Below are positions 1-64,000 of a stretch of DNA of 64,000 nucleotides, piece after piece (position 1 is the stretch's first letter; each line of letters begins with the position of its first letter). Made by a program: the position numbers and the translations under genes. The DNA is taken from the NCBI GenBank assembly GCA_037137535.1, contig JBAXKC010000001.1:96001-160000 (forward strand), written 5' to 3'. The notes beneath the pieces are model-generated. The model made no database searches and was not told where the DNA came from. It was given only the letters and a program-made list of their open reading frames with translations. This DNA comes from a bacterium (lineage in GTDB: Bacteria > Cyanobacteriota > Vampirovibrionia > Gastranaerophilales > JBAXKC01).

Positions 1-1353
1 AACGCAATCTAACAATCCCATATTTACTGCAAAAAGCATTGTATATTGCTGAGCAACACTTAAAGGACTGAATTGAGGCTGTTTTAATACTTCAATAAGT
101 TTTTGACCTCTTTTTAACTGATCCTGAGTAGCTTTATCAAGATCGCTTGCAAATTGAGCAAACGCTTCAAGCTCTCTGAACTGAGCTAAATCTAATCTTA
201 ACTTACCTGCAACTGACTTAACAGCAGAAGTTTGAGCCGCACCACCAACCCTTGATACCGAAATACCAGCGTTAATAGCAGGACGAACACCTGAGTTAAA
301 TAAATCTGAATCTAAGAAGATCTGACCGTCAGTAATACTGATTACGTTTGTAGGAATATAAGCAGAAACGTCACCAGCTTGTGTTTCAATAATCGGAAGA
401 GCTGTAATACTTCCTGCTCCAAGTTTATCAGAAAGTTTAGCCGCTCTTTCAAGTAATCTTGAGTGAAGATAGAAAACATCACCCGGATAAGCTTCTCTGC
501 CCGGAGGTCTTTTAAGAAGCAAACTCATAGCTCTATAAGCCCAAGCATGCTTTGTAAGGTCATCATATATAATTAATACATGTTTACCCTGTTCCATAAA
601 CTCTTCTGCCATTGTGACTCCGGCAAAAGGAGCTAAATATTGAATAGGAGCGCTATCATTAGCAGGAGCGGTAACGATGATAGTATAATCCATCGCACCT
701 TGTTCTTCTAATATTTTAGCAACCTGTGCTACGGTACTTGTTCTTTGACCTATAGCAACGTAAACACATATAACGTCAGTATTTTTCTGATTAAGTATGG
801 TATCAATAGCGATAGCGGTTTTACCCGTTTGTCTGTCGCCGATAATTAACTCCCTTTGTCCTCTACCGATTGGGGTTAGAGCATCAATTGAAGTTAATCC
901 TGTTTGCAGAGGCTGATGAACTGATTTTCTGCTAACAATACCCGGAGCTACTCTTTCTACAGGGCTGTATTTGTCTGTAGCAATTGCTCCTTTTCCGTCA
1001 ACAGGTTCACCAAGAGGATTTACAATCCTGCCGATAAGCGCATCACCAACCGGAACGGATGCAATTCTACCTGTTGTTTTAGCTGTCATTCCTTCTTTAA
1101 TGAATTTAAATTCACCAAATATAACAGCGCCAACGTGGTCTTCTTCAAGGTTTAATACCATCCCGATTGTGCCATGACCGTCATTGAACTCGATAAGTTC
1201 ACTGGACATAGCATTTTTTAGGCCATATAACCTTGCAATACCATCACCAACCTCGATTACAGTACCAACATTTGATACTTCGAGTGTTGTCTGGTAATTT
1301 TGTATTTTGCTTTTAATGATGGAGCTTATCTCATCAGGTCTCATTGTTGTCAT
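1..1353 (-). CDS. atpA: F1 ATP synthase subunit alpha, 3' part outside the window
   Basis: Read by hand from ATG at 1353: [17 protein letters not shown]... Contains [17 protein letters not shown] (Walker A) and [22 protein letters not shown]. Absent from the ORF track because it runs off the edge. Confidence 0.97.
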
Positions 1354-1367
1354 ACAGTCATCCTCTG

Positions 1368-1919
1368 CTAAATAAACTGATTTTTCATTTTATTAAGTCT
1401 GTTTTTCACGCTGCCGTCAATGACTTTATCTTCTATTTTTACGATAACTCCGGCAATGATATCTTTATCTACTTTAAAACTCACTTCCAGCGTTTTCTTA
1501 TAAAGAATTTCCAGCTTTTGTTTGATTCTCGATAAAGTTTCTTCATCAAGCTGAATGGCCGCAACCACAACAGCCTCAAGAATATTTTTCTTTTTGTTTA
1601 ACTGCTTATGATAAATATTTGCAAGTGATTGCAAAATAAAGACTCTATTTCTATCTATAAGCAACTTTAAAGTATTTAGAATAAATTCAGTAATTTGTGC
1701 ATTAAAAATAGCATCAATTACGTCTTTTTTGTCGGCATGGCTAACTTCAGGATGTCCTAAAAACTCCGAAAGTTCATTATTTTCGTTAATTGTTTGTTTT
1801 ATGACCTCAAGGTCCTTGTCAAATTGTTCCAACAGAGAATTTTGCTCTCCCAGCTCGATAAGAGCTTTTGCATATCTCTCTGCTATTGTTGAAACACCGC
1901 CAAAATATTCATTACTCAT
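1368..1919 (-). CDS. atpH: ATP synthase subunit delta
   Basis: AERYAKAL N-terminus, C-terminal [19 protein letters not shown], operon position. Confidence 0.95.
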
Positions 1920-1923
1920 ATGC

Positions 1924-2496
1924 CTATGCCTTTAAATTATCCAAATTCTCGATGAACTCGTCTACAAACTTTTTATGAAGTCTTTCTCCATCTGTTTCTA
2001 TAGTTTTTCTAACATGCTCTTCAGCAATAGTTAAAGCAACTTTTGAAACATCGTTTGAAAGTTTTACAAAAGCCTTATTTTTATCTGCTTCAATAGATCT
2101 TTTCGACTTTTCCGCAAGATTATCAGCTTCTGAATGAGCTTCATTTATAAGTTTTTCCGATAAAGACTTAGCCACTCCGTCAGCCTCTGTAATAATCTTA
2201 CTGACTTCGTCATCAAGTCTTCTTATCTTTTTTTCCGCACCGTCTAATTCAATTTCTGCCTGAAGTTTTAATTCTTCCGCAGTTTTAATTGAATTAGCAA
2301 TATGTGTTTGTTTTTCACTAATAGCAGCAAAAGGATTAAATTTTCTAATTAAAACTACAAGTATAGCCAATAAAATCAAAAAGTTAAAAACATTTGCGTG
2401 GTATAGATCTTCCATAACACTATGGTGAACAACCTTAACCGCTTCTTCAGAGGCTAAGGCAGGTGCTATTCCTAATACATAATCAAAAATACTCAT
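1924..2496 (-). CDS. atpF: ATP synthase F0 subunit b
   Basis: NVFNFLILLAILV TM helix followed by a coiled coil; directly before delta. Confidence 0.88.
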   Translation of the reverse strand: MSIFDYVLGIAPALASEEAVKVVHHSVMEDLYHANVFNFLILLAILVVLIRKFNPFAAISEKQTHIANSIKTAEELKLQAEIELDGAEKKIRRLDDEVSKIITEADGVAKSLSEKLINEAHSEADNLAEKSKRSIEADKNKAFVKLSNDVSKVALTIAEEHVRKTIETDGERLHKKFVDEFIENLDNLKA

Positions 2497-2501
2497 TATA
2501 C

Positions 2502-2972
2502 TTACCCGTTCAACGCATTATCAATAATTTCGGGCGAAACACTCAGGGGAATTTCTTCTCCGAGTATTTTTGCAGAAATATCCTGAGCCAGCGAAATAAC
2601 CTGTGGCTTCAACTGTTCTCTGACTTCATCTGTTTGTTTCTTTGTCTTTTCTTTTGCTTCATCAATTTCTTTTGCAAACTGATCAGAAACTTTTTTAATG
2701 ATAGCCATTTTTTCTTCTGAAGCTTTTTTGGTTTTTTCAAAAAGAGCAGCATTTGCTTCTTTTTTAGTTTTAGATATTTCTTTTTTATAGTCGTCTAAAA
2801 GTTGATCAGTTCTTTCTTTTGAATCTTTTGCCTTTTGCATATTATTTTCAATGTACTCTTTTCTTGTTTCTCTAACAGAGGAAAGAGGTCCATAGAAAAC
2901 TTTCTGCATTAAAAACATAAAGAATAAAAAGCTTAAAACCATCAATATCAGTGTGCCGTTAATATCAAGCAT
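2502..2972 (-). CDS. atpF2: ATP synthase F0 subunit b' (second b paralog)
   Basis: MLDINGTLILMVLSFLFFMFLMQKVFYGPL is a typical b' N-terminus; coiled coil follows. Confidence 0.88.
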   Translation of the reverse strand: MLDINGTLILMVLSFLFFMFLMQKVFYGPLSSVRETRKEYIENNMQKAKDSKERTDQLLDDYKKEISKTKKEANAALFEKTKKASEEKMAIIKKVSDQFAKEIDEAKEKTKKQTDEVREQLKPQVISLAQDISAKILGEEIPLSVSPEIIDNALNG

Positions 2973-3000
2973 TTGCTTATTACCCGTCTAAATTAATAAA

Positions 3001-3243
3001 TTAAGCGCCGAATACATATTTTCCAAGAAGAATAAATACGATTACAAGAGCATAAAGAGCTAACGCTTCCATAAACGCCAAACCGATAAACATAAGTGTG
3101 CTTGCTTTTTTCTCAATTTCAGGCTGACGAGCTGTAGCGTCAATAGCTGCCGCAACTGCTGTTCCCATACCGATACCGGGGCCGATAGCCGCTAGTCCAA
3201 CTGCAAGACCCATTGCGATAAGTGCTGCTGATTTTGGTTCCAT
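3001..3243 (-). CDS. atpE: ATP synthase F0 subunit c, probably H+-coupled
   Basis: GLAAIGPGIGMG glycine motif, ARQPE loop, conserved Glu in FMEALALY. Confidence 0.97.
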   Translation of the reverse strand: MEPKSAALIAMGLAVGLAAIGPGIGMGTAVAAAIDATARQPEIEKKASTLMFIGLAFMEALALYALVIVFILLGKYVFGA

Positions 3244-3296
3244 GTTAATTTCTCCTTTATCAAAGTTAACCCAAATTGTGTAAATAAATACTATTT

Positions 3297-4040
3297 TTAG
3301 TGATCTTCCGCTAATGCACCACCAATATAGGAAGCAGCAAGAACAGAGAAAATGAATGCCTGGATAAATGCGACAAATAACTCAAAAAGCATCATCGGAA
3401 CATCCAAACCGATAGGGAATAAACCGATTAAAACCATTATAATGATTTCGCCTGCCAATATGTTGGCAAAAAGCCTGACTGCCAGCGATAACGGTCTTGT
3501 AAAATCTTCCATAAAAATTAACGGAGCCATAATCCAGATTGGCTGAAAATAATGTTTAAAATAGCCAATTCCTTTTTTAGCAATACCTGAACCTAAGTAA
3601 ACAATAGAAACAATAATTGCTAAAGCGGCTGTTACGTTAATGTCGTTTGTCGGAGAAGCAAAGTCACCTTGTTTTAAGTGGTATAACTTTAAAGGTAATT
3701 CTCCCAACAGATTTGAAAAAAGAATAAACAAAAATAAAGATCCGATTAACGGAACAAATCTTTTGCTTTCTTTCCCTATTTGATCCCTAGTTAAACCTTC
3801 AACAAAATCCATAATCATCTCGGCAAAAGCCTGTAAACCATCAGGAATTCTAGTTAGTCTTCTTGTAATGATAAATCCAAACACGACTAAAACTGCCATT
3901 ACTGTCCAGGCAGCGATAAGTGTATCCATATTTACATTCAAAAATGACTTAAAAGGTTTTAACGGTTCAAGATAAGGAGCTACGTCTTTAATGTAAGGTG
4001 ATAGGTTTTCTACCCAGTGTTTTCCGAATTCAAGCTCCAT
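3297..4040 (-). CDS. atpB: ATP synthase F0 subunit a
   Basis: PTNDIN, RPLSLAVRLFANILAG and FIQAFIF motifs. Confidence 0.97.
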   Translation of the reverse strand: MELEFGKHWVENLSPYIKDVAPYLEPLKPFKSFLNVNMDTLIAAWTVMAVLVVFGFIITRRLTRIPDGLQAFAEMIMDFVEGLTRDQIGKESKRFVPLIGSLFLFILFSNLLGELPLKLYHLKQGDFASPTNDINVTAALAIIVSIVYLGSGIAKKGIGYFKHYFQPIWIMAPLIFMEDFTRPLSLAVRLFANILAGEIIIMVLIGLFPIGLDVPMMLFELFVAFIQAFIFSVLAASYIGGALAEDH

Positions 4041-4182
4041 AAGGTTATGACCCTCTCGGCATTAAATACTAACCATTAACATGACTTTACGTCTTTGTTA
4101 TTAATAGCATAAATTTTAAAGTTAGAATACATTTATTAAAAAAAATAATATTTTTAAACTATGGTAAAACCATTACTAAAAT

Positions 4183-4350
4183 TCACTTGATATATTTTTT
4201 ATAAACGGCATACACACCGACAAAAAAACCGAAAAAGGACGAAACAATAGAAATAATAGGAAATTTCAAACCAAAACTTTTATCAATTAAAGAGCCTGCA
4301 AAAAATCCGATAATAATCGGGCCAAGAAGAGTAAAAGAAATATCTAACAT
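4183..4350 (-). CDS. AtpZ/AtpI-family (ATPase_gene1) small membrane protein, 55 aa, missed by the ORF track
   Basis: Manual translation MLDISFTLLGPIIIGFFAGSLIDKSFGLKFPIISIVSSFFGFFVGVYAVYKKYIK: two TM helices with the G-x2-hD-x2-FG-x3-P pattern; first gene of the atp operon. Confidence 0.8.
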   Translation of the reverse strand: MLDISFTLLGPIIIGFFAGSLIDKSFGLKFPIISIVSSFFGFFVGVYAVYKKYIK

Positions 4351-4433
4351 ATAATTTTGCCAAATTCCAAATTTAATATATTATAGAATTATAATATAAA
4401 ATTATTTAGACAAATATTACTGTAAGGGAAAAA

Positions 4434-5768
4434 ATGAAAGAAGCGTCTCAAAATCCAAATGAGCTAAATATCCTTTATAATGACACGATATTAGAGAATA
4501 AAACCCTTAAAGAAGGGCTGCAATCTCTTTCAACAATTTTAAACACATCTCAATCATCTCATAATATATTTGAAAATTTGTTGTTAAAAATTAAAGAAGT
4601 TATTCAATACGATAAAGCTTTTGTAATATTTCTTAATGGAGACAATCTGGAGTTAAAATATTCCGCAGGTGTTGATAAAGAATTCAACTTTGAAATTAAA
4701 GATGGAAACAAAAAATTATTAAAACTTTTGAATAATGGAAATGATGTTTATCTTTCAACAATATTTCCTGAATTAACACAAGATTCAACAGAAGAGCGTT
4801 CTTTTCTGATTGCTCCTTTATCAATTAGAGGGACTAAATTTGGTGCAGTTATTTTAATAAAAGACACTGCTGATTATTATGACGCAACGTCAAAAACATT
4901 ACTTTATGCCCTTTCTGAAGCGGCATCATACGCGATAAAAGATGCAGAGCTTTCCTCTGTGTTTAAAATGCAACTAAAAATATTAAAAGAAAATATTGCA
5001 GAAAAAGCTAAAGCTTATGAAACTATAAAAATTCAGAATGAAAAAATACTTGAAGCAGACAGAGTAAAAAACGAATTTCTGGCAAATATGTCACATGAGC
5101 TAAGAACACCTCTTAATGCTATCATTGGTTTCTCTGAGGCATTATCTTTAGAAATTTTTGGCGTATTAAATGAAAAACAATCAGAATACATAAACGACAT
5201 ACACTCAAGCGGAGTTCATCTTCTTGGAATGATTAACGACCTGCTTGATCTCTCTAAACTGGAAGCAAAAAAGATATATCTTAATAGAAAAAACTTAATA
5301 ATATTCGATATTGTTGTTGAATCAGTAAATATAATAAAAGCTATTGCCAACAAAAAAAATATCGAAATAGAAATCATCTGCAATAACAAAAATATAGAAG
5401 TTTTTGCAGATCAGACAAAATTAACGCAAATTATTTATAATTTATTGAGCAATTCAATAAAATTTTCACCTGATAATAGCAAAATAACTGTTGAAATAAG
5501 CTCTAACTCAAATGACTTAATAGAAGTTAAAATTAGTGATCAAGGGATAGGAATAGATCCTGAATTTCATGAAAAAATATTTGAAAAATTTCAGCAGGTT
5601 GACTCTTCCTTAACAAGGTCACAGGGCAGTACAGGTTTAGGATTAACGATAACAAAAGAACTTGTAGAATTGCATGGCGGAAATATAACAGTAGAAAGCC
5701 AAAAAGACAGCGGAGCTACTTTTATTTTCACATTGCCGTTTAAGAAGGATGAAACAAGTGAAAACTAA
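4434..5768 (+). CDS. Cytoplasmic GAF-domain sensor histidine kinase
   Basis: H-box FLANMSHELRTPLN, N-box NLLSNSIKF, G boxes DQGIGI and GTGLGL-like; N-terminal GAF-like region. Confidence 0.92.
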   Translation: MKEASQNPNELNILYNDTILENKTLKEGLQSLSTILNTSQSSHNIFENLLLKIKEVIQYDKAFVIFLNGDNLELKYSAGVDKEFNFEIKDGNKKLLKLLNNGNDVYLSTIFPELTQDSTEERSFLIAPLSIRGTKFGAVILIKDTADYYDATSKTLLYALSEAASYAIKDAELSSVFKMQLKILKENIAEKAKAYETIKIQNEKILEADRVKNEFLANMSHELRTPLNAIIGFSEALSLEIFGVLNEKQSEYINDIHSSGVHLLGMINDLLDLSKLEAKKIYLNRKNLIIFDIVVESVNIIKAIANKKNIEIEIICNNKNIEVFADQTKLTQIIYNLLSNSIKFSPDNSKITVEISSNSNDLIEVKISDQGIGIDPEFHEKIFEKFQQVDSSLTRSQGSTGLGLTITKELVELHGGNITVESQKDSGATFIFTLPFKKDETSEN

Positions 5769-6138
5769 ACATAAAATCCTGATAGCTGAAGATAATGTAA
5801 GCAATATGAAACTTTTAAGGGATGTTCTTGAACATCAAGGCTTTGAAGTCATTGAAACTTATGACGGAAAACAAGCTCTTCATAAAATAAAAGAATTAAA
5901 TACACAAATAAGTCTCATATTAATGGATATTCAGCTTCCTGAAATAAACGGCATTGAAGTTATAAAAGAAATAAAACAAAAAGAAGCAACAAAATATATT
6001 CCTGTTTTTGCAGTTTCAGCCTATGCAATGCAAAATGAAATAAACAAAGCCAATGAAGCAGGATGTGATTGTTATATAACCAAACCGATAAACCTCAAGG
6101 ACTTTGTTATAAAAGTAAAACAAACTATAAAAGATTAA
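5749..6138 (+). CDS. Single-domain response regulator
   Basis: ILIAEDN, ILMDIQLP (phospho-Asp), YITKP; overlaps the kinase stop. Confidence 0.92.
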   Translation: MKQVKTKHKILIAEDNVSNMKLLRDVLEHQGFEVIETYDGKQALHKIKELNTQISLILMDIQLPEINGIEVIKEIKQKEATKYIPVFAVSAYAMQNEINKANEAGCDCYITKPINLKDFVIKVKQTIKD

Positions 6139-6194
6139 AGTATCAGCTTGATTGTTTTAAAATAGCGATGAATATAGTTAATGGGAGAGTCAAA

Positions 6195-6623
6195 ATGCAA
6201 AAAAAGAGCTATGAAGAGCTTAAAGAATGGTTAAAAAAGAAAAAATTTCAAAAAAGAATAGATGAGCTTGCAAAAAAATATAAAGATAAAAAAGTATTAA
6301 TTTATGGAGCAGGTTTATTATCCTCAGTTATTTTTGACGATTATGACCTTTCAAATCTTGATATAATTGGTGTTTCAGACAAACGTTTTTATTCAGGAGA
6401 AGAAACTTACAGAAACTTTAACGCAATTCCTCCCGATGAAATCGAAGATTTAACTCCTGATGCTATAATTATGGCAACATATCATACTTTTGACGTTAAA
6501 AACTTCCTTGAAAACTATGTAGGACTTGAATCCAATAAAAATATTAAGCTCGAGCCAATGGTAAAGAAAAACATCAAAGAAAAAATAGAAGAATTTCTTT
6601 TTGACGTTTCTGTCTCAGCTTAA
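6195..6623 (+). CDS. Hypothetical Rossmann-like protein (start revised to ATG 6195)
   Basis: KVLIYGAG...IIGVSD nucleotide-binding pattern; GGGAG RBS before ATG 6195. Confidence 0.65.
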   Translation: MQKKSYEELKEWLKKKKFQKRIDELAKKYKDKKVLIYGAGLLSSVIFDDYDLSNLDIIGVSDKRFYSGEETYRNFNAIPPDEIEDLTPDAIIMATYHTFDVKNFLENYVGLESNKNIKLEPMVKKNIKEKIEEFLFDVSVSA

Positions 6624-6627
6624 AATA

Positions 6628-7482
6628 CTATTTGTTTATTTTCAACAAAGATTTATCATATTCAACTATATTAAGTTTTTCGCCCTTTAGTTTTTCTATA
6701 ACTCCATCGAGTTTAAAAACGCTAAGGGCCTTTTTGTATGGAGAACCCAGATATTTTTTTAATACTGTATCAACTTGATTTACAGAGTAAGTAAAATCAG
6801 TTTTAAAATATCTTCTTCTTATTTGCTTCATTTCTTTTACATAAAGTTTATTTAGCTCTTTTTCCTTTGATGAACTTAATCCGCCAAGCTCAAATTTTGA
6901 TATTATCATTGGCAAGTAAATCATCTTTGCATCATGTTTTACTAAAAATCTCGCATTAAGTTCATAATCGGCATAAACTTTAAAACTTTCGTCATGTTTT
7001 CCATACTTTTTAAACAAATCTGCTTTATAAAATACACTTTGCTGACACATGTTAAAACGGCAGAAAGCAGCTTTATACTTAAATCTATTACAACTATAAG
7101 TCTGATCCTTTTCTCTGCTTTCAGTCATAAATAAACAATCGCCAAAGACAAAATCAACATCAGTTTCCTTGAACAAATTAGCCATTCTCTCAAACATAAA
7201 TTCATCATAAATAAGGTCATTTGCATTTAATAAATAGACAATATCACCCGTAACATGGTCAATAGCCTTATTCATAGCATTATAAACCCCTTTATCGGGT
7301 TCGCTTATAAGAACATCTATTTTATCTCTGTATTTATTAACAACTTGAAGTGTATTATCAGTAGAAGCTCCGTCAATTACTATATATTGAATATTTTTAT
7401 AGGTCTGATTTAATGCACTTAATAAAGTTTCTTCAATAGTTTTTTCTGCATTTCTACACACAGTAATTACGGAAATTTTCAT
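6628..7482 (-). CDS. Glycosyltransferase family 2
   Basis: KISVITVCRN, IVIDGASTDNT, SEPDKGVYNAMNK. Confidence 0.92.
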   Translation of the reverse strand: MKISVITVCRNAEKTIEETLLSALNQTYKNIQYIVIDGASTDNTLQVVNKYRDKIDVLISEPDKGVYNAMNKAIDHVTGDIVYLLNANDLIYDEFMFERMANLFKETDVDFVFGDCLFMTESREKDQTYSCNRFKYKAAFCRFNMCQQSVFYKADLFKKYGKHDESFKVYADYELNARFLVKHDAKMIYLPMIISKFELGGLSSSKEKELNKLYVKEMKQIRRRYFKTDFTYSVNQVDTVLKKYLGSPYKKALSVFKLDGVIEKLKGEKLNIVEYDKSLLKINK

Positions 7483-7616
7483 TATTTTATCCTTATAGAA
7501 TCATCTTCGCTCTTTTTAATATCAATTTATTGGAATATTATACTTTATAGTATAACGCTACATGATATACTTAGGAAGATTATTAAGCAAATAGCTTATG
7601 CGGAGTATAAATTAAT

Positions 7617-8774
7617 ATGGCAGATAATAAAGTTTATTACGATTATATCGAAAATTATGACTTAGAGCTTATAAAAGAAACTATTGCTAAAATATTTGAA
7701 GAAGATAAAACTTTTATTGAAAAAATAAAAGCAAAATCGGGTGCAAAAATCTTAATAAAACCAAACCTTTTATCAGCGAGACATCCTGATAAAGCCATAA
7801 CCACTCATCCAGTCGTAATAAAAGCTATCGTTGAATATTTAAGCCCGTTAGATTGCGAAATAATTATCGGCGACTCACCTGCGGGAACTTATAACCAAAA
7901 AATACTTGAAAAACTTTACACTACTTGCGGAATGAGTGAAGTAGCAGATACTACCCGAGCAACGTTAAATTTTGATACAAGTGATGCTCTTGTAAACTTT
8001 GAAAACGGCAAAACCTTAAAGAAAAGTTTAATGCTAAAGCCTGCGGTAGAAGCCGACTTCATAATAAATGCAGCTAAACTTAAAACTCACACATTAACAC
8101 GTCTTACCTGCACCACTAAAAACCTTTTCGGACTGATGCCAGGGGTATTAAAATTTCGTCAACATCTAGCCATGCCCGATTTAACAATATTTGCTCAGAT
8201 GCTTCTTGATATATGCAATTATTTTGAAGATAAAAGCTTTCACTTTGTAGATGGAATCATTGGAATGGAAGGCGAAGGACCAAGCGGAGGAGATCCTAAA
8301 TTTGCAGGAGCAATTCTTGCAGGCTCAAATCCACAAATGGTAGATATTTTAGCCTGTCATATCATGGGAATGGAGATTAACACAGTTCCCACCTTAAAAG
8401 AATTTAAAGGAATAGAAGATATTGAAATCAACAATTTCAAAGAAATCAAAACTTATAATTTCAACCTTCCTCCTGTTATGAGAAGAAGTATCCCTGATAA
8501 AATTCCAAAATTTGTCCAAAATTATTTAACGGAAATTATTGTGCCAAAACCTTTATTTGACCTTAAAACATGTAAAAAATGTAATATCTGCATAGAATCC
8601 TGTCCTGCTGAAATCATATCAATGGAAAATAAAGGACCAAAAATAAAAGACTATAAAAAATGTATCAGATGTTACTGTTGTCAGGAAGGATGTCCTTATC
8701 GTTCTATTCACCTTTCAACGCCGTTAGTAGAACGTATCTTCAAGTTTTTTTATTTAAATAAGAAAAAAGGATAA
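7617..8774 (+). CDS. DUF362 protein with C-terminal 2x[4Fe-4S] ferredoxin domain
   Basis: ILIKPNLL, KLKTH, KNLFG, MEGEGP; two CxxCxxCxxxCP motifs. Confidence 0.88.
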   Translation: MADNKVYYDYIENYDLELIKETIAKIFEEDKTFIEKIKAKSGAKILIKPNLLSARHPDKAITTHPVVIKAIVEYLSPLDCEIIIGDSPAGTYNQKILEKLYTTCGMSEVADTTRATLNFDTSDALVNFENGKTLKKSLMLKPAVEADFIINAAKLKTHTLTRLTCTTKNLFGLMPGVLKFRQHLAMPDLTIFAQMLLDICNYFEDKSFHFVDGIIGMEGEGPSGGDPKFAGAILAGSNPQMVDILACHIMGMEINTVPTLKEFKGIEDIEINNFKEIKTYNFNLPPVMRRSIPDKIPKFVQNYLTEIIVPKPLFDLKTCKKCNICIESCPAEIISMENKGPKIKDYKKCIRCYCCQEGCPYRSIHLSTPLVERIFKFFYLNKKKG

Positions 8775-8779
8775 TATAA

Positions 8780-9220
8780 ATGAAAATTCTTATAATTCAT
8801 GGGCCAAACTTAAATCTTCTCGGAAAAAGAGAGCCTGACAAATACGGTAACACTACGTTGGAAGAAATAAATAATAATTTAAAAAATGAAGCCTCCAATC
8901 TTAATGTTGAAGTTAATTTTTTTCAATCAAACATTGAAGGAGAAATAATCACGAAAATTCAACAGACAATGGGAATATATGATGGTCTTGTGATTAACCC
9001 TGCCGCTTATACTCATACAAGCGTTGCTATTAGAGATGCTATCTTAGCTGTTAATATTCCAACGGTAGAAGTTCATCTTTCTAATATCCATCAAAGAGAA
9101 GAATTCAGGCATTTTTCTTACATCGCACCTGTTGCAATAGGACAAATAGCAGGATTTGGAGCAGATAGCTATAAATTAGGACTTTTAGCACTAGTGAACA
9201 AGTTAAAAGATATTTTATAA
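8780..9220 (+). CDS. aroQ: Type II 3-dehydroquinate dehydratase
   Basis: [37 protein letters not shown]. Confidence 0.97.
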
Positions 9221-9234
9221 ACAGGGAAATATAA

Positions 9235-9654
9235 ATGTTAAAAAAACCTTTTATTTTAAGTCTGATGTTATTCGGAATATCGATATTGATAGCTATAATT
9301 TTTTCAATATTTATTACTCTTTTTAAGATAAATATAGGTTCATTTATAATCGCCATAGCTGCTACTAATTTAGCTGCCGCCATTACAGGTACGATATATA
9401 CAGGCAAATATAAAGTGGCACTTAATAAAAATGAAAAAATAAAAATTTCAGGATATTACTTTGCAATTCAAATAATAACGTCTACATGTCTAATTTATTT
9501 ACTAAAGATTAAATCAATAGAACTTATAATGGCTATAACCCTAATTCCATTGTTTCTTCTTACTTTAATAATCTATTTTTCACTTGGGAGGGGCTGTAAA
9601 ACAAAACTAAGAGAACTAGAAAAAAAAGAATTATTAAATAAATCTTCAGTTTAA
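9235..9654 (+). CDS. Hypothetical membrane protein, about 4 TM helices
   Basis: Hydrophobic ORF co-oriented with aroQ; AGGG RBS. Confidence 0.65.
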   Translation: MLKKPFILSLMLFGISILIAIIFSIFITLFKINIGSFIIAIAATNLAAAITGTIYTGKYKVALNKNEKIKISGYYFAIQIITSTCLIYLLKIKSIELIMAITLIPLFLLTLIIYFSLGRGCKTKLRELEKKELLNKSSV

Positions 9655-9684
9655 AAAAATTAAGACCGTTTTAAAATTTTTCGC

Positions 9685-9712
9685 AAAATAAAAGCCACCT
9701 TTTTGGGCGGCT
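9685..9712 (-). terminator. Intrinsic terminator of the candidate sRNA
   Basis: Minus strand AGCCGCC-caaaaa-GGTGGCT followed by TTTATTTT. The U-tract and G-U pair work only on the minus strand. Confidence 0.8.
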
Positions 9713-9761
9713 ACCAGACTTTGGGGAGGAGGTTGGGGTATGACCATTTGTTTGGTCTATA
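9685..9761 (-). ncRNA. Candidate sigma28-dependent small RNA with a C-rich anti-SD seed
   Basis: Perfect sigma28 promoter upstream; 5' hairpin GACCA-aacaaa-TGGTC; linker ATACCCCAACCTCCTCCCCAAAG; intrinsic terminator; no credible ORF with an RBS. Confidence 0.75.
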
Positions 9762-9767
9762 TTTTAT

Positions 9768-9794
9768 TTATCGGCAAATTATTTTAAAACTTTA
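9768..9794 (-). promoter_or_regulatory. sigma28 (FliA/SigD) promoter
   Basis: Minus strand TAAAGTTT-taaaataattt-GCCGATAA, an exact match to TAAAGTTT-N11-GCCGATAA. Confidence 0.88.
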
Positions 9795-9834
9795 GGGTTT
9801 TATTTGAAGCAATTAATATTTCTTAACAAAAGTC

Positions 9835-9865
9835 AAAAACCGTTTGCGACAAAACAAACGGTTTT
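9835..9865 (-). terminator. Intrinsic terminator after flgE
   Basis: AAAACCGTTTG / CAAACGGTTTT inverted repeat about 20 nt after the flgE stop. Confidence 0.75.
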
Positions 9866-9887
9866 ATTTTTAAAAATCAACTATTTA

Positions 9888-11261
9888 TTATCTTCCGATG
9901 TTAATGATTGATTGCATTATCTGACTCTGTGTTGAGAAAACTCTACTACTTGCTTCAATTCCTCTTTGAGCCAGCATCATCTCTGAGAATTCAGTAGGTA
10001 AGTCGATATTTGCTGTTTCTAATGCCCCAGAATCCACCATTCCAAGTCCACCTGCTTTACCCACGCCATACATAGTGTTTCCTGAACCTGGTCCAAACTG
10101 AAAAAGGTTACCTGACGTGGACATTAAACCTTTTGGATTTGCAACGTTACAAATCTGCAATTGTAATTCTTGAGGCTTTATAGCAGTAACAGAACCACCA
10201 TTAGCTCCTGTAATATCTGCTCCATTAATCTCAGTACCTGTTACTGTTTTATAAGATAAAGCTCTTACCGGATCTCCTGATACTGTAATTTTAGCACCGT
10301 TAGAATAAACTGCTTCAATTGCTCCATCTTTACCTACGGAAAAAGAGGACATTGAATATGTACTTGGAGAAGAATCACCCGGCTCAATACTTATTTTATT
10401 GGTATTTTTCAATCCTATGCTTGAAGTTGTAGTTACAGGAGTAGAAGCGGCAGGGTCTAAAGTTAAAGAATTAAAACCCATTACACTAAAGAAATTACTG
10501 GAATCTCCCGAGTCGCCGAATGTAACTTTTGCAGTAGCTCCGGGACTAGGCTCATCCGGTGCAATGTCAATACTAAGTTTATTTCCTGTAATAGTAGCGG
10601 TTACACCATCAAGAGCATCTATATCTGCTCTTACACTTTCAATTGTGGAATTTTTATCAATGGTAACTGTCTTAGTAGTTACGCTTGTAGGCGAGCCTAA
10701 TCCATCATCAATTTTAAAACTGAATGTTCCCTCAGAAACTGCAGGAGCTTGTCCGGAACATGCATTGGTGATTTTATCTCCAGCCGCAGCATCAGGCATT
10801 GAAAGTTTTAAAGTCTGAGGAATTCTAATCGGAGCTACACTTCCGGAAGGACTAACTACGTTTGCTGTGCCTAGAACTGATAAACCTTGAGGAGTAACAA
10901 GGTTTCCATCTCCATTAATGGAGAAGTTACCGGCTCTTGTCAAAGAAATAGAACCTAGAGGATCTTTAACCGTAAAAAAGCCATCACCTTGAATGTTAAG
11001 ATCGGTAGTTCTTCCTGTTGTTTGAACTGTTCCATTTGAAAAGTTTCTTGATACCTCAGAAAGTGTCGCACCAAGACCAACCTGCATCGGGTTTGTATTA
11101 CTTGATCCATTAGTAAGAGTTCTTACAAAGATATTTTCAAAGTTTACTTTACTACCTTTAAAACCTACCGTATTCATGTTTGCGATATTATCCGCAATTA
11201 CATCTAATTTTGTCTGTGATGTTTTAAGACCCGTAATTGCTGTAAATAGGGCTTGAGACAT
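9888..11261 (-). CDS. flgE: Flagellar hook protein FlgE
   Basis: LFTAITGL...IADNIANMNTVGFK, TGRTTDLNIQGDGFF, TRAGNF, C-terminal GALETANIDL...AQRG; follows flgD. Confidence 0.93.
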   Translation of the reverse strand: MSQALFTAITGLKTSQTKLDVIADNIANMNTVGFKGSKVNFENIFVRTLTNGSSNTNPMQVGLGATLSEVSRNFSNGTVQTTGRTTDLNIQGDGFFTVKDPLGSISLTRAGNFSINGDGNLVTPQGLSVLGTANVVSPSGSVAPIRIPQTLKLSMPDAAAGDKITNACSGQAPAVSEGTFSFKIDDGLGSPTSVTTKTVTIDKNSTIESVRADIDALDGVTATITGNKLSIDIAPDEPSPGATAKVTFGDSGDSSNFFSVMGFNSLTLDPAASTPVTTTSSIGLKNTNKISIEPGDSSPSTYSMSSFSVGKDGAIEAVYSNGAKITVSGDPVRALSYKTVTGTEINGADITGANGGSVTAIKPQELQLQICNVANPKGLMSTSGNLFQFGPGSGNTMYGVGKAGGLGMVDSGALETANIDLPTEFSEMMLAQRGIEASSRVFSTQSQIMQSIINIGR

Positions 11262-11287
11262 TATTCAACCTCCTCAATCAATATTAT

Positions 11288-11707
11288 TTATTTTATGCTC
11301 TGTACTAAATTCATCGGATATGCCTTGTTATTAATAAGAAGATTAGCACCCTTGCTATCTATCTGTGCCTCACTGACTACACCCTTAATGGTACTATTTG
11401 GATTATCAGGATCTGTCATTGTAACTTCTTTTCCAATAAGAGCACTTGCTTGCATAATTTGATTAGATGAATTCTGATTTTTATTTAATTTTTGAAGCTC
11501 GCTTATCTGTGTAAATTGAGCGGTTTGTTGAATAAATTGCTCATTTTTTGTTGGCTCCATAGGATCCTGATTTTGCATTTGCTGCATCAATAATTGAAGA
11601 AATGCATCCTGATCCATGTTACTGCTGCCCATTCTGGTTTTTGCTTTCTCCGCATTAACCATTTTAGTATTATTGGTTATATCTGTTAATGTATTTTGTA
11701 CTAACAT
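11288..11707 (-). CDS. flgD: Flagellar hook cap FlgD
   Basis: DQDAFLQLLMQQMQNQDPMEP...AQFTQI, ASALIGKEV. Confidence 0.93.
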   Translation of the reverse strand: MLVQNTLTDITNNTKMVNAEKAKTRMGSSNMDQDAFLQLLMQQMQNQDPMEPTKNEQFIQQTAQFTQISELQKLNKNQNSSNQIMQASALIGKEVTMTDPDNPNSTIKGVVSEAQIDSKGANLLINNKAYPMNLVQSIK

Positions 11708-11724
11708 GCTTACCCCTTTTCCTC

Positions 11725-13383
11725 CTAGATAGTGTAATCGACTAATCCCTGATGATTAAGCGTTTGTGGCTGAGCTGACGTATCTGCTTCAATCTCACCT
11801 AAATCTTTCTGATAATTATTCATCAACGTCCCCTCTGAGGTTTCATTGCTATTTTGCGATGATTTGTTTTGATTATTCAAATTAGATTGCTCAAATGCCT
11901 GTGCATTTTCATTAAACTGTTGAGAAGGGTTTTGATTTTGTGGTGATTGTTCGGAAGATTGAACTACTATCTTGCCTACGCTGATTCCTTGCTCTGTTAA
12001 TGTCTGTTTTAAGGATTCTATACCTTTATTTATTATTTCTTTGACATGCTCATTTTCAGTATCTATTTTAGCGGTTAAAACACCATTTTCACTTATTAAC
12101 TTAATATCAACTTTACCTAACTTATCGGGTCTTAATGATATTGTTATTTCTTTGTTATCCTGCTTTAATTCCGCTTTTAGCTTGTCATTAATTTGATTTA
12201 ATATCTCTTTTGCCTGTTCACTTCTTTGAGCTAATGGAGTTTTTTCTATTTTCAGCTGTGCTGCAAAGTCCGATTTAGCTACTCCTTGCATTTCACCTGT
12301 TGCCATTAATTTAAAATCAGGCTGTTTTTGAGCGAAATTATTTGAATTTGTACCATTTTTACCCATACTTGAAGTATCTTTAGAAACCTGTTGAATTTGC
12401 ATTCTTGCCATCATAGTTTTTACATCTTCAGTCTGTTCATTACTTCTAGGAGCTTTAACAGAGACTTCTTGCTTTTTAGTTTCTAATGGTCTTTCAACCT
12501 TTTGAGTCAAGGTATCATTATTCTCTGAAACTTTTACCGTTGCATCTTTATCAATATTAATTTCAGGTTTATTTTTTAATTTTTCAATATTTTTCTTATT
12601 TTCTAAAATATTATGTTTTTCTGATACTTCGGCAAGAACTTTTTTATTATTAGAGATTTGTTCTTTGTTATTAACATTTTCTACTTTAAAGTCAACAACA
12701 TCCTTTTTAGCCTCTGTTGCATTATCTGTATTTTTTGTATGAGTACTAATATGCTTTAATTTTGACTCAAGCTCAGCAACTTTATCCGTTGTCTCCGGCT
12801 TACCTTTAACATCTACCCCTTCAGCTATATTTTTTGACTTAATTTCTGATTTAAACTCTGATTTGGGAACGGTTACGGATTTTAGTTTATTATTTTGTTC
12901 TTTAATCTCAGTTTGTCCCAGTTTTTCAGTTGATATAGGTTGTTTTGTATAAACAACAGGTTGCTCAGGCTTTTCTCCGGTTTTAATCTCTTGTTTAGGA
13001 GCTACATAAGATTGAGTATTAATGTATAGACTTGGATCAATTTCATTTTTATCTTTTTCAGAAGAATTCTTTTTAGTACTTTCTTCCTCTTTATGTTCAT
13101 TTATATATGACTTTTCAGAAGGAGAATAAGAATTTTTTGACACTTCATTCTGTTGATTATAGCTATAATCATTATTTTTAACCTCTGACTGATTAGACTG
13201 TTTTGAATCAGCCATAGACATAGAATTAAATTTACTTTTTTGAAATGTAATAGTTTTAGATGCAAACTCAAATATATTTGCAAACCCCTTAGCATCAGAA
13301 GAATCCATTGCCTTTTTCCCTTGAGAAATAGGAGAAACAGAAGGTTTTACTCTGTCTATCGTTGTTTCATTTAAAACTGTCAT
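11725..13383 (-). CDS. fliK: Flagellar hook-length control protein FliK
   Basis: Long disordered N-terminus; C-terminal ISLRPDKLGKVDIKL...LKQTLTEQGI (Flg_hook); upstream of flgD. Confidence 0.9.
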   Translation of the reverse strand: MTVLNETTIDRVKPSVSPISQGKKAMDSSDAKGFANIFEFASKTITFQKSKFNSMSMADSKQSNQSEVKNNDYSYNQQNEVSKNSYSPSEKSYINEHKEEESTKKNSSEKDKNEIDPSLYINTQSYVAPKQEIKTGEKPEQPVVYTKQPISTEKLGQTEIKEQNNKLKSVTVPKSEFKSEIKSKNIAEGVDVKGKPETTDKVAELESKLKHISTHTKNTDNATEAKKDVVDFKVENVNNKEQISNNKKVLAEVSEKHNILENKKNIEKLKNKPEINIDKDATVKVSENNDTLTQKVERPLETKKQEVSVKAPRSNEQTEDVKTMMARMQIQQVSKDTSSMGKNGTNSNNFAQKQPDFKLMATGEMQGVAKSDFAAQLKIEKTPLAQRSEQAKEILNQINDKLKAELKQDNKEITISLRPDKLGKVDIKLISENGVLTAKIDTENEHVKEIINKGIESLKQTLTEQGISVGKIVVQSSEQSPQNQNPSQQFNENAQAFEQSNLNNQNKSSQNSNETSEGTLMNNYQKDLGEIEADTSAQPQTLNHQGLVDYTI

Positions 13384-13398
13384 CCTCGTCCCCTTACT

Positions 13399-13854
13399 TT
13401 ATATACTCTGATTTCTTATGTATCTTGATGTCGCAATATCATCAATTTCAGCCATTGTATGTTTTTCTATCTTTTCATTAAATTCTTTTAAACCTTTCTC
13501 TTTAAGTTTTTCAAGAATTTTCTTTGCTTTCATTGCTTCGAGCATTATGTTCTTTTTTTCTTCCAGTTCAAACTCAACGTCAGCTATTACTTTATGTTGA
13601 TGTCCGATATCAGATTCAAGTTTTACTATATAACCCCTATAGTTATTAATAGTAAAAGGATCAATTGATAATGAAGAAGAAAGTACCGACTTTAAGCCCA
13701 CATTTGTTTGCTTTAACTTATCATAGAGCTCTTCTAACTTTTTATTTTCCAATTGCAACTTATATTGCACTCTGGAAAACTCAAGCTGAGCATTTTCAAG
13801 CTGATTTGTTCTAGTATCAAGTAAACTTTGAAGCCGAAACTTATAGCCTTTCAA
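13399..13854 (-). CDS. fliJ: Flagellar export chaperone FliJ
   Basis: YKFRLQSLLD N-terminus, KILEKLKEK...EIDDIA C-terminus; TTG start. Confidence 0.88.
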   Translation of the reverse strand: MKGYKFRLQSLLDTRTNQLENAQLEFSRVQYKLQLENKKLEELYDKLKQTNVGLKSVLSSSLSIDPFTINNYRGYIVKLESDIGHQHKVIADVEFELEEKKNIMLEAMKAKKILEKLKEKGLKEFNEKIEKHTMAEIDDIATSRYIRNQSI

Positions 13855-13987
13855 CCCGAACCCCTACTGATAATAAGTTGTTATACCCCGTCATATAAGA
13901 AGATTACCTCATGAAAAAAACCTTTACATCCTCCAAAAAAAGTATAAGAACCCCAATACTTTAGTAGGATAAGGATTAACGATGAAT

Positions 13988-14009
13988 ATATAGACCATCT
14001 GGTCTATAT
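13988..14009. promoter_or_regulatory. Perfect 10-bp inverted repeat, possible operator
   Basis: ATATAGACCA-tc-TGGTCTATAT in the divergent region between fliJ and the small ORFs. Confidence 0.4.
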
Positions 14010-14097
14010 CCAAAGACAGATGGAGAAACATGATTGTATTATTAAAATAATATATATAATGTTTCATTAAAGTTGTTTTAGAAAAGAGGAATATCTT

Positions 14098-14229
14098 ATG
14101 ACACATGATGAAAAGTTAAATAAATATTACGCTTATGCTGCTAAAAAACTTCTTAAAGAAAAAAAATTAGACCTTTTTAAATGGGTAACATCAATGAATA
14201 AAAAACCAGAACAAGACTTTTTGTTTTAA
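14098..14229 (+). CDS. Small hypothetical protein, 43 aa (paralog A)
   Basis: MTHDEKLNKYYAYAAKKLLKEKKLDLFKWVTSMNKKPEQDFLF; GAGGA RBS and upstream TATAAT; similar to the next ORF. Confidence 0.7.
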   Translation: MTHDEKLNKYYAYAAKKLLKEKKLDLFKWVTSMNKKPEQDFLF

Positions 14230-14334
14230 TCTAAAATTTTACAAACGCAATTTTTTATATACTTTGTTTTATAACTAATATATTGTGGAATACATATAAT
14301 CCATTTAAAAGTATTTTGATAAAGGTAAAAAATT

Positions 14335-14484
14335 ATGGCAAATAGTGAAAAACTAAATAAATATTATGAAAATGCAGCGAAGCAAATACTAAGAGAAAAA
14401 GGACAAAATTTCTATAAATGGCTAAAACTTGTATCACTTCAAAAAGATAAGCAAGATGTGCTAGATATAATCGAAGATCAATAA
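14335..14484 (+). CDS. Small hypothetical protein, 49 aa (paralog B)
   Basis: MANSEKLNKYYENAAKQILREKGQNFYKWLKLVSLQKDKQDVLDIIEDQ; AAGGT RBS and upstream TATAAT; terminator follows. Confidence 0.7.
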   Translation: MANSEKLNKYYENAAKQILREKGQNFYKWLKLVSLQKDKQDVLDIIEDQ

Positions 14485-14486
14485 AC

Positions 14487-14521
14487 AAAAAAGGATTGTT
14501 TAATTAAAAACAATCCTTTTT
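14487..14521. terminator. Bidirectional intrinsic terminator
   Basis: AAAAAGGATTGTTT / AAACAATCCTTTTT between convergent genes. Confidence 0.8.
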
Positions 14522-14539
14522 CATTATAAATAGAAATAA

Positions 14540-16276
14540 CTATTTTGTAGTTTTGACAACTTCATTATTATCAGAATTAAATTCTGTTTTAGCAGACTGC
14601 TGAATTTTTTCTATTTCTTTTTTAAGCGTTGGTAATTCTTTATCCTTGCCTGTTTTTTTATACCAATCATCTAACAATTTTTTATATTCTTCACCTGAGA
14701 AATTATTTCCGCCTTTTCCTGCAACTTCTTTATATAATCCAACATATTCTTCGATAAATTCTCTATGGAAATCAATAATTTTCTTGGCAATAAGACTTGC
14801 CGAATCAGATATTTGCTTAATATCTTTAGAAACTTCCTGAGTTACAGCTGATTTTGCATAATCATTAGCTTTAGCACAAACTTGTTTTGTATTAGGCCCT
14901 AATCCTAAAGCAGTAACACCATCTGTAATTATCTCTGTGGCAACTTTAAGATCTTCAGAAACTCCATCAAGGTTTGTACCGCCTAATCTGGCTCTTTCAA
15001 TATTATAACTTCCATAACAGACAGCCGCTTCTGCCAGCATTGAATTAAAGGACATATGAGGGTTTTCCCCTTCATCTGTAAATACTGCACCAAGGAATTT
15101 ATCCCTTTCATCAAGACTTATAATTGAGTTTTGATGAGGCTTTTCCCATGGATTTTTAGCAAAATCGGATAATACTTGTCCGACAAGAGCATGTCCGCAT
15201 TCATGAGCAACTGTATTTTCCTTATCCCACTTTGGAAGATCTGAGAAAACTTTAGGACCTGCCAATAATTCTATTTTAGATTCAAAAATATCATTAGTTG
15301 TAATATATTTAGGCTCATCCCTTAAAGCAGCAAAATTTGCAGCTCTATTCATTACTTCAGCAAGCTGAGCACCTGAAAGTCCTCTAGTTATTTTTGCTCC
15401 CTCTTCAAGAACTTTCTTTTTATCTTCTTCCGATTTGAATTTCTTATCTAAAGAATGAATAGCCAGAATTTCAGTTCTTGCCTGTTTATTTCTTGAAGGA
15501 TTAGGAATTTTCAAAGTATAATCAAATCTTCCCGGTCTTATAGCGGCGGCATCAAGATCTTCAAGTCTATTTGTAGCCGCAAGGAAAATAATTCCTTTAT
15601 TATCAGTCGTTCCATCCATTTCTCTTAAAAACTGATTAAGAACCTTTCTGTCTTCGTTATGCTCATTGTCTTTACCTCTTGCCCCTGCTAATGAATCAAA
15701 TTCATCAATCAAAACAATAACTTTATGTGCAGGTGTATCAGTGACAACTTCTCTTGCTTTTACAAATAAAGCCTTAACTGCCTTAGGTCCATCGCCTAAA
15801 TATTTTTGAGCAAAATCACTTCCTGAAACTGAAATCAGAGGTAGTTCCGCTTCTCCTGCTATTGCTTTAGCTAAAAGAGTTTTACCGGTTCCGGGCGGGC
15901 CATATAATAAAATCCCTTTAGGTATTTTAGCTCCTTGCTCTGCAAATTTTTCAGGATGCTTCATATATTCTATAACTCGGTTTTTGATGATATCTTTAAT
16001 TTCACTAATACCCCCAACATCTTTAAGTTTTACGCCTGTATAATGAATCACGTTAAATTCAGGGAGTTCACTATCACTTCCAAATGCGCTAAAACCTTTA
16101 AATGGCAAAAAATTAGCTTTTAAGTGATTTGCATTATAATTAGACAACAAAGCGTTATGGGATAATGCTAATCCATTTGTTTTTAACTGACTTTTCTGTT
16201 GAGTTTGTTTCTTTTGCAACTCAATACTGTTCAATCCTTCATTCAAAAATAAAGGATTCAGTTTAACTGAAACCAT
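14540..16276 (-). CDS. FtsH-like AAA+ / M41 zinc metalloprotease without TM anchors
   Basis: GPPGTGKT, LIDEFD, ATNR...RPGRFD, HECGH; hydrophilic N-terminus. Confidence 0.88.
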   Translation of the reverse strand: MVSVKLNPLFLNEGLNSIELQKKQTQQKSQLKTNGLALSHNALLSNYNANHLKANFLPFKGFSAFGSDSELPEFNVIHYTGVKLKDVGGISEIKDIIKNRVIEYMKHPEKFAEQGAKIPKGILLYGPPGTGKTLLAKAIAGEAELPLISVSGSDFAQKYLGDGPKAVKALFVKAREVVTDTPAHKVIVLIDEFDSLAGARGKDNEHNEDRKVLNQFLREMDGTTDNKGIIFLAATNRLEDLDAAAIRPGRFDYTLKIPNPSRNKQARTEILAIHSLDKKFKSEEDKKKVLEEGAKITRGLSGAQLAEVMNRAANFAALRDEPKYITTNDIFESKIELLAGPKVFSDLPKWDKENTVAHECGHALVGQVLSDFAKNPWEKPHQNSIISLDERDKFLGAVFTDEGENPHMSFNSMLAEAAVCYGSYNIERARLGGTNLDGVSEDLKVATEIITDGVTALGLGPNTKQVCAKANDYAKSAVTQEVSKDIKQISDSASLIAKKIIDFHREFIEEYVGLYKEVAGKGGNNFSGEEYKKLLDDWYKKTGKDKELPTLKKEIEKIQQSAKTEFNSDNNEVVKTTK

Positions 16277-16580
16277 TCTGATCTCTCCTTCTACCTTCGC
16301 CTCTTTTAGTGTTTAACGTACACTTATATTTACTGTTTTAAATTATATATCAAATTTTAAAATCATACCCAATTCTTTATTAAATTATTATATCTTTATA
16401 AATCCTTTCAGGGCGAATTCAGGCAGGCAGCAGAGACCCACATGTAAAACATGCATTTAAAATATTTATTAAATATATACAAAATACGCAATTTTCAAGA
16501 TCAGTTTGTTTTTATATAAATACAGAGGGAAATAAAAAAGAGAATTTAAAATAAAGCGAGTTTTTTGGGGAGGCAGGTTT

Positions 16581-17150
16581 ATGGGTTTTGACGATATTTC
16601 ATTAGCAAAAATTAAATTTCATTCTTATACTTCAACAACTTCAAATGGAAATGTACAATCAGCAAATCCTTTTAATCAAAGTATTTTTTCAAATTCTACT
16701 TCAGTAAATACAAAGACTCCAAATTCTAGTCTTTCTTATAATAATTCACAGTTCGGAGTGACAACGCCAAACTCCTCTGTTTTTAACAGTTCAACAAGTT
16801 TAAATTATTCAACAACTAATGCAAACAATAACGATAGCTCAATATTTGCAAAGAAGCATCACCATGCACACCACCATCAACATAAAAACAAGGTAGATAC
16901 AGCGAGTAATCCTCAACTTGATGCGATACTTGCCAATGTTGACAATTATATTGCACAATTAGAACAACAAAGTCAGACACAAGAATCCAATAATCCTGAC
17001 AATCAAAATACTGATAATAATGGAGACGATGACAACTTCTTTAAAAAATTAACAAAAACTGCTATTCCAATAGCAATGAGCTTCACAGGTGCAGGCGGCA
17101 ATCCGATTACTGATGCAATAGGTGGTATTGGCGGACTATTTGGTCTTTAA
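16581..17150 (+). CDS. Low-complexity Ser/Asn/Thr-rich protein with His patch and Gly-rich hydrophobic C-terminus
   Basis: Strong GGGGAGG RBS; terminator follows. Confidence 0.7.
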   Translation: MGFDDISLAKIKFHSYTSTTSNGNVQSANPFNQSIFSNSTSVNTKTPNSSLSYNNSQFGVTTPNSSVFNSSTSLNYSTTNANNNDSSIFAKKHHHAHHHQHKNKVDTASNPQLDAILANVDNYIAQLEQQSQTQESNNPDNQNTDNNGDDDNFFKKLTKTAIPIAMSFTGAGGNPITDAIGGIGGLFGL

Positions 17151-17192
17151 TCAATAAAAAACTTACTCAAAACTCCCAATAAAACTCATTTT

Positions 17193-17214
17193 AAAGGACT
17201 TCGGTCCTTTTTTT
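17193..17214 (+). terminator. Intrinsic terminator with cUUCGg tetraloop
   Basis: AAAGGAC-TTCG-GTCCTTT followed by a T-run. Confidence 0.85.
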
Positions 17215-17271
17215 ATTTTAAAAGACCGAAAGCTAAACCTTCGGTCTTTTAAAATTATTACAATCCTCTGT

Positions 17272-18609
17272 TTATTTTTTGCTTAAAGCCTTTTTATTGA
17301 TGCAAACAGGTTTTTTTCCGATAGAAATATAATCAAAGCCTCTTTTTAAAAGTCTTTCTGGATCGTATTGATTTCTTCCGTCAAAAATAACAGGCTTATT
17401 CAATAACTCTTTAATTTTTTCAAAATCAGGTCTTCTGAATTCATTCCATTCTGTTGCTAAAATCAAAGCATCCGAGTTTTCAAGTGCATCATAATTACTT
17501 TTAGCATATTCAATAGAATCACCAAAAATAGTTTTTGCTTCTTCCATTGCTTTAGGGTCATAAGCCTTAATTTTTGCTCCTGCAGCTAAAAGACTTTTAA
17601 CTATAGTAATTGCAGGTGCTTCTCTCATATCATTTGTTCTAGGCTTAAATGCAAGTCCCCATAAAGCAAAAGTCATGCCCTTCAAGTCACCTTGATAATA
17701 TTCAAATATTTTATTAATAAAGATTTCTCGTTGATTTTTATTTACGAAATCAACCGCTGAAAGGATTCTAGCCTCTATACCATAAGAGTCGGCAATACTT
17801 CTCAAGGCTTTCACATCTTTAGGAAAACATGATCCTCCGTAGCCAAGCCCTGGGAATAAGAATTGAGAACCTATTCTGCTGTCTGAACTCATTCCTATTC
17901 TTACAAATTCCGCATTTGCTCCGACTTGTTCGCAAAGATTAGCTATTTCATTGGCAAAAGAAATTTTTGTAGCAAGAAAAGAATTTGCCGCATACTTTGA
18001 CATTTCAGCAGATTTTACATCCATTACTATCACGGGATTTCCCGTTCTAAGAAAAGGGCTGTAAATCTCCTGCATAATCTCGGTTGCTTTTTGAGAATTT
18101 GAACCGATAATTACCCTGTCAGGCTTTAAAAAATCATCAATAGCCGCCCCTTGTTTTAAAAACTCAGGATTAGAAACGATATCAAAATCATGATGAGTAT
18201 TATTTCTGATAATTTCCGCAACTTTATCAGCGGTACCGACAGGAACAGTACTTTTATTGACGATAACTTTATAGCCGTTCATTGATTTTGCAATTTGTTC
18301 TGCAACATTGAAAACATAAGTCAAATCAGCAGAACCGTCATCCCCTTGAGGAGTGCCTACCGCAATAATACAAACCGCAGAATTTTTTACGGCTTCATCA
18401 ATATTATCAGTAAAAGACAATCTATTTTCTGCAATATTAACTTTTATAAGTTCATCTAAACCGGGTTCATATATAGGCACTATTCCTTGTCGAAGTGTTT
18501 TTATTTTCTCAAGATTATTATCTACACAAATAATATCGCTTCCCATTTCGGCAAGACAGGTGCCTGCGACTAAACCGACATAACCTGTGCCTATAACGCT
18601 AATTTTCAT
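17272..18609 (-). CDS. ugd: UDP-glucose 6-dehydrogenase
   Basis: [38 protein letters not shown]. Confidence 0.96.
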
Positions 18610-19553
18610 TTATTTGTCTCCCCAAGTTTTTTATCAAAATACTCTATTGTTTTTTTCAGTCCATCTTCTAATAAAACAGACGCTTCCCATCCTAATTTAC
18701 TCTTAGCAACTGAAATATCGGGTTTTCTTCTAACAGGATCATCCTGAGGTAATTCTTTATATATAATTTTTGAACTGCTTCCAGTTAATTTAATTATTCT
18801 TTCAGCAAACTCAACTATTTGTGTTTCTACCTGATTTCCTAAATTCACAGGTCCTAAAAATTCTTTTTCAGAATTCATCATTTTCACAATACCGCTGACC
18901 AAGTCAGAAACATAGCAGAACGACCTTGTCTGTGAACCGTCTCCATATACTGTAATGTCCTGATTTCTAAGAGCCTGAACTATAAAATTACTTACAACTC
19001 TACCGTCATTTTCAGCCATTCTGGGGCCATAAGTATTAAATATTCTTATGATTTTAGCTTCCACTCCATATTGACGGTTATAATCCATCATTAAAGTTTC
19101 AGCCGCACGTTTTCCTTCATCATAACAACTTCTGATACCGATAGGATTAACATTTCCCCAATAACTTTCCCTTTGAGGATGTTCTTTTGGATCGCCGTAA
19201 ACTTCTGAAGTTGATGCCTGTAAAATCCTTGCATTATTAGCTTTTGCAAGCTCTAACATATTAATGATACCAATTACACTGGTTTTCATTGTTTTTATAG
19301 GATCATATTGATAATGAACAGGCGAAGCCGGACAAGCCATGTTATAAATCTGATCAACTTCTAATGAAATAGAATCAATAACATCATGATTAATAAGCTC
19401 AAAATTCTTATGCTCCAGTAATTGAACCACGTTATCTTTAGAGCCTGTAAAAAAGTTATCTAAGCAGATTACATGATTTCCTTCACTTAAAAGTTTTTCG
19501 CAAAGATGAGAACCAATAAAACCTGCACCACCTGTTATTAAAATTCTATTCAT
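18606..19553 (-). CDS. uxs: UDP-glucuronate decarboxylase (UDP-xylose synthase)
   Basis: [38 protein letters not shown]. Confidence 0.93.
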
Positions 19554-19635
19554 TATATTTAATCCTAAAAAATTATATCTGTTTATTGCATTATATCAAT
19601 TTGAATAACTTTATAGGTCATCAACAAACATTATT

Positions 19636-20607
19636 TTAATAATGCCTATTTTGTTCCCAATCCCATGCAGTCTTAACAATTTTTTCAATGCAATCATATT
19701 TTGGAGTCCAGCCAAGTTCTTTTATTGCTTTGTCATTTTTTGCAACTAACTCGTGCGGATCACCAAAACGTCTTTCTGCCATTTCTGTTTTTATTGTTTT
19801 CTGAGTAATTTTCTCTACTACCTTTATAACTTGATTGACAGAATACCCGTTACCTATACCAAGATTTATAGAATCAGAATCAGAGCCTGCTATAAGTTTT
19901 TCTAATGCGAGCTTATGAGCAATCGCAATATCATTAACATGGATATAATCTCGAACACATGTGCCATCATGTGTATCATAATCATTTCCAAAAATTTTAA
20001 GACTATCTGCTTGCCCTGAAGCAACTTGAAGAATTAATGGAATAAGATGAGTTTCGGGATAATGACTTTCGCCGATTTTAGCTTCTTCATCTGCTCCTGA
20101 TGCATTAAAATATCTTAAAGCCATGTATTTTAGCCCATAAGCCTTATCATAATCCTTAAGTATATTTTCAATCATCAGCTTTGTTCGACCGTAAACGTTT
20201 ATAGGGTCTTGAGGATGATCTTCATCAATTGGCGAATATAAAGGGGTTCCATAAGTTGCACAGGTAGAGGAGAAAACAATTCTCTTAACTTTTGCCTCAA
20301 TCATTGCATCTAAAAGATTTAACGTGCTTACTACATTATTATTATAATATTTCTGAGGATTTGTTTCTGACTCTCCAACATAACAACTTGCCGCAAAATG
20401 AATCACGGAATCAATTTTATATCTTTTAAAGATTAATTTTGCCTCATGTGCTTTGGATAAATCCGCAAGATGAAACTTATTCCCCATTATTGATTGGATA
20501 TTGCCATTTGACAAGTTGTCCACAACCAGAACATTGTAGCCAGCCCTTCTTAATTCAAGAGCACAATGACTTCCAATATAGCCTGCACCGCCGGTAATTA
20601 AAATCAT
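19636..20607 (-). CDS. galE: UDP-glucose 4-epimerase
   Basis: GGAGYIGSH, FSSTCATYG, YGRTK, LRYFNASGA, DGTCVRDYIHV. Confidence 0.95.
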   Translation of the reverse strand: MILITGGAGYIGSHCALELRRAGYNVLVVDNLSNGNIQSIMGNKFHLADLSKAHEAKLIFKRYKIDSVIHFAASCYVGESETNPQKYYNNNVVSTLNLLDAMIEAKVKRIVFSSTCATYGTPLYSPIDEDHPQDPINVYGRTKLMIENILKDYDKAYGLKYMALRYFNASGADEEAKIGESHYPETHLIPLILQVASGQADSLKIFGNDYDTHDGTCVRDYIHVNDIAIAHKLALEKLIAGSDSDSINLGIGNGYSVNQVIKVVEKITQKTIKTEMAERRFGDPHELVAKNDKAIKELGWTPKYDCIEKIVKTAWDWEQNRHY

Positions 20608-20758
20608 TTACTATCTCCATCCCGTTTATTAACTTTTTATTATAAAATTAAATAGTGATACCTAACTTTAAAATACCTATATATGATTTTATAAATACTA
20701 AATTCTTCATATAGCAGATTGGCTATATCTGGCAAGGCAGTTGAAAGGGCTATTAATT

Positions 20759-22846
20759 ATGACTTTTAGAAATAATTACAAACATTTACTTGAAAAAACA
20801 GGCGGACTTTTAGAAGTTGAGACAAAAATACCGATAAATGACAGCTTTGCATTAAGCCTTGTTTATACTCCGGGAGTCGGAAAATGCTGTCTTGATATAG
20901 AAAAAGATATTAATAAATCTTTTGAACTTACAAATAGGGGTAATTCAGTTGCCGTTATTTTTATTGAAAGTGATAAAAATAAACACATCGAAGCAAACCT
21001 GCCAAGATTAGAGCTTAAAGTTTTATTATATAAAGACATAGCTAAAGTTGATGCCTATCCGCTATTAGTTAAAAATGACGATATAAATAAATTATTAACC
21101 ACCATTAAAAGTATCGAGCCTTCTTTTTCCTGCATTGAAATAATTGCGGATAAAGAAATTACTGATTTACTGGAAAAAGAATTAGATAAAACGAATAAAA
21201 TCCCTGTTTTATACAGTTATCAGTCAGAAGAAATCGCTAAAACAGTAAAAGAATGTTCAGGCTTTGAAAATAATGATCAAGAAATAATAAATGCAGCTCT
21301 AATAAAAGCATTAATAAACTTAAAACCTCAAAATTATAAATATACTGACAACAATCAAATTAAAGAGTATTGTCAAAACGTTTTAAACGGGGAAATAAAA
21401 CCGAATAATCTCCTTTTAAGCCATTCATTAAAACTCTTCAGTGCCTTTTACGAATACTTTTTACATAAAATCACAGAAAACTTCAAATCAGAACCTACTC
21501 AAAAAATCAATAAATTAACAGCAGAATATGAAGATAGCTTATTTTTAAAACCAAATGCTTTATTTAAACAAACCAATAAAAATTACAAAATAGAAAAACA
21601 CTCTATCGAGGAAAACTCAATAGAATTGCATAAAAGAGCAAAAGGAGTAATAACCGTAGCTCCTAAAGTAGATTTAAACATGTCCGAAAACTATAAAACA
21701 CTTCTAAGTGCCGACTTCACAGAAAATATTGCCTCAGAAATAAATACTTTTCCTGAAAAGGTTTATGACTACACTTCAAAAAACAATCTTGTATTAATTA
21801 TAAGTGACGGTTCAGCTGTTTTAGGCTTTGGAAATATAGGAGCAGAAGCATCTATTCCCGTACTAGAGGGGAAATCAGCTTTATTAAAGAAACTGGGTGG
21901 AGTCAATGCTTTACCAATTGCATTAAACACTCAAAACCCGAATGAAATAGTCGATATAGTATGCAGTCTTTCACCGTCATTTGGAGGAATACACCTTGAA
22001 GACATTTCAGCTCCAAGATGTTTTGAAATAGAAAACAGAATAATGGAAAAACTTGACATGCCTGTATTCCATGACGACCAACATGGAACAGCGATAATTG
22101 TTTTAGCAGGTGTTATAAATGCTCTAAAAGTAGCGGGTAAAGACATCAAAGACATTAAAATCGTAATGACTGGAGCAGGAGCAGCCGCTCTTTCAGTGGC
22201 AGAACTGCTTATCCATAACGGTGCAAGAAATATAACCTTAAACGACATCTACGGACCAGTCTACAAAGGCAGAGCAAAAGGAATGAATCCTTATCTTGAT
22301 GCAATAGCCGAAAAGACAAATCCTGATAATTTAAAAGGTTCGTTAAAAGAAGTCATAAGAGGTGCTGACTTATTTATAGGCCTATCCGCAGCAAATATCC
22401 TCACAGCGGAAATGGTTAAATCAATGAATAATCGCTCTTGCGTATTTGCGCTTGCAAATCCGACACCTGAAATAATGCCTGAAATTGCAAAAGAAGCAGG
22501 GGCTTATATTGTCGCAACAGGAAGATCAGATTTCCATAACCAGATAAACAACTCTCTTGCTTTCCCGGGTGTCTTTAGAGGTGCGTTAGATGTTCGTGCA
22601 AAATGTATAAACAAAGAAATGAAATCAAACGCAGCAAAAGCTATTGCAAGTTTAATTCCAGATGAAAAATTAAGACCTGATTTAATAATTCCAAATGCTT
22701 TAGATTTAAGAGTTGCTCCCGCCGTTGCTAAAGCAATTGCAGAATCAGCAATAAAAACTAAAGTAGCATCCGTAATTAAAGAGCCTGATGATATTTATGA
22801 GAAACTTAAAAACTATTATTTTGAAGGTTCTTTAAGAAAAATTTAA
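20759..22846 (+). CDS. NAD(P)-dependent malic enzyme with an extra degenerate N-terminal malic domain
   Basis: C-terminal part has DGSAVLGFGNIG, LEGK, LEDISAP, DDQHGTA, GAGAA, ALANPTPE and NNSLAFPG. N-terminal part has LSLVYTPGVG...TNRGNSVAV. Likely start is ATG 20759. Confidence 0.9.
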   Translation: MTFRNNYKHLLEKTGGLLEVETKIPINDSFALSLVYTPGVGKCCLDIEKDINKSFELTNRGNSVAVIFIESDKNKHIEANLPRLELKVLLYKDIAKVDAYPLLVKNDDINKLLTTIKSIEPSFSCIEIIADKEITDLLEKELDKTNKIPVLYSYQSEEIAKTVKECSGFENNDQEIINAALIKALINLKPQNYKYTDNNQIKEYCQNVLNGEIKPNNLLLSHSLKLFSAFYEYFLHKITENFKSEPTQKINKLTAEYEDSLFLKPNALFKQTNKNYKIEKHSIEENSIELHKRAKGVITVAPKVDLNMSENYKTLLSADFTENIASEINTFPEKVYDYTSKNNLVLIISDGSAVLGFGNIGAEASIPVLEGKSALLKKLGGVNALPIALNTQNPNEIVDIVCSLSPSFGGIHLEDISAPRCFEIENRIMEKLDMPVFHDDQHGTAIIVLAGVINALKVAGKDIKDIKIVMTGAGAAALSVAELLIHNGARNITLNDIYGPVYKGRAKGMNPYLDAIAEKTNPDNLKGSLKEVIRGADLFIGLSAANILTAEMVKSMNNRSCVFALANPTPEIMPEIAKEAGAYIVATGRSDFHNQINNSLAFPGVFRGALDVRAKCINKEMKSNAAKAIASLIPDEKLRPDLIIPNALDLRVAPAVAKAIAESAIKTKVASVIKEPDDIYEKLKNYYFEGSLRKI

Positions 22847-23036
22847 ATATTTTTATAATCAATAAACCACACCTAATTTGTATTGATTATAAATTAACTT
22901 GACATTAAAGCTTTCTTGTTTAAATATAAGTAAGAATTACTTTTTTGTAACTTTTAGTAAAAATTATCTACACTTATAGTTGTAGATGATATAATCTAAC
23001 CATTCAACTATTAAAATTGTTTACCGGGAGAACATA

Positions 23037-24185
23037 ATGACTAATTCCACAGTAGAAAGACCCTCAGAGATTATTGAAACAGCTTGTCCTTTAAGTATTG
23101 AAGCAAATGATAATAATAAATCCAGAAATGATTTTGGAATGTCCAGAATTCATTACTTCAATCACCTTATGGGTGGTTTGAAATCAGTTTTACACAGCAG
23201 ATTTTTAGCAAAAACCCCAAGACCTTTTACTTTTTCACACATGGTAACAAGCAAATGCAATTGTAATTGTGATTTCTGCTTCTGGAAGCATCACAAAGAT
23301 AATGAAGACTTATCACTTGAAGAAATTAAAAGAATTTATTCCGAAGCAAAAGCTGAAGGATACATGAACAGCATCTTATGGGGAGGAGAGCCACTTATAA
23401 GACAAGATCTTACCGAAATTGCAAAAGCGTCTTTAGACAATGGAATGTACACTAAAGTTGCGACAAACGGTTGGTTCCTGGAAGAAAACCATGAATTTGC
23501 AAGATATACAGATTTAATCTTTATTTCCCTTGATGATATCGGCGAAAAACACGATGCATTAAGAGGAAATATGAAAGGTCTATTTGATAGAGTTGTTAGC
23601 GGTATCAACTTTATGAAAATGAACTATCCTAAAATGAGAATTTATGTATGTTGCACAGTTTCTAAAGCAAATACACTTGAATCAATCAAAGAAGTTGCAA
23701 AATTATGTAAAGACCTTGATATTTTACTTTACTTCACAGTAAATAAAAGCAATCAGGACTTTAATGAATGGGAAGGCAAAGACGGACTTAAAGAACTTGA
23801 ATATGAATCAGATAAACTTGCTGATATTTTCAGAGGAATTAAAAGTCTTAAAAAACAAGGTTTCCCAATTAGAAACTCTGATTACTTCATGGATTACATT
23901 ATTGATAAGAAAAACTACTATGAGTGCCATTGGCCACAAGTAGCTACAGTTATGTATTCAAACGGTGATATTCTTAAATGTTATGACAGAAAACCAATCG
24001 AAGGCATTAATTTAAGAAAGATGTCACTTAAAGAAGCATTATCCTCACAACAGTTTATTGAAACAGCTAATGCTTGCAAAGACTGCAAACTTGCTTGCGT
24101 AGGAAATTATGCTCTTGATGCTTCAGGCTTATGGAAATTTGACTGGAAAGCTATTAGTTCAATCGCTAAGATTGCTATTACCTAA
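23037..24185 (+). CDS. Radical SAM protein with SPASM/twitch-like C-terminus
   Basis: CNCNCDFC, WGGEPL, ATNG; C-terminal Cys cluster. Confidence 0.9.
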   Translation: MTNSTVERPSEIIETACPLSIEANDNNKSRNDFGMSRIHYFNHLMGGLKSVLHSRFLAKTPRPFTFSHMVTSKCNCNCDFCFWKHHKDNEDLSLEEIKRIYSEAKAEGYMNSILWGGEPLIRQDLTEIAKASLDNGMYTKVATNGWFLEENHEFARYTDLIFISLDDIGEKHDALRGNMKGLFDRVVSGINFMKMNYPKMRIYVCCTVSKANTLESIKEVAKLCKDLDILLYFTVNKSNQDFNEWEGKDGLKELEYESDKLADIFRGIKSLKKQGFPIRNSDYFMDYIIDKKNYYECHWPQVATVMYSNGDILKCYDRKPIEGINLRKMSLKEALSSQQFIETANACKDCKLACVGNYALDASGLWKFDWKAISSIAKIAIT

Positions 24186-24198
24186 TTAAACTACTTAT

Positions 24199-24231
24199 AA
24201 AAACTCCTTGAATGTCTTCAAGGAGTTTTTT
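24199..24231 (+). terminator. Intrinsic terminator
   Basis: AAAAACTCCTTGAA / TTCAAGGAGTTTTT. Confidence 0.8.
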
Positions 24232-24301
24232 AGTTATAGAGAATAAAATAAAATGAGCTTAATTTAATAAGCTCATTTTTATATTTATACTGAGTTTAAT
24301 T

Positions 24302-25045
24302 TTATCTTCCAACAGTAATAGGCTGTTCAAGTACAATATTTAACTTTGTTCCGCTTGGTAAGCTTACATCTTTGCCTTTTCTGGCAAATATATAAACTAA
24401 TGAACCAATACCACCCATTGTTAATCCAAATACAGCACCGCCACTAGCACTACCCATTAAACTACCTGTGGTTAAACCTGCTAATGTTCCGCCACCCGTT
24501 CCAATAACCGCAGAACCTGCTGCTGTTGCAAGTTGGCGCTTAACTGATCCACCTTTTAATCTCCCAGATGCGTTTTTGTCTGTTGTCTGTAATTTAGCGT
24601 AAATAGGCATTTTTTGACCATTTGGTAGAATTACTGAAGTAAACCTTACATCCATAACGCCATATTTACCAATTCTTCCGGCAGGATCAACATATGTAAT
24701 TTGTCCCACAAGCTGGCTGTTTTCAGGAATAACTGTATTGCCATTCAACATTACAGGTGCATTTGTATAAGCTGTAAACACCTCACCCATTTGGCTTGTA
24801 GCCGAATTCAAACTTGAAGTCATAACTACTGGAAAAAATGTTCCTGAAGGCACTGCTGATACTGATCCTTGTAATGTAGTTGCAGGAGCAGTATATTGTG
24901 GTGCAGTATTAACTGAGTTATTAAATGAAGAAACCGGAGGAAGCACTTTATACTCATCAGCAAAGGCCTGAGCAATAAAGGCAGTATTAGATGAAATTAT
25001 TGTTGATAAAAGAAATGTCGCTGTAATTTTTTTAAAATTTCTCAA
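24302..25045 (-). CDS. Exported hypothetical protein with beta-rich TrbI/VirB10-like domain and Gly-zipper helices
   Basis: Signal peptide (AQAFA), VPSGT...IPENSQLVG, GKDVSLPSGT. Confidence 0.6.
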   Translation of the reverse strand: MRNFKKITATFLLSTIISSNTAFIAQAFADEYKVLPPVSSFNNSVNTAPQYTAPATTLQGSVSAVPSGTFFPVVMTSSLNSATSQMGEVFTAYTNAPVMLNGNTVIPENSQLVGQITYVDPAGRIGKYGVMDVRFTSVILPNGQKMPIYAKLQTTDKNASGRLKGGSVKRQLATAAGSAVIGTGGGTLAGLTTGSLMGSASGGAVFGLTMGGIGSLVYIFARKGKDVSLPSGTKLNIVLEQPITVGR

Positions 25046-25283
25046 GGTGTTCCCCTTTCGTTTATGCTTTTAAGTCTAGTAATTTATTTATAAATATTCT
25101 TTCTTATTTTGAAGAAATTGTAAATCAAGCAAAAAATTGATATTAAATAAAAGCAATTAATTTTTTCTTTATTTTTATATAATTATAATATTTAGCATAA
25201 AGAACAATATGGAATGAAACACTGTAGTTTTAACTCTTCCATTCAATCCTACTAATTCAAAATATTATATTAAATGGTGAAAA

Positions 25284-26063
25284 ATGAATAATATTAAACC
25301 TTATATTTCTTTTACTTCAAATATAAAGTTTTGTACTTTATACGACTATATTGATGCACCAATTACTCGATCAAAGCAATATGTATCACCTGTGGGCAAA
25401 ATCGAGCATACAGTAATTGGAAAAGAAGCATATACCGATTCAATAGAAATCTGTACGGCAGGTGGAGTTACAAATACTGAAAACTCAAAAATGATGATGT
25501 TTCACCTTTGCCCCACCGACAAAAACCTTTCTAAAATAGAGGAAATAAAACAATATCTAAGTGAAAAAATAAAAGAAGTATCTCCCGACTGTAAAAATGG
25601 AATTATTGTCGGGGGACGAACTTCTTCAGAAATAAAACAAACGACTGAAGAACCTCAAAAAACAATGCCTAAACCTTCGTTATTCAGAAAAATCATCAGC
25701 ATAGTTTTTGCTGACTTAGAAGAGGCTAATAATAACCATATTGAAATAAAAGAAAAACCTTTACCTACTAAAACAAGCAGTGAAGCATCTAAAGAATTAT
25801 TTGAACATTTAAAAAGTTTTTTTACTAAAGATAAAAAAATTGATATATCTGTATTTTGGGGGCAAAAACAGGGCTATTCGGACATGTATTATAATGTAGA
25901 AGATGATACATGGAAAATATTCAAACCTAATAACAGCGGACAAAATGCCATTAAGTCAGTAGAAGATTTAAAACGTGAATATCAAGAAATTCATCTTGCT
26001 GAAAGTGACAAATTATATATTGAAAATAAAGAAATAAGCAGAGAAGATTTAAAATCGGATTAA
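25284..26063 (+). CDS. Hypothetical protein, possible CheD/CNF1-like Cys-His deamidase fold
   Basis: YTDSIEICTAGG...MMFHLCP (His 17 residues after Cys) and IIVGG. Confidence 0.55.
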   Translation: MNNIKPYISFTSNIKFCTLYDYIDAPITRSKQYVSPVGKIEHTVIGKEAYTDSIEICTAGGVTNTENSKMMMFHLCPTDKNLSKIEEIKQYLSEKIKEVSPDCKNGIIVGGRTSSEIKQTTEEPQKTMPKPSLFRKIISIVFADLEEANNNHIEIKEKPLPTKTSSEASKELFEHLKSFFTKDKKIDISVFWGQKQGYSDMYYNVEDDTWKIFKPNNSGQNAIKSVEDLKREYQEIHLAESDKLYIENKEISREDLKSD

Positions 26064-26184
26064 TACAAGACTGTTTCTTTAGCTGAAAAAATTTAGTATA
26101 ATAAGTTTATTCTAAGTATTAAAATTTATCTTTTTGCAAATTTAAAAAAATAAATAAAATTAGTCTTTTATCAGGAAGATTAAA

Positions 26185-28323
26185 GTGAAAAAACACAAGT
26201 TAAAAGTGAATATAAGCACGAGATTATTGGCATATTTCCTTTTTGTGTCAATATTACCTATTTTTTTCCTTGCGATAACTTCGGCTATATTAATTGATTC
26301 AAGTTTAAATGAAAAATTAACCAGAGATTTAAATGCAAAAAGTGAATATTTTTTAAAAAGATATAATCAAAGTCTTATTGATATACCTGTAAATAAGTTA
26401 AAAACACTTTTCAGCGACAATAAAACAAGAAATAAATTTGATTTCGTTGTTATTTTAGATAAAAATAACCATTTATTATATAAATATATTAAAAACCAAG
26501 AAAATATACGAAGAAATATAAAAACACTTAAAATAAAACAAAATACTAATCTTGCTGATTTAGAATTAAAATCACAAAAAAACAAATTTTCTTCGGCGAT
26601 ACTCAATAACTACGACATAAATAGTTTACAGCTAATAAAAAACACAAATTTAAACAAAAATAGTTATTTATTTATCAATTATTCAGTTAAAAAGTTCAAG
26701 ATTAATAATAAAGAGCGCTATTTAATTTTAGGAAAATTACCCGAAAATGATTTACTTAATAACGAATCTTCAGAAAAAGAAATTATAGGATTAATTGAAA
26801 AGAATGGGGAAATTTTATACTCTAATCTCCCCATTAACGATTTTAGCCAAAATATATCTCATTTTTTTGAAGTTTCAAATATAAAAATAAATAATAATAC
26901 TTATGCCTCAATTGCTATACCGTTATTAGATTATAACGACACTGCAATTGCAAAGCTGATTATTGCAACACCCAGCTTTAATTTTGATGAAATAAAACAG
27001 AAAAACAGAATATTAATACTAAAAATAGCGTTATTAATGACTCTTGGAGGTGTAAGCCTTGCTTATATCCTTGCAAGAAGCATTACTGCACCTATTACAA
27101 AAATATCAAATGCTGTTTATGATTTAGAAAGCGGAAATTATTCCTCAAGGGTAAATATTCGCACAAATGATGAGCTTGGATTACTCGCAAGCTCATTTAA
27201 CGGAATGGCAGAGGTTTTAGAGGAAAGAACAGAAAAAATCATGGCCTTCAATGAGCTTCTGATTAATCAAAATAACAAAATAGAAGCGATTCTAAACAGT
27301 TCCGCAGACGGTATTTTAACAATAAATTCAAACGGGAAAATCAACGCCACAAATGCTAAAATAATAGAATGGTCAGGATTGGACGAAACAGAATTAATTA
27401 ATAAAATCTTTTATGAAGTAATAAATTACAATGATTCAAGAAATTATCCTGTTGAATATGCCTCACAAGTAAAAGACTTTAAAAACTTTGTAACCCCATT
27501 CCCTAATGCATGCCTGCATAACGTAAATACAGGGAAAATTATTAATTTAGACATAACTTATTCAGAAATAAAAAGCGAAAATACCCACTTTGAGAAAAAC
27601 TACGTTCTTGTTTTAAGAGATATCACCAAAAAGAAAGAATTTGAAACACTCAAAGAAGATTTTGTGGCAACACTTACGCATGATCTAAGAGTACCTGTGC
27701 TTGCTAATGTTCAGACTTTTGAGCATTTAATGAAAGGCTGTTATGGAGAACTTTCAGAAAAACAAAACTTCATTTTTGAACAATTGACTTCAAGTAACAA
27801 AGATTTATTAAAAATGGTTAATGTTATTTTAGACAGCTATAAATATGAAGCAGGAAAATATTCCCTCTTAAAAAGAAATTTCAATCTTAATAAGTTAATT
27901 AAGGAATGTACAAACGAAATTTCCGCCCTTGCCAGAGAAAAAAAACATACTTTAATTTTTAATAACGAACTGATAGAGCTTTCAGTAAATGCTGATAAGC
28001 ACGAAATTAAACGTGTTATATTAAATCTTCTTAGTAATGCGATTAACTACACCCCACATGAGGGAACGATAAAAATAACAGCAGAAAAAAACAGCCACAA
28101 TATTATTGTAAGCATCGAAGATAATGGAATAGGAATAAACCAGAGCTCTTTAGAAAATCTGTTTGAAAGATACTCAAAAGGAGGGAAAACCCTTAGAAAA
28201 GTAGGAACAGGACTTGGTTTATATTTATCAAAACAGATAATAGATGCTCATAAAGGTAAAATATGGGTAGAAAGCACTAAAGACTTAGGCAGTACCTTTC
28301 ATTTCAGCATACCTCTTGATTAA
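26185..28323 (+). CDS. Membrane sensor histidine kinase (HAMP-PAS-HisKA-HATPase)
   Basis: 2 TM helices, HAMP DELGLLASSFNGM, PAS, THDLRVP, NLLSNAI, GTGLGL. Confidence 0.93.
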   Translation: MKKHKLKVNISTRLLAYFLFVSILPIFFLAITSAILIDSSLNEKLTRDLNAKSEYFLKRYNQSLIDIPVNKLKTLFSDNKTRNKFDFVVILDKNNHLLYKYIKNQENIRRNIKTLKIKQNTNLADLELKSQKNKFSSAILNNYDINSLQLIKNTNLNKNSYLFINYSVKKFKINNKERYLILGKLPENDLLNNESSEKEIIGLIEKNGEILYSNLPINDFSQNISHFFEVSNIKINNNTYASIAIPLLDYNDTAIAKLIIATPSFNFDEIKQKNRILILKIALLMTLGGVSLAYILARSITAPITKISNAVYDLESGNYSSRVNIRTNDELGLLASSFNGMAEVLEERTEKIMAFNELLINQNNKIEAILNSSADGILTINSNGKINATNAKIIEWSGLDETELINKIFYEVINYNDSRNYPVEYASQVKDFKNFVTPFPNACLHNVNTGKIINLDITYSEIKSENTHFEKNYVLVLRDITKKKEFETLKEDFVATLTHDLRVPVLANVQTFEHLMKGCYGELSEKQNFIFEQLTSSNKDLLKMVNVILDSYKYEAGKYSLLKRNFNLNKLIKECTNEISALAREKKHTLIFNNELIELSVNADKHEIKRVILNLLSNAINYTPHEGTIKITAEKNSHNIIVSIEDNGIGINQSSLENLFERYSKGGKTLRKVGTGLGLYLSKQIIDAHKGKIWVESTKDLGSTFHFSIPLD

Positions 28324-28339
28324 AAAGGAAAAAATTAAT

Positions 28340-28999
28340 ATGGATAAAATAAAACTGATAATTGTAGAGGATCATGCCCTTACAAGAATAGGATTAAAAA
28401 CCACACTTGAACAAAGCCCCATCCTTAATGTAATAGACGAAGCAGAAAGCGGAGAAGAGGGAGTTAAAAAGACGTTAGAGCTTGAACCTGACGTTGTTAT
28501 TATGGATTTAGGGCTTCCTGGTATAAATGGAATTGAAGCAACAAAACAAATTAAAGAATATAACTCTGAAATAAAAGTAATTATTCTAACGTCCCATGAT
28601 AATGACAGGGAAGTCATTGCTGCTTTAAGCGCAGGAGCTAACGCATATTGCATGAAAGACATAAGCCCAAAGAAACTTATATCAATCGTAGAAGCTGTTG
28701 CAGACGGCGGAGCATGGCTTGACCCTGCTATTGCAAGGATAGTTTTAACAAAAGCGGTCAACTGCATTGAAGTTGAAGAGCCTATCGGTAAAGTAAAACA
28801 GCTTTCTCCCTTGACAGACAGAGAAATAGAAATACTTCAGCTACTTGCCGATGGACTTGGCAATATTGAAGTAGCTAAAGAACTTGCTTTAAGCCAATAC
28901 ACAGTAAAATCTCATATATGCAATATCCTTCAAAAATTATCAGTCGATGACAGAACACAAGCCGTTGCAAAGGCAATGCGAAGTGGTTGGATTAATTAA
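28340..28999 (+). CDS. NarL/LuxR-family response regulator
   Basis: IVEDH, VVIMDLGLP, LTDREIEILQLLADG HTH. The ATG at 28340 after AAGGA is more likely than the TTG at 28316. Confidence 0.92.
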   Translation: MDKIKLIIVEDHALTRIGLKTTLEQSPILNVIDEAESGEEGVKKTLELEPDVVIMDLGLPGINGIEATKQIKEYNSEIKVIILTSHDNDREVIAALSAGANAYCMKDISPKKLISIVEAVADGGAWLDPAIARIVLTKAVNCIEVEEPIGKVKQLSPLTDREIEILQLLADGLGNIEVAKELALSQYTVKSHICNILQKLSVDDRTQAVAKAMRSGWIN

Positions 29000-29008
29000 G
29001 CCGTTAAT
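28921..29008 (+). repeat. Direct repeat copy 1 (3' end of the response-regulator gene)
   Basis: 81/88 identical to 29461-29548. Confidence 0.92.
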
Positions 29009-29033
29009 AAATAGGAATTTATTCCTATTTATT
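29006..29033. terminator. Palindromic terminator-like hairpin
   Basis: AATAAATAGGAAT-tt-ATTCCTATTTATT. Confidence 0.6.
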
Positions 29034-29059
29034 GACATTAATACACTATACTTTATAAT
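29032..29059 (+). promoter_or_regulatory. Consensus sigma70 promoter for the 29087 gene
   Basis: TTGACA-N16-TATAAT. Confidence 0.75.
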
Positions 29060-29086
29060 TTTAAATAATATAATTTTGAAAGAAAA

Positions 29087-29452
29087 ATGGGATTTATTTT
29101 AATAATCATAATAATTAGTATATTAGTGCTAGCAACTATTAGTTTAATTTTAAGTCTGTTATATGTGAAATTTTTTGGTAAAAATAAAAAAGCATTATAC
29201 AAAACTATCTTAATTTTATACATTCTATTATTATGTCAAGGATTATTACCATTCTCGTGGGTAATTGGAGATTCATGGTATCAAGATTTAGAGAAAATGT
29301 CTAATCCCGACTCTATATTAAGCAATACTTTTATTATATCTTTAATCATTCCAATTTGTTTATTCCCAATTGATAAAACTATTTCATTTTTTCGTAAAAA
29401 TAGGACCTTAACAATTAAAATCAAGAATTTTATAAAATCATTGTATTCGTAG
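29087..29452 (+). CDS. Hypothetical membrane protein (3 TM), very AT-rich cassette gene
   Basis: Hydrophobic ORF with its own promoter, between repeat copies 1 and 2. Confidence 0.6.
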   Translation: MGFILIIIIISILVLATISLILSLLYVKFFGKNKKALYKTILILYILLLCQGLLPFSWVIGDSWYQDLEKMSNPDSILSNTFIISLIIPICLFPIDKTISFFRKNRTLTIKIKNFIKSLYS

Positions 29453-29460
29453 AGCCAATA

Positions 29461-29548
29461 CAATATTCTTCAAAAATTATCGGTCGATAACAGAACACAA
29501 GCCGTTGTTAAGGCAATGCGGAGCGGTTGGATTAATTAAGCCGTTAAT
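29461..29548 (+). repeat. Direct repeat copy 2 (displaced response-regulator 3' end)
   Basis: Encodes NILQKLSVDNRTQAVVKAMRSGWIN*. Confidence 0.92.
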
Positions 29549-29598
29549 TTATGATTTAGTTGGGCGAATTCGCCTTGAAATAATTTACTAAGAAAAAA

Positions 29599-29901
29599 TT
29601 AAGCTATTTTTTTTATCTGATCTATTTCGTTTTTTTGTTTACTGTAAGTTTTATATAAATCATAGTTGCTTTGTAAATTCATCCAAAATTCTGGAGTTGT
29701 ACCCAAAAGATTAGCAAGTTTTAAAGCCATTATAGGAGTAATACCCCTTTTTTCATTATAAATATCACTTATAGTTTTAATCCCGACTTTTAAAAGTTCA
29801 GACAATTTTGCTTGAGTAATATTTAAAGGAACAGCGAACTCTTCTTTTAGAATTATTCCGGGATGAGTATAAGGTCTTAATTCCATTTTCAGATACTCCA
29901 T
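29599..29901 (-). CDS. higA: HigA-family antitoxin (Xre HTH)
   Basis: THPGIILKEEF, ITPIMALKLA, TPEFWMNLQSNYDL. Confidence 0.92.
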   Translation of the reverse strand: MEYLKMELRPYTHPGIILKEEFAVPLNITQAKLSELLKVGIKTISDIYNEKRGITPIMALKLANLLGTTPEFWMNLQSNYDLYKTYSKQKNEIDQIKKIA

Positions 29902-30185
29902 TATTTATGGTAATCAACAATACAAACTTCTTCCGCATTTCCGTTGATAAATTTAAAAACAATTCTGTATTGGTTATTTATTCTAATACTACAATAATTT
30001 TTCAATTCCCCTTTTAGGTGCTCAAACCTATTCGCTGGAGGAACCAATAAATCCTGTTCTTTAAAAGCAGAATGCAGCATATCAAGTTTTCTTTTGCCAA
30101 TTTTACTTATTTCTACAGGAAATTTTTTTGAAATGCCACCGTCAAAAATAAAACTTGTTTCTTTGCATTTAAAACTTATTATCAT
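29901..30185 (-). CDS. higB: HigB-family (RelE superfamily) toxin
   Basis: MIISFKCKET, PPANRFEHLKG, SIRINNQYRIVF, VDYH; toxin-first gene order. Confidence 0.92.
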   Translation of the reverse strand: MIISFKCKETSFIFDGGISKKFPVEISKIGKRKLDMLHSAFKEQDLLVPPANRFEHLKGELKNYCSIRINNQYRIVFKFINGNAEEVCIVDYHK

Positions 30186-30194
30186 ATAGCTATA

Positions 30195-30219
30195 TTATCA
30201 CTATATGATAACTTTATCA
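30195..30219. promoter_or_regulatory. Probable HigA operator
   Basis: Alternating TTATCA / TGATAA / TTATCA hexamers directly upstream of higB. Confidence 0.5.
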
Positions 30220-30331
30220 AGTCAAGGGAATTACCAATAAACATAATTATGAAAAATCGAATCTCTTTTTTAGCGTCTTATTGTTTATAGTTATACTGAT
30301 TACGAGTATAATTCTCATTCGGTAAGAACCC

Positions 30332-30363
30332 CAAAGGCAATGCGGAGCGGTTGGATTAATTAA
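30332..30363 (+). repeat. Direct repeat copy 3 (last 32 bp of the response-regulator gene)
   Basis: CAAAGGCAATGCGGAGCGGTTGGATTAATTAA. Confidence 0.88.
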
Positions 30364-30827
30364 CCGCAAAGCTGTCCGTATTTATTCCAGACTTTTGTTT
30401 CAAAAGAACCGTTAATGATTTTATCATTAATTTTCATAGAATAATGCCCTTTTACATGCCCTGTTTTATCAATTTGCTCAAATACAATCTCTGCTGTATC
30501 TGCTTTTGAGCCTACATCTTCTTTAGGGGAATAAACAGCTGTTCCTTCATTAGAATTTTTTGAATTAAACTTAAAAACAACAGGTTTAGATAGTTTTTTA
30601 GAATTAAAAACCTCTATATTTTTGAAAAAAGAAAATTCGATATAAGGAGAATAAGTATCTAAAGGATTGTCTTTTTCGCTGAATACAAGTGTAACAGCAG
30701 GACTATCCCAAGGCGAACATGTTTTATATATTGATGAATATGTGAAATTATTCTCCTCTGCTCTCGCCTTAAAGCAAGTTGTAACTATACAAAACATAAT
30801 TAACATTAAAGTAAAAAATCTTTTCAT
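30360..30827 (-). CDS. Exported hypothetical protein
   Basis: Signal peptide ending ARA; CSPWD...LCG; AAGGAG RBS. Confidence 0.7.
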   Translation of the reverse strand: MKRFFTLMLIMFCIVTTCFKARAEENNFTYSSIYKTCSPWDSPAVTLVFSEKDNPLDTYSPYIEFSFFKNIEVFNSKKLSKPVVFKFNSKNSNEGTAVYSPKEDVGSKADTAEIVFEQIDKTGHVKGHYSMKINDKIINGSFETKVWNKYGQLCG

Positions 30828-30842
30828 TTTAATCTCCTTTTT

Positions 30843-31199
30843 TCACGAATAAAATTGCATTCCAAGCTTCTTTAACACCATGATAAGTAAAAAGTATAAA
30901 CTTATCATAATTAATATAGAAAATAACATTGCAGGAATAAAATGTATTTTTAATTTCAATAATAAAGGCAATACAAGAAAAAAGACAAGCGAAGGCAGAA
31001 CAAGCCAAAAAACATTCAAAGACAATCCTGCAATCTTACTTGAATTTTTTGTTTCCGCATAAATCCAAATAAAAGATATTATTGAAACTATAGGTAATGA
31101 GACCAACGCCGATGCCACAAAAGTATTAATTTTAGACAGCTCTGATATAGAAACAATTAACAATGCAGAAATAATTAATTTTATACAATAATAAAACAT
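30843..31199 (-). CDS. DUF3147-like membrane protein
   Basis: ISELSK, LVSLPIVSIISFIW, VFWLVLPSL. Confidence 0.75.
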   Translation of the reverse strand: MFYYCIKLIISALLIVSISELSKINTFVASALVSLPIVSIISFIWIYAETKNSSKIAGLSLNVFWLVLPSLVFFLVLPLLLKLKIHFIPAMLFSILIMISLYFLLIMVLKKLGMQFYS

Positions 31200-31202
31200 A
31201 AA

Positions 31203-32165
31203 CTAATTAAATCTTACCAAATCCTTTAAAATTCCTTTTGTTTGAGGATTAAAAGAATTAAGGGAATCATCAAAATTAAAAATATTAGAAATCAAAGGTT
31301 TAATATCAATCATTCCTAAGGCCAACGCTCTCAAAGCTGGCTTAAAATCACCGCATCTTGAGCCGTAAAGCACTATTTCATCTATTACAATCGGAGCAAG
31401 GTTTAAAGGTTTGTCATCTGCAACTGTGCTTTTTAAAACAAACTTTCCTCTTGGTTTAAGCAGGCTTAAAGCTGTTTCAAAGCCACTTACAGAACCTGTT
31501 GCATCAACTACAACATCAAAAGATTTATCAGCCTTAATTTCCGATAATTTTGCAATTTTCAAACCTTGTTTTTTTGCGATTTCAAGCTTTGAGTCATGTT
31601 TGCCTATAACAATAACCTCTGCCATAGTCAATTTCAGCGCAAATGCAATTAACAAGCCTAATTTTCCATCTCCAAGAACTGCAACCTTTTCAGTTGGCTT
31701 AATATGAACTTGATCAGTTATTTCAAAAGCAGCAGCAAGCGGTTCTACAAAGACTGCCTCTTCGTCAGAAACATTATCAGGAACTTCTAAAAGATTGTTT
31801 AAAGGCAAAGTCAAATAATCTGCAAAACAGCCTTCTCTTATTAATATACCCAGTACATCCCTATTCATGCAATGAATCTGTTCTTTTTTTAGACAAAATT
31901 CGCAGACATTACATCCACAATTTATTTCCCCTACAACTCTTTTACCAAGAAGGCTTTTATCTTCTGAATTTACTTCTTCGACTATACCGACAAACTCATG
32001 CCCTAAAATACCATTAAAGCCCATGTAACCTTTGGCAATTTCAAAATCTGTATTGCAGACTCCGGCAATTAACACTTTCACCAGAGCTTCTCCAACTTTC
32101 AATTCAGGATTTTTATATTCATAGTTAAGTTTTACGTCTTGTCCGTCAAATTCAATTGCTCTCAT
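31203..32165 (-). CDS. Zinc-dependent MDR alcohol dehydrogenase
   Basis: GVCNTD, LGHEFVG, CxxCxxC, GDGKLG. Confidence 0.9.
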   Translation of the reverse strand: MRAIEFDGQDVKLNYEYKNPELKVGEALVKVLIAGVCNTDFEIAKGYMGFNGILGHEFVGIVEEVNSEDKSLLGKRVVGEINCGCNVCEFCLKKEQIHCMNRDVLGILIREGCFADYLTLPLNNLLEVPDNVSDEEAVFVEPLAAAFEITDQVHIKPTEKVAVLGDGKLGLLIAFALKLTMAEVIVIGKHDSKLEIAKKQGLKIAKLSEIKADKSFDVVVDATGSVSGFETALSLLKPRGKFVLKSTVADDKPLNLAPIVIDEIVLYGSRCGDFKPALRALALGMIDIKPLISNIFNFDDSLNSFNPQTKGILKDLVRFN

Positions 32166-32869
32166 TATTTTTCCACCTTTGCAACCTGCTGAGCCATACT
32201 TTCAAAAATATAATTATAATTTTTAATCTCTGAATATCCTAATTCTTTTAATATTTTTACCATTTTATGCTGTGAAGGATAATCTGCGGCAGAATCAGAG
32301 AGATAATTATAAGGAGAATACTGTTTGTTTTTTATAAAAAATCCCGCTATTAAAGGCATTATACGACTAAAATAACAGTTAAAAAAAGGCATTAATATGA
32401 CATTAGGTTTTCCAACATCTAATATCGACAAAATACCATTATTTTTTAAAACCCTTTTAATCTCGATTAATCCTTTTTCAATACTTTCAAGGTTTCTAAG
32501 TCCGAAACTTATAAATACAGCATCAAAACTGTTATCTTCAAACGGCAAATTTAGTGCATCCGCTTGAATAAACTCTATATTATTATTTTTAATTCTTTTT
32601 TTTGCAATATTCAACATATTTTCAGAATAATCAACAGCTTTAATTCCTGAAAAAGGATATTTCTTGGCCAAAATCATAGAAATATCACCTGTTCCCGCAC
32701 ACAAATCAAGAATATCAGCATTTTCTGAAAGTTTAACCTGTTCTACCGCTTTTATTTTAATAAATTTATGTTGTCCAAAACTAATAACATAATTTAAAAA
32801 ATCATATTGCGAAGCAATAGAATTAAACATTTCCTTAACAAATACAGATTTAGGTTTATTCAAAAACAA
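32165..32869 (-). CDS. menG: UbiE/MenG quinone C-methyltransferase
   Basis: MFNSIASQYDFLN, LDLCAGTGD, DALNLPFEDNSFD, FGLRN. Confidence 0.88.
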   Translation of the reverse strand: MFLNKPKSVFVKEMFNSIASQYDFLNYVISFGQHKFIKIKAVEQVKLSENADILDLCAGTGDISMILAKKYPFSGIKAVDYSENMLNIAKKRIKNNNIEFIQADALNLPFEDNSFDAVFISFGLRNLESIEKGLIEIKRVLKNNGILSILDVGKPNVILMPFFNCYFSRIMPLIAGFFIKNKQYSPYNYLSDSAADYPSQHKMVKILKELGYSEIKNYNYIFESMAQQVAKVEK

Positions 32870-32921
32870 GACGGTTTTCTCACATTTCTGATATTATAAA
32901 ATTAAGCATATAATAAAATTG

Positions 32922-33288
32922 TAATACAAAAGCAAGTAGCATAGATGATCGCGGATGCATTTGCATCTGAGGAAAGTCCGGGCACCATAGGGCAGACCGC
33001 CGGATAACTCCCGGTACAGGCGACTGTGAGGATAGTGCCACAGAAATGATAACCGCCGATGACGCTAAATTTTAGCGAACAGGTAAGGGTGCAACGGTGG
33101 TGTAAGAGACCACCGGGGATGTTGAGAAACATCTGCCAGGTAAACCCCGGTCGGTGCAAGGTTAAATTGAGAATAAAAGACGGCCCGTTATTTCTCAGGT
33201 AAACCGCTAGAAGTGTTTGGAAACAACCACTCCAGATAGATGATCATTGATACAGAACCCGGCTTATTGGCTACTTGCTTTTGTATTA
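32922..33288 (+). ncRNA. rnpB: RNase P RNA (bacterial type A)
   Basis: GAGGAAAGTCCGGGC, AGTGCCACAGAAA, GGTAAACCCC and ACAGAACCCGGCTTA conserved boxes; complementary ends; TATAAT at 32909-32914. Confidence 0.97.
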
Positions 33289-33310
33289 AGACAATTACGG
33301 AAATAATTGT

Positions 33311-33673
33311 ATGTTTAAAATGTCACAAAGTGAATTTTTTGAAGTCGGATCAATTTTTGCAGTCTTTTCCTTAGCTTTTTATACACTTATTCCATATATT
33401 TTAAATTTAAATTTAATTTTTATACCTTTTCATTTTTATAAACTTGTAAGCGGCCTATTTTTAATTGCTACAATGTTTTTTTATATTAACAGCCTAAGTT
33501 TTGCCGCAAAACAAATTAAATTTTTTGGAATTATCTTCTTTTTGTTTGGATTATTTCAAATCTGTTTTGCTACAGCTATATCGGGGCTAAGTTTAGTTGA
33601 AAAAATAATACCTCTATTAATCGGTCTTTTTCTTTTTTTTATCAACAAAATATTCAAAATTTGTACAAATTAA
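33311..33673 (+). CDS. Hypothetical membrane protein
   Basis: Four hydrophobic stretches; no recognised motif. Confidence 0.5.
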   Translation: MFKMSQSEFFEVGSIFAVFSLAFYTLIPYILNLNLIFIPFHFYKLVSGLFLIATMFFYINSLSFAAKQIKFFGIIFFLFGLFQICFATAISGLSLVEKIIPLLIGLFLFFINKIFKICTN

Positions 33674-33737
33674 CTAAAAGTATTATTTGAAATCATCAAA
33701 AAACCTACTATTAGTTAATCAAGTTCTATACCTCCAG

Positions 33738-34751
33738 TTATGTATTAAAAGCTGGATATATATTTCCATTATACTTACTGGGTTTATATGGTTGATTTAT
33801 TTTGAACTGTTTGTAGGCTTTATCATTTATTATTTCTTTCTCTCCATCAAAACACCACAGATAAATAAAGTTATTCTTTTTGAGTAAAGAATACCATTTC
33901 TTAACTGTAGGATAGTACTTTGAATTTTTATTTTTTACAAGAAATGTCTCATAGCTTTTTTTGAGTTCAGGGACTATTTCACCTTTCTCACTGTAACTAT
34001 ATTTCGGAAATATATAAGAATTAAAATAGTCACTGATTTTAGCTTTTAATTCATTGATTTCTGGGAAACTGGGATATTTATTAATAAAATTTTCCCATAA
34101 TATAATTTGTTTTCTTAGTTTATCATCAGCACCTGGCTCATCTTCTGAATAGCCATAACCTAATTGATTTTGCTCAATTAATCTCAATTTTAAAAATTCT
34201 TGCCACATTGGACTTAAATAGCTAGAAAAGTTCTTTTTTAAAAAATCCGCATCGTCATACAAACTAAAACTTGCTTCATAAAGCCAAACATTATACCCTT
34301 TGGCCTTATAGAATTTATATACATCACTATCTATATCTTGTTGCTTATCTGTATCATAATCCTTGGGCTTATACTTATTTGAATACTTGAAATATATATC
34401 TAAAGTATTTTCTCCATCAAGTATACGGCAGGTTTTAAAATAAAAATCCCTGTAGCATTTAAATGCCATATCTTTATATTTTTGCTCTTGAGTATTCGAG
34501 AAAAATTTTAAATATTTATCTTTAGCATTGATTACTGAATTTGGATTATCCACTGGCAGTTTAGCAATATATTGCTTGTATTTAACCAACTTTTCATAAC
34601 CATTTACTGAATTTATAACCTGAATATTATTTTTGTTTGATGTTAATACTTCTGAGAGAACATAATCAGCATGCTTATTACATAGAGAAGGATTTAAAGA
34701 TGCTGCTATAGCTAAAATAACTAATAATAAAGAGTTTCTTTTCAAAATCAA
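33738..34751 (-). CDS. Exported hypothetical protein
   Basis: 337-aa ORF with a signal-like N-terminus; AAGGAAGG RBS before TTG. Confidence 0.7.
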   Translation of the reverse strand: MILKRNSLLLVILAIAASLNPSLCNKHADYVLSEVLTSNKNNIQVINSVNGYEKLVKYKQYIAKLPVDNPNSVINAKDKYLKFFSNTQEQKYKDMAFKCYRDFYFKTCRILDGENTLDIYFKYSNKYKPKDYDTDKQQDIDSDVYKFYKAKGYNVWLYEASFSLYDDADFLKKNFSSYLSPMWQEFLKLRLIEQNQLGYGYSEDEPGADDKLRKQIILWENFINKYPSFPEINELKAKISDYFNSYIFPKYSYSEKGEIVPELKKSYETFLVKNKNSKYYPTVKKWYSLLKKNNFIYLWCFDGEKEIINDKAYKQFKINQPYKPSKYNGNIYPAFNT

Positions 34752-34920
34752 CCTTCCTTACTTATGAATATTAAACATTTATAACAAAAATATTATAAAT
34801 GCATTTGCAACTCAATGATTTAAAATGGCTTAATGATAAGTCCTTTGCTATTTGAAGTTAATAATAATATAATTAAAAAAATAATAGTCATAACAGACTG
34901 ATGAAATAAGGATTTTACTT

Positions 34921-36231
34921 ATGCCTTCGACCGATAAACATTTAACAAGCCATAAATCATTAGTAATTAATACTTTATGGAGTTTCATAGCACAGGGACT
35001 ACCTATGCTTGTTGCTGTATTTACAATTCCTTTTATAATTAAAGGCTTTGGTACGGCACGTTTTAGTATTTTAACCTTAGTTTGGGCGATTATAGGTTAT
35101 TCCAGTCTTTTTGACTTTGGACTCGGAAGAGCTTTAACTCAACTGGTTTCAAAGAAAATAGGTCAGTCTGACACAGAAGATATGCCTATAGTGATTTGGA
35201 CAGCTTTAATCGTTATAAATATTTTAGGGGCAATCGGCTCGGCTATTGTCTTCTTTTTAAGCCCTTATATCGTTACTCATTTATTAAAAGTACCTCATGA
35301 CTATATTAAAGAAACTACTTATTCTATGTGGTATCTTGCCGCGTCTCTTCCTTTATTGATAAATATTGTCTGTTTAAAAGGGATATTAGAAGCTTATCAA
35401 AAATTTAAAACATTAAGTTTTCTTAGATTACCTGTAGTGATTTTTAACTATATAGGTCCTTTAGCAGTTTTACCTTTTACTCATGACCTGTCGGTAACAG
35501 TTGCAATGCTTGTTGTTGGAAGATTTATAACCTTTATTTTCCATGTAATTGCCTGCGGCTCTTTAATAAAAGGATTATTTAAAAAGATTGCTTTTGATAA
35601 AAGCTATATAAAACCATTAATGAGCTTTGGAAGCTGGATAACGGTTAGTAATATAATTAATCCAATAATGGTTTATATGGATAGATTTTTTATTGCTAAT
35701 ATTATATCTGCGGTTGTCGTTGCATATTATGTAACTCCTCATGAAGTTATTAACAAACTTTGGACGATCTCCGCATCAATTAACGGTGTTATTTTCCCCG
35801 CTTTAACTACAGAATATTACAGGGACATTAAAAAAGCCGAAGATATTTACCATAAAGCACTTAAATACTCTTCGATTATAATGCTCATACCTGTTTTAAT
35901 AATTTTCTTCTTTGCAAAAATCGGATTAACTTTATGGATTAATGCAGAATTTGCGGAAAAAAGTTACAGAATAGCACAAGTACTGGCTATCGGGACATTT
36001 ATCTATTCAATAAATCAAATATCTTATAGTCTGGTACAATCCACAGGTCGATCTGACATTACCGCTAAGTTACATATGATTGAAGTTCCTATTTACCTGT
36101 TCGCATTATGGACTTTCATTAAACACTTCGGACTTGTCGGAGCGGCTTATGCATGGGTTCTCAGAATTTTTATAGACTCCGTATTACTTTTTATAATTGC
36201 TCATCTGTTGATTAAGGATAAAAAACAATGA
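34921..36231 (+). CDS. wzx: Wzx-type polysaccharide flippase
   Basis: NTLWSF, FDFGLGRAL, YMDRFFI; about 12 TM helices. Confidence 0.9.
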   Translation: MPSTDKHLTSHKSLVINTLWSFIAQGLPMLVAVFTIPFIIKGFGTARFSILTLVWAIIGYSSLFDFGLGRALTQLVSKKIGQSDTEDMPIVIWTALIVINILGAIGSAIVFFLSPYIVTHLLKVPHDYIKETTYSMWYLAASLPLLINIVCLKGILEAYQKFKTLSFLRLPVVIFNYIGPLAVLPFTHDLSVTVAMLVVGRFITFIFHVIACGSLIKGLFKKIAFDKSYIKPLMSFGSWITVSNIINPIMVYMDRFFIANIISAVVVAYYVTPHEVINKLWTISASINGVIFPALTTEYYRDIKKAEDIYHKALKYSSIIMLIPVLIIFFFAKIGLTLWINAEFAEKSYRIAQVLAIGTFIYSINQISYSLVQSTGRSDITAKLHMIEVPIYLFALWTFIKHFGLVGAAYAWVLRIFIDSVLLFIIAHLLIKDKKQ

Positions 36232-36686
36232 AAAAAAAGTTCCGAATACTAATGGCTTCTCTTTTTATAGTGGCTATCGTAATAATAAGTCTTCTTTTTC
36301 TTTTAGCTGATAATTGGAATGTTTTATTTAATACTCAAAGTTTAAAAGAGATGGAAAAACAACATTTTGGTGGCATTCTTATTAATAACACGACCAAAAC
36401 TATTGAAATAACTGATAATAATGCGATAAGAAAAATAACTGCCGGCTCAAAATCAAGAGATCAAGGAATATTTGATGTAGACAGTGTTATTATAAATAAA
36501 CCAACAAAATTTGAAGGTGAAATTTATACGCATGGTGTAGTAAAATTTTGTGATTTTTCCAGTATTACAGTTATTACTAAAGGGAAGATTAATGAGTTAA
36601 AACCATCCTTTTCATATAACTTATGCCATCTTTTTGAAGAAGTAGGCTGGAAAAGCCGAGTAGGTGACGGATATGTTAAAATGTAA
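36228..36686 (+). CDS. Hypothetical membrane-anchored protein
   Basis: N-terminal TM; ATGA overlap with the wzx stop. Confidence 0.65.
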   Translation: MKKKFRILMASLFIVAIVIISLLFLLADNWNVLFNTQSLKEMEKQHFGGILINNTTKTIEITDNNAIRKITAGSKSRDQGIFDVDSVIINKPTKFEGEIYTHGVVKFCDFSSITVITKGKINELKPSFSYNLCHLFEEVGWKSRVGDGYVKM

Positions 36687-36713
36687 TTTAGCCGGTTAAA
36701 AGAAAAAATCCAA

Positions 36714-37967
36714 ATGAAAATACTTTTTATTAATAATTTTTTTAGCGAATATGGCGGAACTGAAACTGTTATGTACGAACAAGCAGTTAAACTTAGAGAA
36801 AAAGGCCATGAAGTTTTATTTTTTGCGACTGACAAAAAACCTTTTCTTGAAAAAGAGTATGAATTTTCATCATATTTCCCTAAATTTACAAATTATCGAT
36901 CAAAAAAAGTGTTATTAAATATATTCAATATTATTAAACCTTTTTATAATTTTGAAGCACAAAGAAAACTAAATAAATTTTTAAAAGTAACAAAACCCGA
37001 TGTTATTCATTGTCATAATATTTATTACCATTTAACTCCTTCAATATTAAAAGTCTGTAAAAAAAACAATATTCCTGTTGTTATGACAATAAATGATACA
37101 AGACTTATATGCCCTGCGGGAACGCTACTTCAGGAAGGTAAAATATATTGTGATGAGGAGCTATGCAGCTCTTACAAAAATCCATTTTACTGTGTATTGT
37201 ACGAATGCAAAAATGGGAAGTTCTTACAGAGTTTAATAGTCGCCGTTGAAGCTTATTTTGTTAAAAAATTCAAATTTTATAATGCGGTTTCTGCTTTTGT
37301 CTGTCCCTCTATGGCCTTATTGGAACTGGCAAAAAGATCAGGATTTGAAAAGAAAAAACTTCGATTATTACATAATTTCATTCCCGATTCCTATATTTTA
37401 AATAAGCATATTTATACTCAACAAGATTATTTTCTTTATGCAGGACGAATATCTGAAGAAAAAGGGGTTAATGACTTAATCCTTGCATTTGAAAAACTGC
37501 CTGATATTCCATTAAGAATAGCTGGTTCAGGCCCTGAAGAAATAGAGTTAAGGCTATATTGCGAACAAAAACAATTAAAGAATATTCAATTTATTGGAAG
37601 TTTAAACAAAGAAGAATTAACAGAGCAATATCAGAACTGTATAGCACTACTTCAGCCTTCAGTCTGGTTTGAGACTTTTGGAATGAGCATACTAGAGGCA
37701 TTTGCCTGCGGAAAACCCGTTATTGCAAATGACAGAGGAGCAATTTCAGAATTAGTAGAAAGAAGAGTCACAGGTTTATTATTACATTCTCATAATACTG
37801 ACTTATTAGAACAATATATAAGATTATTATGGAATGATAAAGAATTTGCCCGACAAATGGGCAGAAACGCAAGAAAAAAAGCAGAAAATTACAGTAGCGA
37901 AAATCATATTAATAATCTTTTGGAAATTTATGAATCAGTAATAAAAGCGGAAACTTTTTTCAATTAA
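36714..37967 (+). CDS. Glycosyltransferase family 4
   Basis: YGGTE, YAGRISEEKG, PSVWFETFGMSILEAFACGKPVI. Confidence 0.93.
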   Translation: MKILFINNFFSEYGGTETVMYEQAVKLREKGHEVLFFATDKKPFLEKEYEFSSYFPKFTNYRSKKVLLNIFNIIKPFYNFEAQRKLNKFLKVTKPDVIHCHNIYYHLTPSILKVCKKNNIPVVMTINDTRLICPAGTLLQEGKIYCDEELCSSYKNPFYCVLYECKNGKFLQSLIVAVEAYFVKKFKFYNAVSAFVCPSMALLELAKRSGFEKKKLRLLHNFIPDSYILNKHIYTQQDYFLYAGRISEEKGVNDLILAFEKLPDIPLRIAGSGPEEIELRLYCEQKQLKNIQFIGSLNKEELTEQYQNCIALLQPSVWFETFGMSILEAFACGKPVIANDRGAISELVERRVTGLLLHSHNTDLLEQYIRLLWNDKEFARQMGRNARKKAENYSSENHINNLLEIYESVIKAETFFN

Positions 37968-38094
37968 TGTAATCTATCACCCAGTTGTGATTAAAGCATT
38001 CTGAAGTTTTGCTCAAAATGTGGAAAGTCACTAAATTATTGATATATCTAACTACGTGAATATACTATAAATTTCAACTTGGAGATAAAAATTA

Positions 38095-39248
38095 ATGAAA
38101 AAAATAATAAGTTTATTGTTAATAACATTATTATTGAGCTTTTCGATCTCAGGATGCAGTCTTGCTAAACAATTATATAAATGCGAAGGAAAAATGAAAA
38201 TTGAAAGAGCAGATCATACCGCAACTCTTTTAAAAGATGGTCGAATACTTATAACTGGAGGAAAAAATCATAATGAAGCTGATCGCTACCCTGCTTCGGC
38301 TGAAATATTTGACCCAGTTACTCTAAAATCACACAAAACAGGCAAAAGGAATGTCTCTAGAATGTTCGCCTCAGCTGTCTTATTGAATGATGGCAGAGTT
38401 CTTATAACTGGAGGTATGAATTTTTTAAATCTGAAACAAAATTACACGGTGTTTTAAGTGCAGAAATATTTGATCCAAAAACTGAGACTTTTAGCCTAAC
38501 AAAGAACAAAATGAATGAAGTTAATTTTGACCATACATCCATTGTCTTAAGAGATGGAAGAGTGTTAGTTATAGCAGGTGCACAGTGCGATGTAATAGAA
38601 ATCTATGATCCTAAAACAGAAACTTTTAAGACGGTGAAATATAGGTATCGTCGACAAGATGCAGCTGCTTCTATTATGCAAGATGGAAAAGTATTAATAA
38701 GCGGTGGAAATGATGAAATATATAATAAAATTTTAAAACAACGAGAACGATTTACTGATACAGAAATATTTGATCCTAAAACTGATGAGCTGAAGCCTGC
38801 TGCCAAGATGAATTATTATAAATATGTTTCAAAATCTATTTTACTTAATGACGGTAGAGTTTTTATTGAAGGTTATTCTATGGCAGAAATCTATGATCCT
38901 GTAAAAGATAAATTTGATTATATAGATAACAAAATAGAAGAAATAACTGATAAATATATCGATATCTTTAAACTTAAAGATGGAAAAGTATTAATGATAG
39001 GTGATATCGGTGGATACGGACCACATACGGATTTTAATAAAACTTTCGGAATTTTTGATCCTGAAACTAATACAGTAATACTTTACAAAGATAAAATTAA
39101 AATGCCATTCAACGGAAATTATGCAGCTGTTTTATTAAATGACGGAGAAACTCTTGCTGTAATAGGTGGATACAATGAAGCCTGCCATGTCCTTAAAACT
39201 ATTAGTTTATATAACATTTACAAAATTATTAATAATATACAAGAATAA
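38095..39248 (+). pseudogene. Kelch-repeat beta-propeller lipoprotein split by a -1 frameshift at the T6 run 38421-38426
   Basis: ORFs 38095-38457 and 38511-39248 both carry HTATLLKDGRILITGG / AEIFDP repeats. Adding one T gives continuous ...GGMNFFKSETKLHGVLSAEIFDPK. Lipobox ISGC. Confidence 0.8.
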
Positions 39249-39285
39249 TTGATTTTTAAATACAAAATTTTCAGATTTTACAACT

Positions 39286-39318
39286 AAAAAGACAGGATTT
39301 CTAAAACCCTGTCTTTTT
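39286..39318. terminator. Bidirectional terminator after rpsA and the kelch gene
   Basis: AAAAAGACAGG / CCTGTCTTTTT. Confidence 0.8.
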
Positions 39319-39333
39319 ATTATTTATGATTAA

Positions 39334-40428
39334 TTAACCTTGAGGTGCGTCAACTGGCTTTTTAAGTTCTTTAATGCTAAGACCGATTCTATGCTCTTGA
39401 GGAGTGAATCTTTTGATAAGAACTTCGATATCTTGACCAACGGTTAAGATTTCAAACGGGTTGATTTGCTCATCAGCCATTTCCGCTGCAGGAAGTAATG
39501 CTTCTACTCCAGGGAAAATGTCAATAAATGCACCAAAAGAAGTGATTTTATTAACAACACCTTTAATTACTTGACCTTCTTGGAATTGTCCTTCGATTTT
39601 CACCCATGGATTTTCTTCCATTCTCTTGAGTGAAAGACTGATTCTGTTAAGTTCGAAATCGATTTTAAGAACTTTAACATCAATTTTTTGACCAAGTGTA
39701 AGAATATCTGAAGGGTGTTTAACTCTTTGCCATGAAATTTCGGAGATAGGAAGAAGTCCATCAACTCCGTTAATATCAATAAATGCACCGAAGTCAGCAA
39801 TTCTAACAACTTCACCTGAAACAACTTCATCAACTGTAAGTTTTGAAATTACTTCAACAACAAGTTTTTCTCTCTCTTCAGCAAGAGCTTGTCTTTGACT
39901 TAAGATAAGTTTATTTCTTTTTGGATCAGCTTCAAGAACTTTAACAGTAATTTCTTGTCCGATTAAACCTTCATAAGGAGTTCCTGTTCTAAGTTGACTA
40001 GCAGGAACAAATCCTCTTAAACCAAGAATTTCAACAACTACGCCACCTTTAACAAGTGAAATAATTTTTGATGTGATAGTATCTTCGTTTTGTCTGTGCT
40101 CATCAAGTTGAGACCAGCTTCTAGCAAGAGAAACTCTTTTTAAGGAAAGAGTAATTTGTCCTTCTTCATCTTCATCTCTTAAAATGTAGAATTCTTTTGA
40201 TTCACCTAAAGTAATAATACTTTCAGGACTTTGGAAAGGAACATTTGAAAGTTCTTTTAAAGGTACAATAGCTTCTGTTTTACTTCCTATATCAACAAGA
40301 ACACCTGTTTTTTCAATTTTAACAACAGTTCCCATTACAACTTCAGCTACTTTGAAGTTATATCCATAAGATTCGTTTAAAAGGCGTTCAAAATCATTAA
40401 CTTCTAATTCTTGTACTGCTTGTGCCAC
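39334..40428 (-). CDS. rpsA: 30S ribosomal protein S1 (4 S1 domains)
   Basis: LRGFVPASQL, DFGAFIDI, RISLSLK, FGAFIDI; GTG start with AGGAG RBS. Confidence 0.93.
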   Translation of the reverse strand: MAQAVQELEVNDFERLLNESYGYNFKVAEVVMGTVVKIEKTGVLVDIGSKTEAIVPLKELSNVPFQSPESIITLGESKEFYILRDEDEEGQITLSLKRVSLARSWSQLDEHRQNEDTITSKIISLVKGGVVVEILGLRGFVPASQLRTGTPYEGLIGQEITVKVLEADPKRNKLILSQRQALAEEREKLVVEVISKLTVDEVVSGEVVRIADFGAFIDINGVDGLLPISEISWQRVKHPSDILTLGQKIDVKVLKIDFELNRISLSLKRMEENPWVKIEGQFQEGQVIKGVVNKITSFGAFIDIFPGVEALLPAAEMADEQINPFEILTVGQDIEVLIKRFTPQEHRIGLSIKELKKPVDAPQG

Positions 40429-40431
40429 AGT

Positions 40432-41307
40432 TTAGTCTCCTACTTTTTTTACTACATCGTCTATTACATAATCTGGAGTTGAAGCTCCCGCCGTCACTCC
40501 TATTTTTTGAGCCTTTTCTATTAGACTCATGTGCAGATCCAACTCTTCATATGTCTCTATATGAATAGCATCTGTTATAGTGCTTATTATCTCCGCTAAA
40601 TGCGTTGTATTTGCACTATTTTTACTTCCCACAACAATCATTAAATCAACTTCTTTAGCAAGTTCTTTTGCTGCAAGTTGTCTTTTATGAGTTGCATGAC
40701 AAATTGTATTATAAAGTTTTAATTCCTTTGCATATTCAGCAATAATAGGTAATATTTCTTTAAAATTCTCAACTAATTGAGTAGTCTGAATTACAATTCC
40801 GATTTTTTTACTGTTTTTAATAAGAGAAATATATTTTAAAACTTCTTCTTTTGAAGAAATCACAATAGCTTCATTCTCCGCATTCAAATCAGCATAAGCC
40901 TTAATTCCTATGACTTCGGGATGATCGGCCTTGCCTATTATAATTACCTGATAACCTTCTTTTGATAAATCCTGTGCTTTATCTTGAACTCTTTTTACGT
41001 CAGGACAAGTTGCATCAATTATCTTACAGCCCTTTGCTTTAAGCTCTGTAATTGTTTGAGGAGTTGCACCATGTGTTCTTATAATACATGTTCCGTCAAT
41101 TTTATCAGGAATTTCATCTATAGTTTTTATACCTAAAGAATTTAATTGATCAATAACCTGATTATTGTGAATTAATTGTCCCAAAATATAAACTTGTTCA
41201 TCTGGATTTTCTTTTTTAATTTTTATAGATAAATCTACAGCTCTCTTTACGCCATAACAAAAACCGGCATTTTTAGCTAACCGTATGATTTTTTTAGTGC
41301 TATTCAG
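40432..41307 (-). CDS. ispH: 4-hydroxy-3-methylbut-2-enyl diphosphate reductase; start extended to CTG 41307
   Basis: The in-frame upstream segment encodes IRLAKNAGFCYGVKRAV. Also LIHN, RTHG, DATCP, HPEV, NTICHAT, SANT, TAGASTP. Confidence 0.93.
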   Translation of the reverse strand: MNSTKKIIRLAKNAGFCYGVKRAVDLSIKIKKENPDEQVYILGQLIHNNQVIDQLNSLGIKTIDEIPDKIDGTCIIRTHGATPQTITELKAKGCKIIDATCPDVKRVQDKAQDLSKEGYQVIIIGKADHPEVIGIKAYADLNAENEAIVISSKEEVLKYISLIKNSKKIGIVIQTTQLVENFKEILPIIAEYAKELKLYNTICHATHKRQLAAKELAKEVDLMIVVGSKNSANTTHLAEIISTITDAIHIETYEELDLHMSLIEKAQKIGVTAGASTPDYVIDDVVKKVGD

Positions 41308-41491
41308 AAAAAGGTACGCTCCTAACTTTCAGATTTGCGATTTTAAATCCTTATAAGCATTATCCATGTGTTTGTTGGCTTAAATAATTTATTATCACTA
41401 TATAATTTTTAACATAGTGATAATAAAAATTCAAATGGTTTTTATAATTCAATATGTAGTTTGTGTTTTCAGAAAAAACTGACAATCTTAT

Positions 41492-42721
41492 TTAATCTTT
41501 ATCTCTATGTTTAAGTTTCACTATTTTACAAGCATTACAAGTTTTCATATTTTCAAGCATTGCTTTTTCCATTTTGTCATCAAATTTAACTTTTCCATTC
41601 TCATGAATAAGCCAAGGATAATCATCTTGATCTTTTTGCCAAAGAGGTTTAACTTTCCATCCTGAATTTTTTAAAATCAAATCATTTTGATATTCTATTA
41701 AATCTTTATTTGGAACATATTTCACACGAGGAGAATTGGGCGACAAATTTTCATTTTTAATTACAATTCTTTGACTGACTTCATTTAAGAAAGAATAAAC
41801 ATATTTACTTTTTCCCTCTTCTCCATGAATATCAAGAATAACTCCTGCTTTAGAAAGTGCGTCGGCAGACTCTTGATACTTACCTTCATCGTTTAATAAG
41901 ATAGCCAAATTATAATGAGCCTCATAATTTAACGGTGATAAATTTATAGCCTTACAATACTCTTCTGTTGCCTGCTGCTTTCTTCCAAGAAGTTGCAAAG
42001 CAATAGCATAATTATAATGGGACTCATACACATTAGGCTCTATTTTAATTGAATTTTTATAACTCTCTGCCGCTCTTTGCAAAAAGATTTGTGCAGATGT
42101 CCCGTTTAGCCCCATAAGTATTGCTTTATCCCTATAAGCCAATCCCATGTTATAATAAGCAATAGCCTTACTATGAAGCACATGATATTCATTATTATAA
42201 ATAAACGGAATTTTTATAATTGAGAGCTTTGAATCTACAACTTTTTGATATTGTTCAATACCTTCGTCTATGTCTTTTAATTTTCTATCTAAAACTATGC
42301 CTAGATTTATTCTTGCATTGAAAAAATCCGGAGCTGTTTTTAAGGCTTCTTCATAATAGTCTGCTGCTGTTTCATAAGATTCATAAGCTACATATATGTT
42401 TCCAAGATTATATCGAGCCTTAACATGCTCAGGATATAGATCAAGAGCTTTCTGATAGTTTTCTAACGCACTTTGTAAGCTGTTTTCATCATCAGTCGTG
42501 TCATCTACAACTTCATCCTGCATTGAGTTCGCATTTTCTTTATCAGTTTTTTCAAATTTTTTATAGTCCTGATCGCCCTCAAACACATAGAAATAAGCGA
42601 TAGTATGCCTTACAGTCTCAACAATTTTATCCGCAAACAAAATCCCCATCATTACTATGCAAATAACAATGCTTATAATTACACTTTTATTTAAAAACTT
42701 TTTTATATTTCTAAAAAACAG
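41492..42721 (-). CDS. Membrane-anchored TPR protein; probable CTG start at 42721
   Basis: Multiple TPRs (ARYNLGNIY, AYYNMGLAY, AHYNLAILL). The upstream in-frame extension completes a TM helix. Confidence 0.8.
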   Translation of the reverse strand: MFFRNIKKFLNKSVIISIVICIVMMGILFADKIVETVRHTIAYFYVFEGDQDYKKFEKTDKENANSMQDEVVDDTTDDENSLQSALENYQKALDLYPEHVKARYNLGNIYVAYESYETAADYYEEALKTAPDFFNARINLGIVLDRKLKDIDEGIEQYQKVVDSKLSIIKIPFIYNNEYHVLHSKAIAYYNMGLAYRDKAILMGLNGTSAQIFLQRAAESYKNSIKIEPNVYESHYNYAIALQLLGRKQQATEEYCKAINLSPLNYEAHYNLAILLNDEGKYQESADALSKAGVILDIHGEEGKSKYVYSFLNEVSQRIVIKNENLSPNSPRVKYVPNKDLIEYQNDLILKNSGWKVKPLWQKDQDDYPWLIHENGKVKFDDKMEKAMLENMKTCNACKIVKLKHRDKD

Positions 42722-42977
42722 AGTATTGTACCTTACTTTACTAATTTAAACTTTATTAACCAACTGAAATGACCTTTATTATTAATCTATAAACTCTTAT
42801 CAAAAGTCGACATAACCCACAATAAAATATAACTGTCCTATCTTATGTTAACTTAAAAAACATGATAATTATACCAGTAGATAGCCCTAGTAGGGAATTT
42901 ATATTTCAGACCAAGTTTGGTTTTATAATAATACACACGCATATATTCGACTCTTACCCAGACACGATCCAGCTATT

Positions 42978-43004
42978 AATACCGGTTAATCCGGTATTTT
43001 TTTT
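42978..43004 (+). terminator. Orphan plus-strand intrinsic terminator
   Basis: AATACCGG-ttaat-CCGGTA followed by T8; no annotated plus-strand gene upstream. Confidence 0.7.
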
Positions 43005-43024
43005 ATTCAAGTATATTTCTTCAA

Positions 43025-43062
43025 AAAAATAAACTCCTGCACTGAGCGAGGAGTTTATTTTT
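43025..43062 (-). terminator. Terminator of the HU gene
   Basis: AAAAATAAACTCCT / AGGAGTTTATTTTT. Confidence 0.8.
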
Positions 43063-43078
43063 AATAGTAATAATAAAA

Positions 43079-43354
43079 TTACTTAGAAACTGCTTCTTTG
43101 AATTTTTTACCTGCTGTGAACACAGGAACTGTTTTTTCAGGAATTTGAATTTCCGCACCAGTTTGTGGATTTCTTCCTGTTTTAGCTGCTCTCTTACGAG
43201 CTTCAAAAGTTCCAAAGCCAACTAATGTTACTTTTTTGCCTTTAGAAACGGTTTTTTCTACAGTTGCTAAAATGGTTGTTAGGATTTCAGAAGCTTCTTT
43301 TTGTGTTACTTTAGCTTTCTTCGCAATCTCTTTTACTAACTCTTCTTTGTTCAT
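43079..43354 (-). CDS. hup: DNA-binding protein HU
   Basis: MNKEELVKEIA, VTLVGFGTF, GRNPQTG; ATG 43354 after GGAGG. Confidence 0.96.
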   Translation of the reverse strand: MNKEELVKEIAKKAKVTQKEASEILTTILATVEKTVSKGKKVTLVGFGTFEARKRAAKTGRNPQTGAEIQIPEKTVPVFTAGKKFKEAVSK

Positions 43355-43600
43355 GGTTACCTCCAATGTTCGACATATTAAATTATACTTATTTTGCCAT
43401 TTAACGCAAGGGGGTAATCCATAATAGCGTTTTAAAATGATACTTTTAGAGTAAATTTATAATTTATAAAATGAATACAACTGACAAAATAAACATAGCA
43501 AAGTCCTTATATATCAATCAATCTAGTACATTATGTTTAATGCACCAGATTAAGCATTATTTTTTATAATTAATCTATTTATTAATTAAATGCTTCCCAC

Positions 43601-45040
43601 TTAACAATCTTTACAATTGATAGGTTCTAACATTCCAATACCCGATACATTAGGTATTTCATATTTATTTCTTTCAGCGTCACTAAGCTCTTTCGAGTCA
43701 ATATATTTATAATTTCCCCTAAAATATTGATTAGATTCAAAAATATTTTTACTAATTTTGCAATAATCAAAAGCTGATGATGATATATCAGTATCCTTAA
43801 AGTGAGCATCTAACAAATCTGAATAAGCAAAATCACAATTAGTTATCCTTGCTGAAGAGAAATTACAACCTAATTTTGCATTAATAAAACTACTATCCGT
43901 AATAGTTGAATGTTCAAAATTAACGTATTGATTATTTGTTCCATTAAAACAACAAGTTTTTAAAGATGAGGTACTAAAATCATTTTTCCATAATGAAGTA
44001 TTAGAAAAATCAATATTTTCCATTTTGGTATTTAAAAAGCTGCTGTTTATTAAACTAGCCTCTTTAATACTGCAATTATTAAGCATAGAATCATCAAAAT
44101 TTGCGGCAAAAGATGAAATTTTAGAAAAATCACAGTCATTTATCGTACATTTATTAAACGAGGTTTTATTTAGTTTTTCATTTGTAAAATTCTGATTATT
44201 AAAACTTTCATTTATAAAGGATTTCCCCTCAATTTTATTATTTTTAAAGTTTTTCTCTCTTGTGTAATACATTTTTTCAAAAGATTGATTTTCTTTATGT
44301 TGACGTTTATATTTACTTGCCTCTTTCTGCTTTTCATAATCCTCATAAGCATCTATAGGCGTTGATAAATCATAGTCAATAATTTCTGATTTTGGGACAC
44401 CATTATCATCTATATATTTTACAACGTTCCAACTATGAGCTTCGCCTTTAAATCCGCCTGTTATAGAAGCTCTTGGCCTATGCCTATCATCATTGTCAAA
44501 AACATTATCACAAATCAACTTAAAAAGAGCGCTCCTGTGCCTACATACACCGGCTCCATTCTCCACAATATCTCCCAGATCAAATTTTTGTTTTACCAGC
44601 ATCGAATGGTAATAGTATTGATTAGTTATAGCTAAGCTTTCTTTATCCTTAAATTTTGAGAAAACCTTACTTATATAATTTTGAATAATTCTAATTTTTT
44701 TCTCGTTCGAATTTACAAGGCTGGTTTGTTCTTTCAGCTCTGTGATAATTTCTTTAATTTTAGGGTGTTGTGAATTTATTTTAAACTCCCAAATTTGAGT
44801 GCCATCGAGCAATTTATCATTATAACCAATGAAACCTTTATTTTTATACTGTTCTGTTTGCATTTCAGGTGTAGTTTTATGACCTTTAAATGAAACCAAC
44901 TGAGTTAAAAAGTCTTTATTTATACTCTTAGAATGAATTAAAGAGGCATTATAAGAGATTAATGGAATTACAAGTCTATTATTATTAGCATTAGAAACAT
45001 TTTCTTTTTTATAATTATTCTGATTAAACGATATTTTCAT
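43601..45040 (-). CDS. EDR1/transglutaminase-like Cys-His-Asp domain fused to pentapeptide repeats
   Basis: GVCRHRSALFK, AHSWNVV, IIDYD; C-terminal ANFDDSMLNNCSIKEASLINSSFLN repeats. Confidence 0.75.
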   Translation of the reverse strand: MKISFNQNNYKKENVSNANNNRLVIPLISYNASLIHSKSINKDFLTQLVSFKGHKTTPEMQTEQYKNKGFIGYNDKLLDGTQIWEFKINSQHPKIKEIITELKEQTSLVNSNEKKIRIIQNYISKVFSKFKDKESLAITNQYYYHSMLVKQKFDLGDIVENGAGVCRHRSALFKLICDNVFDNDDRHRPRASITGGFKGEAHSWNVVKYIDDNGVPKSEIIDYDLSTPIDAYEDYEKQKEASKYKRQHKENQSFEKMYYTREKNFKNNKIEGKSFINESFNNQNFTNEKLNKTSFNKCTINDCDFSKISSFAANFDDSMLNNCSIKEASLINSSFLNTKMENIDFSNTSLWKNDFSTSSLKTCCFNGTNNQYVNFEHSTITDSSFINAKLGCNFSSARITNCDFAYSDLLDAHFKDTDISSSAFDYCKISKNIFESNQYFRGNYKYIDSKELSDAERNKYEIPNVSGIGMLEPINCKDC

Positions 45041-45309
45041 TGCATAGTCTCTATAACGTAATACCTTAATTAAATTAAAAAAAAACTATTTTATTAATGT
45101 GAATAAACTAATTAAAACCAAAAGAATTTTAACATCCTGTTACAAAGAGCGAATAATAATAAGAAAAAATCAAGGTTCTTCAAATTTATTATTTTATAAA
45201 AGATTTTTTATAAAAAACTAGTATGTTTAATATGTTTTTGTTATATTAGTGGCTTACTAAATTTATACTTATTATTTATAAAAACAAACTAAAAGAAAGA
45301 CTAAAGGAC

Positions 45310-45561
45310 ATGAACAATAATACACAAGTTGAAAATGCAAAGTTTCTTTTTTTAAGAGAAACTTCCAAAAAGACTCTTTACAGACTAGCCGATCTAATTG
45401 AAAAAGACCCTTATCCTCTTTTTAAAGCAACAAGAGCAGGACTTTTCAAAGGAATTAAAAGAGAAGCAATAAATTATCTTGAAGAGAAAAAACAAACAGT
45501 AAAACTCCATAAAACAAAACAAGATCTTCAAACAGTAATAGACCTTTTATATCAAGAATAA
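45310..45561 (+). CDS. Hypothetical protein
   Basis: AAGGA RBS; terminator follows. Confidence 0.65.
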   Translation: MNNNTQVENAKFLFLRETSKKTLYRLADLIEKDPYPLFKATRAGLFKGIKREAINYLEEKKQTVKLHKTKQDLQTVIDLLYQE

Positions 45562-45576
45562 TTCAAAATAAACTAC

Positions 45577-45617
45577 AAAAAGCCCTCACCGATAAAAATT
45601 TATCCTGAGGGCTTTTT
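45577..45617. terminator. Bidirectional terminator
   Basis: AAAAAGCCCTCA / TGAGGGCTTTTT between convergent genes. Confidence 0.75.
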
Positions 45618-45632
45618 ATTTTTAAAAAATAT

Positions 45633-45929
45633 TTATGCAACTTCGTTCTGTAAGGTTTGTTTCTGTATTTTATGAATTACACTGTCAACTAATAATTCAT
45701 AATAAACTGTGTTTTTAATCTCTGCTGAAAATTCTCTAATAAGTGAATCTTCGACAATAGCTCTAAGTTCGCTCACCGGATCTGTTTCCTTTTTCATTCC
45801 CGGACAAATAAAATCGATATAATCAGACGTTATTTTATAGTCCTGTACCTCTGTAAATAAAAACCACTTTAGCTTGACACCTAAATCCTTAATCTTATTA
45901 GTGAATTTAAGATTTTTGTTTAATTTCAT
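45633..45929 (-). CDS. Hypothetical protein
   Basis: GAGGGA RBS; plausible protein composition. Confidence 0.65.
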   Translation of the reverse strand: MKLNKNLKFTNKIKDLGVKLKWFLFTEVQDYKITSDYIDFICPGMKKETDPVSELRAIVEDSLIREFSAEIKNTVYYELLVDSVIHKIQKQTLQNEVA

Positions 45930-46077
45930 AAAAATACGTCCCTCAGGTCTTCTTTATTTTCGATTCCACTCACAGCTTAAAATGATAGACTACAAACTAA
46001 TTACTATTTCTTACTCATGTCTAATAAAACAGAACACAGTATAAAATTCACCTAATTCATAAAAATATTAAGAAAAA

Positions 46078-46467
46078 TTAACATAAATGAGGATCATCAA
46101 TTTCTATCCTCTCTATTAAAGGTAAATTCTTATAAAACACTACTGTGACAATGCTGTTTAAAGCTGTGTCTACCTTATAATACTCACTTATAAAAGAAAG
46201 CACATCAGCCTTTTGTCGTAATGTTGATTTGTATTTTGCCAACAATTCATCTGACAGCTGATCTATTGTCATAAGCTGCATTTCTTGAGAAATAATTCCA
46301 CGTCTTACAATATTACCGCCAACCCTTATTTCAACAGGATCTCCTTTTACGTAATATGCATTATCAAAATATAAAGAGCCCGGACGAATTGCTATAACCT
46401 CTTCATCATTTTTTTCTGCGATAACTTCGTCATAAAAATTTTCTGACCAATTAATTGCTTTTGGCAT
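46078..46467 (-). CDS. Hypothetical protein, possibly ASCH/PUA-like
   Basis: AINWSENFYDEV...IAIRPG...YVKGDPVEI pattern; GGGGG RBS. Confidence 0.65.
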   Translation of the reverse strand: MPKAINWSENFYDEVIAEKNDEEVIAIRPGSLYFDNAYYVKGDPVEIRVGGNIVRRGIISQEMQLMTIDQLSDELLAKYKSTLRQKADVLSFISEYYKVDTALNSIVTVVFYKNLPLIERIEIDDPHLC

Positions 46468-46603
46468 AGATTACCCCCTAATCACAAAGCCGAATAATAT
46501 AGTATAACTTAATTTCAAAATATTTCATACAAATAATTGTTGCGCAACAAACATATAATAATACATACTTGAATTTAATACGGCAGAAACAAGGATTAAA
46601 AAA

Positions 46604-46828
46604 TTGGGTAAATCTAAAAAAAGAATTCTCTGTAAAGGGAAGAATCAATGTTTTGAGATGGAAATGACCCGAGAACAAGCAGTTGAAAGGGTCTTTGATG
46701 AACTATGCCAAAATCCTGCAAGTATTGCAGCAAAGAAAATAATTACTCTTTTCGGATTAAAAGCGGAAGAATTATCCGAAAAAGGCGTAAACTATGAGAT
46801 TTTAAGGGCTTTAGACAACATAATTTAA
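46604..46828 (+). CDS. Small hypothetical protein (true start may be the later ATG, MEMTREQ...)
   Basis: Plausible helical sequence ITLFGLKAEELSEKGVNYEILRAL. Confidence 0.55.
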   Translation: MGKSKKRILCKGKNQCFEMEMTREQAVERVFDELCQNPASIAAKKIITLFGLKAEELSEKGVNYEILRALDNII

Positions 46829-47049
46829 AAACAGAAAGAGAGTCATTATACTCGATAACAACTCTCTTGGTTCTGTTATTCTTAATTCCAGACAACAGTT
46901 TAATCTACCTGCCATCTTCTTGACTATTTTAATATACCACATTGTTAAAAAAATAAAACGTTAATTTTAATTTATTTTTTATCCTTCAACAGAACTATTA
47001 ATAAATTTAAAAATCTGCAAGATTCTTAATGGAAATCTTTTTAAAAATT

Positions 47050-48090
47050 TTAGGCATTTTTACGGATATGAGCTTTACTTGTACCTGCTTCATCAGAGAT
47101 ATAACGACCAATACCTGAAAGCCTGTTCGCAAGATTTTGCCTGTAAGTATCCGCAGCAACCGTTGGTATTGGTTTCCCCGGATATAACTGATAAAACTCT
47201 CTATATTCACCCTCAGAGACATTTGGCATTATAACATTTGCTCCGCTTTGCAATGCAATAAATCTACCATTTGGATTTAAAGCCTCCATTGCTGTTGTAG
47301 CAGGCAAATTAATATCAGGAAGAAGCAGACGAGTAATAGCCATAACTTTTAAAGCCATTATAAATTCTCCACCCTTTTCTTCACGTAATGGTGTATCAGG
47401 ATTCGGAATAAAAGGTCCTATTCCAATCATATCCGCTCCAATTTCCTTGAAGAAAAGGATATCTTCAGCTAGAGATTGAAGAGTTTGTCCTGGCAGTCCG
47501 ACCATACAGCCTGTTCCTACTTCATAATTATATTTTCTAAGATTTTTAAGGCATTCTACTCTATTATCAAAGTCCATTCCTGGATTTAATTTATGATACA
47601 ATTCCACATCAGTAGTTTCTATACGAACGAGAAATCTATCAGCACCTGCTTCTCTGAATTTTTTATATTCTTCTTCTGATCGTTCACCGATACTTAAAGT
47701 TATAGCGACACCTAAATCATGAATCCCTTTAATTATCTTCTCAAGTATTTCTACATTATAGTAAGCATCTTCGCCTGATTGAAGAACAATAGTCTTATAT
47801 CCTAAAAGACTCGCATTATGAGCAAGTCTTAGGATTTCCTCAACTTCAAGCCTATAACGATTAACTTTTTTATTATCTCTTCTTAAACCGCAATACAGAC
47901 AATTTTGCTTACAAATATTAGAAAATTCAATTAAACCTCTTAAATGAACTTCATCGCCAACATATTTATTTCTTGTTCTGTCTGCTGCCTCAAATAAATC
48001 TTTCTCAAACTCAGAACTTTCCAAAAGAGTTATAATTTCTTCTTTTGTCAATTTGTGAGTTTCTTCTGCCTTTGTTATTATATTTATCAT
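47050..48090 (-). CDS. hydE: [FeFe]-hydrogenase H-cluster radical SAM maturase HydE
   Basis: VHLRGLIEFSNICKQNCLYCGLR, VLQSGED, GIGPFIP, PATTA, GANVIMPN, YQLYPGK. Confidence 0.9.
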   Translation of the reverse strand: MINIITKAEETHKLTKEEIITLLESSEFEKDLFEAADRTRNKYVGDEVHLRGLIEFSNICKQNCLYCGLRRDNKKVNRYRLEVEEILRLAHNASLLGYKTIVLQSGEDAYYNVEILEKIIKGIHDLGVAITLSIGERSEEEYKKFREAGADRFLVRIETTDVELYHKLNPGMDFDNRVECLKNLRKYNYEVGTGCMVGLPGQTLQSLAEDILFFKEIGADMIGIGPFIPNPDTPLREEKGGEFIMALKVMAITRLLLPDINLPATTAMEALNPNGRFIALQSGANVIMPNVSEGEYREFYQLYPGKPIPTVAADTYRQNLANRLSGIGRYISDEAGTSKAHIRKNA

Positions 48091-48331
48091 AATATTATTT
48101 CCTAACTATCTTTGTTTTGTAAATCATTATATCAAATTTTTTATTAATAAACTAAACCGTTATTTAATTTAACATTTATTTGACTAAATATAAAAAAAAC
48201 AAATATAATAACAAAATAAATATTTCCACCTATTTAATAATTATTTTTATCAAATAATTACCTTTATATAGTTAGAAACATTATATTAATTTCTCATACA
48301 TTATTTTTTAAATTTACGGAGATATATATAA

Positions 48332-48820
48332 ATGTCAAATAAAATAACCTCCTTATCAGAAGTATTAACAGAGGCTTGTTTTGAAATGATGGGGATGTTC
48401 GGAATTTCTCCTGTTTTCGTAAAGGAAACTGAAAATCCCACTTTAAATACAAAAAGATACATCTACATCACAATTGAATTATCACTAGCATTATCAGGAA
48501 CTATTGTTATAGGACTTCAAAAAGACTTCGCATGGAAACTAATGTCCCACATGATGGGTGGTATGGAAGTAAACGAACTTGATATGATAGCACAAAGCAG
48601 TCTTTGTGAATTTACGAATATGCTTGCAGGGTCAGCATTAATAAAACTTAATTCGCCCGACCTCATTGACTTATCACCACCTGTTATTGAAATCAATGAC
48701 TCAGAAGCTGTAACTGTTATTGCGGAGGTCCCTTCCAAAAAGTTAAACTTTGAAATTGACGATGCCGAATTTCATATTGATGATTCAAAATTTGAAATCA
48801 GCTACATAATTAAAGATTAA
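48332..48820 (+). CDS. cheX: CheX-like chemotaxis phosphatase
   Basis: SSLCEFTNMLAG (ExxN) and DLSPPV. Confidence 0.8.
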   Translation: MSNKITSLSEVLTEACFEMMGMFGISPVFVKETENPTLNTKRYIYITIELSLALSGTIVIGLQKDFAWKLMSHMMGGMEVNELDMIAQSSLCEFTNMLAGSALIKLNSPDLIDLSPPVIEINDSEAVTVIAEVPSKKLNFEIDDAEFHIDDSKFEISYIIKD

Positions 48821-48823
48821 GCT

Positions 48824-48852
48824 AAAAAGACTTCCAGCGAGGAAGTCTTTTT
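48824..48852. terminator. Bidirectional terminator
   Basis: AAAAAGACTTCC / GGAAGTCTTTTT. Confidence 0.8.
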
Positions 48853-48874
48853 ACTATTATATAAATTCAAATAT

Positions 48875-49486
48875 TTACTTCTTGCCAAAAAGAGCCTCTT
48901 CAATAATCGCACATAAAATATGCCCGATTAAAATATGAACTTCCTGAATTCTCGGCGTTATAGAAGAAGGGACACAAAGGCAATAATCAGAGATTAGCTT
49001 CGAGTTTCCGCCTTCTTTTCCTGTAAGACAAACAGACATTATACCCATTTTTTTAGCCTGCTCAAAAGCAGTTATGATATTCGGCGAATTACCCGAAGTT
49101 GTTATACCGATAAAAATATCGCCATTAACTCCATTTGCCTGTACTTGACGGGCAAATACGCTATCATAGCCGTAATCATTACCTATGGCAGTTAAAATAG
49201 ACGTATCAGTCGTTAAAGCTATAGCCGCAAGGCCCGGCCTGTCAAAATAAAACCTGCTGACAAGCTCTCCTGCAATATGTTGCGCATCTGCGGCACTTCC
49301 GCCATTTCCCGCAACAAGAATTTTATTTCCTCGCTGATAAGCCTTAATCGCTTCACTTGCAACATCTTCTATCTGTTTTATAAAGTTTTCGTTTTCCAGT
49401 ACGTTTTTTATAAGCTCATTGTGTTCTTCTATTTGATTTCGTACTGAAATAACCGTATTTTGTATATCCTGCATTAGACGCTCCAA
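48875..49486 (-). CDS. gmhA: Phosphoheptose isomerase
   Basis: GNGGSAADAQH, IGNDYG, TSGNS, TPRIQEVH. Confidence 0.95.
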   Translation of the reverse strand: MERLMQDIQNTVISVRNQIEEHNELIKNVLENENFIKQIEDVASEAIKAYQRGNKILVAGNGGSAADAQHIAGELVSRFYFDRPGLAAIALTTDTSILTAIGNDYGYDSVFARQVQANGVNGDIFIGITTSGNSPNIITAFEQAKKMGIMSVCLTGKEGGNSKLISDYCLCVPSSITPRIQEVHILIGHILCAIIEEALFGKK

Positions 49487-49488
49487 GT

Positions 49489-50409
49489 TTAATTATTAGA
49501 ATGATGAAGACTGTTTACTTCTTTTATTCTATCTTTTACACGTTTTGAAATAACATCAATATGAACCGTATCCGTTATTCCCTGCATAGACGCTTCTTCT
49601 TTGGATCTTGAGGAAATTTCGTCTATATCATTAATATCAAGCCACATTAAGCTTAAACCATAATTTATATCTAATCCTCTTTTCGCAACTGTTTTTAATA
49701 ATTTAGTCGCAACATCAAGGAAATATAGCTGCTCTGTGTTTGTATTCGTATAATCGGGAAGATTTACTATAATATATTGCAAGGAATCAAAAAATTCAAA
49801 AGTCTTTGAACGTCCTAAAATATCAACGGAAATTAATCTTGTATTAAAATCATAATCTTTATCATGAATTAATTTACTTAATTTTTCATCAATAAACTTA
49901 CTTTTATTTGGAAAAAGATTCATAAACCTTTGCAAAAGCATATCAGCAATAACTGCTGTACTTTGGGAACTGCATGAAGCAGTAAACAATTTTAAAAGAG
50001 TATTTAACACGTCTTCATCAACTGTTTCTTCATTGGATTTAATAAAATTAACCATCGCATCAGCAGTTAAAAGCAATGCTTCTTTTTTCTCGAAAGAATC
50101 GTCCAGAATAAGCTCTTCGTTTAATAAATATTCTGTATATTTGGCAAGGACTTCTCCTTTTCCTTTTTGCAAAAATAATCCCGAAATAATTGTTTTAAAC
50201 ATTTCAGAATAATTTTCATCAAAAAGAGCCTCTTCAAGATTTTTATACAAAAGCTCATTGTCTGATTTAACAACAGCAGTAAGAACGGTCTGTCTTAAAA
50301 ACTGATCTCCTCCTGACTGTCCATGAGTTTCTATATCATTAGCAACTTCAAGAAGTTTTTCAAATTTTATTTTAGCATCTTGCTCTATATTTTTTTCAAT
50401 CTCAGCCAT
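49489..50409 (-). CDS. Hypothetical acidic helical protein
   Basis: 306-aa ORF with AAGGTG RBS, co-oriented with gmhA. Confidence 0.75.
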   Translation of the reverse strand: MAEIEKNIEQDAKIKFEKLLEVANDIETHGQSGGDQFLRQTVLTAVVKSDNELLYKNLEEALFDENYSEMFKTIISGLFLQKGKGEVLAKYTEYLLNEELILDDSFEKKEALLLTADAMVNFIKSNEETVDEDVLNTLLKLFTASCSSQSTAVIADMLLQRFMNLFPNKSKFIDEKLSKLIHDKDYDFNTRLISVDILGRSKTFEFFDSLQYIIVNLPDYTNTNTEQLYFLDVATKLLKTVAKRGLDINYGLSLMWLDINDIDEISSRSKEEASMQGITDTVHIDVISKRVKDRIKEVNSLHHSNN

Positions 50410-50490
50410 GTTTCACCTTATCTTTAATAAAGTTAATAGGGCATTACTGCCCTATCAAATCATAATTCAATTTCAACTTAAAAGCAAAAA

Positions 50491-52836
50491 TTATGCTTCC
50501 ATGTATTTTTCCATATTGTCGTACATTGTCCATATACCGCAAGGACAAACGCCTGCACAAATACCGCAGCCAATGCACTTTTTAGGGTTGCTGACATATT
50601 CAAAAGTTCCATTTTCTTTTTCAACTCTTGAAATAGCCATTTCAGGACAAACGTCCATACAGAAATTACAATCTCTGCATAAACCGCAGCTCATACAACG
50701 ACCTGTTTCCTCTTGTGTATCCATTTCAGACACTTTTTGAGGATTCATAGGATGATAATACTCATCTTTTACTTTGTCTTGAGGAATCATAGGTGCTCTT
50801 TTAAAGAGATCTAAAGGCTGAGCCACAAGCATATTATGAATATTAAGGGCCACTTTTCTGCCATCGCCTATTGCATGGGTAAATAAGCCAAGTTTTACCG
50901 CATCACCCGTTACAAATACTTTTGGATTAGCTTCAGTCTGCATAAATTCATTAAGCTTTGTTTTTCCTCTTTCATCAAGATATTCATTTGATAAGAAAGA
51001 GAAGTCAGTTCTATCGCCAACAGAAATAATAACCGTATCAGCTTCTAAAATTCTGCCGTCTTTTAAGTGAACGCCTTTATCGGTAACTTTCTCAGTAAAG
51101 CAAGGCCACAAGATTTCAGCACCAAGTTTTGTAACATGTTCAATTTCTTTTTCAAAAGCAGCAGGTTTTTGAATATCAATAGCCGTAACTTTTTCAGCAC
51201 CAAGATTATAAGCACCGATTACAACGTCCATAGCCGCATTACCAGCACCAATCACAACAACTTTTTTACCGATACTTACTTTTTCGCCTTTATTAATGGA
51301 CTTTAAGAAATCAAGACCTTTAACAAGTCTTTCATGTCCTTCAAAAGGAATAACAACAGGAACATGCGCCCCAACGGTAACAACAACTGCATTATATTCT
51401 TTTTCAAGCCTTGAGAACAGAGCTTTATCTACTGTTATATTAGTATTAATGCCTATTCCAAGTTCTTTTATTCTATTAAGTTCAGCTTCAAGGACTTCTT
51501 GATTTAATCTATCTTCAGGAATAACCTGTTTAAGTTTTCCGCCTATTATACTGTCTTGCTCATAAATATCTACTTTATAGCCGAATTTTCTCAAGTGATA
51601 AGCGGCTGTTAAACCTGCAACACCCGAACCTATAACAGCAACGGAACTATCAAGTTCTTGAGATGGAGCCTTCACTTTTATATCTCTGCTTAACATTCCA
51701 AGATTAGCTATTTTTACAGGAGTATCAATATATTTTCTGTTACATTCATCCAGACATAAGTTAGGACAAACCTGTCCGCAAACTGAAGCAGGGAAAGGAC
51801 TGTAATCAAGAACCAGTTTTAAAGCCTCTTCAACTTTACCAGCTCTTAAAAGTCCTATTCTACGTTGTGTAGGAATATAAACAGGGCAATTATATTCACA
51901 TGGAGAAGCAAATACATGGTTTTTCCATTCAGGATAACGTATTCTTAATTCGTCTTTTTCAACAAAATTTGCCACATAATAATCTTCTGAAATAAGATCG
52001 CCAAAAATTCCACCCTCAACCCATTTATTAAGTCTGAAATCCTTAATAGGAATTAAAGATTTGATTTTTCTTTCTTCATAGGTTTTAGCAACAATTTTGT
52101 TCCATTGTGAAAAATCTAAAAGGTAATTAATTTCATTAGTTTTTTCAATTTTTTCAAGAAAATCAGGCATTCCTTTTAAAAGAAAAGTTTTATCCCTGTC
52201 ATCTAAAGGCAAAAGCCAAACATCATCAGAAAGGTCTTTTACATTTCCTCTGACATAAACAGTTCCGCCAACCATACCGACACAACTTCTGTATCCTAAT
52301 ACGGAAGGAAGTGCTTCACAGCCTGCACCACAGACAACAGCAACGCCGCCGCCCATAAATTCAAAACTGAAAGAGCCTGTATTTTTATATATCCAAAATT
52401 CCGGAGGCGGGAACTTAGGGTCATGCTTCATTAAAGCCCCTGATCTTGTTCCTACTCTTCCGCTAATGAAAATTTTACCCGTAGCCGCACAATGAGCAGT
52501 AGTATCACCACCATCGCCTTTTACGATAATCTCAGCACCTGCATTTAACCAGCCTACATCGGCAGGAGCAGAGCCTTCAACAATAATCTGAGTTCCATGT
52601 AATCCCATAGAACCGATTCTTTGCCCGGGGTTTTTAACTCTGAATTTTAAAGGCTTACCGTCTTTTGACCAGACAGAACCGCCGATATTATGTTGTCCCG
52701 AAGCTAAAATATCAAATTCAGTACAACCTTCATCAATTTTTTTATATATTTGCTGAAGAAGTTTTTGACTGGAGATTCTTTCTTCAGCTATTATTCCTAA
52801 TAAATTCTCAGTGGAATTTTGCTTTGTATCAGGCAT
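50491..52836 (-). CDS. Glutamate synthase subunit: GXGXG (GltB domain 3) fused to a GltD-like FAD/NAD(P) oxidoreductase and ferredoxin
   Basis: EFMGGG / VGMVGG beta-helix; PCEYNCP, CGQVCPNLC; IGSGVAG, IGAGNAAMD; terminal 2x[4Fe-4S]. Confidence 0.85.
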   Translation of the reverse strand: MPDTKQNSTENLLGIIAEERISSQKLLQQIYKKIDEGCTEFDILASGQHNIGGSVWSKDGKPLKFRVKNPGQRIGSMGLHGTQIIVEGSAPADVGWLNAGAEIIVKGDGGDTTAHCAATGKIFISGRVGTRSGALMKHDPKFPPPEFWIYKNTGSFSFEFMGGGVAVVCGAGCEALPSVLGYRSCVGMVGGTVYVRGNVKDLSDDVWLLPLDDRDKTFLLKGMPDFLEKIEKTNEINYLLDFSQWNKIVAKTYEERKIKSLIPIKDFRLNKWVEGGIFGDLISEDYYVANFVEKDELRIRYPEWKNHVFASPCEYNCPVYIPTQRRIGLLRAGKVEEALKLVLDYSPFPASVCGQVCPNLCLDECNRKYIDTPVKIANLGMLSRDIKVKAPSQELDSSVAVIGSGVAGLTAAYHLRKFGYKVDIYEQDSIIGGKLKQVIPEDRLNQEVLEAELNRIKELGIGINTNITVDKALFSRLEKEYNAVVVTVGAHVPVVIPFEGHERLVKGLDFLKSINKGEKVSIGKKVVVIGAGNAAMDVVIGAYNLGAEKVTAIDIQKPAAFEKEIEHVTKLGAEILWPCFTEKVTDKGVHLKDGRILEADTVIISVGDRTDFSFLSNEYLDERGKTKLNEFMQTEANPKVFVTGDAVKLGLFTHAIGDGRKVALNIHNMLVAQPLDLFKRAPMIPQDKVKDEYYHPMNPQKVSEMDTQEETGRCMSCGLCRDCNFCMDVCPEMAISRVEKENGTFEYVSNPKKCIGCGICAGVCPCGIWTMYDNMEKYMEA

Positions 52837-52879
52837 AACGCCCCTCCTGACAATATTTTATTTTTCTCAAACCTATCTT

Positions 52880-54520
52880 TTAACAAGCATGCTGAATTTG
52901 TAATCTTTGAGCCACATGTTGATCAACACTTACTAAAGCATCTGACCTACCGACAGGAAGCGAACTGTTTCCTATTGGAGCCATCATTTTCTTCAACTCA
53001 TGATCTAATGAAATAAAGTAATTAACTATGCTTTCAGCTACTTTATCAATATCCAGACGCTTTACAAGCACAGGATTCTGAGTACAAATACCAACAGGGC
53101 ATAAGCCTGTATTACAAGCATTACACTTGCCATGATCATTTCCAACGCAACCCGCAAGCTGAAGCATAAGTTTTCCTGTAAATACCCCATTAGCTCCAAG
53201 AGCTATCATTTTTAAGGCATCAGCAGAAAGATTCATGTTCATACCAAGTCCGCCAGCTGCCCAAAGAGGGATTTGTCCCTGTTTACCTTGATGCACAGCA
53301 GCAAGATAACAATCTCTAAGCTTAGAAACGATAGGATGACCTGTATGATCCAATGATACTTCGTGAGCCGCACCCGTTCCACCTGCAATACCATCGAGGA
53401 AAAATCCGCCAACAATATTATAAGGATCTCTTAACAGGTTGTTATATACAGAAACGCTCGTTACGCTTGCTGCAACTTTAATTGCAACAGGAACTTTAAA
53501 TTTGAATGCAGAGTTTAAAGAAAGGAACATTTTCTGAACACTTTCTTCAATAGAATAAAGTCCTTGATGATTTGGAGGACTTAATAAATCAGCTTTTGGA
53601 ACGCCTCTGATTTCCTGAATATGACGTGCAACTTTTTTAGATTGTAAAAGTCCGCCATCTCCCGGTTTAGCTCCTTGACCTATTTTAATAAGTACGCCAG
53701 CAGGATCAGTAACCATATCAGGCATTGTGTTAATAATTCTGTTCCAACCGAAATGACCCGATGCGATTTGCAATATCATATATTTTAAATATTCAGATTT
53801 AAGAAGTCTTACAGGAAGACCACCTTCGCCCGAACACATTCTTACAGGAAGTCCGACTTGCTCGTTAAGGTAAGCAACAGCAATTGCCATAGCTTCCCAC
53901 ATACGCCATGATAAAGCACCAATAGACATATCCCCGATAATTACAGGGTAAATCCAACTCACAGGAGGAATTTCACCCGATAATGCCAATTTCCCATCTT
54001 TTACTTCAAGAGGAATATGCTCAGGAGGCAATACTCTTCCAAAAGGTGCAAGCATATCAAAAGTATGACGCTGTGCATCAAGCGATGGGTCAGTCATTTG
54101 GGAAATACGACCGATTTTAAGTTTGTCTAAAGTTCTGCCTTCTGTATGAACATTGGTTCTTCCGCCTCTTTTGTAAGAGTCGGCTAAAGATGTTCTATAT
54201 TTAATTGCAAGTCTGTTATCAGAATTTCTTACAGGCTTAATTGCTGTATTTGGACAAACTTTTTCGCATATACCGCAACCTCTACAAGCCTTATTCTCAT
54301 CAATAACCTGTTTAATTACTGGTATTGTTTGGAAAAACACTCTTGGTCTCGGCGAAGATTCTTCGCTGACAACTTTTCTTCTTTTTTCAACACCTGCTTC
54401 TATAGCACCAAAAGGACAAGAAGCTGTACAGCTACCACAAAGAGTACACCTGTCGTGTTTATATTCTAATTGCCATGGTAAATCATCTATTGCTAATTCA
54501 TTTACTTTTACTGCTGCCAT
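52880..54520 (-). CDS. Glutamate synthase FMN-binding subunit with N-terminal ferredoxin
   Basis: MSIGALS, SGEGG, QIASGHFG, KIGQGAKPGDGG, CNTGLCPVGICTQ. Confidence 0.9.
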   Translation of the reverse strand: MAAVKVNELAIDDLPWQLEYKHDRCTLCGSCTASCPFGAIEAGVEKRRKVVSEESSPRPRVFFQTIPVIKQVIDENKACRGCGICEKVCPNTAIKPVRNSDNRLAIKYRTSLADSYKRGGRTNVHTEGRTLDKLKIGRISQMTDPSLDAQRHTFDMLAPFGRVLPPEHIPLEVKDGKLALSGEIPPVSWIYPVIIGDMSIGALSWRMWEAMAIAVAYLNEQVGLPVRMCSGEGGLPVRLLKSEYLKYMILQIASGHFGWNRIINTMPDMVTDPAGVLIKIGQGAKPGDGGLLQSKKVARHIQEIRGVPKADLLSPPNHQGLYSIEESVQKMFLSLNSAFKFKVPVAIKVAASVTSVSVYNNLLRDPYNIVGGFFLDGIAGGTGAAHEVSLDHTGHPIVSKLRDCYLAAVHQGKQGQIPLWAAGGLGMNMNLSADALKMIALGANGVFTGKLMLQLAGCVGNDHGKCNACNTGLCPVGICTQNPVLVKRLDIDKVAESIVNYFISLDHELKKMMAPIGNSSLPVGRSDALVSVDQHVAQRLQIQHAC

Positions 54521-55614
54521 CTCTCTACCCCCAAGCTGTTGTTAATAATAACCATTTCTCTTTCATGAGGGTAAATATCCTCTTCCCATTTTCTATCGGG
54601 AAGAACTTCGTTAATACCTGTTACTTCAGAAGTTATAACGATTGTATCTTTAGTTCCGCCAACAACAACCGGTCTTAATTTTTTAGAATCACAACAGGTA
54701 AACATAGTACCATCAGGAAGAACGCCGATAATGGTATTCGGACCGTTTATCTCAAGATGAGCTAAAGATGCTTTTATTTTAAGAAGAATTTGCTTATCCT
54801 CTCTTTGCTCAATCTGTTCAAATGGCAAAGGAGTAATTGTGTGCTTATAGTAAGCAAGTGGCCATTTTAAAATTTTATTAATATAGTGAAGGGTGTATAA
54901 AAAACATTGAGAATCAGACTCAAAACCTACATAACCTTTATACAGCTTCTGCTGAAAAAGCTTATTCTTTTCATAGAAAGTATTTTCGCCGTTTGCAAGT
55001 GATGTATAGCCTTGTAAAAAGAAAGGATGAGCCGCATATCTTACGATGTCGTAATTTGTATTTTGCCTGCATTGAGCAGTAATAATTTTTGCAGTAAATT
55101 CTTTGTTTTCTTCCCAAAGTCCAAAATATTCACCAATATCGGTAGGATCGCCAATTTCTTTAAGAGTAACGACATCAGGCCAAAAGGAGTAAACATAGCC
55201 GTCATCTGTTTCTTCAAGAGCCTCTCTTATTTTTAATTTTGCATCAACTAGAAGTTCTTCTTTTTCATGCTCTGGAGAATATTTAAAACTTTTTGGATAT
55301 TGAAATACTTCAAACACATAGTTTGGCATTGGTTCAATATTTAAACCGGGCTTATAATCAATTTCTGGTGCCCACTGCATAACCCTTACAAAGCCTAATG
55401 AGTGAAGAATATCTTCCGCTTTTTTCATACCTTCATTGGTGCAGGCCATAGATAAAATCGGCAAACCTTTGTAATTTTCAAAAACACCGCCAAGATCTTG
55501 CATAACCATAGCAAAACCTGAATTATCATGTCCTTTTTGTTGAGAACGCATTAATTTAAGCGCCATAGAAGGGTGGATATAATTTTTAGATTTTATAGCT
55601 CCTATACGACACAC
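54508..55614 (-). CDS. Glutamate synthase class-II amidotransferase subunit
   Basis: N-terminal (M)CR nucleophile (GTG start), GHDNSGF, AAHPF, NGEN, DSKKLRP. Confidence 0.88.
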   Translation of the reverse strand: MCRIGAIKSKNYIHPSMALKLMRSQQKGHDNSGFAMVMQDLGGVFENYKGLPILSMACTNEGMKKAEDILHSLGFVRVMQWAPEIDYKPGLNIEPMPNYVFEVFQYPKSFKYSPEHEKEELLVDAKLKIREALEETDDGYVYSFWPDVVTLKEIGDPTDIGEYFGLWEENKEFTAKIITAQCRQNTNYDIVRYAAHPFFLQGYTSLANGENTFYEKNKLFQQKLYKGYVGFESDSQCFLYTLHYINKILKWPLAYYKHTITPLPFEQIEQREDKQILLKIKASLAHLEINGPNTIIGVLPDGTMFTCCDSKKLRPVVVGGTKDTIVITSEVTGINEVLPDRKWEEDIYPHEREMVIINNSLGVERWQQ

Positions 55615-55850
55615 GCTTTTTTTCTCCTGATCTCTTTTTAAATCATTAATTATTTCAAAATTATAATTTTTTGAAACTTATCCAACATTTTAGCGTAAAT
55701 CTTAAAAAAGTTCGAGAAAAAATTTTATACCTACTAAATATCAGGGATTTTTTAAATTTAATTTTATAAAATTAACACCAATAGCAAATAATTATATTAA
55801 AGCTTTTTGCATTAAAAAATAAATTAAATTATTTTACACATTTAGTTAGC

Positions 55851-56888
55851 CTACGGATGCAACGCTGCCTTTATTACACGACCATCATCATGCATTTTAA
55901 TCCCTTCGATTCCCTCTGAAAGAGGCATTTGAGCCGTTATCAGTTTCTTTACATTAATTGAACCATCGCTTATTAAGTTAAGGGCTTCTTTAATATGTGC
56001 AGGAGTATGGTGAAATATACTAATAATCTTTATTTCATCATAATGAACTCTTCTTGTATCTAACTCAATAGTAGTTCCAGACTTACAACCGCCAAAAAGG
56101 TTGACAGTTCCTCCTCGTCTCGTTATTTTAAGCGCTTTTTCCCATAAGGCAGGCAAGCCTACTGCTTCTATTGCAATATCAAGTCCTTTTCCACCGGGAG
56201 TAAGACTTTTTATCTCTTCAACAGGATCAACTAAAGTTGTTAAATCAATAACTTCATCAGCTCCTGCAAAGTCTTTTGCAAGTTTAAGCTTGAGCGGATT
56301 TCTTCCCATTGCTATAACTCTTGCACCTTTTAGCTTTGCAACTTTTACAAACATAAGTCCAATAGGCCCTAGCCCTATTACGCCAACGGTCTGACCAGCT
56401 TTTATCTCCGTTCGTTCTGCGCCATGCAGCACATTAGCAAGAGGCTCAACAAAAGCCGCCTCATCAAAACTCACATGCTCGGGGATTTCAAGCATATTAT
56501 ACTTAACTATCTGAGCAGGCACTTTTATATATTCAGCAAAAGCACCATTAAGCAGATTTAAGTTTTCGCAAAGATTATATTCACCAAGTCCGCAATAAAA
56601 ACATTGCATACAAGGAGCTGAATTAGCCGCTACAACCTTTTGTCCACGTTTAAAACTTGTTACGTTTTCACCAACTTGCTCTACAATGCCCGCAAATTCG
56701 TGTCCAAACCCAGAAGGAACTGTCTTAATAAGAACAGGATGACCTCTTCTAAAAGTTTTAACATCAGTTCCGCAGGTAAGAGCAGTTTTAACTCTTACTA
56801 AAACCTCATCAGCCTCTATTTCAGGAACATCTACCTCTTCATATCTTATATCACCCGGAGCATGAAACATTATTGCGTTCATTTTCAT
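55851..56888 (-). CDS. Zinc-dependent (sugar) alcohol dehydrogenase
   Basis: TCGTD, GHEFAG, CxxCxxC, GLGPIG. Confidence 0.9.
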   Translation of the reverse strand: MKMNAIMFHAPGDIRYEEVDVPEIEADEVLVRVKTALTCGTDVKTFRRGHPVLIKTVPSGFGHEFAGIVEQVGENVTSFKRGQKVVAANSAPCMQCFYCGLGEYNLCENLNLLNGAFAEYIKVPAQIVKYNMLEIPEHVSFDEAAFVEPLANVLHGAERTEIKAGQTVGVIGLGPIGLMFVKVAKLKGARVIAMGRNPLKLKLAKDFAGADEVIDLTTLVDPVEEIKSLTPGGKGLDIAIEAVGLPALWEKALKITRRGGTVNLFGGCKSGTTIELDTRRVHYDEIKIISIFHHTPAHIKEALNLISDGSINVKKLITAQMPLSEGIEGIKMHDDGRVIKAALHP

Positions 56889-57892
56889 AATTTTATATAT
56901 GCCTTTAATATTCTATTATTTAATGTATCTTCTATCGCTTCATTAATTTGACCTAAAGGGTAGTTACTTATTAAAGTATCAACTTTTACTTTGCCCATTT
57001 CAATCAACTTGAGCGATTCCTTTAAATCTTGTGTTGATGGGGAATAACTGCCCATAACGGTTAATTCCCTATAATATATCTCATTATTGGCAAATCCATC
57101 CGCATAAGAGCTTACGCTTGAGAAAACACAAATTGTTCCGCCATCTCTTATTGATTTTAACGCAGGAGATAAACTTTTATTGCTTCCCGAGGCTAAAAAT
57201 ACAATATCTACACCCAAATTATCATTATTTTCTTTAATTTTATCCGCAAAGTCTTCTTCATATTTAAAAGATTGATCGAAACCTAATGTTTCTGACAAAT
57301 TAACTCTTTCATCGAACAGATCACAACCAAAAACAGTAGCACCATAAACTTTAGCCGCCTGCCCTATTAATAAACCGATAGAACCCAATCCCATAACAAG
57401 AACGGTTTTATTTGGCGAAACTCCTGCTCTTTTAACAGCTCTCAAACAACATGCCAAAGGCTCTGTAAAGGAAGCCTCCTCATAAGAAATAGTTCCTGAA
57501 AGTTTAAAAGCACTATGTAAAAGATGATCTTCAGATAAAAATATATATTCAGAGAAACCACCAGGGAGAATATTGGTTTCTTTAAATTTTCTACACATGG
57601 AATAATTACCACTTTGACAATAAACACAGGCAAAACAAGGAACATGATGACCTGAAACAATTTTATCACCTAGTTTAAAAGCTGTTTTTTCGGTATTTAT
57701 TTCAATAATTTCACCGACTATTTCATGCCCTAATACTGCTCCGTCCGCAACTAAATTCTGTTTCAACTTAACAATATCAGAACCACAAAGACCGCAACCG
57801 TATATTTTTACTATTGCACCGCTTTTTTTAAGAATAGGTGGTGATATATCTTTTAATTCAAGAGTTTTATTTTTTAATACTGCAGCCTTCAA
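56885..57892 (-). CDS. Zinc-dependent (sugar) alcohol dehydrogenase
   Basis: LCGSD, GHEIVG, HHVPCFACVYC, GLGSIG; ATGA coupling to the next gene. Confidence 0.9.
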   Translation of the reverse strand: MKAAVLKNKTLELKDISPPILKKSGAIVKIYGCGLCGSDIVKLKQNLVADGAVLGHEIVGEIIEINTEKTAFKLGDKIVSGHHVPCFACVYCQSGNYSMCRKFKETNILPGGFSEYIFLSEDHLLHSAFKLSGTISYEEASFTEPLACCLRAVKRAGVSPNKTVLVMGLGSIGLLIGQAAKVYGATVFGCDLFDERVNLSETLGFDQSFKYEEDFADKIKENNDNLGVDIVFLASGSNKSLSPALKSIRDGGTICVFSSVSSYADGFANNEIYYRELTVMGSYSPSTQDLKESLKLIEMGKVKVDTLISNYPLGQINEAIEDTLNNRILKAYIKL

Positions 57893-57988
57893 GTTTTTAA
57901 TCCTACCTTTTAAAACTACAAGTATATTAAACTCCTTAAATATTTACTGTCAAAAGTTTATTTTAAGTATTAGGAAGTTTTAAACTAT

Positions 57989-59083
57989 CTATTTTGAGCC
58001 CGAGGCCTGATTTGCTGTTTTATCACAAGTGGAAGGCACTCTGGTACAACTGTTAAGAGCTTTACCTGGTTGACCAAAAGCAAACTTGAATAGTAAAAAT
58101 TTCTTGCTTAACATCTCACTTACTCCGTCCGATAGACATTTTATACTATTAACTGCTTCCTGTGAAGCCAATACTGTTTCATTAAGATTACTGAATAAAT
58201 TCGGTCCTGACTGAGAATTACTAACTTTATTCGTATAATTATTAACTACTCCTAATGTATTATTTGTAATTTTCAAGGTATCTTTACTATCTTTTGAAAC
58301 CTGCTTAAAGTTTTCAGAAGCTTCCGCCGCATTTTTAATAGCCGTTTTTATATTTTCATCTCCTGTAATTTTACGCAAATCAGAAGAAAACGCAGAACCA
58401 TTAGACAAGATTTGCCTTATATCACCTTTAAATGTTCGATCCGACAGTAATCCATCTACGTTTGCAAGCGTTGATTTTACAAGAATAGAAGTTCCCGCAG
58501 CATTTTTTGAGAACGTTCTAATATCATTTTTATTATCTTTTGCTATTTGATTCATATTTTTAGACATTTCCACTTGAAGATTCATCAGCTCTTGACTTTG
58601 AGCTATAAAATTTTTAAGTTTATCACTTTGCATAAAATCTTTTATTGAATCTTGAAGATCCGTCAACGTATAAACATCTTGACCTTTTATCCATGCTCCG
58701 TCTTTTAATTTAACCTTAGAAGGTTTATCAGGTAGATTTAGCACAATAAATTTTTGCCCCGCAATACCTTCTGAAACAACAGAAGCAGTTGTATTATTAG
58801 GTAAAATAAAGTCTTTCTGATAAATATTCAATCTGACAATAGTGTATTTATAATCTTTACTTAATTCTATTTTTGAAATTTTGCCTACTTCTAACCCCTG
58901 ATAATAGACTTTAAATCCCTCACTAAGGATGCCTGGCTTTTTGAATAAAACATTCCACTTCATTTGAGGCATAAGTGCAAAATAACGAAGCCATAATACA
59001 CCGAATATAAATAATCCTACGGTAGAAACTATAAAAATCCCTGCTTTAAATTCAGATACGGTTTTGACTTTCTGATTATTCAT
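57989..59083 (-). CDS. mlaD: MlaD/MCE family protein
   Basis: EFKAGIF TM, VYYQGLEVGKI, SEGIAGQKFI, helical tail. Confidence 0.85.
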   Translation of the reverse strand: MNNQKVKTVSEFKAGIFIVSTVGLFIFGVLWLRYFALMPQMKWNVLFKKPGILSEGFKVYYQGLEVGKISKIELSKDYKYTIVRLNIYQKDFILPNNTTASVVSEGIAGQKFIVLNLPDKPSKVKLKDGAWIKGQDVYTLTDLQDSIKDFMQSDKLKNFIAQSQELMNLQVEMSKNMNQIAKDNKNDIRTFSKNAAGTSILVKSTLANVDGLLSDRTFKGDIRQILSNGSAFSSDLRKITGDENIKTAIKNAAEASENFKQVSKDSKDTLKITNNTLGVVNNYTNKVSNSQSGPNLFSNLNETVLASQEAVNSIKCLSDGVSEMLSKKFLLFKFAFGQPGKALNSCTRVPSTCDKTANQASGSK

Positions 59084-59828
59084 TATTTATTTGTCCTTTA
59101 TCTTTCTTTAATCTAAGTCTTTCCTTAAAAAGCATTGGATATTTGCTGTTATCTGATAAAAACGAACCCAACGTGCCTTGCCATACAAATTTTGCATTAT
59201 CCAAAATAAAAATTCTGTCCGAAACATTTTGAATTGTACCCATATCATGTGATACAACAACCGAGGTTATTCCCATTTGATCTCGCAAACGAACAATGTC
59301 ATCTTCAAGTTTTGATGCTGTTTGAGGGTCCAAACCTGAACTTGGCTCATCATAAAGAATCACCTCAGGCAAAAGAGCTATAGCTCTGGCAATACTTGCC
59401 CGTTTTTGCATACCGCCCGATAATTCATCAGGTGTTAGGTCTTCAGTATTTTGCAAGCCAACTGTATTTAAAGCGTCTAAAACTCGTTTTTCTATTTCCT
59501 CTTCAGCCAAATTAGTTGTTTCGCTTAAAGCTAAAGCCACATTTTCATATATGGTCATTGAATTAAACAAAGCAGGATATTGAAATGCCATACAAACCCT
59601 ATCGGAGTAAACATTAATTTCTCCTTTATCAGGCTTGATTAAACCTGTTATAAGTTTTAAAATAGTGCTTTTACCCGTTCCTGACGGTCCTGCAATTGTA
59701 ACTATATCTTTTTCGTAAATATTAAAACTTACATCATCAAGAATTTTTTTCAAACCAAAGGAAAGACTCACATTCTTAAAACTTATGAGAACTTTTCTAT
59801 TTTCAGAGGCTTTATCATTTAAGTTCAT
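59076..59828 (-). CDS. mlaF: MlaF-type ABC ATPase
   Basis: GPSGTGKS, ELSGGMQKR, YDEPSSGLDP. Confidence 0.9.
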   Translation of the reverse strand: MNLNDKASENRKVLISFKNVSLSFGLKKILDDVSFNIYEKDIVTIAGPSGTGKSTILKLITGLIKPDKGEINVYSDRVCMAFQYPALFNSMTIYENVALALSETTNLAEEEIEKRVLDALNTVGLQNTEDLTPDELSGGMQKRASIARAIALLPEVILYDEPSSGLDPQTASKLEDDIVRLRDQMGITSVVVSHDMGTIQNVSDRIFILDNAKFVWQGTLGSFLSDNSKYPMLFKERLRLKKDKGQINNE

Positions 59829-59830
59829 AT

Positions 59831-60586
59831 TTATGCCCCAAAGAAAATCGAAGTTAAAATATAGTTAAAGGTAAAAATTAATATTATGCTCCATACAACA
59901 GTAGTAGTAGTTGCTTTACCAACTGCTTCTGCACCTCCAATTACGGAAAAACCCCTTGTAGTTGCAATTACAGAAATTATAATTCCAAAAACGGTCGCTT
60001 TCAGAACCATAACCCAAACGTCCTGATTTTCTATGAACTGTCTTACCGAATCAAGATAAATTTTATTATTTAATCCGATAGAAATTCCCGTCAAAACCAT
60101 TCCCGAAACTATAGAAACGAAAGCCGAAATTATAGTTAAAAGTGGAGTTATAATGCTTGATGCAATTAACCTTGGAACAAATAAATAATAAGTAGGATTT
60201 ATTCCAAGAACTCTTAGAGCATCAATCTGCTCAGATGACTTCATACTGCCTATTTCTGCTGAAATAGAAGCTCCAACACGTCCTGCAACAACAATTGATG
60301 TAATAACAGGGGCTAACTCCCGAATTATAGCAATAGCAACAAGTCCACCTACAAGATGCCCCGCACCGAAATTATAATAAAGCTGCTTTGCTAATTGCGT
60401 AGAAATAGCAAGACCAATAAACATAGCAGTTATTGCAACTATAAAAATAGAATCTATTCCTGCTTTATTTATCTGCTCACAAGTTTCAACAATATGAAAC
60501 TTGCCTTTTAGTATAAATTTAAACGCCTCTAGTAACGTTTGTCCTGAACGCCCAATATCCTCAACAAATTCTCTGGTAGCTCCCAT
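59831..60586 (-). CDS. mlaE: MlaE-type ABC permease
   Basis: RELAPV, AGRVGASISAEIGSMK, EQIDAL, GGAEAVGKATT. Confidence 0.93.
   Translation of the reverse strand: MGATREFVEDIGRSGQTLLEAFKFILKGKFHIVETCEQINKAGIDSIFIVAITAMFIGLAISTQLAKQLYYNFGAGHLVGGLVAIAIIRELAPVITSIVVAGRVGASISAEIGSMKSSEQIDALRVLGINPTYYLFVPRLIASSIITPLLTIISAFVSIVSGMVLTGISIGLNNKIYLDSVRQFIENQDVWVMVLKATVFGIIISVIATTRGFSVIGGAEAVGKATTTTVVWSIILIFTFNYILTSIFFGA

Positions 60587-64000: not shown

Follow-up and report, generated by a model that had tools for sequence, protein, structure and literature searches.

The minus strand beyond flgE in the window, i.e. the whole stretch of 64,000 nt of DNA that was analysed, carries a gene for a small RNA (sRNA) which, as judged from sequence and comparison, belongs to a real new gene family that occurs order-wide as a stand-alone gene behind a sigma-28-type promoter. 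Comparison among relatives establishes the gene family, its architecture, the conservation of its promoter, its non-coding nature and its distribution. The best explanation of the data as a whole, to which we assign a probability of roughly two in three, is a new family of FliA-driven sRNAs that block G-rich Shine-Dalgarno (SD) sequences in trans. The family is previously undescribed, and the literature on Melainabacteria and Gastranaerophilales yielded no described regulatory RNA for this group, which is uncultured and common in human and animal guts.

Direct reading of the minus strand revealed an exact match to the sigma-28 promoter consensus of E. coli and Salmonella (9768..9794), with the -35 element TAAAGTTT at 9794-9787, an 11-nt spacer at 9786-9776 and the -10 element GCCGATAA at 9775-9768, as had been described in the initial annotation. 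A transcript starting 7-8 nt past the -10 element and ending with the U-tract would be about 77 nt long (9685..9761, minus strand). Its 5' hairpin GACCA-AACAAA-UGGUC (9742..9757), evident on reading and on folding, is followed by a C-rich stretch (9708..9741; AUACCCCAACCUCCUCCCCAAAGUCUGGU at 9741-9713) that is unpaired in the fold and holds the proposed seed, a near-invariant core ACCUCCUCCCCAAAGUCUGGUAGCCG at 9733-9708 defined by column conservation in 139 sequences. The intrinsic terminator (9685..9712) consists of the stem AGCCGCC/GGUGGCU (9712-9693) of seven pairs, one of them G-U, with a CAAAAA loop, and of the tail UUUAUUUU (9692-9685), and a terminator scan called it on the minus strand only. 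Hairpin, C-rich linker, minus-strand-only terminator and a unit of about 77 nt had likewise been predicted, and all were recovered at the same positions; the unit was also said to be unusually GC-rich, and its GC content is 0.42 vs. 0.31 for the genome. The sRNA folds with a minimum free energy of -20.6 kcal/mol (z -2.71), which was equalled by 1 of 200 shuffled sequences. A terminator-like score was also obtained on the plus strand at 9742-9757, where the 5' hairpin's complement precedes a T-rich run, and this element could serve the convergent ORF at 9235-9654.

The neighbour of the sRNA gene is flgE (9888..11261, minus strand; Pfam FlgE/F/G domains), next to which lies flgD (11288..11707, minus strand; Pfam FlgD). 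That flgE has a terminator of its own is borne out by a 12-pair stem at 9836..9865 on the minus strand, called at 9865-9836 and scored on both strands, which sets the flgE transcript apart from the sRNA promoter. About 20 nt ahead of the -35 element an AT-rich word, GTTAAGAAATATTAA (9813..9827, minus strand), was spotted by eye; TTAAG..TGTAA-like words, also found by eye, precede other copies of the sRNA as well as two protein-coding sigma-28-type promoters in relatives. Among metatranscriptome contigs (three RNA runs of one sample, contig level only), one of 160 nt covers flgE at 9924-10083 and none lies on 9685-9794.

The covariance-model match to this gene (contig C1, 105678-105774; window 9678-9774) is one of nine near-identical copies at seven loci of the source genome, the highest count among 40 genomes. 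Variation among the nine copies is confined to promoter spacers, pre-start bases and two loops, the RNA body and the -35 element being invariant, and three of the copies stand in tandem on contig C4 with a period of 161 nt. The exact 16-base promoter motif occurs six times genome-wide vs. about 0.004 times expected from base composition (GC 0.314), and each of the six precedes a copy of the sRNA unit; with up to 3 mismatches, the motif is not enriched in the window (3 found vs. 1.75 expected). Only one of the seven loci has a flagellar neighbourhood, and in 18 relatives no sRNA copy was found within about 1.5 kb past flgE. The position past flgE is therefore incidental, and the initial annotation, which had tied the sRNA to the site downstream of flgE, does not hold in this respect.

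Covariance-model searches detected the sRNA in nearly all genomes covered from its own order (38 of 40). In a class-wide sample, 32 of 151 genomes matched, all of them from this order, and none of 118 genomes from other orders of the class carried the sRNA by the same model. An exact-core scan of public genomes returned at least 119 loci, and the named matches were mostly labelled Gastranaerophilales or Melainabacteria: by a hand tally among the 80 matches listed, 48 were labelled Gastranaerophilales, Melainabacteria, Vampirovibrio or Cyanobacteria, 23 unclassified bacteria and 9 other. The expectation that promoter, seed and covarying stems would be conserved in Vampirovibrionia relatives is thus supported throughout the order, at positions other than flgE.

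The best-conserved part of the sRNA is the unpaired core rather than the hairpins, with about 25 nt, ACCUCCUCCCC(A)AGUCUNGUAGCCG, that show no change or reach 90% conservation or more in 139 sequences. The covariation score of 0.344 was reached by none of 500 shuffles (0.151), and slid controls gave at most 0.139. RNAalifold on a plain MAFFT alignment recovered the terminator and nothing else because the 5' hairpins, which vary in length, were misaligned; a covariance-model alignment and per-sequence folds were used in its place. In the former, double-sided changes occurred at 9 of 9 modelled pairs of the 5' hairpin in relatives, a count that rests on a model-fitted alignment and is biased toward the model. 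When sequences were folded one by one, 138 of 141 distinct copies formed the 5' hairpin with at least 4 pairs, using 59 different arm sequences. The inner pairs of the terminator also covary across relatives, with CG, UA and UG at two positions.

These data are consistent with the following mechanism. FliA (sigma-28) polymerase would initiate about 8 nt past GCCGATAA and end at the intrinsic terminator, giving an RNA of about 77 nt in which the 5' hairpin and the terminator hairpin would keep a C-rich stretch of about 25-30 nt single-stranded. This stretch, ...ACCUCCUCCCC(A)AGUCU..., resembles an anti-SD sequence and may pair with G-rich, UUGGGGAGG-like ribosome-binding sites, by which translation initiation would be blocked, and the sRNA probably silences mRNAs in this way. 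As sigma-28 is active after hook completion, the synthesis of hook proteins would be damped if flgD and flgE are targets; an annexin-like 417-aa protein and an orphan 189-aa protein are further target candidates in the source genome. The nine copies would provide a higher dose of the sRNA.

When pairing was predicted for the 1755 translation-initiation regions of the source genome, the two best stood apart from all others (z -6.8 and -6.4). The first is predicted to pair with both the C-rich and the AAGUCU part of the sRNA, and its orthologues in a second family carry GGGGAGG. The second (dG -34.6, z -6.4) is the ribosome-binding site UUUUGGGGAGGCAGG of the orphan 189-aa ORF in the window (16581-17150 within 16564..17150, plus strand), which belongs to no Pfam family; as a conserved target this ORF was rejected, having no orthologue in 40 relatives. 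Among flagellar genes, flgD ranked 19, fliK 25 and flgE 45 (dG -19.3), and the SD region of flgE, UUGAGGAGGUUG, complements CAACCUCCUC of the sRNA over 10 nt. In relatives, 11 of 18 flgE and 9 of 15 flgD genes (20/33) had GGGGAG in their SD zone vs. 0 of 20 other ORFs of the same loci; in the source genome it was found in 20 of 1755 regions (1.1%). We infer that the sRNA acts in trans and represses, and that conserved candidate targets exist, the best being the hook genes flgD and flgE. However, G-rich SD sequences also pair with the 16S anti-SD, and GGGGAG at flgD and flgE may for this reason reflect translation strength or another regulator, CsrA being present. In five relatives TTGGGGAGG was not enriched genome-wide (28 sites vs. 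32 for the reversed control), and 5 of the 28 sites lay at a start codon. Exact or near-exact complements were rejected as a means of finding targets: CTTGGGGAGGAGG (at most 1 mismatch, 41 genomes) mostly matched the sRNA genes themselves, and 20 further complement sites in relatives fell mostly within coding regions. Beyond the SDs of flgD and flgE, pattern scans gave no further conserved target site.

In ten sampled genomes of family f3, neither flagellin (0/10) nor FlgE (0/10) was detected, and 8 of the 9 among them that were searched with the covariance model keep one sRNA copy. The hook genes can therefore be neither the sole nor the ancestral target, and the sRNA cannot be a regulator of flagellar assembly and nothing else. 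This retention in genomes in which hook-gene targets were not found is also what an sRNA working mainly through a protein would lead one to expect, its invariant stretch serving to bind or sequester a protein with affinity for C-rich RNA, a component of the ribosome or an RNase. Such a role, raised for the ultraconserved motif of Yfr1 by its authors as one alternative (PMC2190773), would suit the length of the conserved stretch, which at about 25 consecutive positions, including AAGUCUNGUAG past the anti-SD-like part, exceeds a typical seed, and would agree with the lack of a clearly conserved target in the pattern scans. On the other hand, the sRNA lacks the repeated motif typical of sequestering RNAs and has no GGA motifs for CsrA, and its best genomic complements fall exactly on ribosome-binding sites, the top target pairing with both parts of the core and the complementary SD, rare elsewhere, occurring at flgD and flgE. 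We therefore consider a mainly protein-mediated function unlikely. In the source genome, Hfq gave a weak, sub-threshold match, and FlgM, considered as a target, no Pfam match.

Regarding the promoter, scores of at least 12/16 were obtained at a fixed distance from the sRNA in 91 of 141 distinct copies vs. 79 of 2820 shuffles, and among 120 copies scoring at least 11 the bases TAAAG and CCGA were more than 90% conserved. The half-site RKAKGAKAT lies 13-14 nt upstream of the -35 element in 57 copies (77 of 135 copies overall vs. 63 of 6750 shuffles), and a flagellin promoter of the source genome has it at an identical distance. The flagellin gene at 19609-20457 of contig C11 is preceded by TAAAGTTT-N11-ACCGATAG (-10 element ACCGATA; score 14/16), the other five of six flagellin genes checked scoring 10-11. 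A fliA gene, the presence of which had been anticipated, was identified at 27701-28375 of contig C23 (TIGR02479, 247 bits; cut-off 189.6), and FliA was above the cut-off in 37 of 41 genomes. Three features of the sigma-28-dependent class, a consensus promoter, fliA and one shared flagellin promoter, are present, and the sRNA is predicted to be transcribed in dependence on FliA.

It might be argued that the sRNA is real and that another sigma factor reads TAAAG..CCGA, or that a housekeeping promoter overlaps it. At least 9 sigma-70-family proteins are encoded in the source genome, and sigma-70-like hexamer pairs (TTCAAA-16-TAAAAT and TTTAAA-16-TAAAAT) overlap the promoter region. In addition, the f3 class of the RNA has a less canonical promoter (mean score 11.5; 10 or less in 16 of 65 copies), its -10 element drifting to CCGTATA-like words in genomes without detectable flagellin or FlgE. 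The sigma-70-like matches are, however, at the level expected by chance in AT-rich DNA (6 found vs. 6.3 expected), whereas promoter conservation falls precisely on the core of the sigma-28 motif (TAAAG and CCGA, spaced by N11-12), and the flagellin gene shares both the -35 and the upstream element. A FliA-family sigma factor was above the cut-off in all of 10 f3 genomes too. Reading by another factor appears less likely again than a protein-mediated function, and FliA is the preferred candidate.

A dispersed intergenic repeat, in which hairpins terminate flanking genes and a promoter-like word arose by chance, would not constitute an independent gene. The multi-copy, intergenic and partly tandem occurrence in the source genome, the location of the window copy between two convergent genes and the terminator-like score of the 5' hairpin complement on the plus strand would all be compatible with such an element. 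Yet the sRNA is single-copy in 32 genomes of the covariance-model searches, e.g. in 31 of the 32 genomes of family f3, its promoter hexamers stay constant across spacers that differ, and conservation peaks in the unpaired core, not in the hairpins. Neighbouring genes are found in every orientation, terminal inverted repeats and target duplications are lacking, and viral contigs contained no match, by which a phage or mobile origin was also rejected. A mere repeat is thus highly improbable, and the interpretation as a gene is maintained. A small protein MVIPQPPPQSLVAA..., encoded from an ATG in the 5' hairpin loop (33-aa ORF at 9747-9646, minus strand, with comparable ORFs at other copies), is hardly credible, since the ATG has no preceding SD, ORF lengths vary among paralogues (33, 43 and 47 aa), by reading a stop lies within the terminator loop of the two C4 copies with an AATAA loop, and in 54 of 141 copies no ORF runs through the core, while in the remaining copies 55 ORFs cross it in frame 0, 58 in frame 2 and 1 in frame 1. 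The statement that the promoter drives no credible ORF agrees with this absence of a conserved reading frame in the 141 copies.

The sRNA ranks with the best-conserved non-coding sequences in the order and so offers a clean marker for it. If the predicted pairing is correct, it would tie the sigma factor of late flagellar genes to a type of ribosome-binding site that is rare and occurs on hook genes, giving a testable handle on the timing of motility, and in one family FliA and the sRNA outlast the genes for hook and filament. On a broader and rather doubtful reading, an order-wide, dosage-amplified anti-SD sRNA would be the output of a flagellar checkpoint, at which completion of the hook and release of FliA would turn off translation of flgD and flgE from their GGGGAG(G) sites, and where hook and filament genes were lost, FliA and the sRNA would survive as a rewired regulatory pair.

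As had been expected, no known Rfam family was recognized: all 11 Rfam 15 matches in the window region (E at most 10) and all 34 at the loci of 20 relatives were far below gathering. In E. coli, UhpU, MotR, FliX and FlgO, which are sigma-28-dependent sRNAs, are all UTR-derived, whereas the sRNA described here stands alone as a gene, has a promoter and a terminator to itself and occurs in up to nine copies. MotR and FliX pair within coding sequences, in contrast to the anti-SD-like seed proposed here, and the paper on the E. coli sRNAs lists Hfq as a keyword, whereas the source genome has only the weak Hfq-like match. In Campylobacter jejuni, CJnc230 (FlmE) lies downstream of flgE and CJnc170 (FlmR) is FliA-dependent (PMC11187230). 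Neither is related in sequence to the present sRNA, and the parallel with FlmE that the initial annotation had drawn fails, as FlmE is processed from the flgE mRNA whereas here flgE has its own terminator, the sRNA has its own promoter and the adjacency of the two is incidental. The csRNAs of Streptococcus are reported as several very similar copies per genome with two stem-loops around an unpaired region that has anti-SD as well as anti-start-codon (CAU) words and have been proposed to block translation initiation (PMC3091779). The sRNA of this study is similarly multi-copy, and its unpaired part reads CAUACC(C)...CCUCCU. It differs in lineage and sequence and in having a sigma-28-type promoter instead of one for the response regulator CiaR, and the best csRNA (RF02379) score, at one relative's locus, was 25.6 bits (E 4.5) vs. 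a gathering threshold of 57.

The design most similar to that of the sRNA is found in Yfr1 (RF01116) of Cyanobacteria, to which the host lineage is a sister class. Yfr1, as described, opens with a 5' stem-loop (6-10 bp), bears an ultraconserved C/U-rich word in a stretch left unpaired and closes with a GC-rich terminator hairpin and U-tail (PMC2190773), and it acts through UCCU base pairing (PMC6778093). Both RNAs thus have two stem-loops, a 5' helix and a terminator, around an unpaired conserved stretch, and the Yfr1 word ACUCCUCACAC has CUCCUC in common with ACCUCCUCCCC (PMC2190773). The two differ in length (about 77 nt here vs. 54-69 nt reported for Yfr1) and in their conserved words, which are of about 25 vs. 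11 nt, the undecanucleotide ACUCCUCACAC being absent here, where the core reads ACCUCCUCCCC(A)AG; the sigma-28-type promoter and the multiple copies in many genomes also set the present sRNA apart. Membership in the Yfr1 family was rejected at the level of the model, which (gathering 38 bits) matched none of the nine loci and none of 151 class genomes, the control S. elongatus being matched; its sole match in the source genome (14 bits, E 5.2) lies at an unrelated place, and Yfr1 was absent from the Rfam match lists at E of at most 10 for the window and at most 5 for the relatives. Homology of the sRNA to Yfr1 is hypothetical. In its boldest version, the broader reading would make the sRNA a long-diverged counterpart of cyanobacterial Yfr1, with a design that predates the split between photosynthetic and non-photosynthetic lineages. 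From the likeness arises a testable question, namely how old this type of sRNA is within the cyanobacterial phylum.

Upstream of the small RNA (sRNA) lie flgE, flgD, fliK and fliJ (Pfam). The sRNA unit occupies the minus strand and consists of a -35 element TAAAGTTT (9794-9787, read from the sequence), 11 nt after it a -10 element GCCGATAA (9775-9768), about 10 nt past that a 5' hairpin GACCA-AACAAA-TGGTC (9757-9742), a 29-nt C-rich stretch AUACCCCAACCUCCUCCCCAAAGUCUGGU (9741-9713), and a terminator AGCCGCC-CAAAAA-GGUGGCU followed by UUUAUUUU (9712-9685). The initial annotation had proposed these parts, together with a separate flgE terminator and an sRNA terminator acting on the minus strand alone, and all were recovered in place: the terminator scan placed the flgE terminator at 9865-9836 and scored that of the sRNA on the minus strand alone, and an 83-nt sRNA stretch gave a predicted fold (-20.6 kcal/mol, z -2.71) that agrees with the earlier drawing. 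As had been expected, no Rfam family came near its gathering score on the sRNA region of the window. Read in the plus direction, the complement of the 5' hairpin (9742-9757) followed by TATATTTTAT also scores as a terminator, and may terminate a convergent 139-aa ORF (9235-9654, plus strand) in which no Pfam family was detected.

The whole assembly to which the window belongs (2.95 Mb, 81 contigs, GC 0.314) was searched for further copies. The exact promoter TAAAGTTT-N11-GCCGATAA occurs at 6 sites, all six upstream of an sRNA unit, and about 0.004 sites are estimated by chance from base composition. BLAST and a core-word search brought the total to nine full copies, spread over seven loci; three of them form a tandem with a period of 161 nt on contig C4. 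The -35 element is identical in all nine; the -10 element reads GCCGATAA in 6 copies and GTCGATAA, GCCGATTT or GCCGATAT in the remaining three. Within the sRNA body the copies differ only in the terminator loop (AAAAA, AATAA, TAAAA or AAAA) and, in one of them, at a single base of the 5' loop, and the promoter spacer and the bases from the -10 element to the hairpin vary freely. As judged from sequence, the paralogues are a natural footprint of promoter and RNA. They are flanked by housekeeping genes of no common function (purine nucleoside phosphorylase, GcvP, MCP, AnmK, fumarase, TPR and HD proteins), with a flagellar neighbour at the window copy alone. Separately, three partial repeats CCAAACAAAT(G)GTCATACCCC, spaced 77-89 nt apart (C8:58594-58790; L208:1095-1287), have the 3' half of the sRNA 5' hairpin and AUACCCC in common, diverge in their C-rich tails and scored neither promoter nor terminator at that site; they could be decayed sRNA copies or a second sibling family.

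Using BLAST, the 121-nt unit was matched in 34 of 41 same-order genomes, with all nine other families represented. The exact core word, taken from the near-invariant C-rich unpaired part of the sRNA, was found at at least 119 loci among 185,579 species genomes; 80 titles from these loci comprised 48 labelled Gastranaerophilales, Melainabacteria, Vampirovibrio or Cyanobacteria, 23 unclassified bacteria and 9 other automatic labels. From 141 distinct sequences an alignment (A1) and a covariance model (R1) were built, and with the model 38 of 40 same-order genomes were found to carry the sRNA, a conservation that supports the small-RNA gene proposed initially; the two genomes without a match were 73% and 99% complete. 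Copy number by the model ranges from 1 to the 9 of the window's genome (6, 4 and 6 in family f4; 4, 2 and 2 in f6; mostly 1 in f3, f8 and f9). In a class-wide sample the model matched 32 of 151 genomes, every one from the same order, and none of 118 genomes from the other ten families; a search of 2.9 million viral contigs returned no sRNA.

Covariation was computed on a model-fitted alignment of 97 matches, in which 80.9% of cells paired versus 67.3% in shuffles, and the covariation score was 0.344 versus 0.151, with 0 of 500 shuffles as high as the observed score; control structures slid by 1-3 columns gave at most 0.139. Changes on both sides were seen in 9 of 9 pairs of the 5' helix and in 2 of 7 terminator pairs. 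Since such an alignment is biased towards its model, each sequence was also folded singly, and 138 of 141 (mean z -5.2) formed a 5' hairpin with 4 or more pairs, whose arms show 59 different sequences. The core, ACCUCCUCCCC(A)AGUCUNGUAGCCG, lies between the two helices as a run of about 25 alignment columns, each of them invariant or conserved to at least 90% over 139 sequences. The initial view that the promoter drives no credible ORF was borne out, as no reading frame is conserved over the 141 copies: 54 have no ORF through the core, the others read it in frame 0 (55 ORFs), frame 2 (58 ORFs) or frame 1 (1 ORF), and ORF ends vary even between paralogues of the same genome.

Promoters were scored as the best upstream match to TAAAGTTT-N10-12-GCCGATAA, out of 16. 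A score of at least 12 was reached by 91 of 141 copies versus 79 of 2820 shuffles, and in the 120 copies with a score of 11 or more, T1-A-A-A-G5 is 90-99% conserved, as are C3 (98%) and G4 (93%) of the -10 element; the distance from the -10 end to the core is 30-39 nt in most copies. The fliA gene, on whose presence the initial proposal depended, is there: FliA (TIGR02479) matches the window's genome with 247 bits and is above cut-off in 37 of 41 genomes. One of the 6 flagellin genes checked in the window's genome carries TAAAGTTT-N11-ACCGATAG. In 77 of 135 copies, versus 63 of 6750 shuffles, there is a half-site, RKAKGAKAT, which frequently forms the right arm of a palindrome of the type ATCTCCTCC-AAAT-GGAGGAGAT; in 57 of those 77 it lies 13-14 nt upstream of the -35 element (e.g., L044, L045 and L054 of relatives). 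The flagellin promoter (C11:19391-19440) has AGAGGATAT exactly 14 nt upstream of its -35 element, the sole such composite in the genome, which ties the sRNA promoter to that of flagellin and suggests that the palindromic element, which includes the complement of the sRNA seed, is a regulator site. Dependence of the sRNA on sigma-28 is likely. Sigma-28-like promoters also precede two further genes (C27:7113-7300 and C7:35741-36752), a small ORF with a Flp-type-pilin-like N-terminus (by eye) and an RcpC/CpaB pilus-assembly gene (Pfam), and the sigma-28 regulon may extend to Tad/Flp pili.

On comparative sequence evidence, the sRNA gene and its architecture can be taken as shown, and the candidate unit (sequence, terminator scan, fold, nine copies) represents a genuine small-RNA family, not catalogued before, whose sigma-28-type promoter is conserved. 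A literature search, supplements aside, yielded no sRNA described in this lineage, in line with the initial annotation.

The proposal that this is a flagellar sRNA stands in part. It is favoured by the presence of fliA and the -35 element in common with a flagellin gene, but the sRNA is kept, as one copy with intact core, in family f3. In ten f3 genomes (G002, G010, G017, G024, G028, G032, G034, G036, G038 and G040) a FliA-family sigma factor is above cut-off in all ten, and neither flagellin nor FlgE (E 1e-40) was detected in any; FlhA was found in 31 of 31 f3 genomes of a separate sample, its scores falling into two classes at about 870 and about 725 bits. In f3 the flagellar sigma factor and an export-gate gene seem to persist where hook and filament genes have gone, in agreement with a statement in PMC4040986 that most Gastranaerophilales genomes retain only a subset of flagellar genes. 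The promoter departs further from the consensus in the f3-typical RNA class (mean score 11.5, n = 65) than in the others (13.9, n = 28; 12.9, n = 43). The window's genome encodes CsrA, gives a weak match only for Hfq, and yielded no FlgM.

The unpaired stretch of the sRNA resembles an anti-Shine-Dalgarno (SD) sequence. A pairing scan over 1755 translation-initiation regions (mean -9.8, sd 3.9 kcal/mol) placed two genes far in front. The best predicted target, C27:7547 (-36.2 kcal/mol, CCAAGACUAUUGGGGAGGAUUUAUG), encodes a protein of 417 aa whose C-terminus is weakly annexin-like. Of 40 relatives, 10 have an orthologue, and two of these orthologues, both belonging to the same genus in a different family, have GGGGAGG at the ribosome-binding site. 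The second (-34.6 kcal/mol) is a 189-aa orphan ORF (16581-17150, plus strand), rich in N, S and T, with a hydrophobic tail and a patch rich in His, for which no Pfam family and no orthologue among 40 relatives were found. Ranks of flgD, fliK and flgE were 19, 25 and 45 of 1755. The clearest target signal comes from relatives that possess flgE: GGGGAG, a rare SD word (20 of 1755 across the window's genome), is in the SD zone of flgE in 11 of 18 relatives (GGGGAGG in 7) and of Pfam-confirmed flgD in 9 of 15 (L264-L282), and in 0 of 20 other ORFs at the same loci; a looser background of 6 in 178 at other retrieved loci is biased, as some had been retrieved for GGGGAG itself. From this recurrence the hook genes emerge as plausible targets conserved among relatives, under a suggested logic by which the late sigma factor would, through the sRNA, lower hook synthesis. 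Action at SD sites with hook genes as targets can be regarded as a supported lead; searches by pattern for further conserved complements turned up no convincing case. Only one site in the genome, CAGACUUUGGGGAG (C45:3577-3590; L206:2020-2210), complements the core perfectly over 14 nt. It lies 3' of an ORF of 102 aa that belongs to no known family, adjoining a DDE transposase, within a strongly folding stretch of about 190 nt (13-bp closing stem, z -2.87) that matches nothing in Rfam; it may act as a target or as a sponge, or be left over from an antisense sequence. One relative (G012, e.g., L231-L233) carries a G/C-rich palindromic repeat, ...CCCCTCCCTTGGGGAGG...GGGGGAGGG..., in about 45 dispersed copies, with none in the other sampled genomes.

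Among known RNAs, cyanobacterial Yfr1 is described in PMC2190773 as having an ultraconserved unpaired word, ACUCCUCACAC, between two stem-loops, an arrangement that the sRNA shares, and pairs with targets through UCCU according to PMC6778093. Membership of the Yfr1 family is rejected at the model level, as its covariance model scored none of the nine loci and matched 0 of 151 class genomes; common descent is speculative. The parallel drawn initially with Campylobacter jejuni FlmE does not hold: FlmE is cut out of the flgE mRNA (PMC11187230) and sigma-28-dependent sRNAs of E. coli derive from UTRs (PMC10578931), whereas the sRNA described here is a stand-alone, multi-copy gene. A functional analogue is offered by the streptococcal csRNAs, which according to PMC3091779 exist as several near-identical copies and present anti-SD and anti-AUG words in an unpaired region.

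Follow-up and report, generated by a model that had tools for sequence, protein, structure and literature searches.

A candidate sigma28-type small RNA of Gastranaerophilales with complementarity to flagellar ribosome-binding sites: a possible feedback brake on flagellar assembly

A short gene with the features of a small RNA (sRNA) lies beside the flagellar hook operon of this bacterium, and the question it raises is whether its product could control the genes next to it. The locus is part of a window of 64,000 nucleotides, the whole stretch of DNA that was analysed (GCA_037137535.1 JBAXKC010000001.1:96001-160000). An earlier note on this DNA had proposed that the C-rich linker of the sRNA is complementary to the ribosome-binding sites (RBSs) of the adjacent hook genes, and that the RNA would shut off their translation once the hook is complete and sigma28 (FliA) is freed. 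We consider here the anatomy of the gene, its complementarity to start regions across the genome, its conservation, and its likeness to systems described in other bacteria.

A free-standing gene with a sigma28-type promoter

The sRNA gene is on the same strand as flgE and lies 3' of the flgE terminator, which sits between flgE and the sRNA promoter (Table 1). The unit is outside coding genes, between that terminator and the next gene, and has a promoter and a terminator of its own. Nine near-identical copies are found in this genome, including a tandem triplet, and this arrangement is the same in all nine. The linker has the sequence expected of the complement of an idealised Shine-Dalgarno (SD) motif, spacer and AUG. 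No match at gathering score was obtained with the Rfam 15 covariance models over the sRNA, and at E-values up to 10 the matches were at chance level only, the best overlapping one being Phe_leader (14 bits, where 55 are needed).

Table 1. Features of the sRNA gene, the hook operon and one further predicted target (positions counted from the first letter of the window)
Feature	Position	Strand	Basis and remarks
Candidate sRNA	9685..9761	-	~77 nt; 5' end set from promoter spacing
sRNA promoter, sigma28 (FliA)-type, TAAAGTTT-N11-GCCGATAA	9768..9794	-	Sequence pattern
sRNA 5' hairpin, GACCA / UGGUC	9742..9757	-	MFE fold
sRNA C-rich linker (seed), AUACCCCAACCUCCUCCCCAAAGUCUGGU	9713..9741	-	Unpaired in MFE and centroid folds
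sRNA Rho-independent terminator	9685..9712	-	Terminator scan; stem 9693-9712, then U-run
flgE terminator	9836..9865	-	Terminator scan
flgE (hook protein)	9888-11261	-	Pfam; RBS GAGGAGGUUG at 11266-11275
flgD (hook cap)	11288-11707	-	Pfam; RBS AGGAGGAAAAGGGGUA = AGGAGG-AAAA-GGGGUA at 11711-11726
fliK (hook-length ruler)	11725-13383	-	Pfam; RBS GGGGACGAGG at 13384-13393
fliJ	13399-13854	-	Pfam; weak G-rich site to 13864, around TTG start
ORF, 189 aa, S/T/N-rich, His-rich tract	16551..17150	+	No Pfam family; predicted target

The promoter is the most distinctive part of the unit. The exact pattern TAAAGTTT-N10-13-GCCGATAA occurs at six sites in the whole genome, all six of them upstream of sRNA copies, and the reversed control pattern does not occur at all; with near variants allowed, all nine copies carry it. 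Eight of the best 11 sigma28-like sites of the genome belong to sRNA copies, and the promoter of a flagellin gene (C11) resembles that of the sRNA. The two boxes (-35 TAAA, -10 GCCGATAA-like) match the sigma28 consensus and are correctly spaced. In Campylobacter jejuni, the sigma28 -10 element is given as CGATwt (excerpts of PMC4626219).

The corresponding sigma factor is present. FliA is encoded at C23:27701-28375 (TIGR02479, 247 bits against a cut-off of 190), and a match above the cut-off is found in 57 of 61 relatives. FlgM gave sub-threshold matches only (E = 0.0145 and 0.004) and is not firmly identified. The 14 genes behind other sigma28-like promoters, a set to which flagellin C11, the single case in favour, does not belong, are mostly unknowns by Pfam and none is flagellar, so that the sigma28-like promoter set does not validate a regulon. 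Assembled metatranscriptome contigs (two runs, same sample) match stretches of flgE, flgD and fliK, with none over 9557-9870, although contigs of this kind cannot reveal a 77-nt RNA. Judged by its promoter and terminator, the sRNA is probably transcribed, and its transcription would depend on FliA.

Complementarity to flagellar start regions

The individual pairings described in the earlier note are borne out. The plus strand at 11266-11275 reads caacctcctc, which gives GAGGAGGUUG in the flgE mRNA, a perfect 10/10 complement of CAACCUCCUC in the sRNA (9735-9726). The flgD RBS pairs in two blocks of six with UACCCC and CCUCCU of the sRNA and the fliK RBS at nine of ten positions with CCUCCUCCCC, both where the note had placed them, and the pairing at fliJ is weak, as it had said.

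The start regions of all called genes were ranked by duplex energy (2571 regions) and by an accessibility-corrected energy (2570), with gene calls and an energy model that were home-made and not those of Prodigal, IntaRNA or CopraRNA. By duplex energy the hook operon takes ranks 40 (flgD), 41 (fliK), 55 (fliJ) and 61 (flgE); after correction for accessibility the ranks are 9 for flgD, 11 for fliK, 16 for flgE and 329 for fliJ. The adjacent operon thus ranks high, as proposed, but it is not special in doing so. A second operon, for rod, ring and hook-junction proteins (slt, flgF, flgG, flgA, flgH, flgI, flgJ, orf107, flgN, flgK and flgL by Pfam), has nine of its 11 genes in the top 75, with accessibility-corrected ranks of 3 for flgN, 5 for flgI and 8 for flgG, while motA and motB rank 44 and 31 by duplex energy; this operon and motAB are on other contigs than the hook operon. 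Since the rod, the P/L-ring region, flgN/K/L and motAB match as well, the complementarity is a property of a regulon-like set and not of the adjacent operon. Unusual RBSs of the GGGGAG(G) type are found on these flagellar 'middle' mRNAs (flgE, flgD, fliK; flgF, flgG, flgI, flgJ; flgN/K/L; motAB). Together, the hook and rod/ring/junction operons place 13 of their 15 genes in the top 75, where 0.4 would be expected, and the 32 classical flagellar genes have 15 (hypergeometric p = 8.5e-16, with genes of one operon being non-independent samples).

Complementarity of this kind could also belong to a C-rich anti-SD sRNA of a generic sort, with its real targets elsewhere, among the top-ranking genes of unknown function or genes shared with relatives that lack flagella, the flagellar RBSs being G-rich for strong translation or for the binding of CsrA to GGA. 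We regard this as unlikely, although several observations fit it. CsrA is encoded in this genome, and the top three predicted targets are non-flagellar genes of unknown function. The start region of the 189-aa ORF in Table 1 is the second-best predicted target genome-wide (-34.8 kcal/mol; accessibility rank 4), and Pfam assigned no family to the top predicted targets or to orf107. Composition-preserving shuffles of the linker, 40 in number, already place zero to five of the 15 hook and rod/ring/junction genes in the top 75, and this baseline enrichment means that part of the signal is simple G-richness. The real linker, however, beats all 40. Flagellar UTRs also outrank other strong-SD genes, the comparison on which the earlier note had staked its proposal: the 12 hook/rod/ring/junction genes among 1080 strong-SD genes stand out at p = 8e-9 (Mann-Whitney), against only p = 0.003 when the 16S anti-SD tail alone is the probe, that probe being the canonical tail, as the assembly yielded no 16S rRNA. 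Moreover, the enrichment is confined to one flagellar class. The early export and MS-ring genes have none of 12 in the top 75, the flagellins are not enriched (ranks 258-951), and a second flagellar-like cluster is not enriched either (1 of 12 in the top 75). The sigma28-type promoters, the best of the genome, tie the sRNA to the flagellar programme.

The enrichment also recurs in other families of the order. In 800 kb (744 genes) of a genome from another family, seven of 14 orthologues fall within the top 5% (p = 1e-6), none of 30 shuffles equals the real linker (zero to five of 14), and the enrichment again holds within strong-SD genes. Across 13 relatives, 138 flagellar start regions pair better than 90 neighbouring ORFs at p = 1.5e-16, related genomes being non-independent samples, and GGGG is present in 45 of the 138 and in one of the 90. 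By hand count of usable relatives, GGGG occurs at the flgE start in 18 of 28 and at the flgD start in 19 of 27, compared with 219 of 2571 start regions overall in this genome. Mean pairing energies in the relatives (-12.5 to -16) are weaker than the -18.8 found here. When linkers were swapped among 14 genomes, the own linker was favoured by only 0.4 kcal/mol, a comparison with little power as the seed hardly varies; there is no clear signal of seed/target co-evolution, an outcome that a generic anti-SD sequence would also allow.

The same explanation draws on a family of 27 genomes (~99% complete) in which FlgI and flagellin are absent from all 27 and FlgE is represented by weak rod-like matches only. 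FliA is nevertheless encoded in all 27, and one copy of the sRNA in 26. As the family keeps both, the sRNA serves, or is able to serve, some function in the absence of a classical flagellum, and the question arises of why FliA and the RNA persist there. A search of 13 of these genomes for a long-complement target returned the sRNA gene itself as the only perfect 11-mer in each, with one-mismatch matches at the rate of the control pattern, and the cluster-D-like genes beside fliA in three genomes of the family had no strong complementarity.

A broader effect on translation is improbable. An abundant mimic of the 16S anti-SD sequence could titrate all strong-SD mRNAs while sigma28 is active and so shift the ribosomes, and its abundance would fit the nine genes and a DNA depth of 138-278 over the sRNA compared with 36 in the flank. 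The linker contains ACCUCCU, which resembles the 3' tail of 16S rRNA. Pairing energy is, however, only moderately correlated with anti-SD energy (r = 0.58), and the best sites engage the CCCC tracts and CAU of the linker, beyond CCUCC. The presumed ribosomal-protein operon, whose sites are of the AGGAG type, is not enriched among the good targets (18 genes, ranks 118-1776). Given these ranks and the comparison with strong-SD genes, both of which run counter to the outcome that would have spoken against the earlier note's proposal, the flagellar mRNAs are credible targets of the sRNA as far as predicted pairing can tell.

Conservation of the gene across the order

The order Gastranaerophilales, whose members are relatives of cyanobacteria that do not photosynthesise, has homologues of the sRNA in 54 of 61 genomes. 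By sequence comparison it is an undescribed family that would be confined, within the range searched, to this order, and no publication linking an sRNA with Melainabacteria or Gastranaerophilales was among the full-text matches listed (the best 10-12 of thousands). The position beside flgE is not conserved, as no copy lies less than 1.5 kb from flgE in any of 29 relatives.

The linker core CCUCCUCCCC-A(A)GUCURGUAGCCG hardly varies across the order, as judged on 35 sequences of relatives, and the substitutions seen in it are C to U only, with U still able to pair with G. The promoter and terminator are maintained throughout the relatives, and the sigma28-type motif is present in the family without flagella too. 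The stems of the 5' hairpin vary yet stay complementary when compared by eye (GACC/GGUC, GGUC/GACC, GGGC/GCCC, GAGC/GCUC, GAAAAAC/GUUUUUC). RNAalifold on a MAFFT alignment of 41 sequences found four terminator stem pairs invariant in all 41; it did not recover the 5' hairpin, which is variable and was misaligned by MAFFT, and gave no covariation statistic. In a crude MFE check of 81 sequences with rough ends, the 5' hairpin was present in 41, a free seed in 29 and the terminator in 32.

Two further explanations concern the gene itself. In the first, which is very improbable, the sRNA would be the antisense repressor of an ORF on the opposite strand, in the manner of a cis-antisense or type I toxin-antitoxin module. 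The opposite strand does carry a perfect SD, a 7-nt spacer and an ATG that opens a hydrophobic ORF of 15 codons (MTICLVYILFIGKLF); of 79 distinct loci, 55 have an ATG at the corresponding position and 43 an ORF of at least 10 codons, and multiple copies with a tandem triplet would suit such modules. The ATG is absent, however, at the other 24 loci, and the ORF ranges from 2 to 63 codons. Its peptides are not conserved, the letters they have in common being the sRNA promoter read backwards, and the paralogues have no sequence in common in the stretch that a plus-strand promoter would occupy. The plus-strand ATG is directly followed by a hairpin and a U-run, and a module of this kind would leave the enrichment at flagellar starts unexplained. 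Lastly, it is scarcely credible that the locus is a dispersed repeat with promoter-like and terminator-like pieces by chance and no functional RNA, for although it is multicopy and partly tandem, its 25-nt core is nearly invariant while FlgE is only 40-53% identical across the order, a single perfect copy is present in every one of 13 genomes of the aflagellate family (13/13), and the hairpin stems change with complementarity kept beside a preserved promoter and terminator.

A possible brake on flagellar assembly and its known counterparts

The reading that we favour, with moderate confidence, is that a FliA (sigma28)-driven sRNA acts in trans to brake flagellar assembly by negative feedback. 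Activation of sigma28 would lead to synthesis of the sRNA from its nine genes; its linker would pair across the GGGGAG(G)-type sites of the middle mRNAs and block binding of the 30S subunit, and synthesis of hook-basal-body parts would fall. The position of the predicted duplexes over RBSs suggests that pairing would repress translation, and completion of the hook may be the event that triggers the sRNA. The hook-completion loop of the earlier note stands in part: the flagellar complementarity is beyond chance, but a link to the neighbouring operon is not upheld by the 29 relatives, and the sRNA is kept in a family without flagella. Furthermore, the products of flgK, flgL, flgN and motAB are required once the hook is complete, so that a simple 'hook shut-off' logic misfits some of the predicted targets.

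A more far-reaching form of the feedback brake is possible, and we put it forward tentatively. In this form, a GGGGAG(G) 'code' on 15-20 hook, rod, ring, junction and stator mRNAs would let the whole class be silenced jointly by a sigma28-driven, multicopy RNA, as a post-transcriptional class switch. The FliA-sRNA module would have outlived the flagellum in the family whose apparatus is only a reduced derivative of one, and other genes would be under its control there. If this were true, the sRNA would be the first described riboregulator of the sister lineage of cyanobacteria that lacks photosynthesis.

Post-transcriptional control of flagellar assembly has been described for a small number of models among proteobacteria and campylobacteria. 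In Firmicutes, sRNAs of the RsaE/RoxS type have unpaired C-rich tracts that pair with the G-rich SDs of many mRNAs, and their seed is strongly conserved, as it is here; their regulon (metabolism), their control and their lineage are all different. The FliA-controlled sRNAs of E. coli resemble the present one in feeding back on flagellar synthesis, which FliX lowers and MotR raises (excerpts of PMC10578931), but they are described as UTR-derived and Hfq-associated, whereas the present gene stands alone, has a promoter to itself and encodes an anti-SD seed. CJnc230 (FlmE) of C. jejuni lies directly downstream of flgE and regulates the flagellar cascade. According to excerpts of PMC11187230, it is co-transcribed with flgE from a sigma54 promoter, cut by RNase III, and represses flgM, so that late genes are enhanced. 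Here, in contrast, a terminator ends flgE, the sRNA is served by a separate sigma28-type promoter, and the adjacency is not conserved.

The closest analogue appears to be the pair CjNC1/CjNC4 of C. jejuni (also CJnc10/CJnc170, the latter renamed FlmR). [quoted passage not shown] Partial repression of target 5' UTR fusions in E. coli is reported there, and overexpression of CJnc170 gave shorter flagella and reduced motility (excerpts of PMC11187230). The differences are also clear. CjNC1/CjNC4 are under 50 nt, without a 5' hairpin, while the sRNA here is about 77 nt with one; they number two copies and not nine; they belong to another phylum, and nothing points to homology between the two systems, which are compared by description. 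The genes targeted in C. jejuni depend on sigma54. The targets here share a GGGGAG-type SD. CjNC1/CjNC4 are found only in thermophilic Campylobacter, as stated in excerpts of PMC4626219, whereas the present sRNA is spread across a whole order. In C. jejuni itself the sigma28-sRNA feedback on hook genes is a proposal that rests on predictions and partial reporter effects. What the present lineage offers is a clean computational signature, with one conserved seed, many copies and a target set that corresponds to one assembly class with a distinctive RBS. It also provides a handful of concrete seed/target pairs for reporter assays in E. coli, which need no culture of the organism. The same feedback logic would apparently have evolved independently in a barely studied, uncultured lineage.

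The candidate sRNA locus and its predicted pairing with the hook operon

Four genes assigned by Pfam, fliJ-fliK-flgD-flgE, make up the hook operon on the minus strand of the window, and the candidate sRNA of about 77 nt lies beyond them behind a perfect promoter motif (see table). Its fold is more stable than that of shuffled sequences (z = -2.7), and its entire linker, the C-rich seed, mirrors in complement an idealised start region consisting of GGGGAGGAGG, a 7-nt spacer and AUG. An earlier note had proposed a hook-completion feedback loop from complementarity between this seed and the RBSs of the adjacent operon, and the pairings it listed hold when read base by base: 10/10 between the flgE RBS GAGGAGGUUG (11266-11275) and CAACCUCCUC, 6+6 between the flgD RBS AGGAGG-AAAA-GGGGUA (11711-11726) and UACCCC-AA-CCUCCU, 9/10 between the fliK RBS GGGGACGAGG (13384-13393) and CCUCCUCCCC, and a weak pairing for fliJ, as claimed.

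Two more GGGG motifs stand ahead of fliJ, and upstream of the operon a 60-codon ORF with no Pfam family contains a hairpin, TAGACCAGATGGTCTA, that resembles the sRNA 5' hairpin. Two small paralogous ORFs sharing ...EKLNKYY...AAK... separate the operon from an FtsH-like AAA protease gene.

Features of the window and of related loci (G000, the window's own genome; G015, a relative of another family; C, contig)
Feature	Position	Strand	Remarks
flgE	9888-11261	-	Pfam
flgD	11288-11707	-	Pfam
fliK	11725-13383	-	Pfam
fliJ	13399-13854	-	Pfam
flgE's own terminator	9865-9836	-	
Promoter motif TAAAGTTT-N11-GCCGATAA	9794-9768	-	perfect; ~40 nt past flgE terminator
sRNA hairpin	9757-9742	-	5-bp, 5' side
sRNA linker	9741-9713	-	29 nt, unpaired in MFE fold
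sRNA terminator	9712-9693	-	7 bp, GC-rich, then U-run
Opposite-strand start signal and ORF	9721-9786	+	15 codons, hydrophobic
ORF upstream of hook operon	13924-14106	-	60 codons
Hairpin within that ORF	13990-14010	-	
Paralogous ORFs	14099-14230; 14337-14485	+	~43; 49 codons
FtsH-like AAA protease gene	14540-16276		
One of the three best predicted targets	16581-17150	+	
Other two of the three best targets	G000 C27:7547-8800; C1:190531-191661		
RNase P RNA	32932-33282	+	bacterial class A, 268 bits
Tandem sRNA copies and next gene downstream	G000 C4:50425-50868; C4:51269-51763		~160 nt apart
Second flagellar-like cluster (L177)	G000 C13:60-11444		
FlhA C-terminal-like proteins	G000 C2:107894-109006; C34:584-1639; C27:25255-26343; C60:3211-4173		
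FlgM-like candidate	G000 C1:33158-33502		
Its homologue	G015 C1:628704-629054		
Near-core match	G116 C9:40350-40366		

Predicted targets in the genome and its relatives

The start regions (-30 to +15) of 2571 genes, called by codon-usage score with SD-aided start choice, were scored against the linker with RNAduplex. The hook operon ranked high (flgD 40, fliK 41, fliJ 55, flgE 61), and a separate cluster on contig 15, slt-flgF-flgG-flgA-flgH-flgI-flgJ-orf107-flgN-flgK-flgL (Pfam), surfaced from the ranking itself, with 9 of its 11 genes in the top 75 and flgA and flgH outside. Among the remaining flagellar loci, mapped with Pfam profiles, motA and motB ranked 44 and 31, the LuxR-type regulator ahead of flgB 25, flgB, flgC, fliE, fliF, fliG, fliH and fliI 369, 92, 1462, 109, 2309, 182 and 1190, fliPQR-flhBA 147-2265, the four flagellin genes scored 258-951, and the members of a second, divergent set of flagellar-like genes on contig 13 595-2073, except its slt at 56. 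All 32 classical flagellar genes were pooled to avoid a post-hoc choice of group; 15 lay in the top 75 (p = 8.5e-16), as did 0/12 early and export genes and 1/12 genes of the second system.

A crude, IntaRNA-like accessibility correction, counting the opening energy of both RNAs, placed flgN 3rd, flgI 5th, flgG 8th, flgD 9th, fliK 11th and flgE 16th of 2570; six of the 15 hook and contig-15 genes then rank 25th or better (p = 2e-9). The correction favours compact duplexes, and those with long loops fall (fliJ 329, slt 1011, flgK 280). Pfam gave no family for the proteins of the three best predicted targets, two of which are S/T/N/Q-rich, start with MG and have no signal peptide. Their pairing spans the SD through the AUG, and for the gene in the window it reaches the conserved RNA part AAGUCUGG.

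A rival reading makes the flagellar match a by-product of G-rich sites. GGGG lies upstream of 8/15 hook and contig-15 genes versus 219/2571 genes overall. Composition-preserving linker shuffles (n = 40) brought 0-5 of these 15 into the top 75, versus 13 for the real linker, and among strong-SD genes only (n = 1080), a comparison that the earlier note had named as its refuting test, the 12 hook, rod, ring and junction genes ranked better than the others (p = 8e-9); we consider such a by-product unlikely. A global anti-SD decoy is a decidedly improbable reading. The 16S anti-SD tail as sole probe separates the groups no better than p = 0.003, and the 18 genes around rpsJ, of which S10 alone is Pfam-confirmed and the others are presumed ribosomal by position, rank 118-1776.

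The preference recurs in G015, where 744 genes in 800 kb were called and scored likewise with that genome's own linker: 7/14 orthologues fell in the top 5% (p = 1e-6), with Mann-Whitney p = 6e-5, or 1.5e-4 among strong-SD genes, and 0-5 for linker shuffles (n = 30). Across 6 families, 13 relatives supplied 138 contig-15 orthologues, whose median energies per gene family were -6.9 to -19.6, flgA being weakest, versus a median of -7.3 for a comparison set of 90 neighbouring ORFs, some perhaps spurious (p = 1.5e-16); these replication p-values overstate the case because related genomes and genes of the same operon are not independent. GGGG preceded 45/138 of the orthologues versus 1/90 neighbouring ORFs, and hand counts over 29 flgE/flgD loci of relatives, three miscalled starts dropped, found GGGGAG(G) at 18/28 (flgE) and 19/27 (flgD) usable loci.

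Copies and conservation of the sRNA

BLAST with a 161-nt query found nine copies in G000 (88-100% identity over 95-161 nt) and one 21-nt fragment. Three copies are in tandem; the gene downstream of the tandem copies encodes 164 aa with no Pfam family and is predicted target number 10 by duplex energy. DNA depth is 138-278 over the sRNA locus versus 36 in the flank. The exact promoter pattern occurs at six sites in G000, all at sRNA copies (reversed control pattern, 0), and a relaxed scan placed sRNA copies at 8 of the 11 best sites.

Matches occur in 54/61 genomes of the order, G000 counted, and their linker core, CCUCCUCCCC-A(A)GUCURGUAGCCG, is nearly invariant, with substitutions solely from C to U, a change that preserves pairing with G. 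When linkers were swapped among 14 genomes, each genome's own linker had an advantage of 0.4 kcal/mol at its flagellar start regions. The 5' hairpin varies in sequence and keeps its complementarity as judged by eye; RNAalifold on a MAFFT alignment did not recover it. An exact-pattern scan in which each species was represented by a single genome matched at least 119 loci, and the titles of the 80 matches listed were almost all Gastranaerophilales, Melainabacteria, Vampirovibrio or Cyanobacteria bacterium. In a class-level sample outside the order the core occurred in 1/118 genomes (control pattern, three matches); a near-core match, CCTCCTCCCCCAAGTCT, lies in G116, a genome from another order of the class. 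Many relatives (loci L100-L155 and L010-L027) carry a hairpin-like element, ...CATC-AAAT-GGATGA/GGAGGATATT..., some 20-30 nt ahead of the sRNA -35 box. This element is absent from the G000 copies and may represent either a regulatory site or the terminal part of a conserved adjacent gene.

Read on the opposite strand, the sRNA locus shows a perfect SD followed, after a 7-nt spacer, by an ATG that opens a short ORF. The ATG recurs in 55/79 related loci with ORF lengths of 2 to 63 codons, and this start signal most likely reflects the RNA being 'anti-start-site'; an antisense or type I toxin-like module is highly improbable. Every G000 copy has a promoter and terminator of its own. An inert repeat is scarcely credible.

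A proposed brake on flagellar assembly and its known counterparts

In the best reading, which we hold with moderate confidence, FliA would drive the nine sRNA genes, and the RNA would pair from SD to AUG on mRNAs with GGGGAG-type start sites, block initiation and damp flagellar parts, with less of the hook-basal-body, junction and stator parts made. Repression as the direction, and hook completion via FlgM export as the trigger, would follow established knowledge of other systems. The note's interpretation is partly supported: the adjacent hook operon proposed as target does rank high, but the predicted set is wider and corresponds to the middle-class flagellar regulon. Because that set also includes flgK, flgL, flgN and motAB, a brake that acts generally on the construction of more flagella seems likelier than a hook-only switch.

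Relatives also speak against a simple hook loop, as do the three best predicted targets, whose proteins match no Pfam family. No sRNA copy lies within 1.5 kb of flgE in 29 relatives. A family of 27 genomes without classical flagella has FlgI and flagellin in 0/27 and no true FlgE, only rod-like matches (E = 1e-5 to 1e-9); FliA exceeds the cut-off in 27/27, and one sRNA copy with a sigma28-type promoter is present in 26/27 by BLAST, with a perfect 11-mer in 13/13. Their fliA adjoins homologues (L232-L234) of the second, hook-less cluster, whose start regions there lack complementarity to the sRNA. In G000 that cluster comprises fliI, flhA, fliH, fliF, fliE, an SLT transglycosylase, three or four rod-like genes and unknowns, without hook, flagellin or ring genes, and could be a flagellum-derived export apparatus in reduced form. 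Besides two full-length flhA, G000 has four extra proteins matching the FlhA C-terminal cytoplasmic part alone (FHIPEP ~270-655), the one on C34 having both an sRNA copy and a sigma factor gene nearby. The sole FlgM candidate falls below the Pfam threshold; its start region ranks 70 of 2571, and that of its G015 homologue 12 of 744. Should this candidate prove to be FlgM, the sRNA might exert feed-forward control on sigma28 as well.

The sRNA is an undescribed RNA family: no Rfam family matches at the gathering threshold, nor with E relaxed to 10, and no paper on an sRNA in Melainabacteria/Gastranaerophilales was among the best 10-12 of thousands of full-text matches. Four sRNAs of E. coli depend on sigma28 and act in other ways, according to the available text of PMC10578931. 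The sRNA differs in size and architecture from CjNC1/CjNC4 of C. jejuni (CJnc10/CJnc170, FlmR), and we claim no CjNC membership; these are nevertheless its nearest analogue. In the sections available of PMC4626219, they are paralogues that depend on sigma28, have predicted pairing sites at the RBSs of sigma54-dependent flagellar genes, flgE2 among them, and partially repress their targets in E. coli reporters, while overexpression of CJnc170 shortens flagella, as an extract of PMC11187230 reports.
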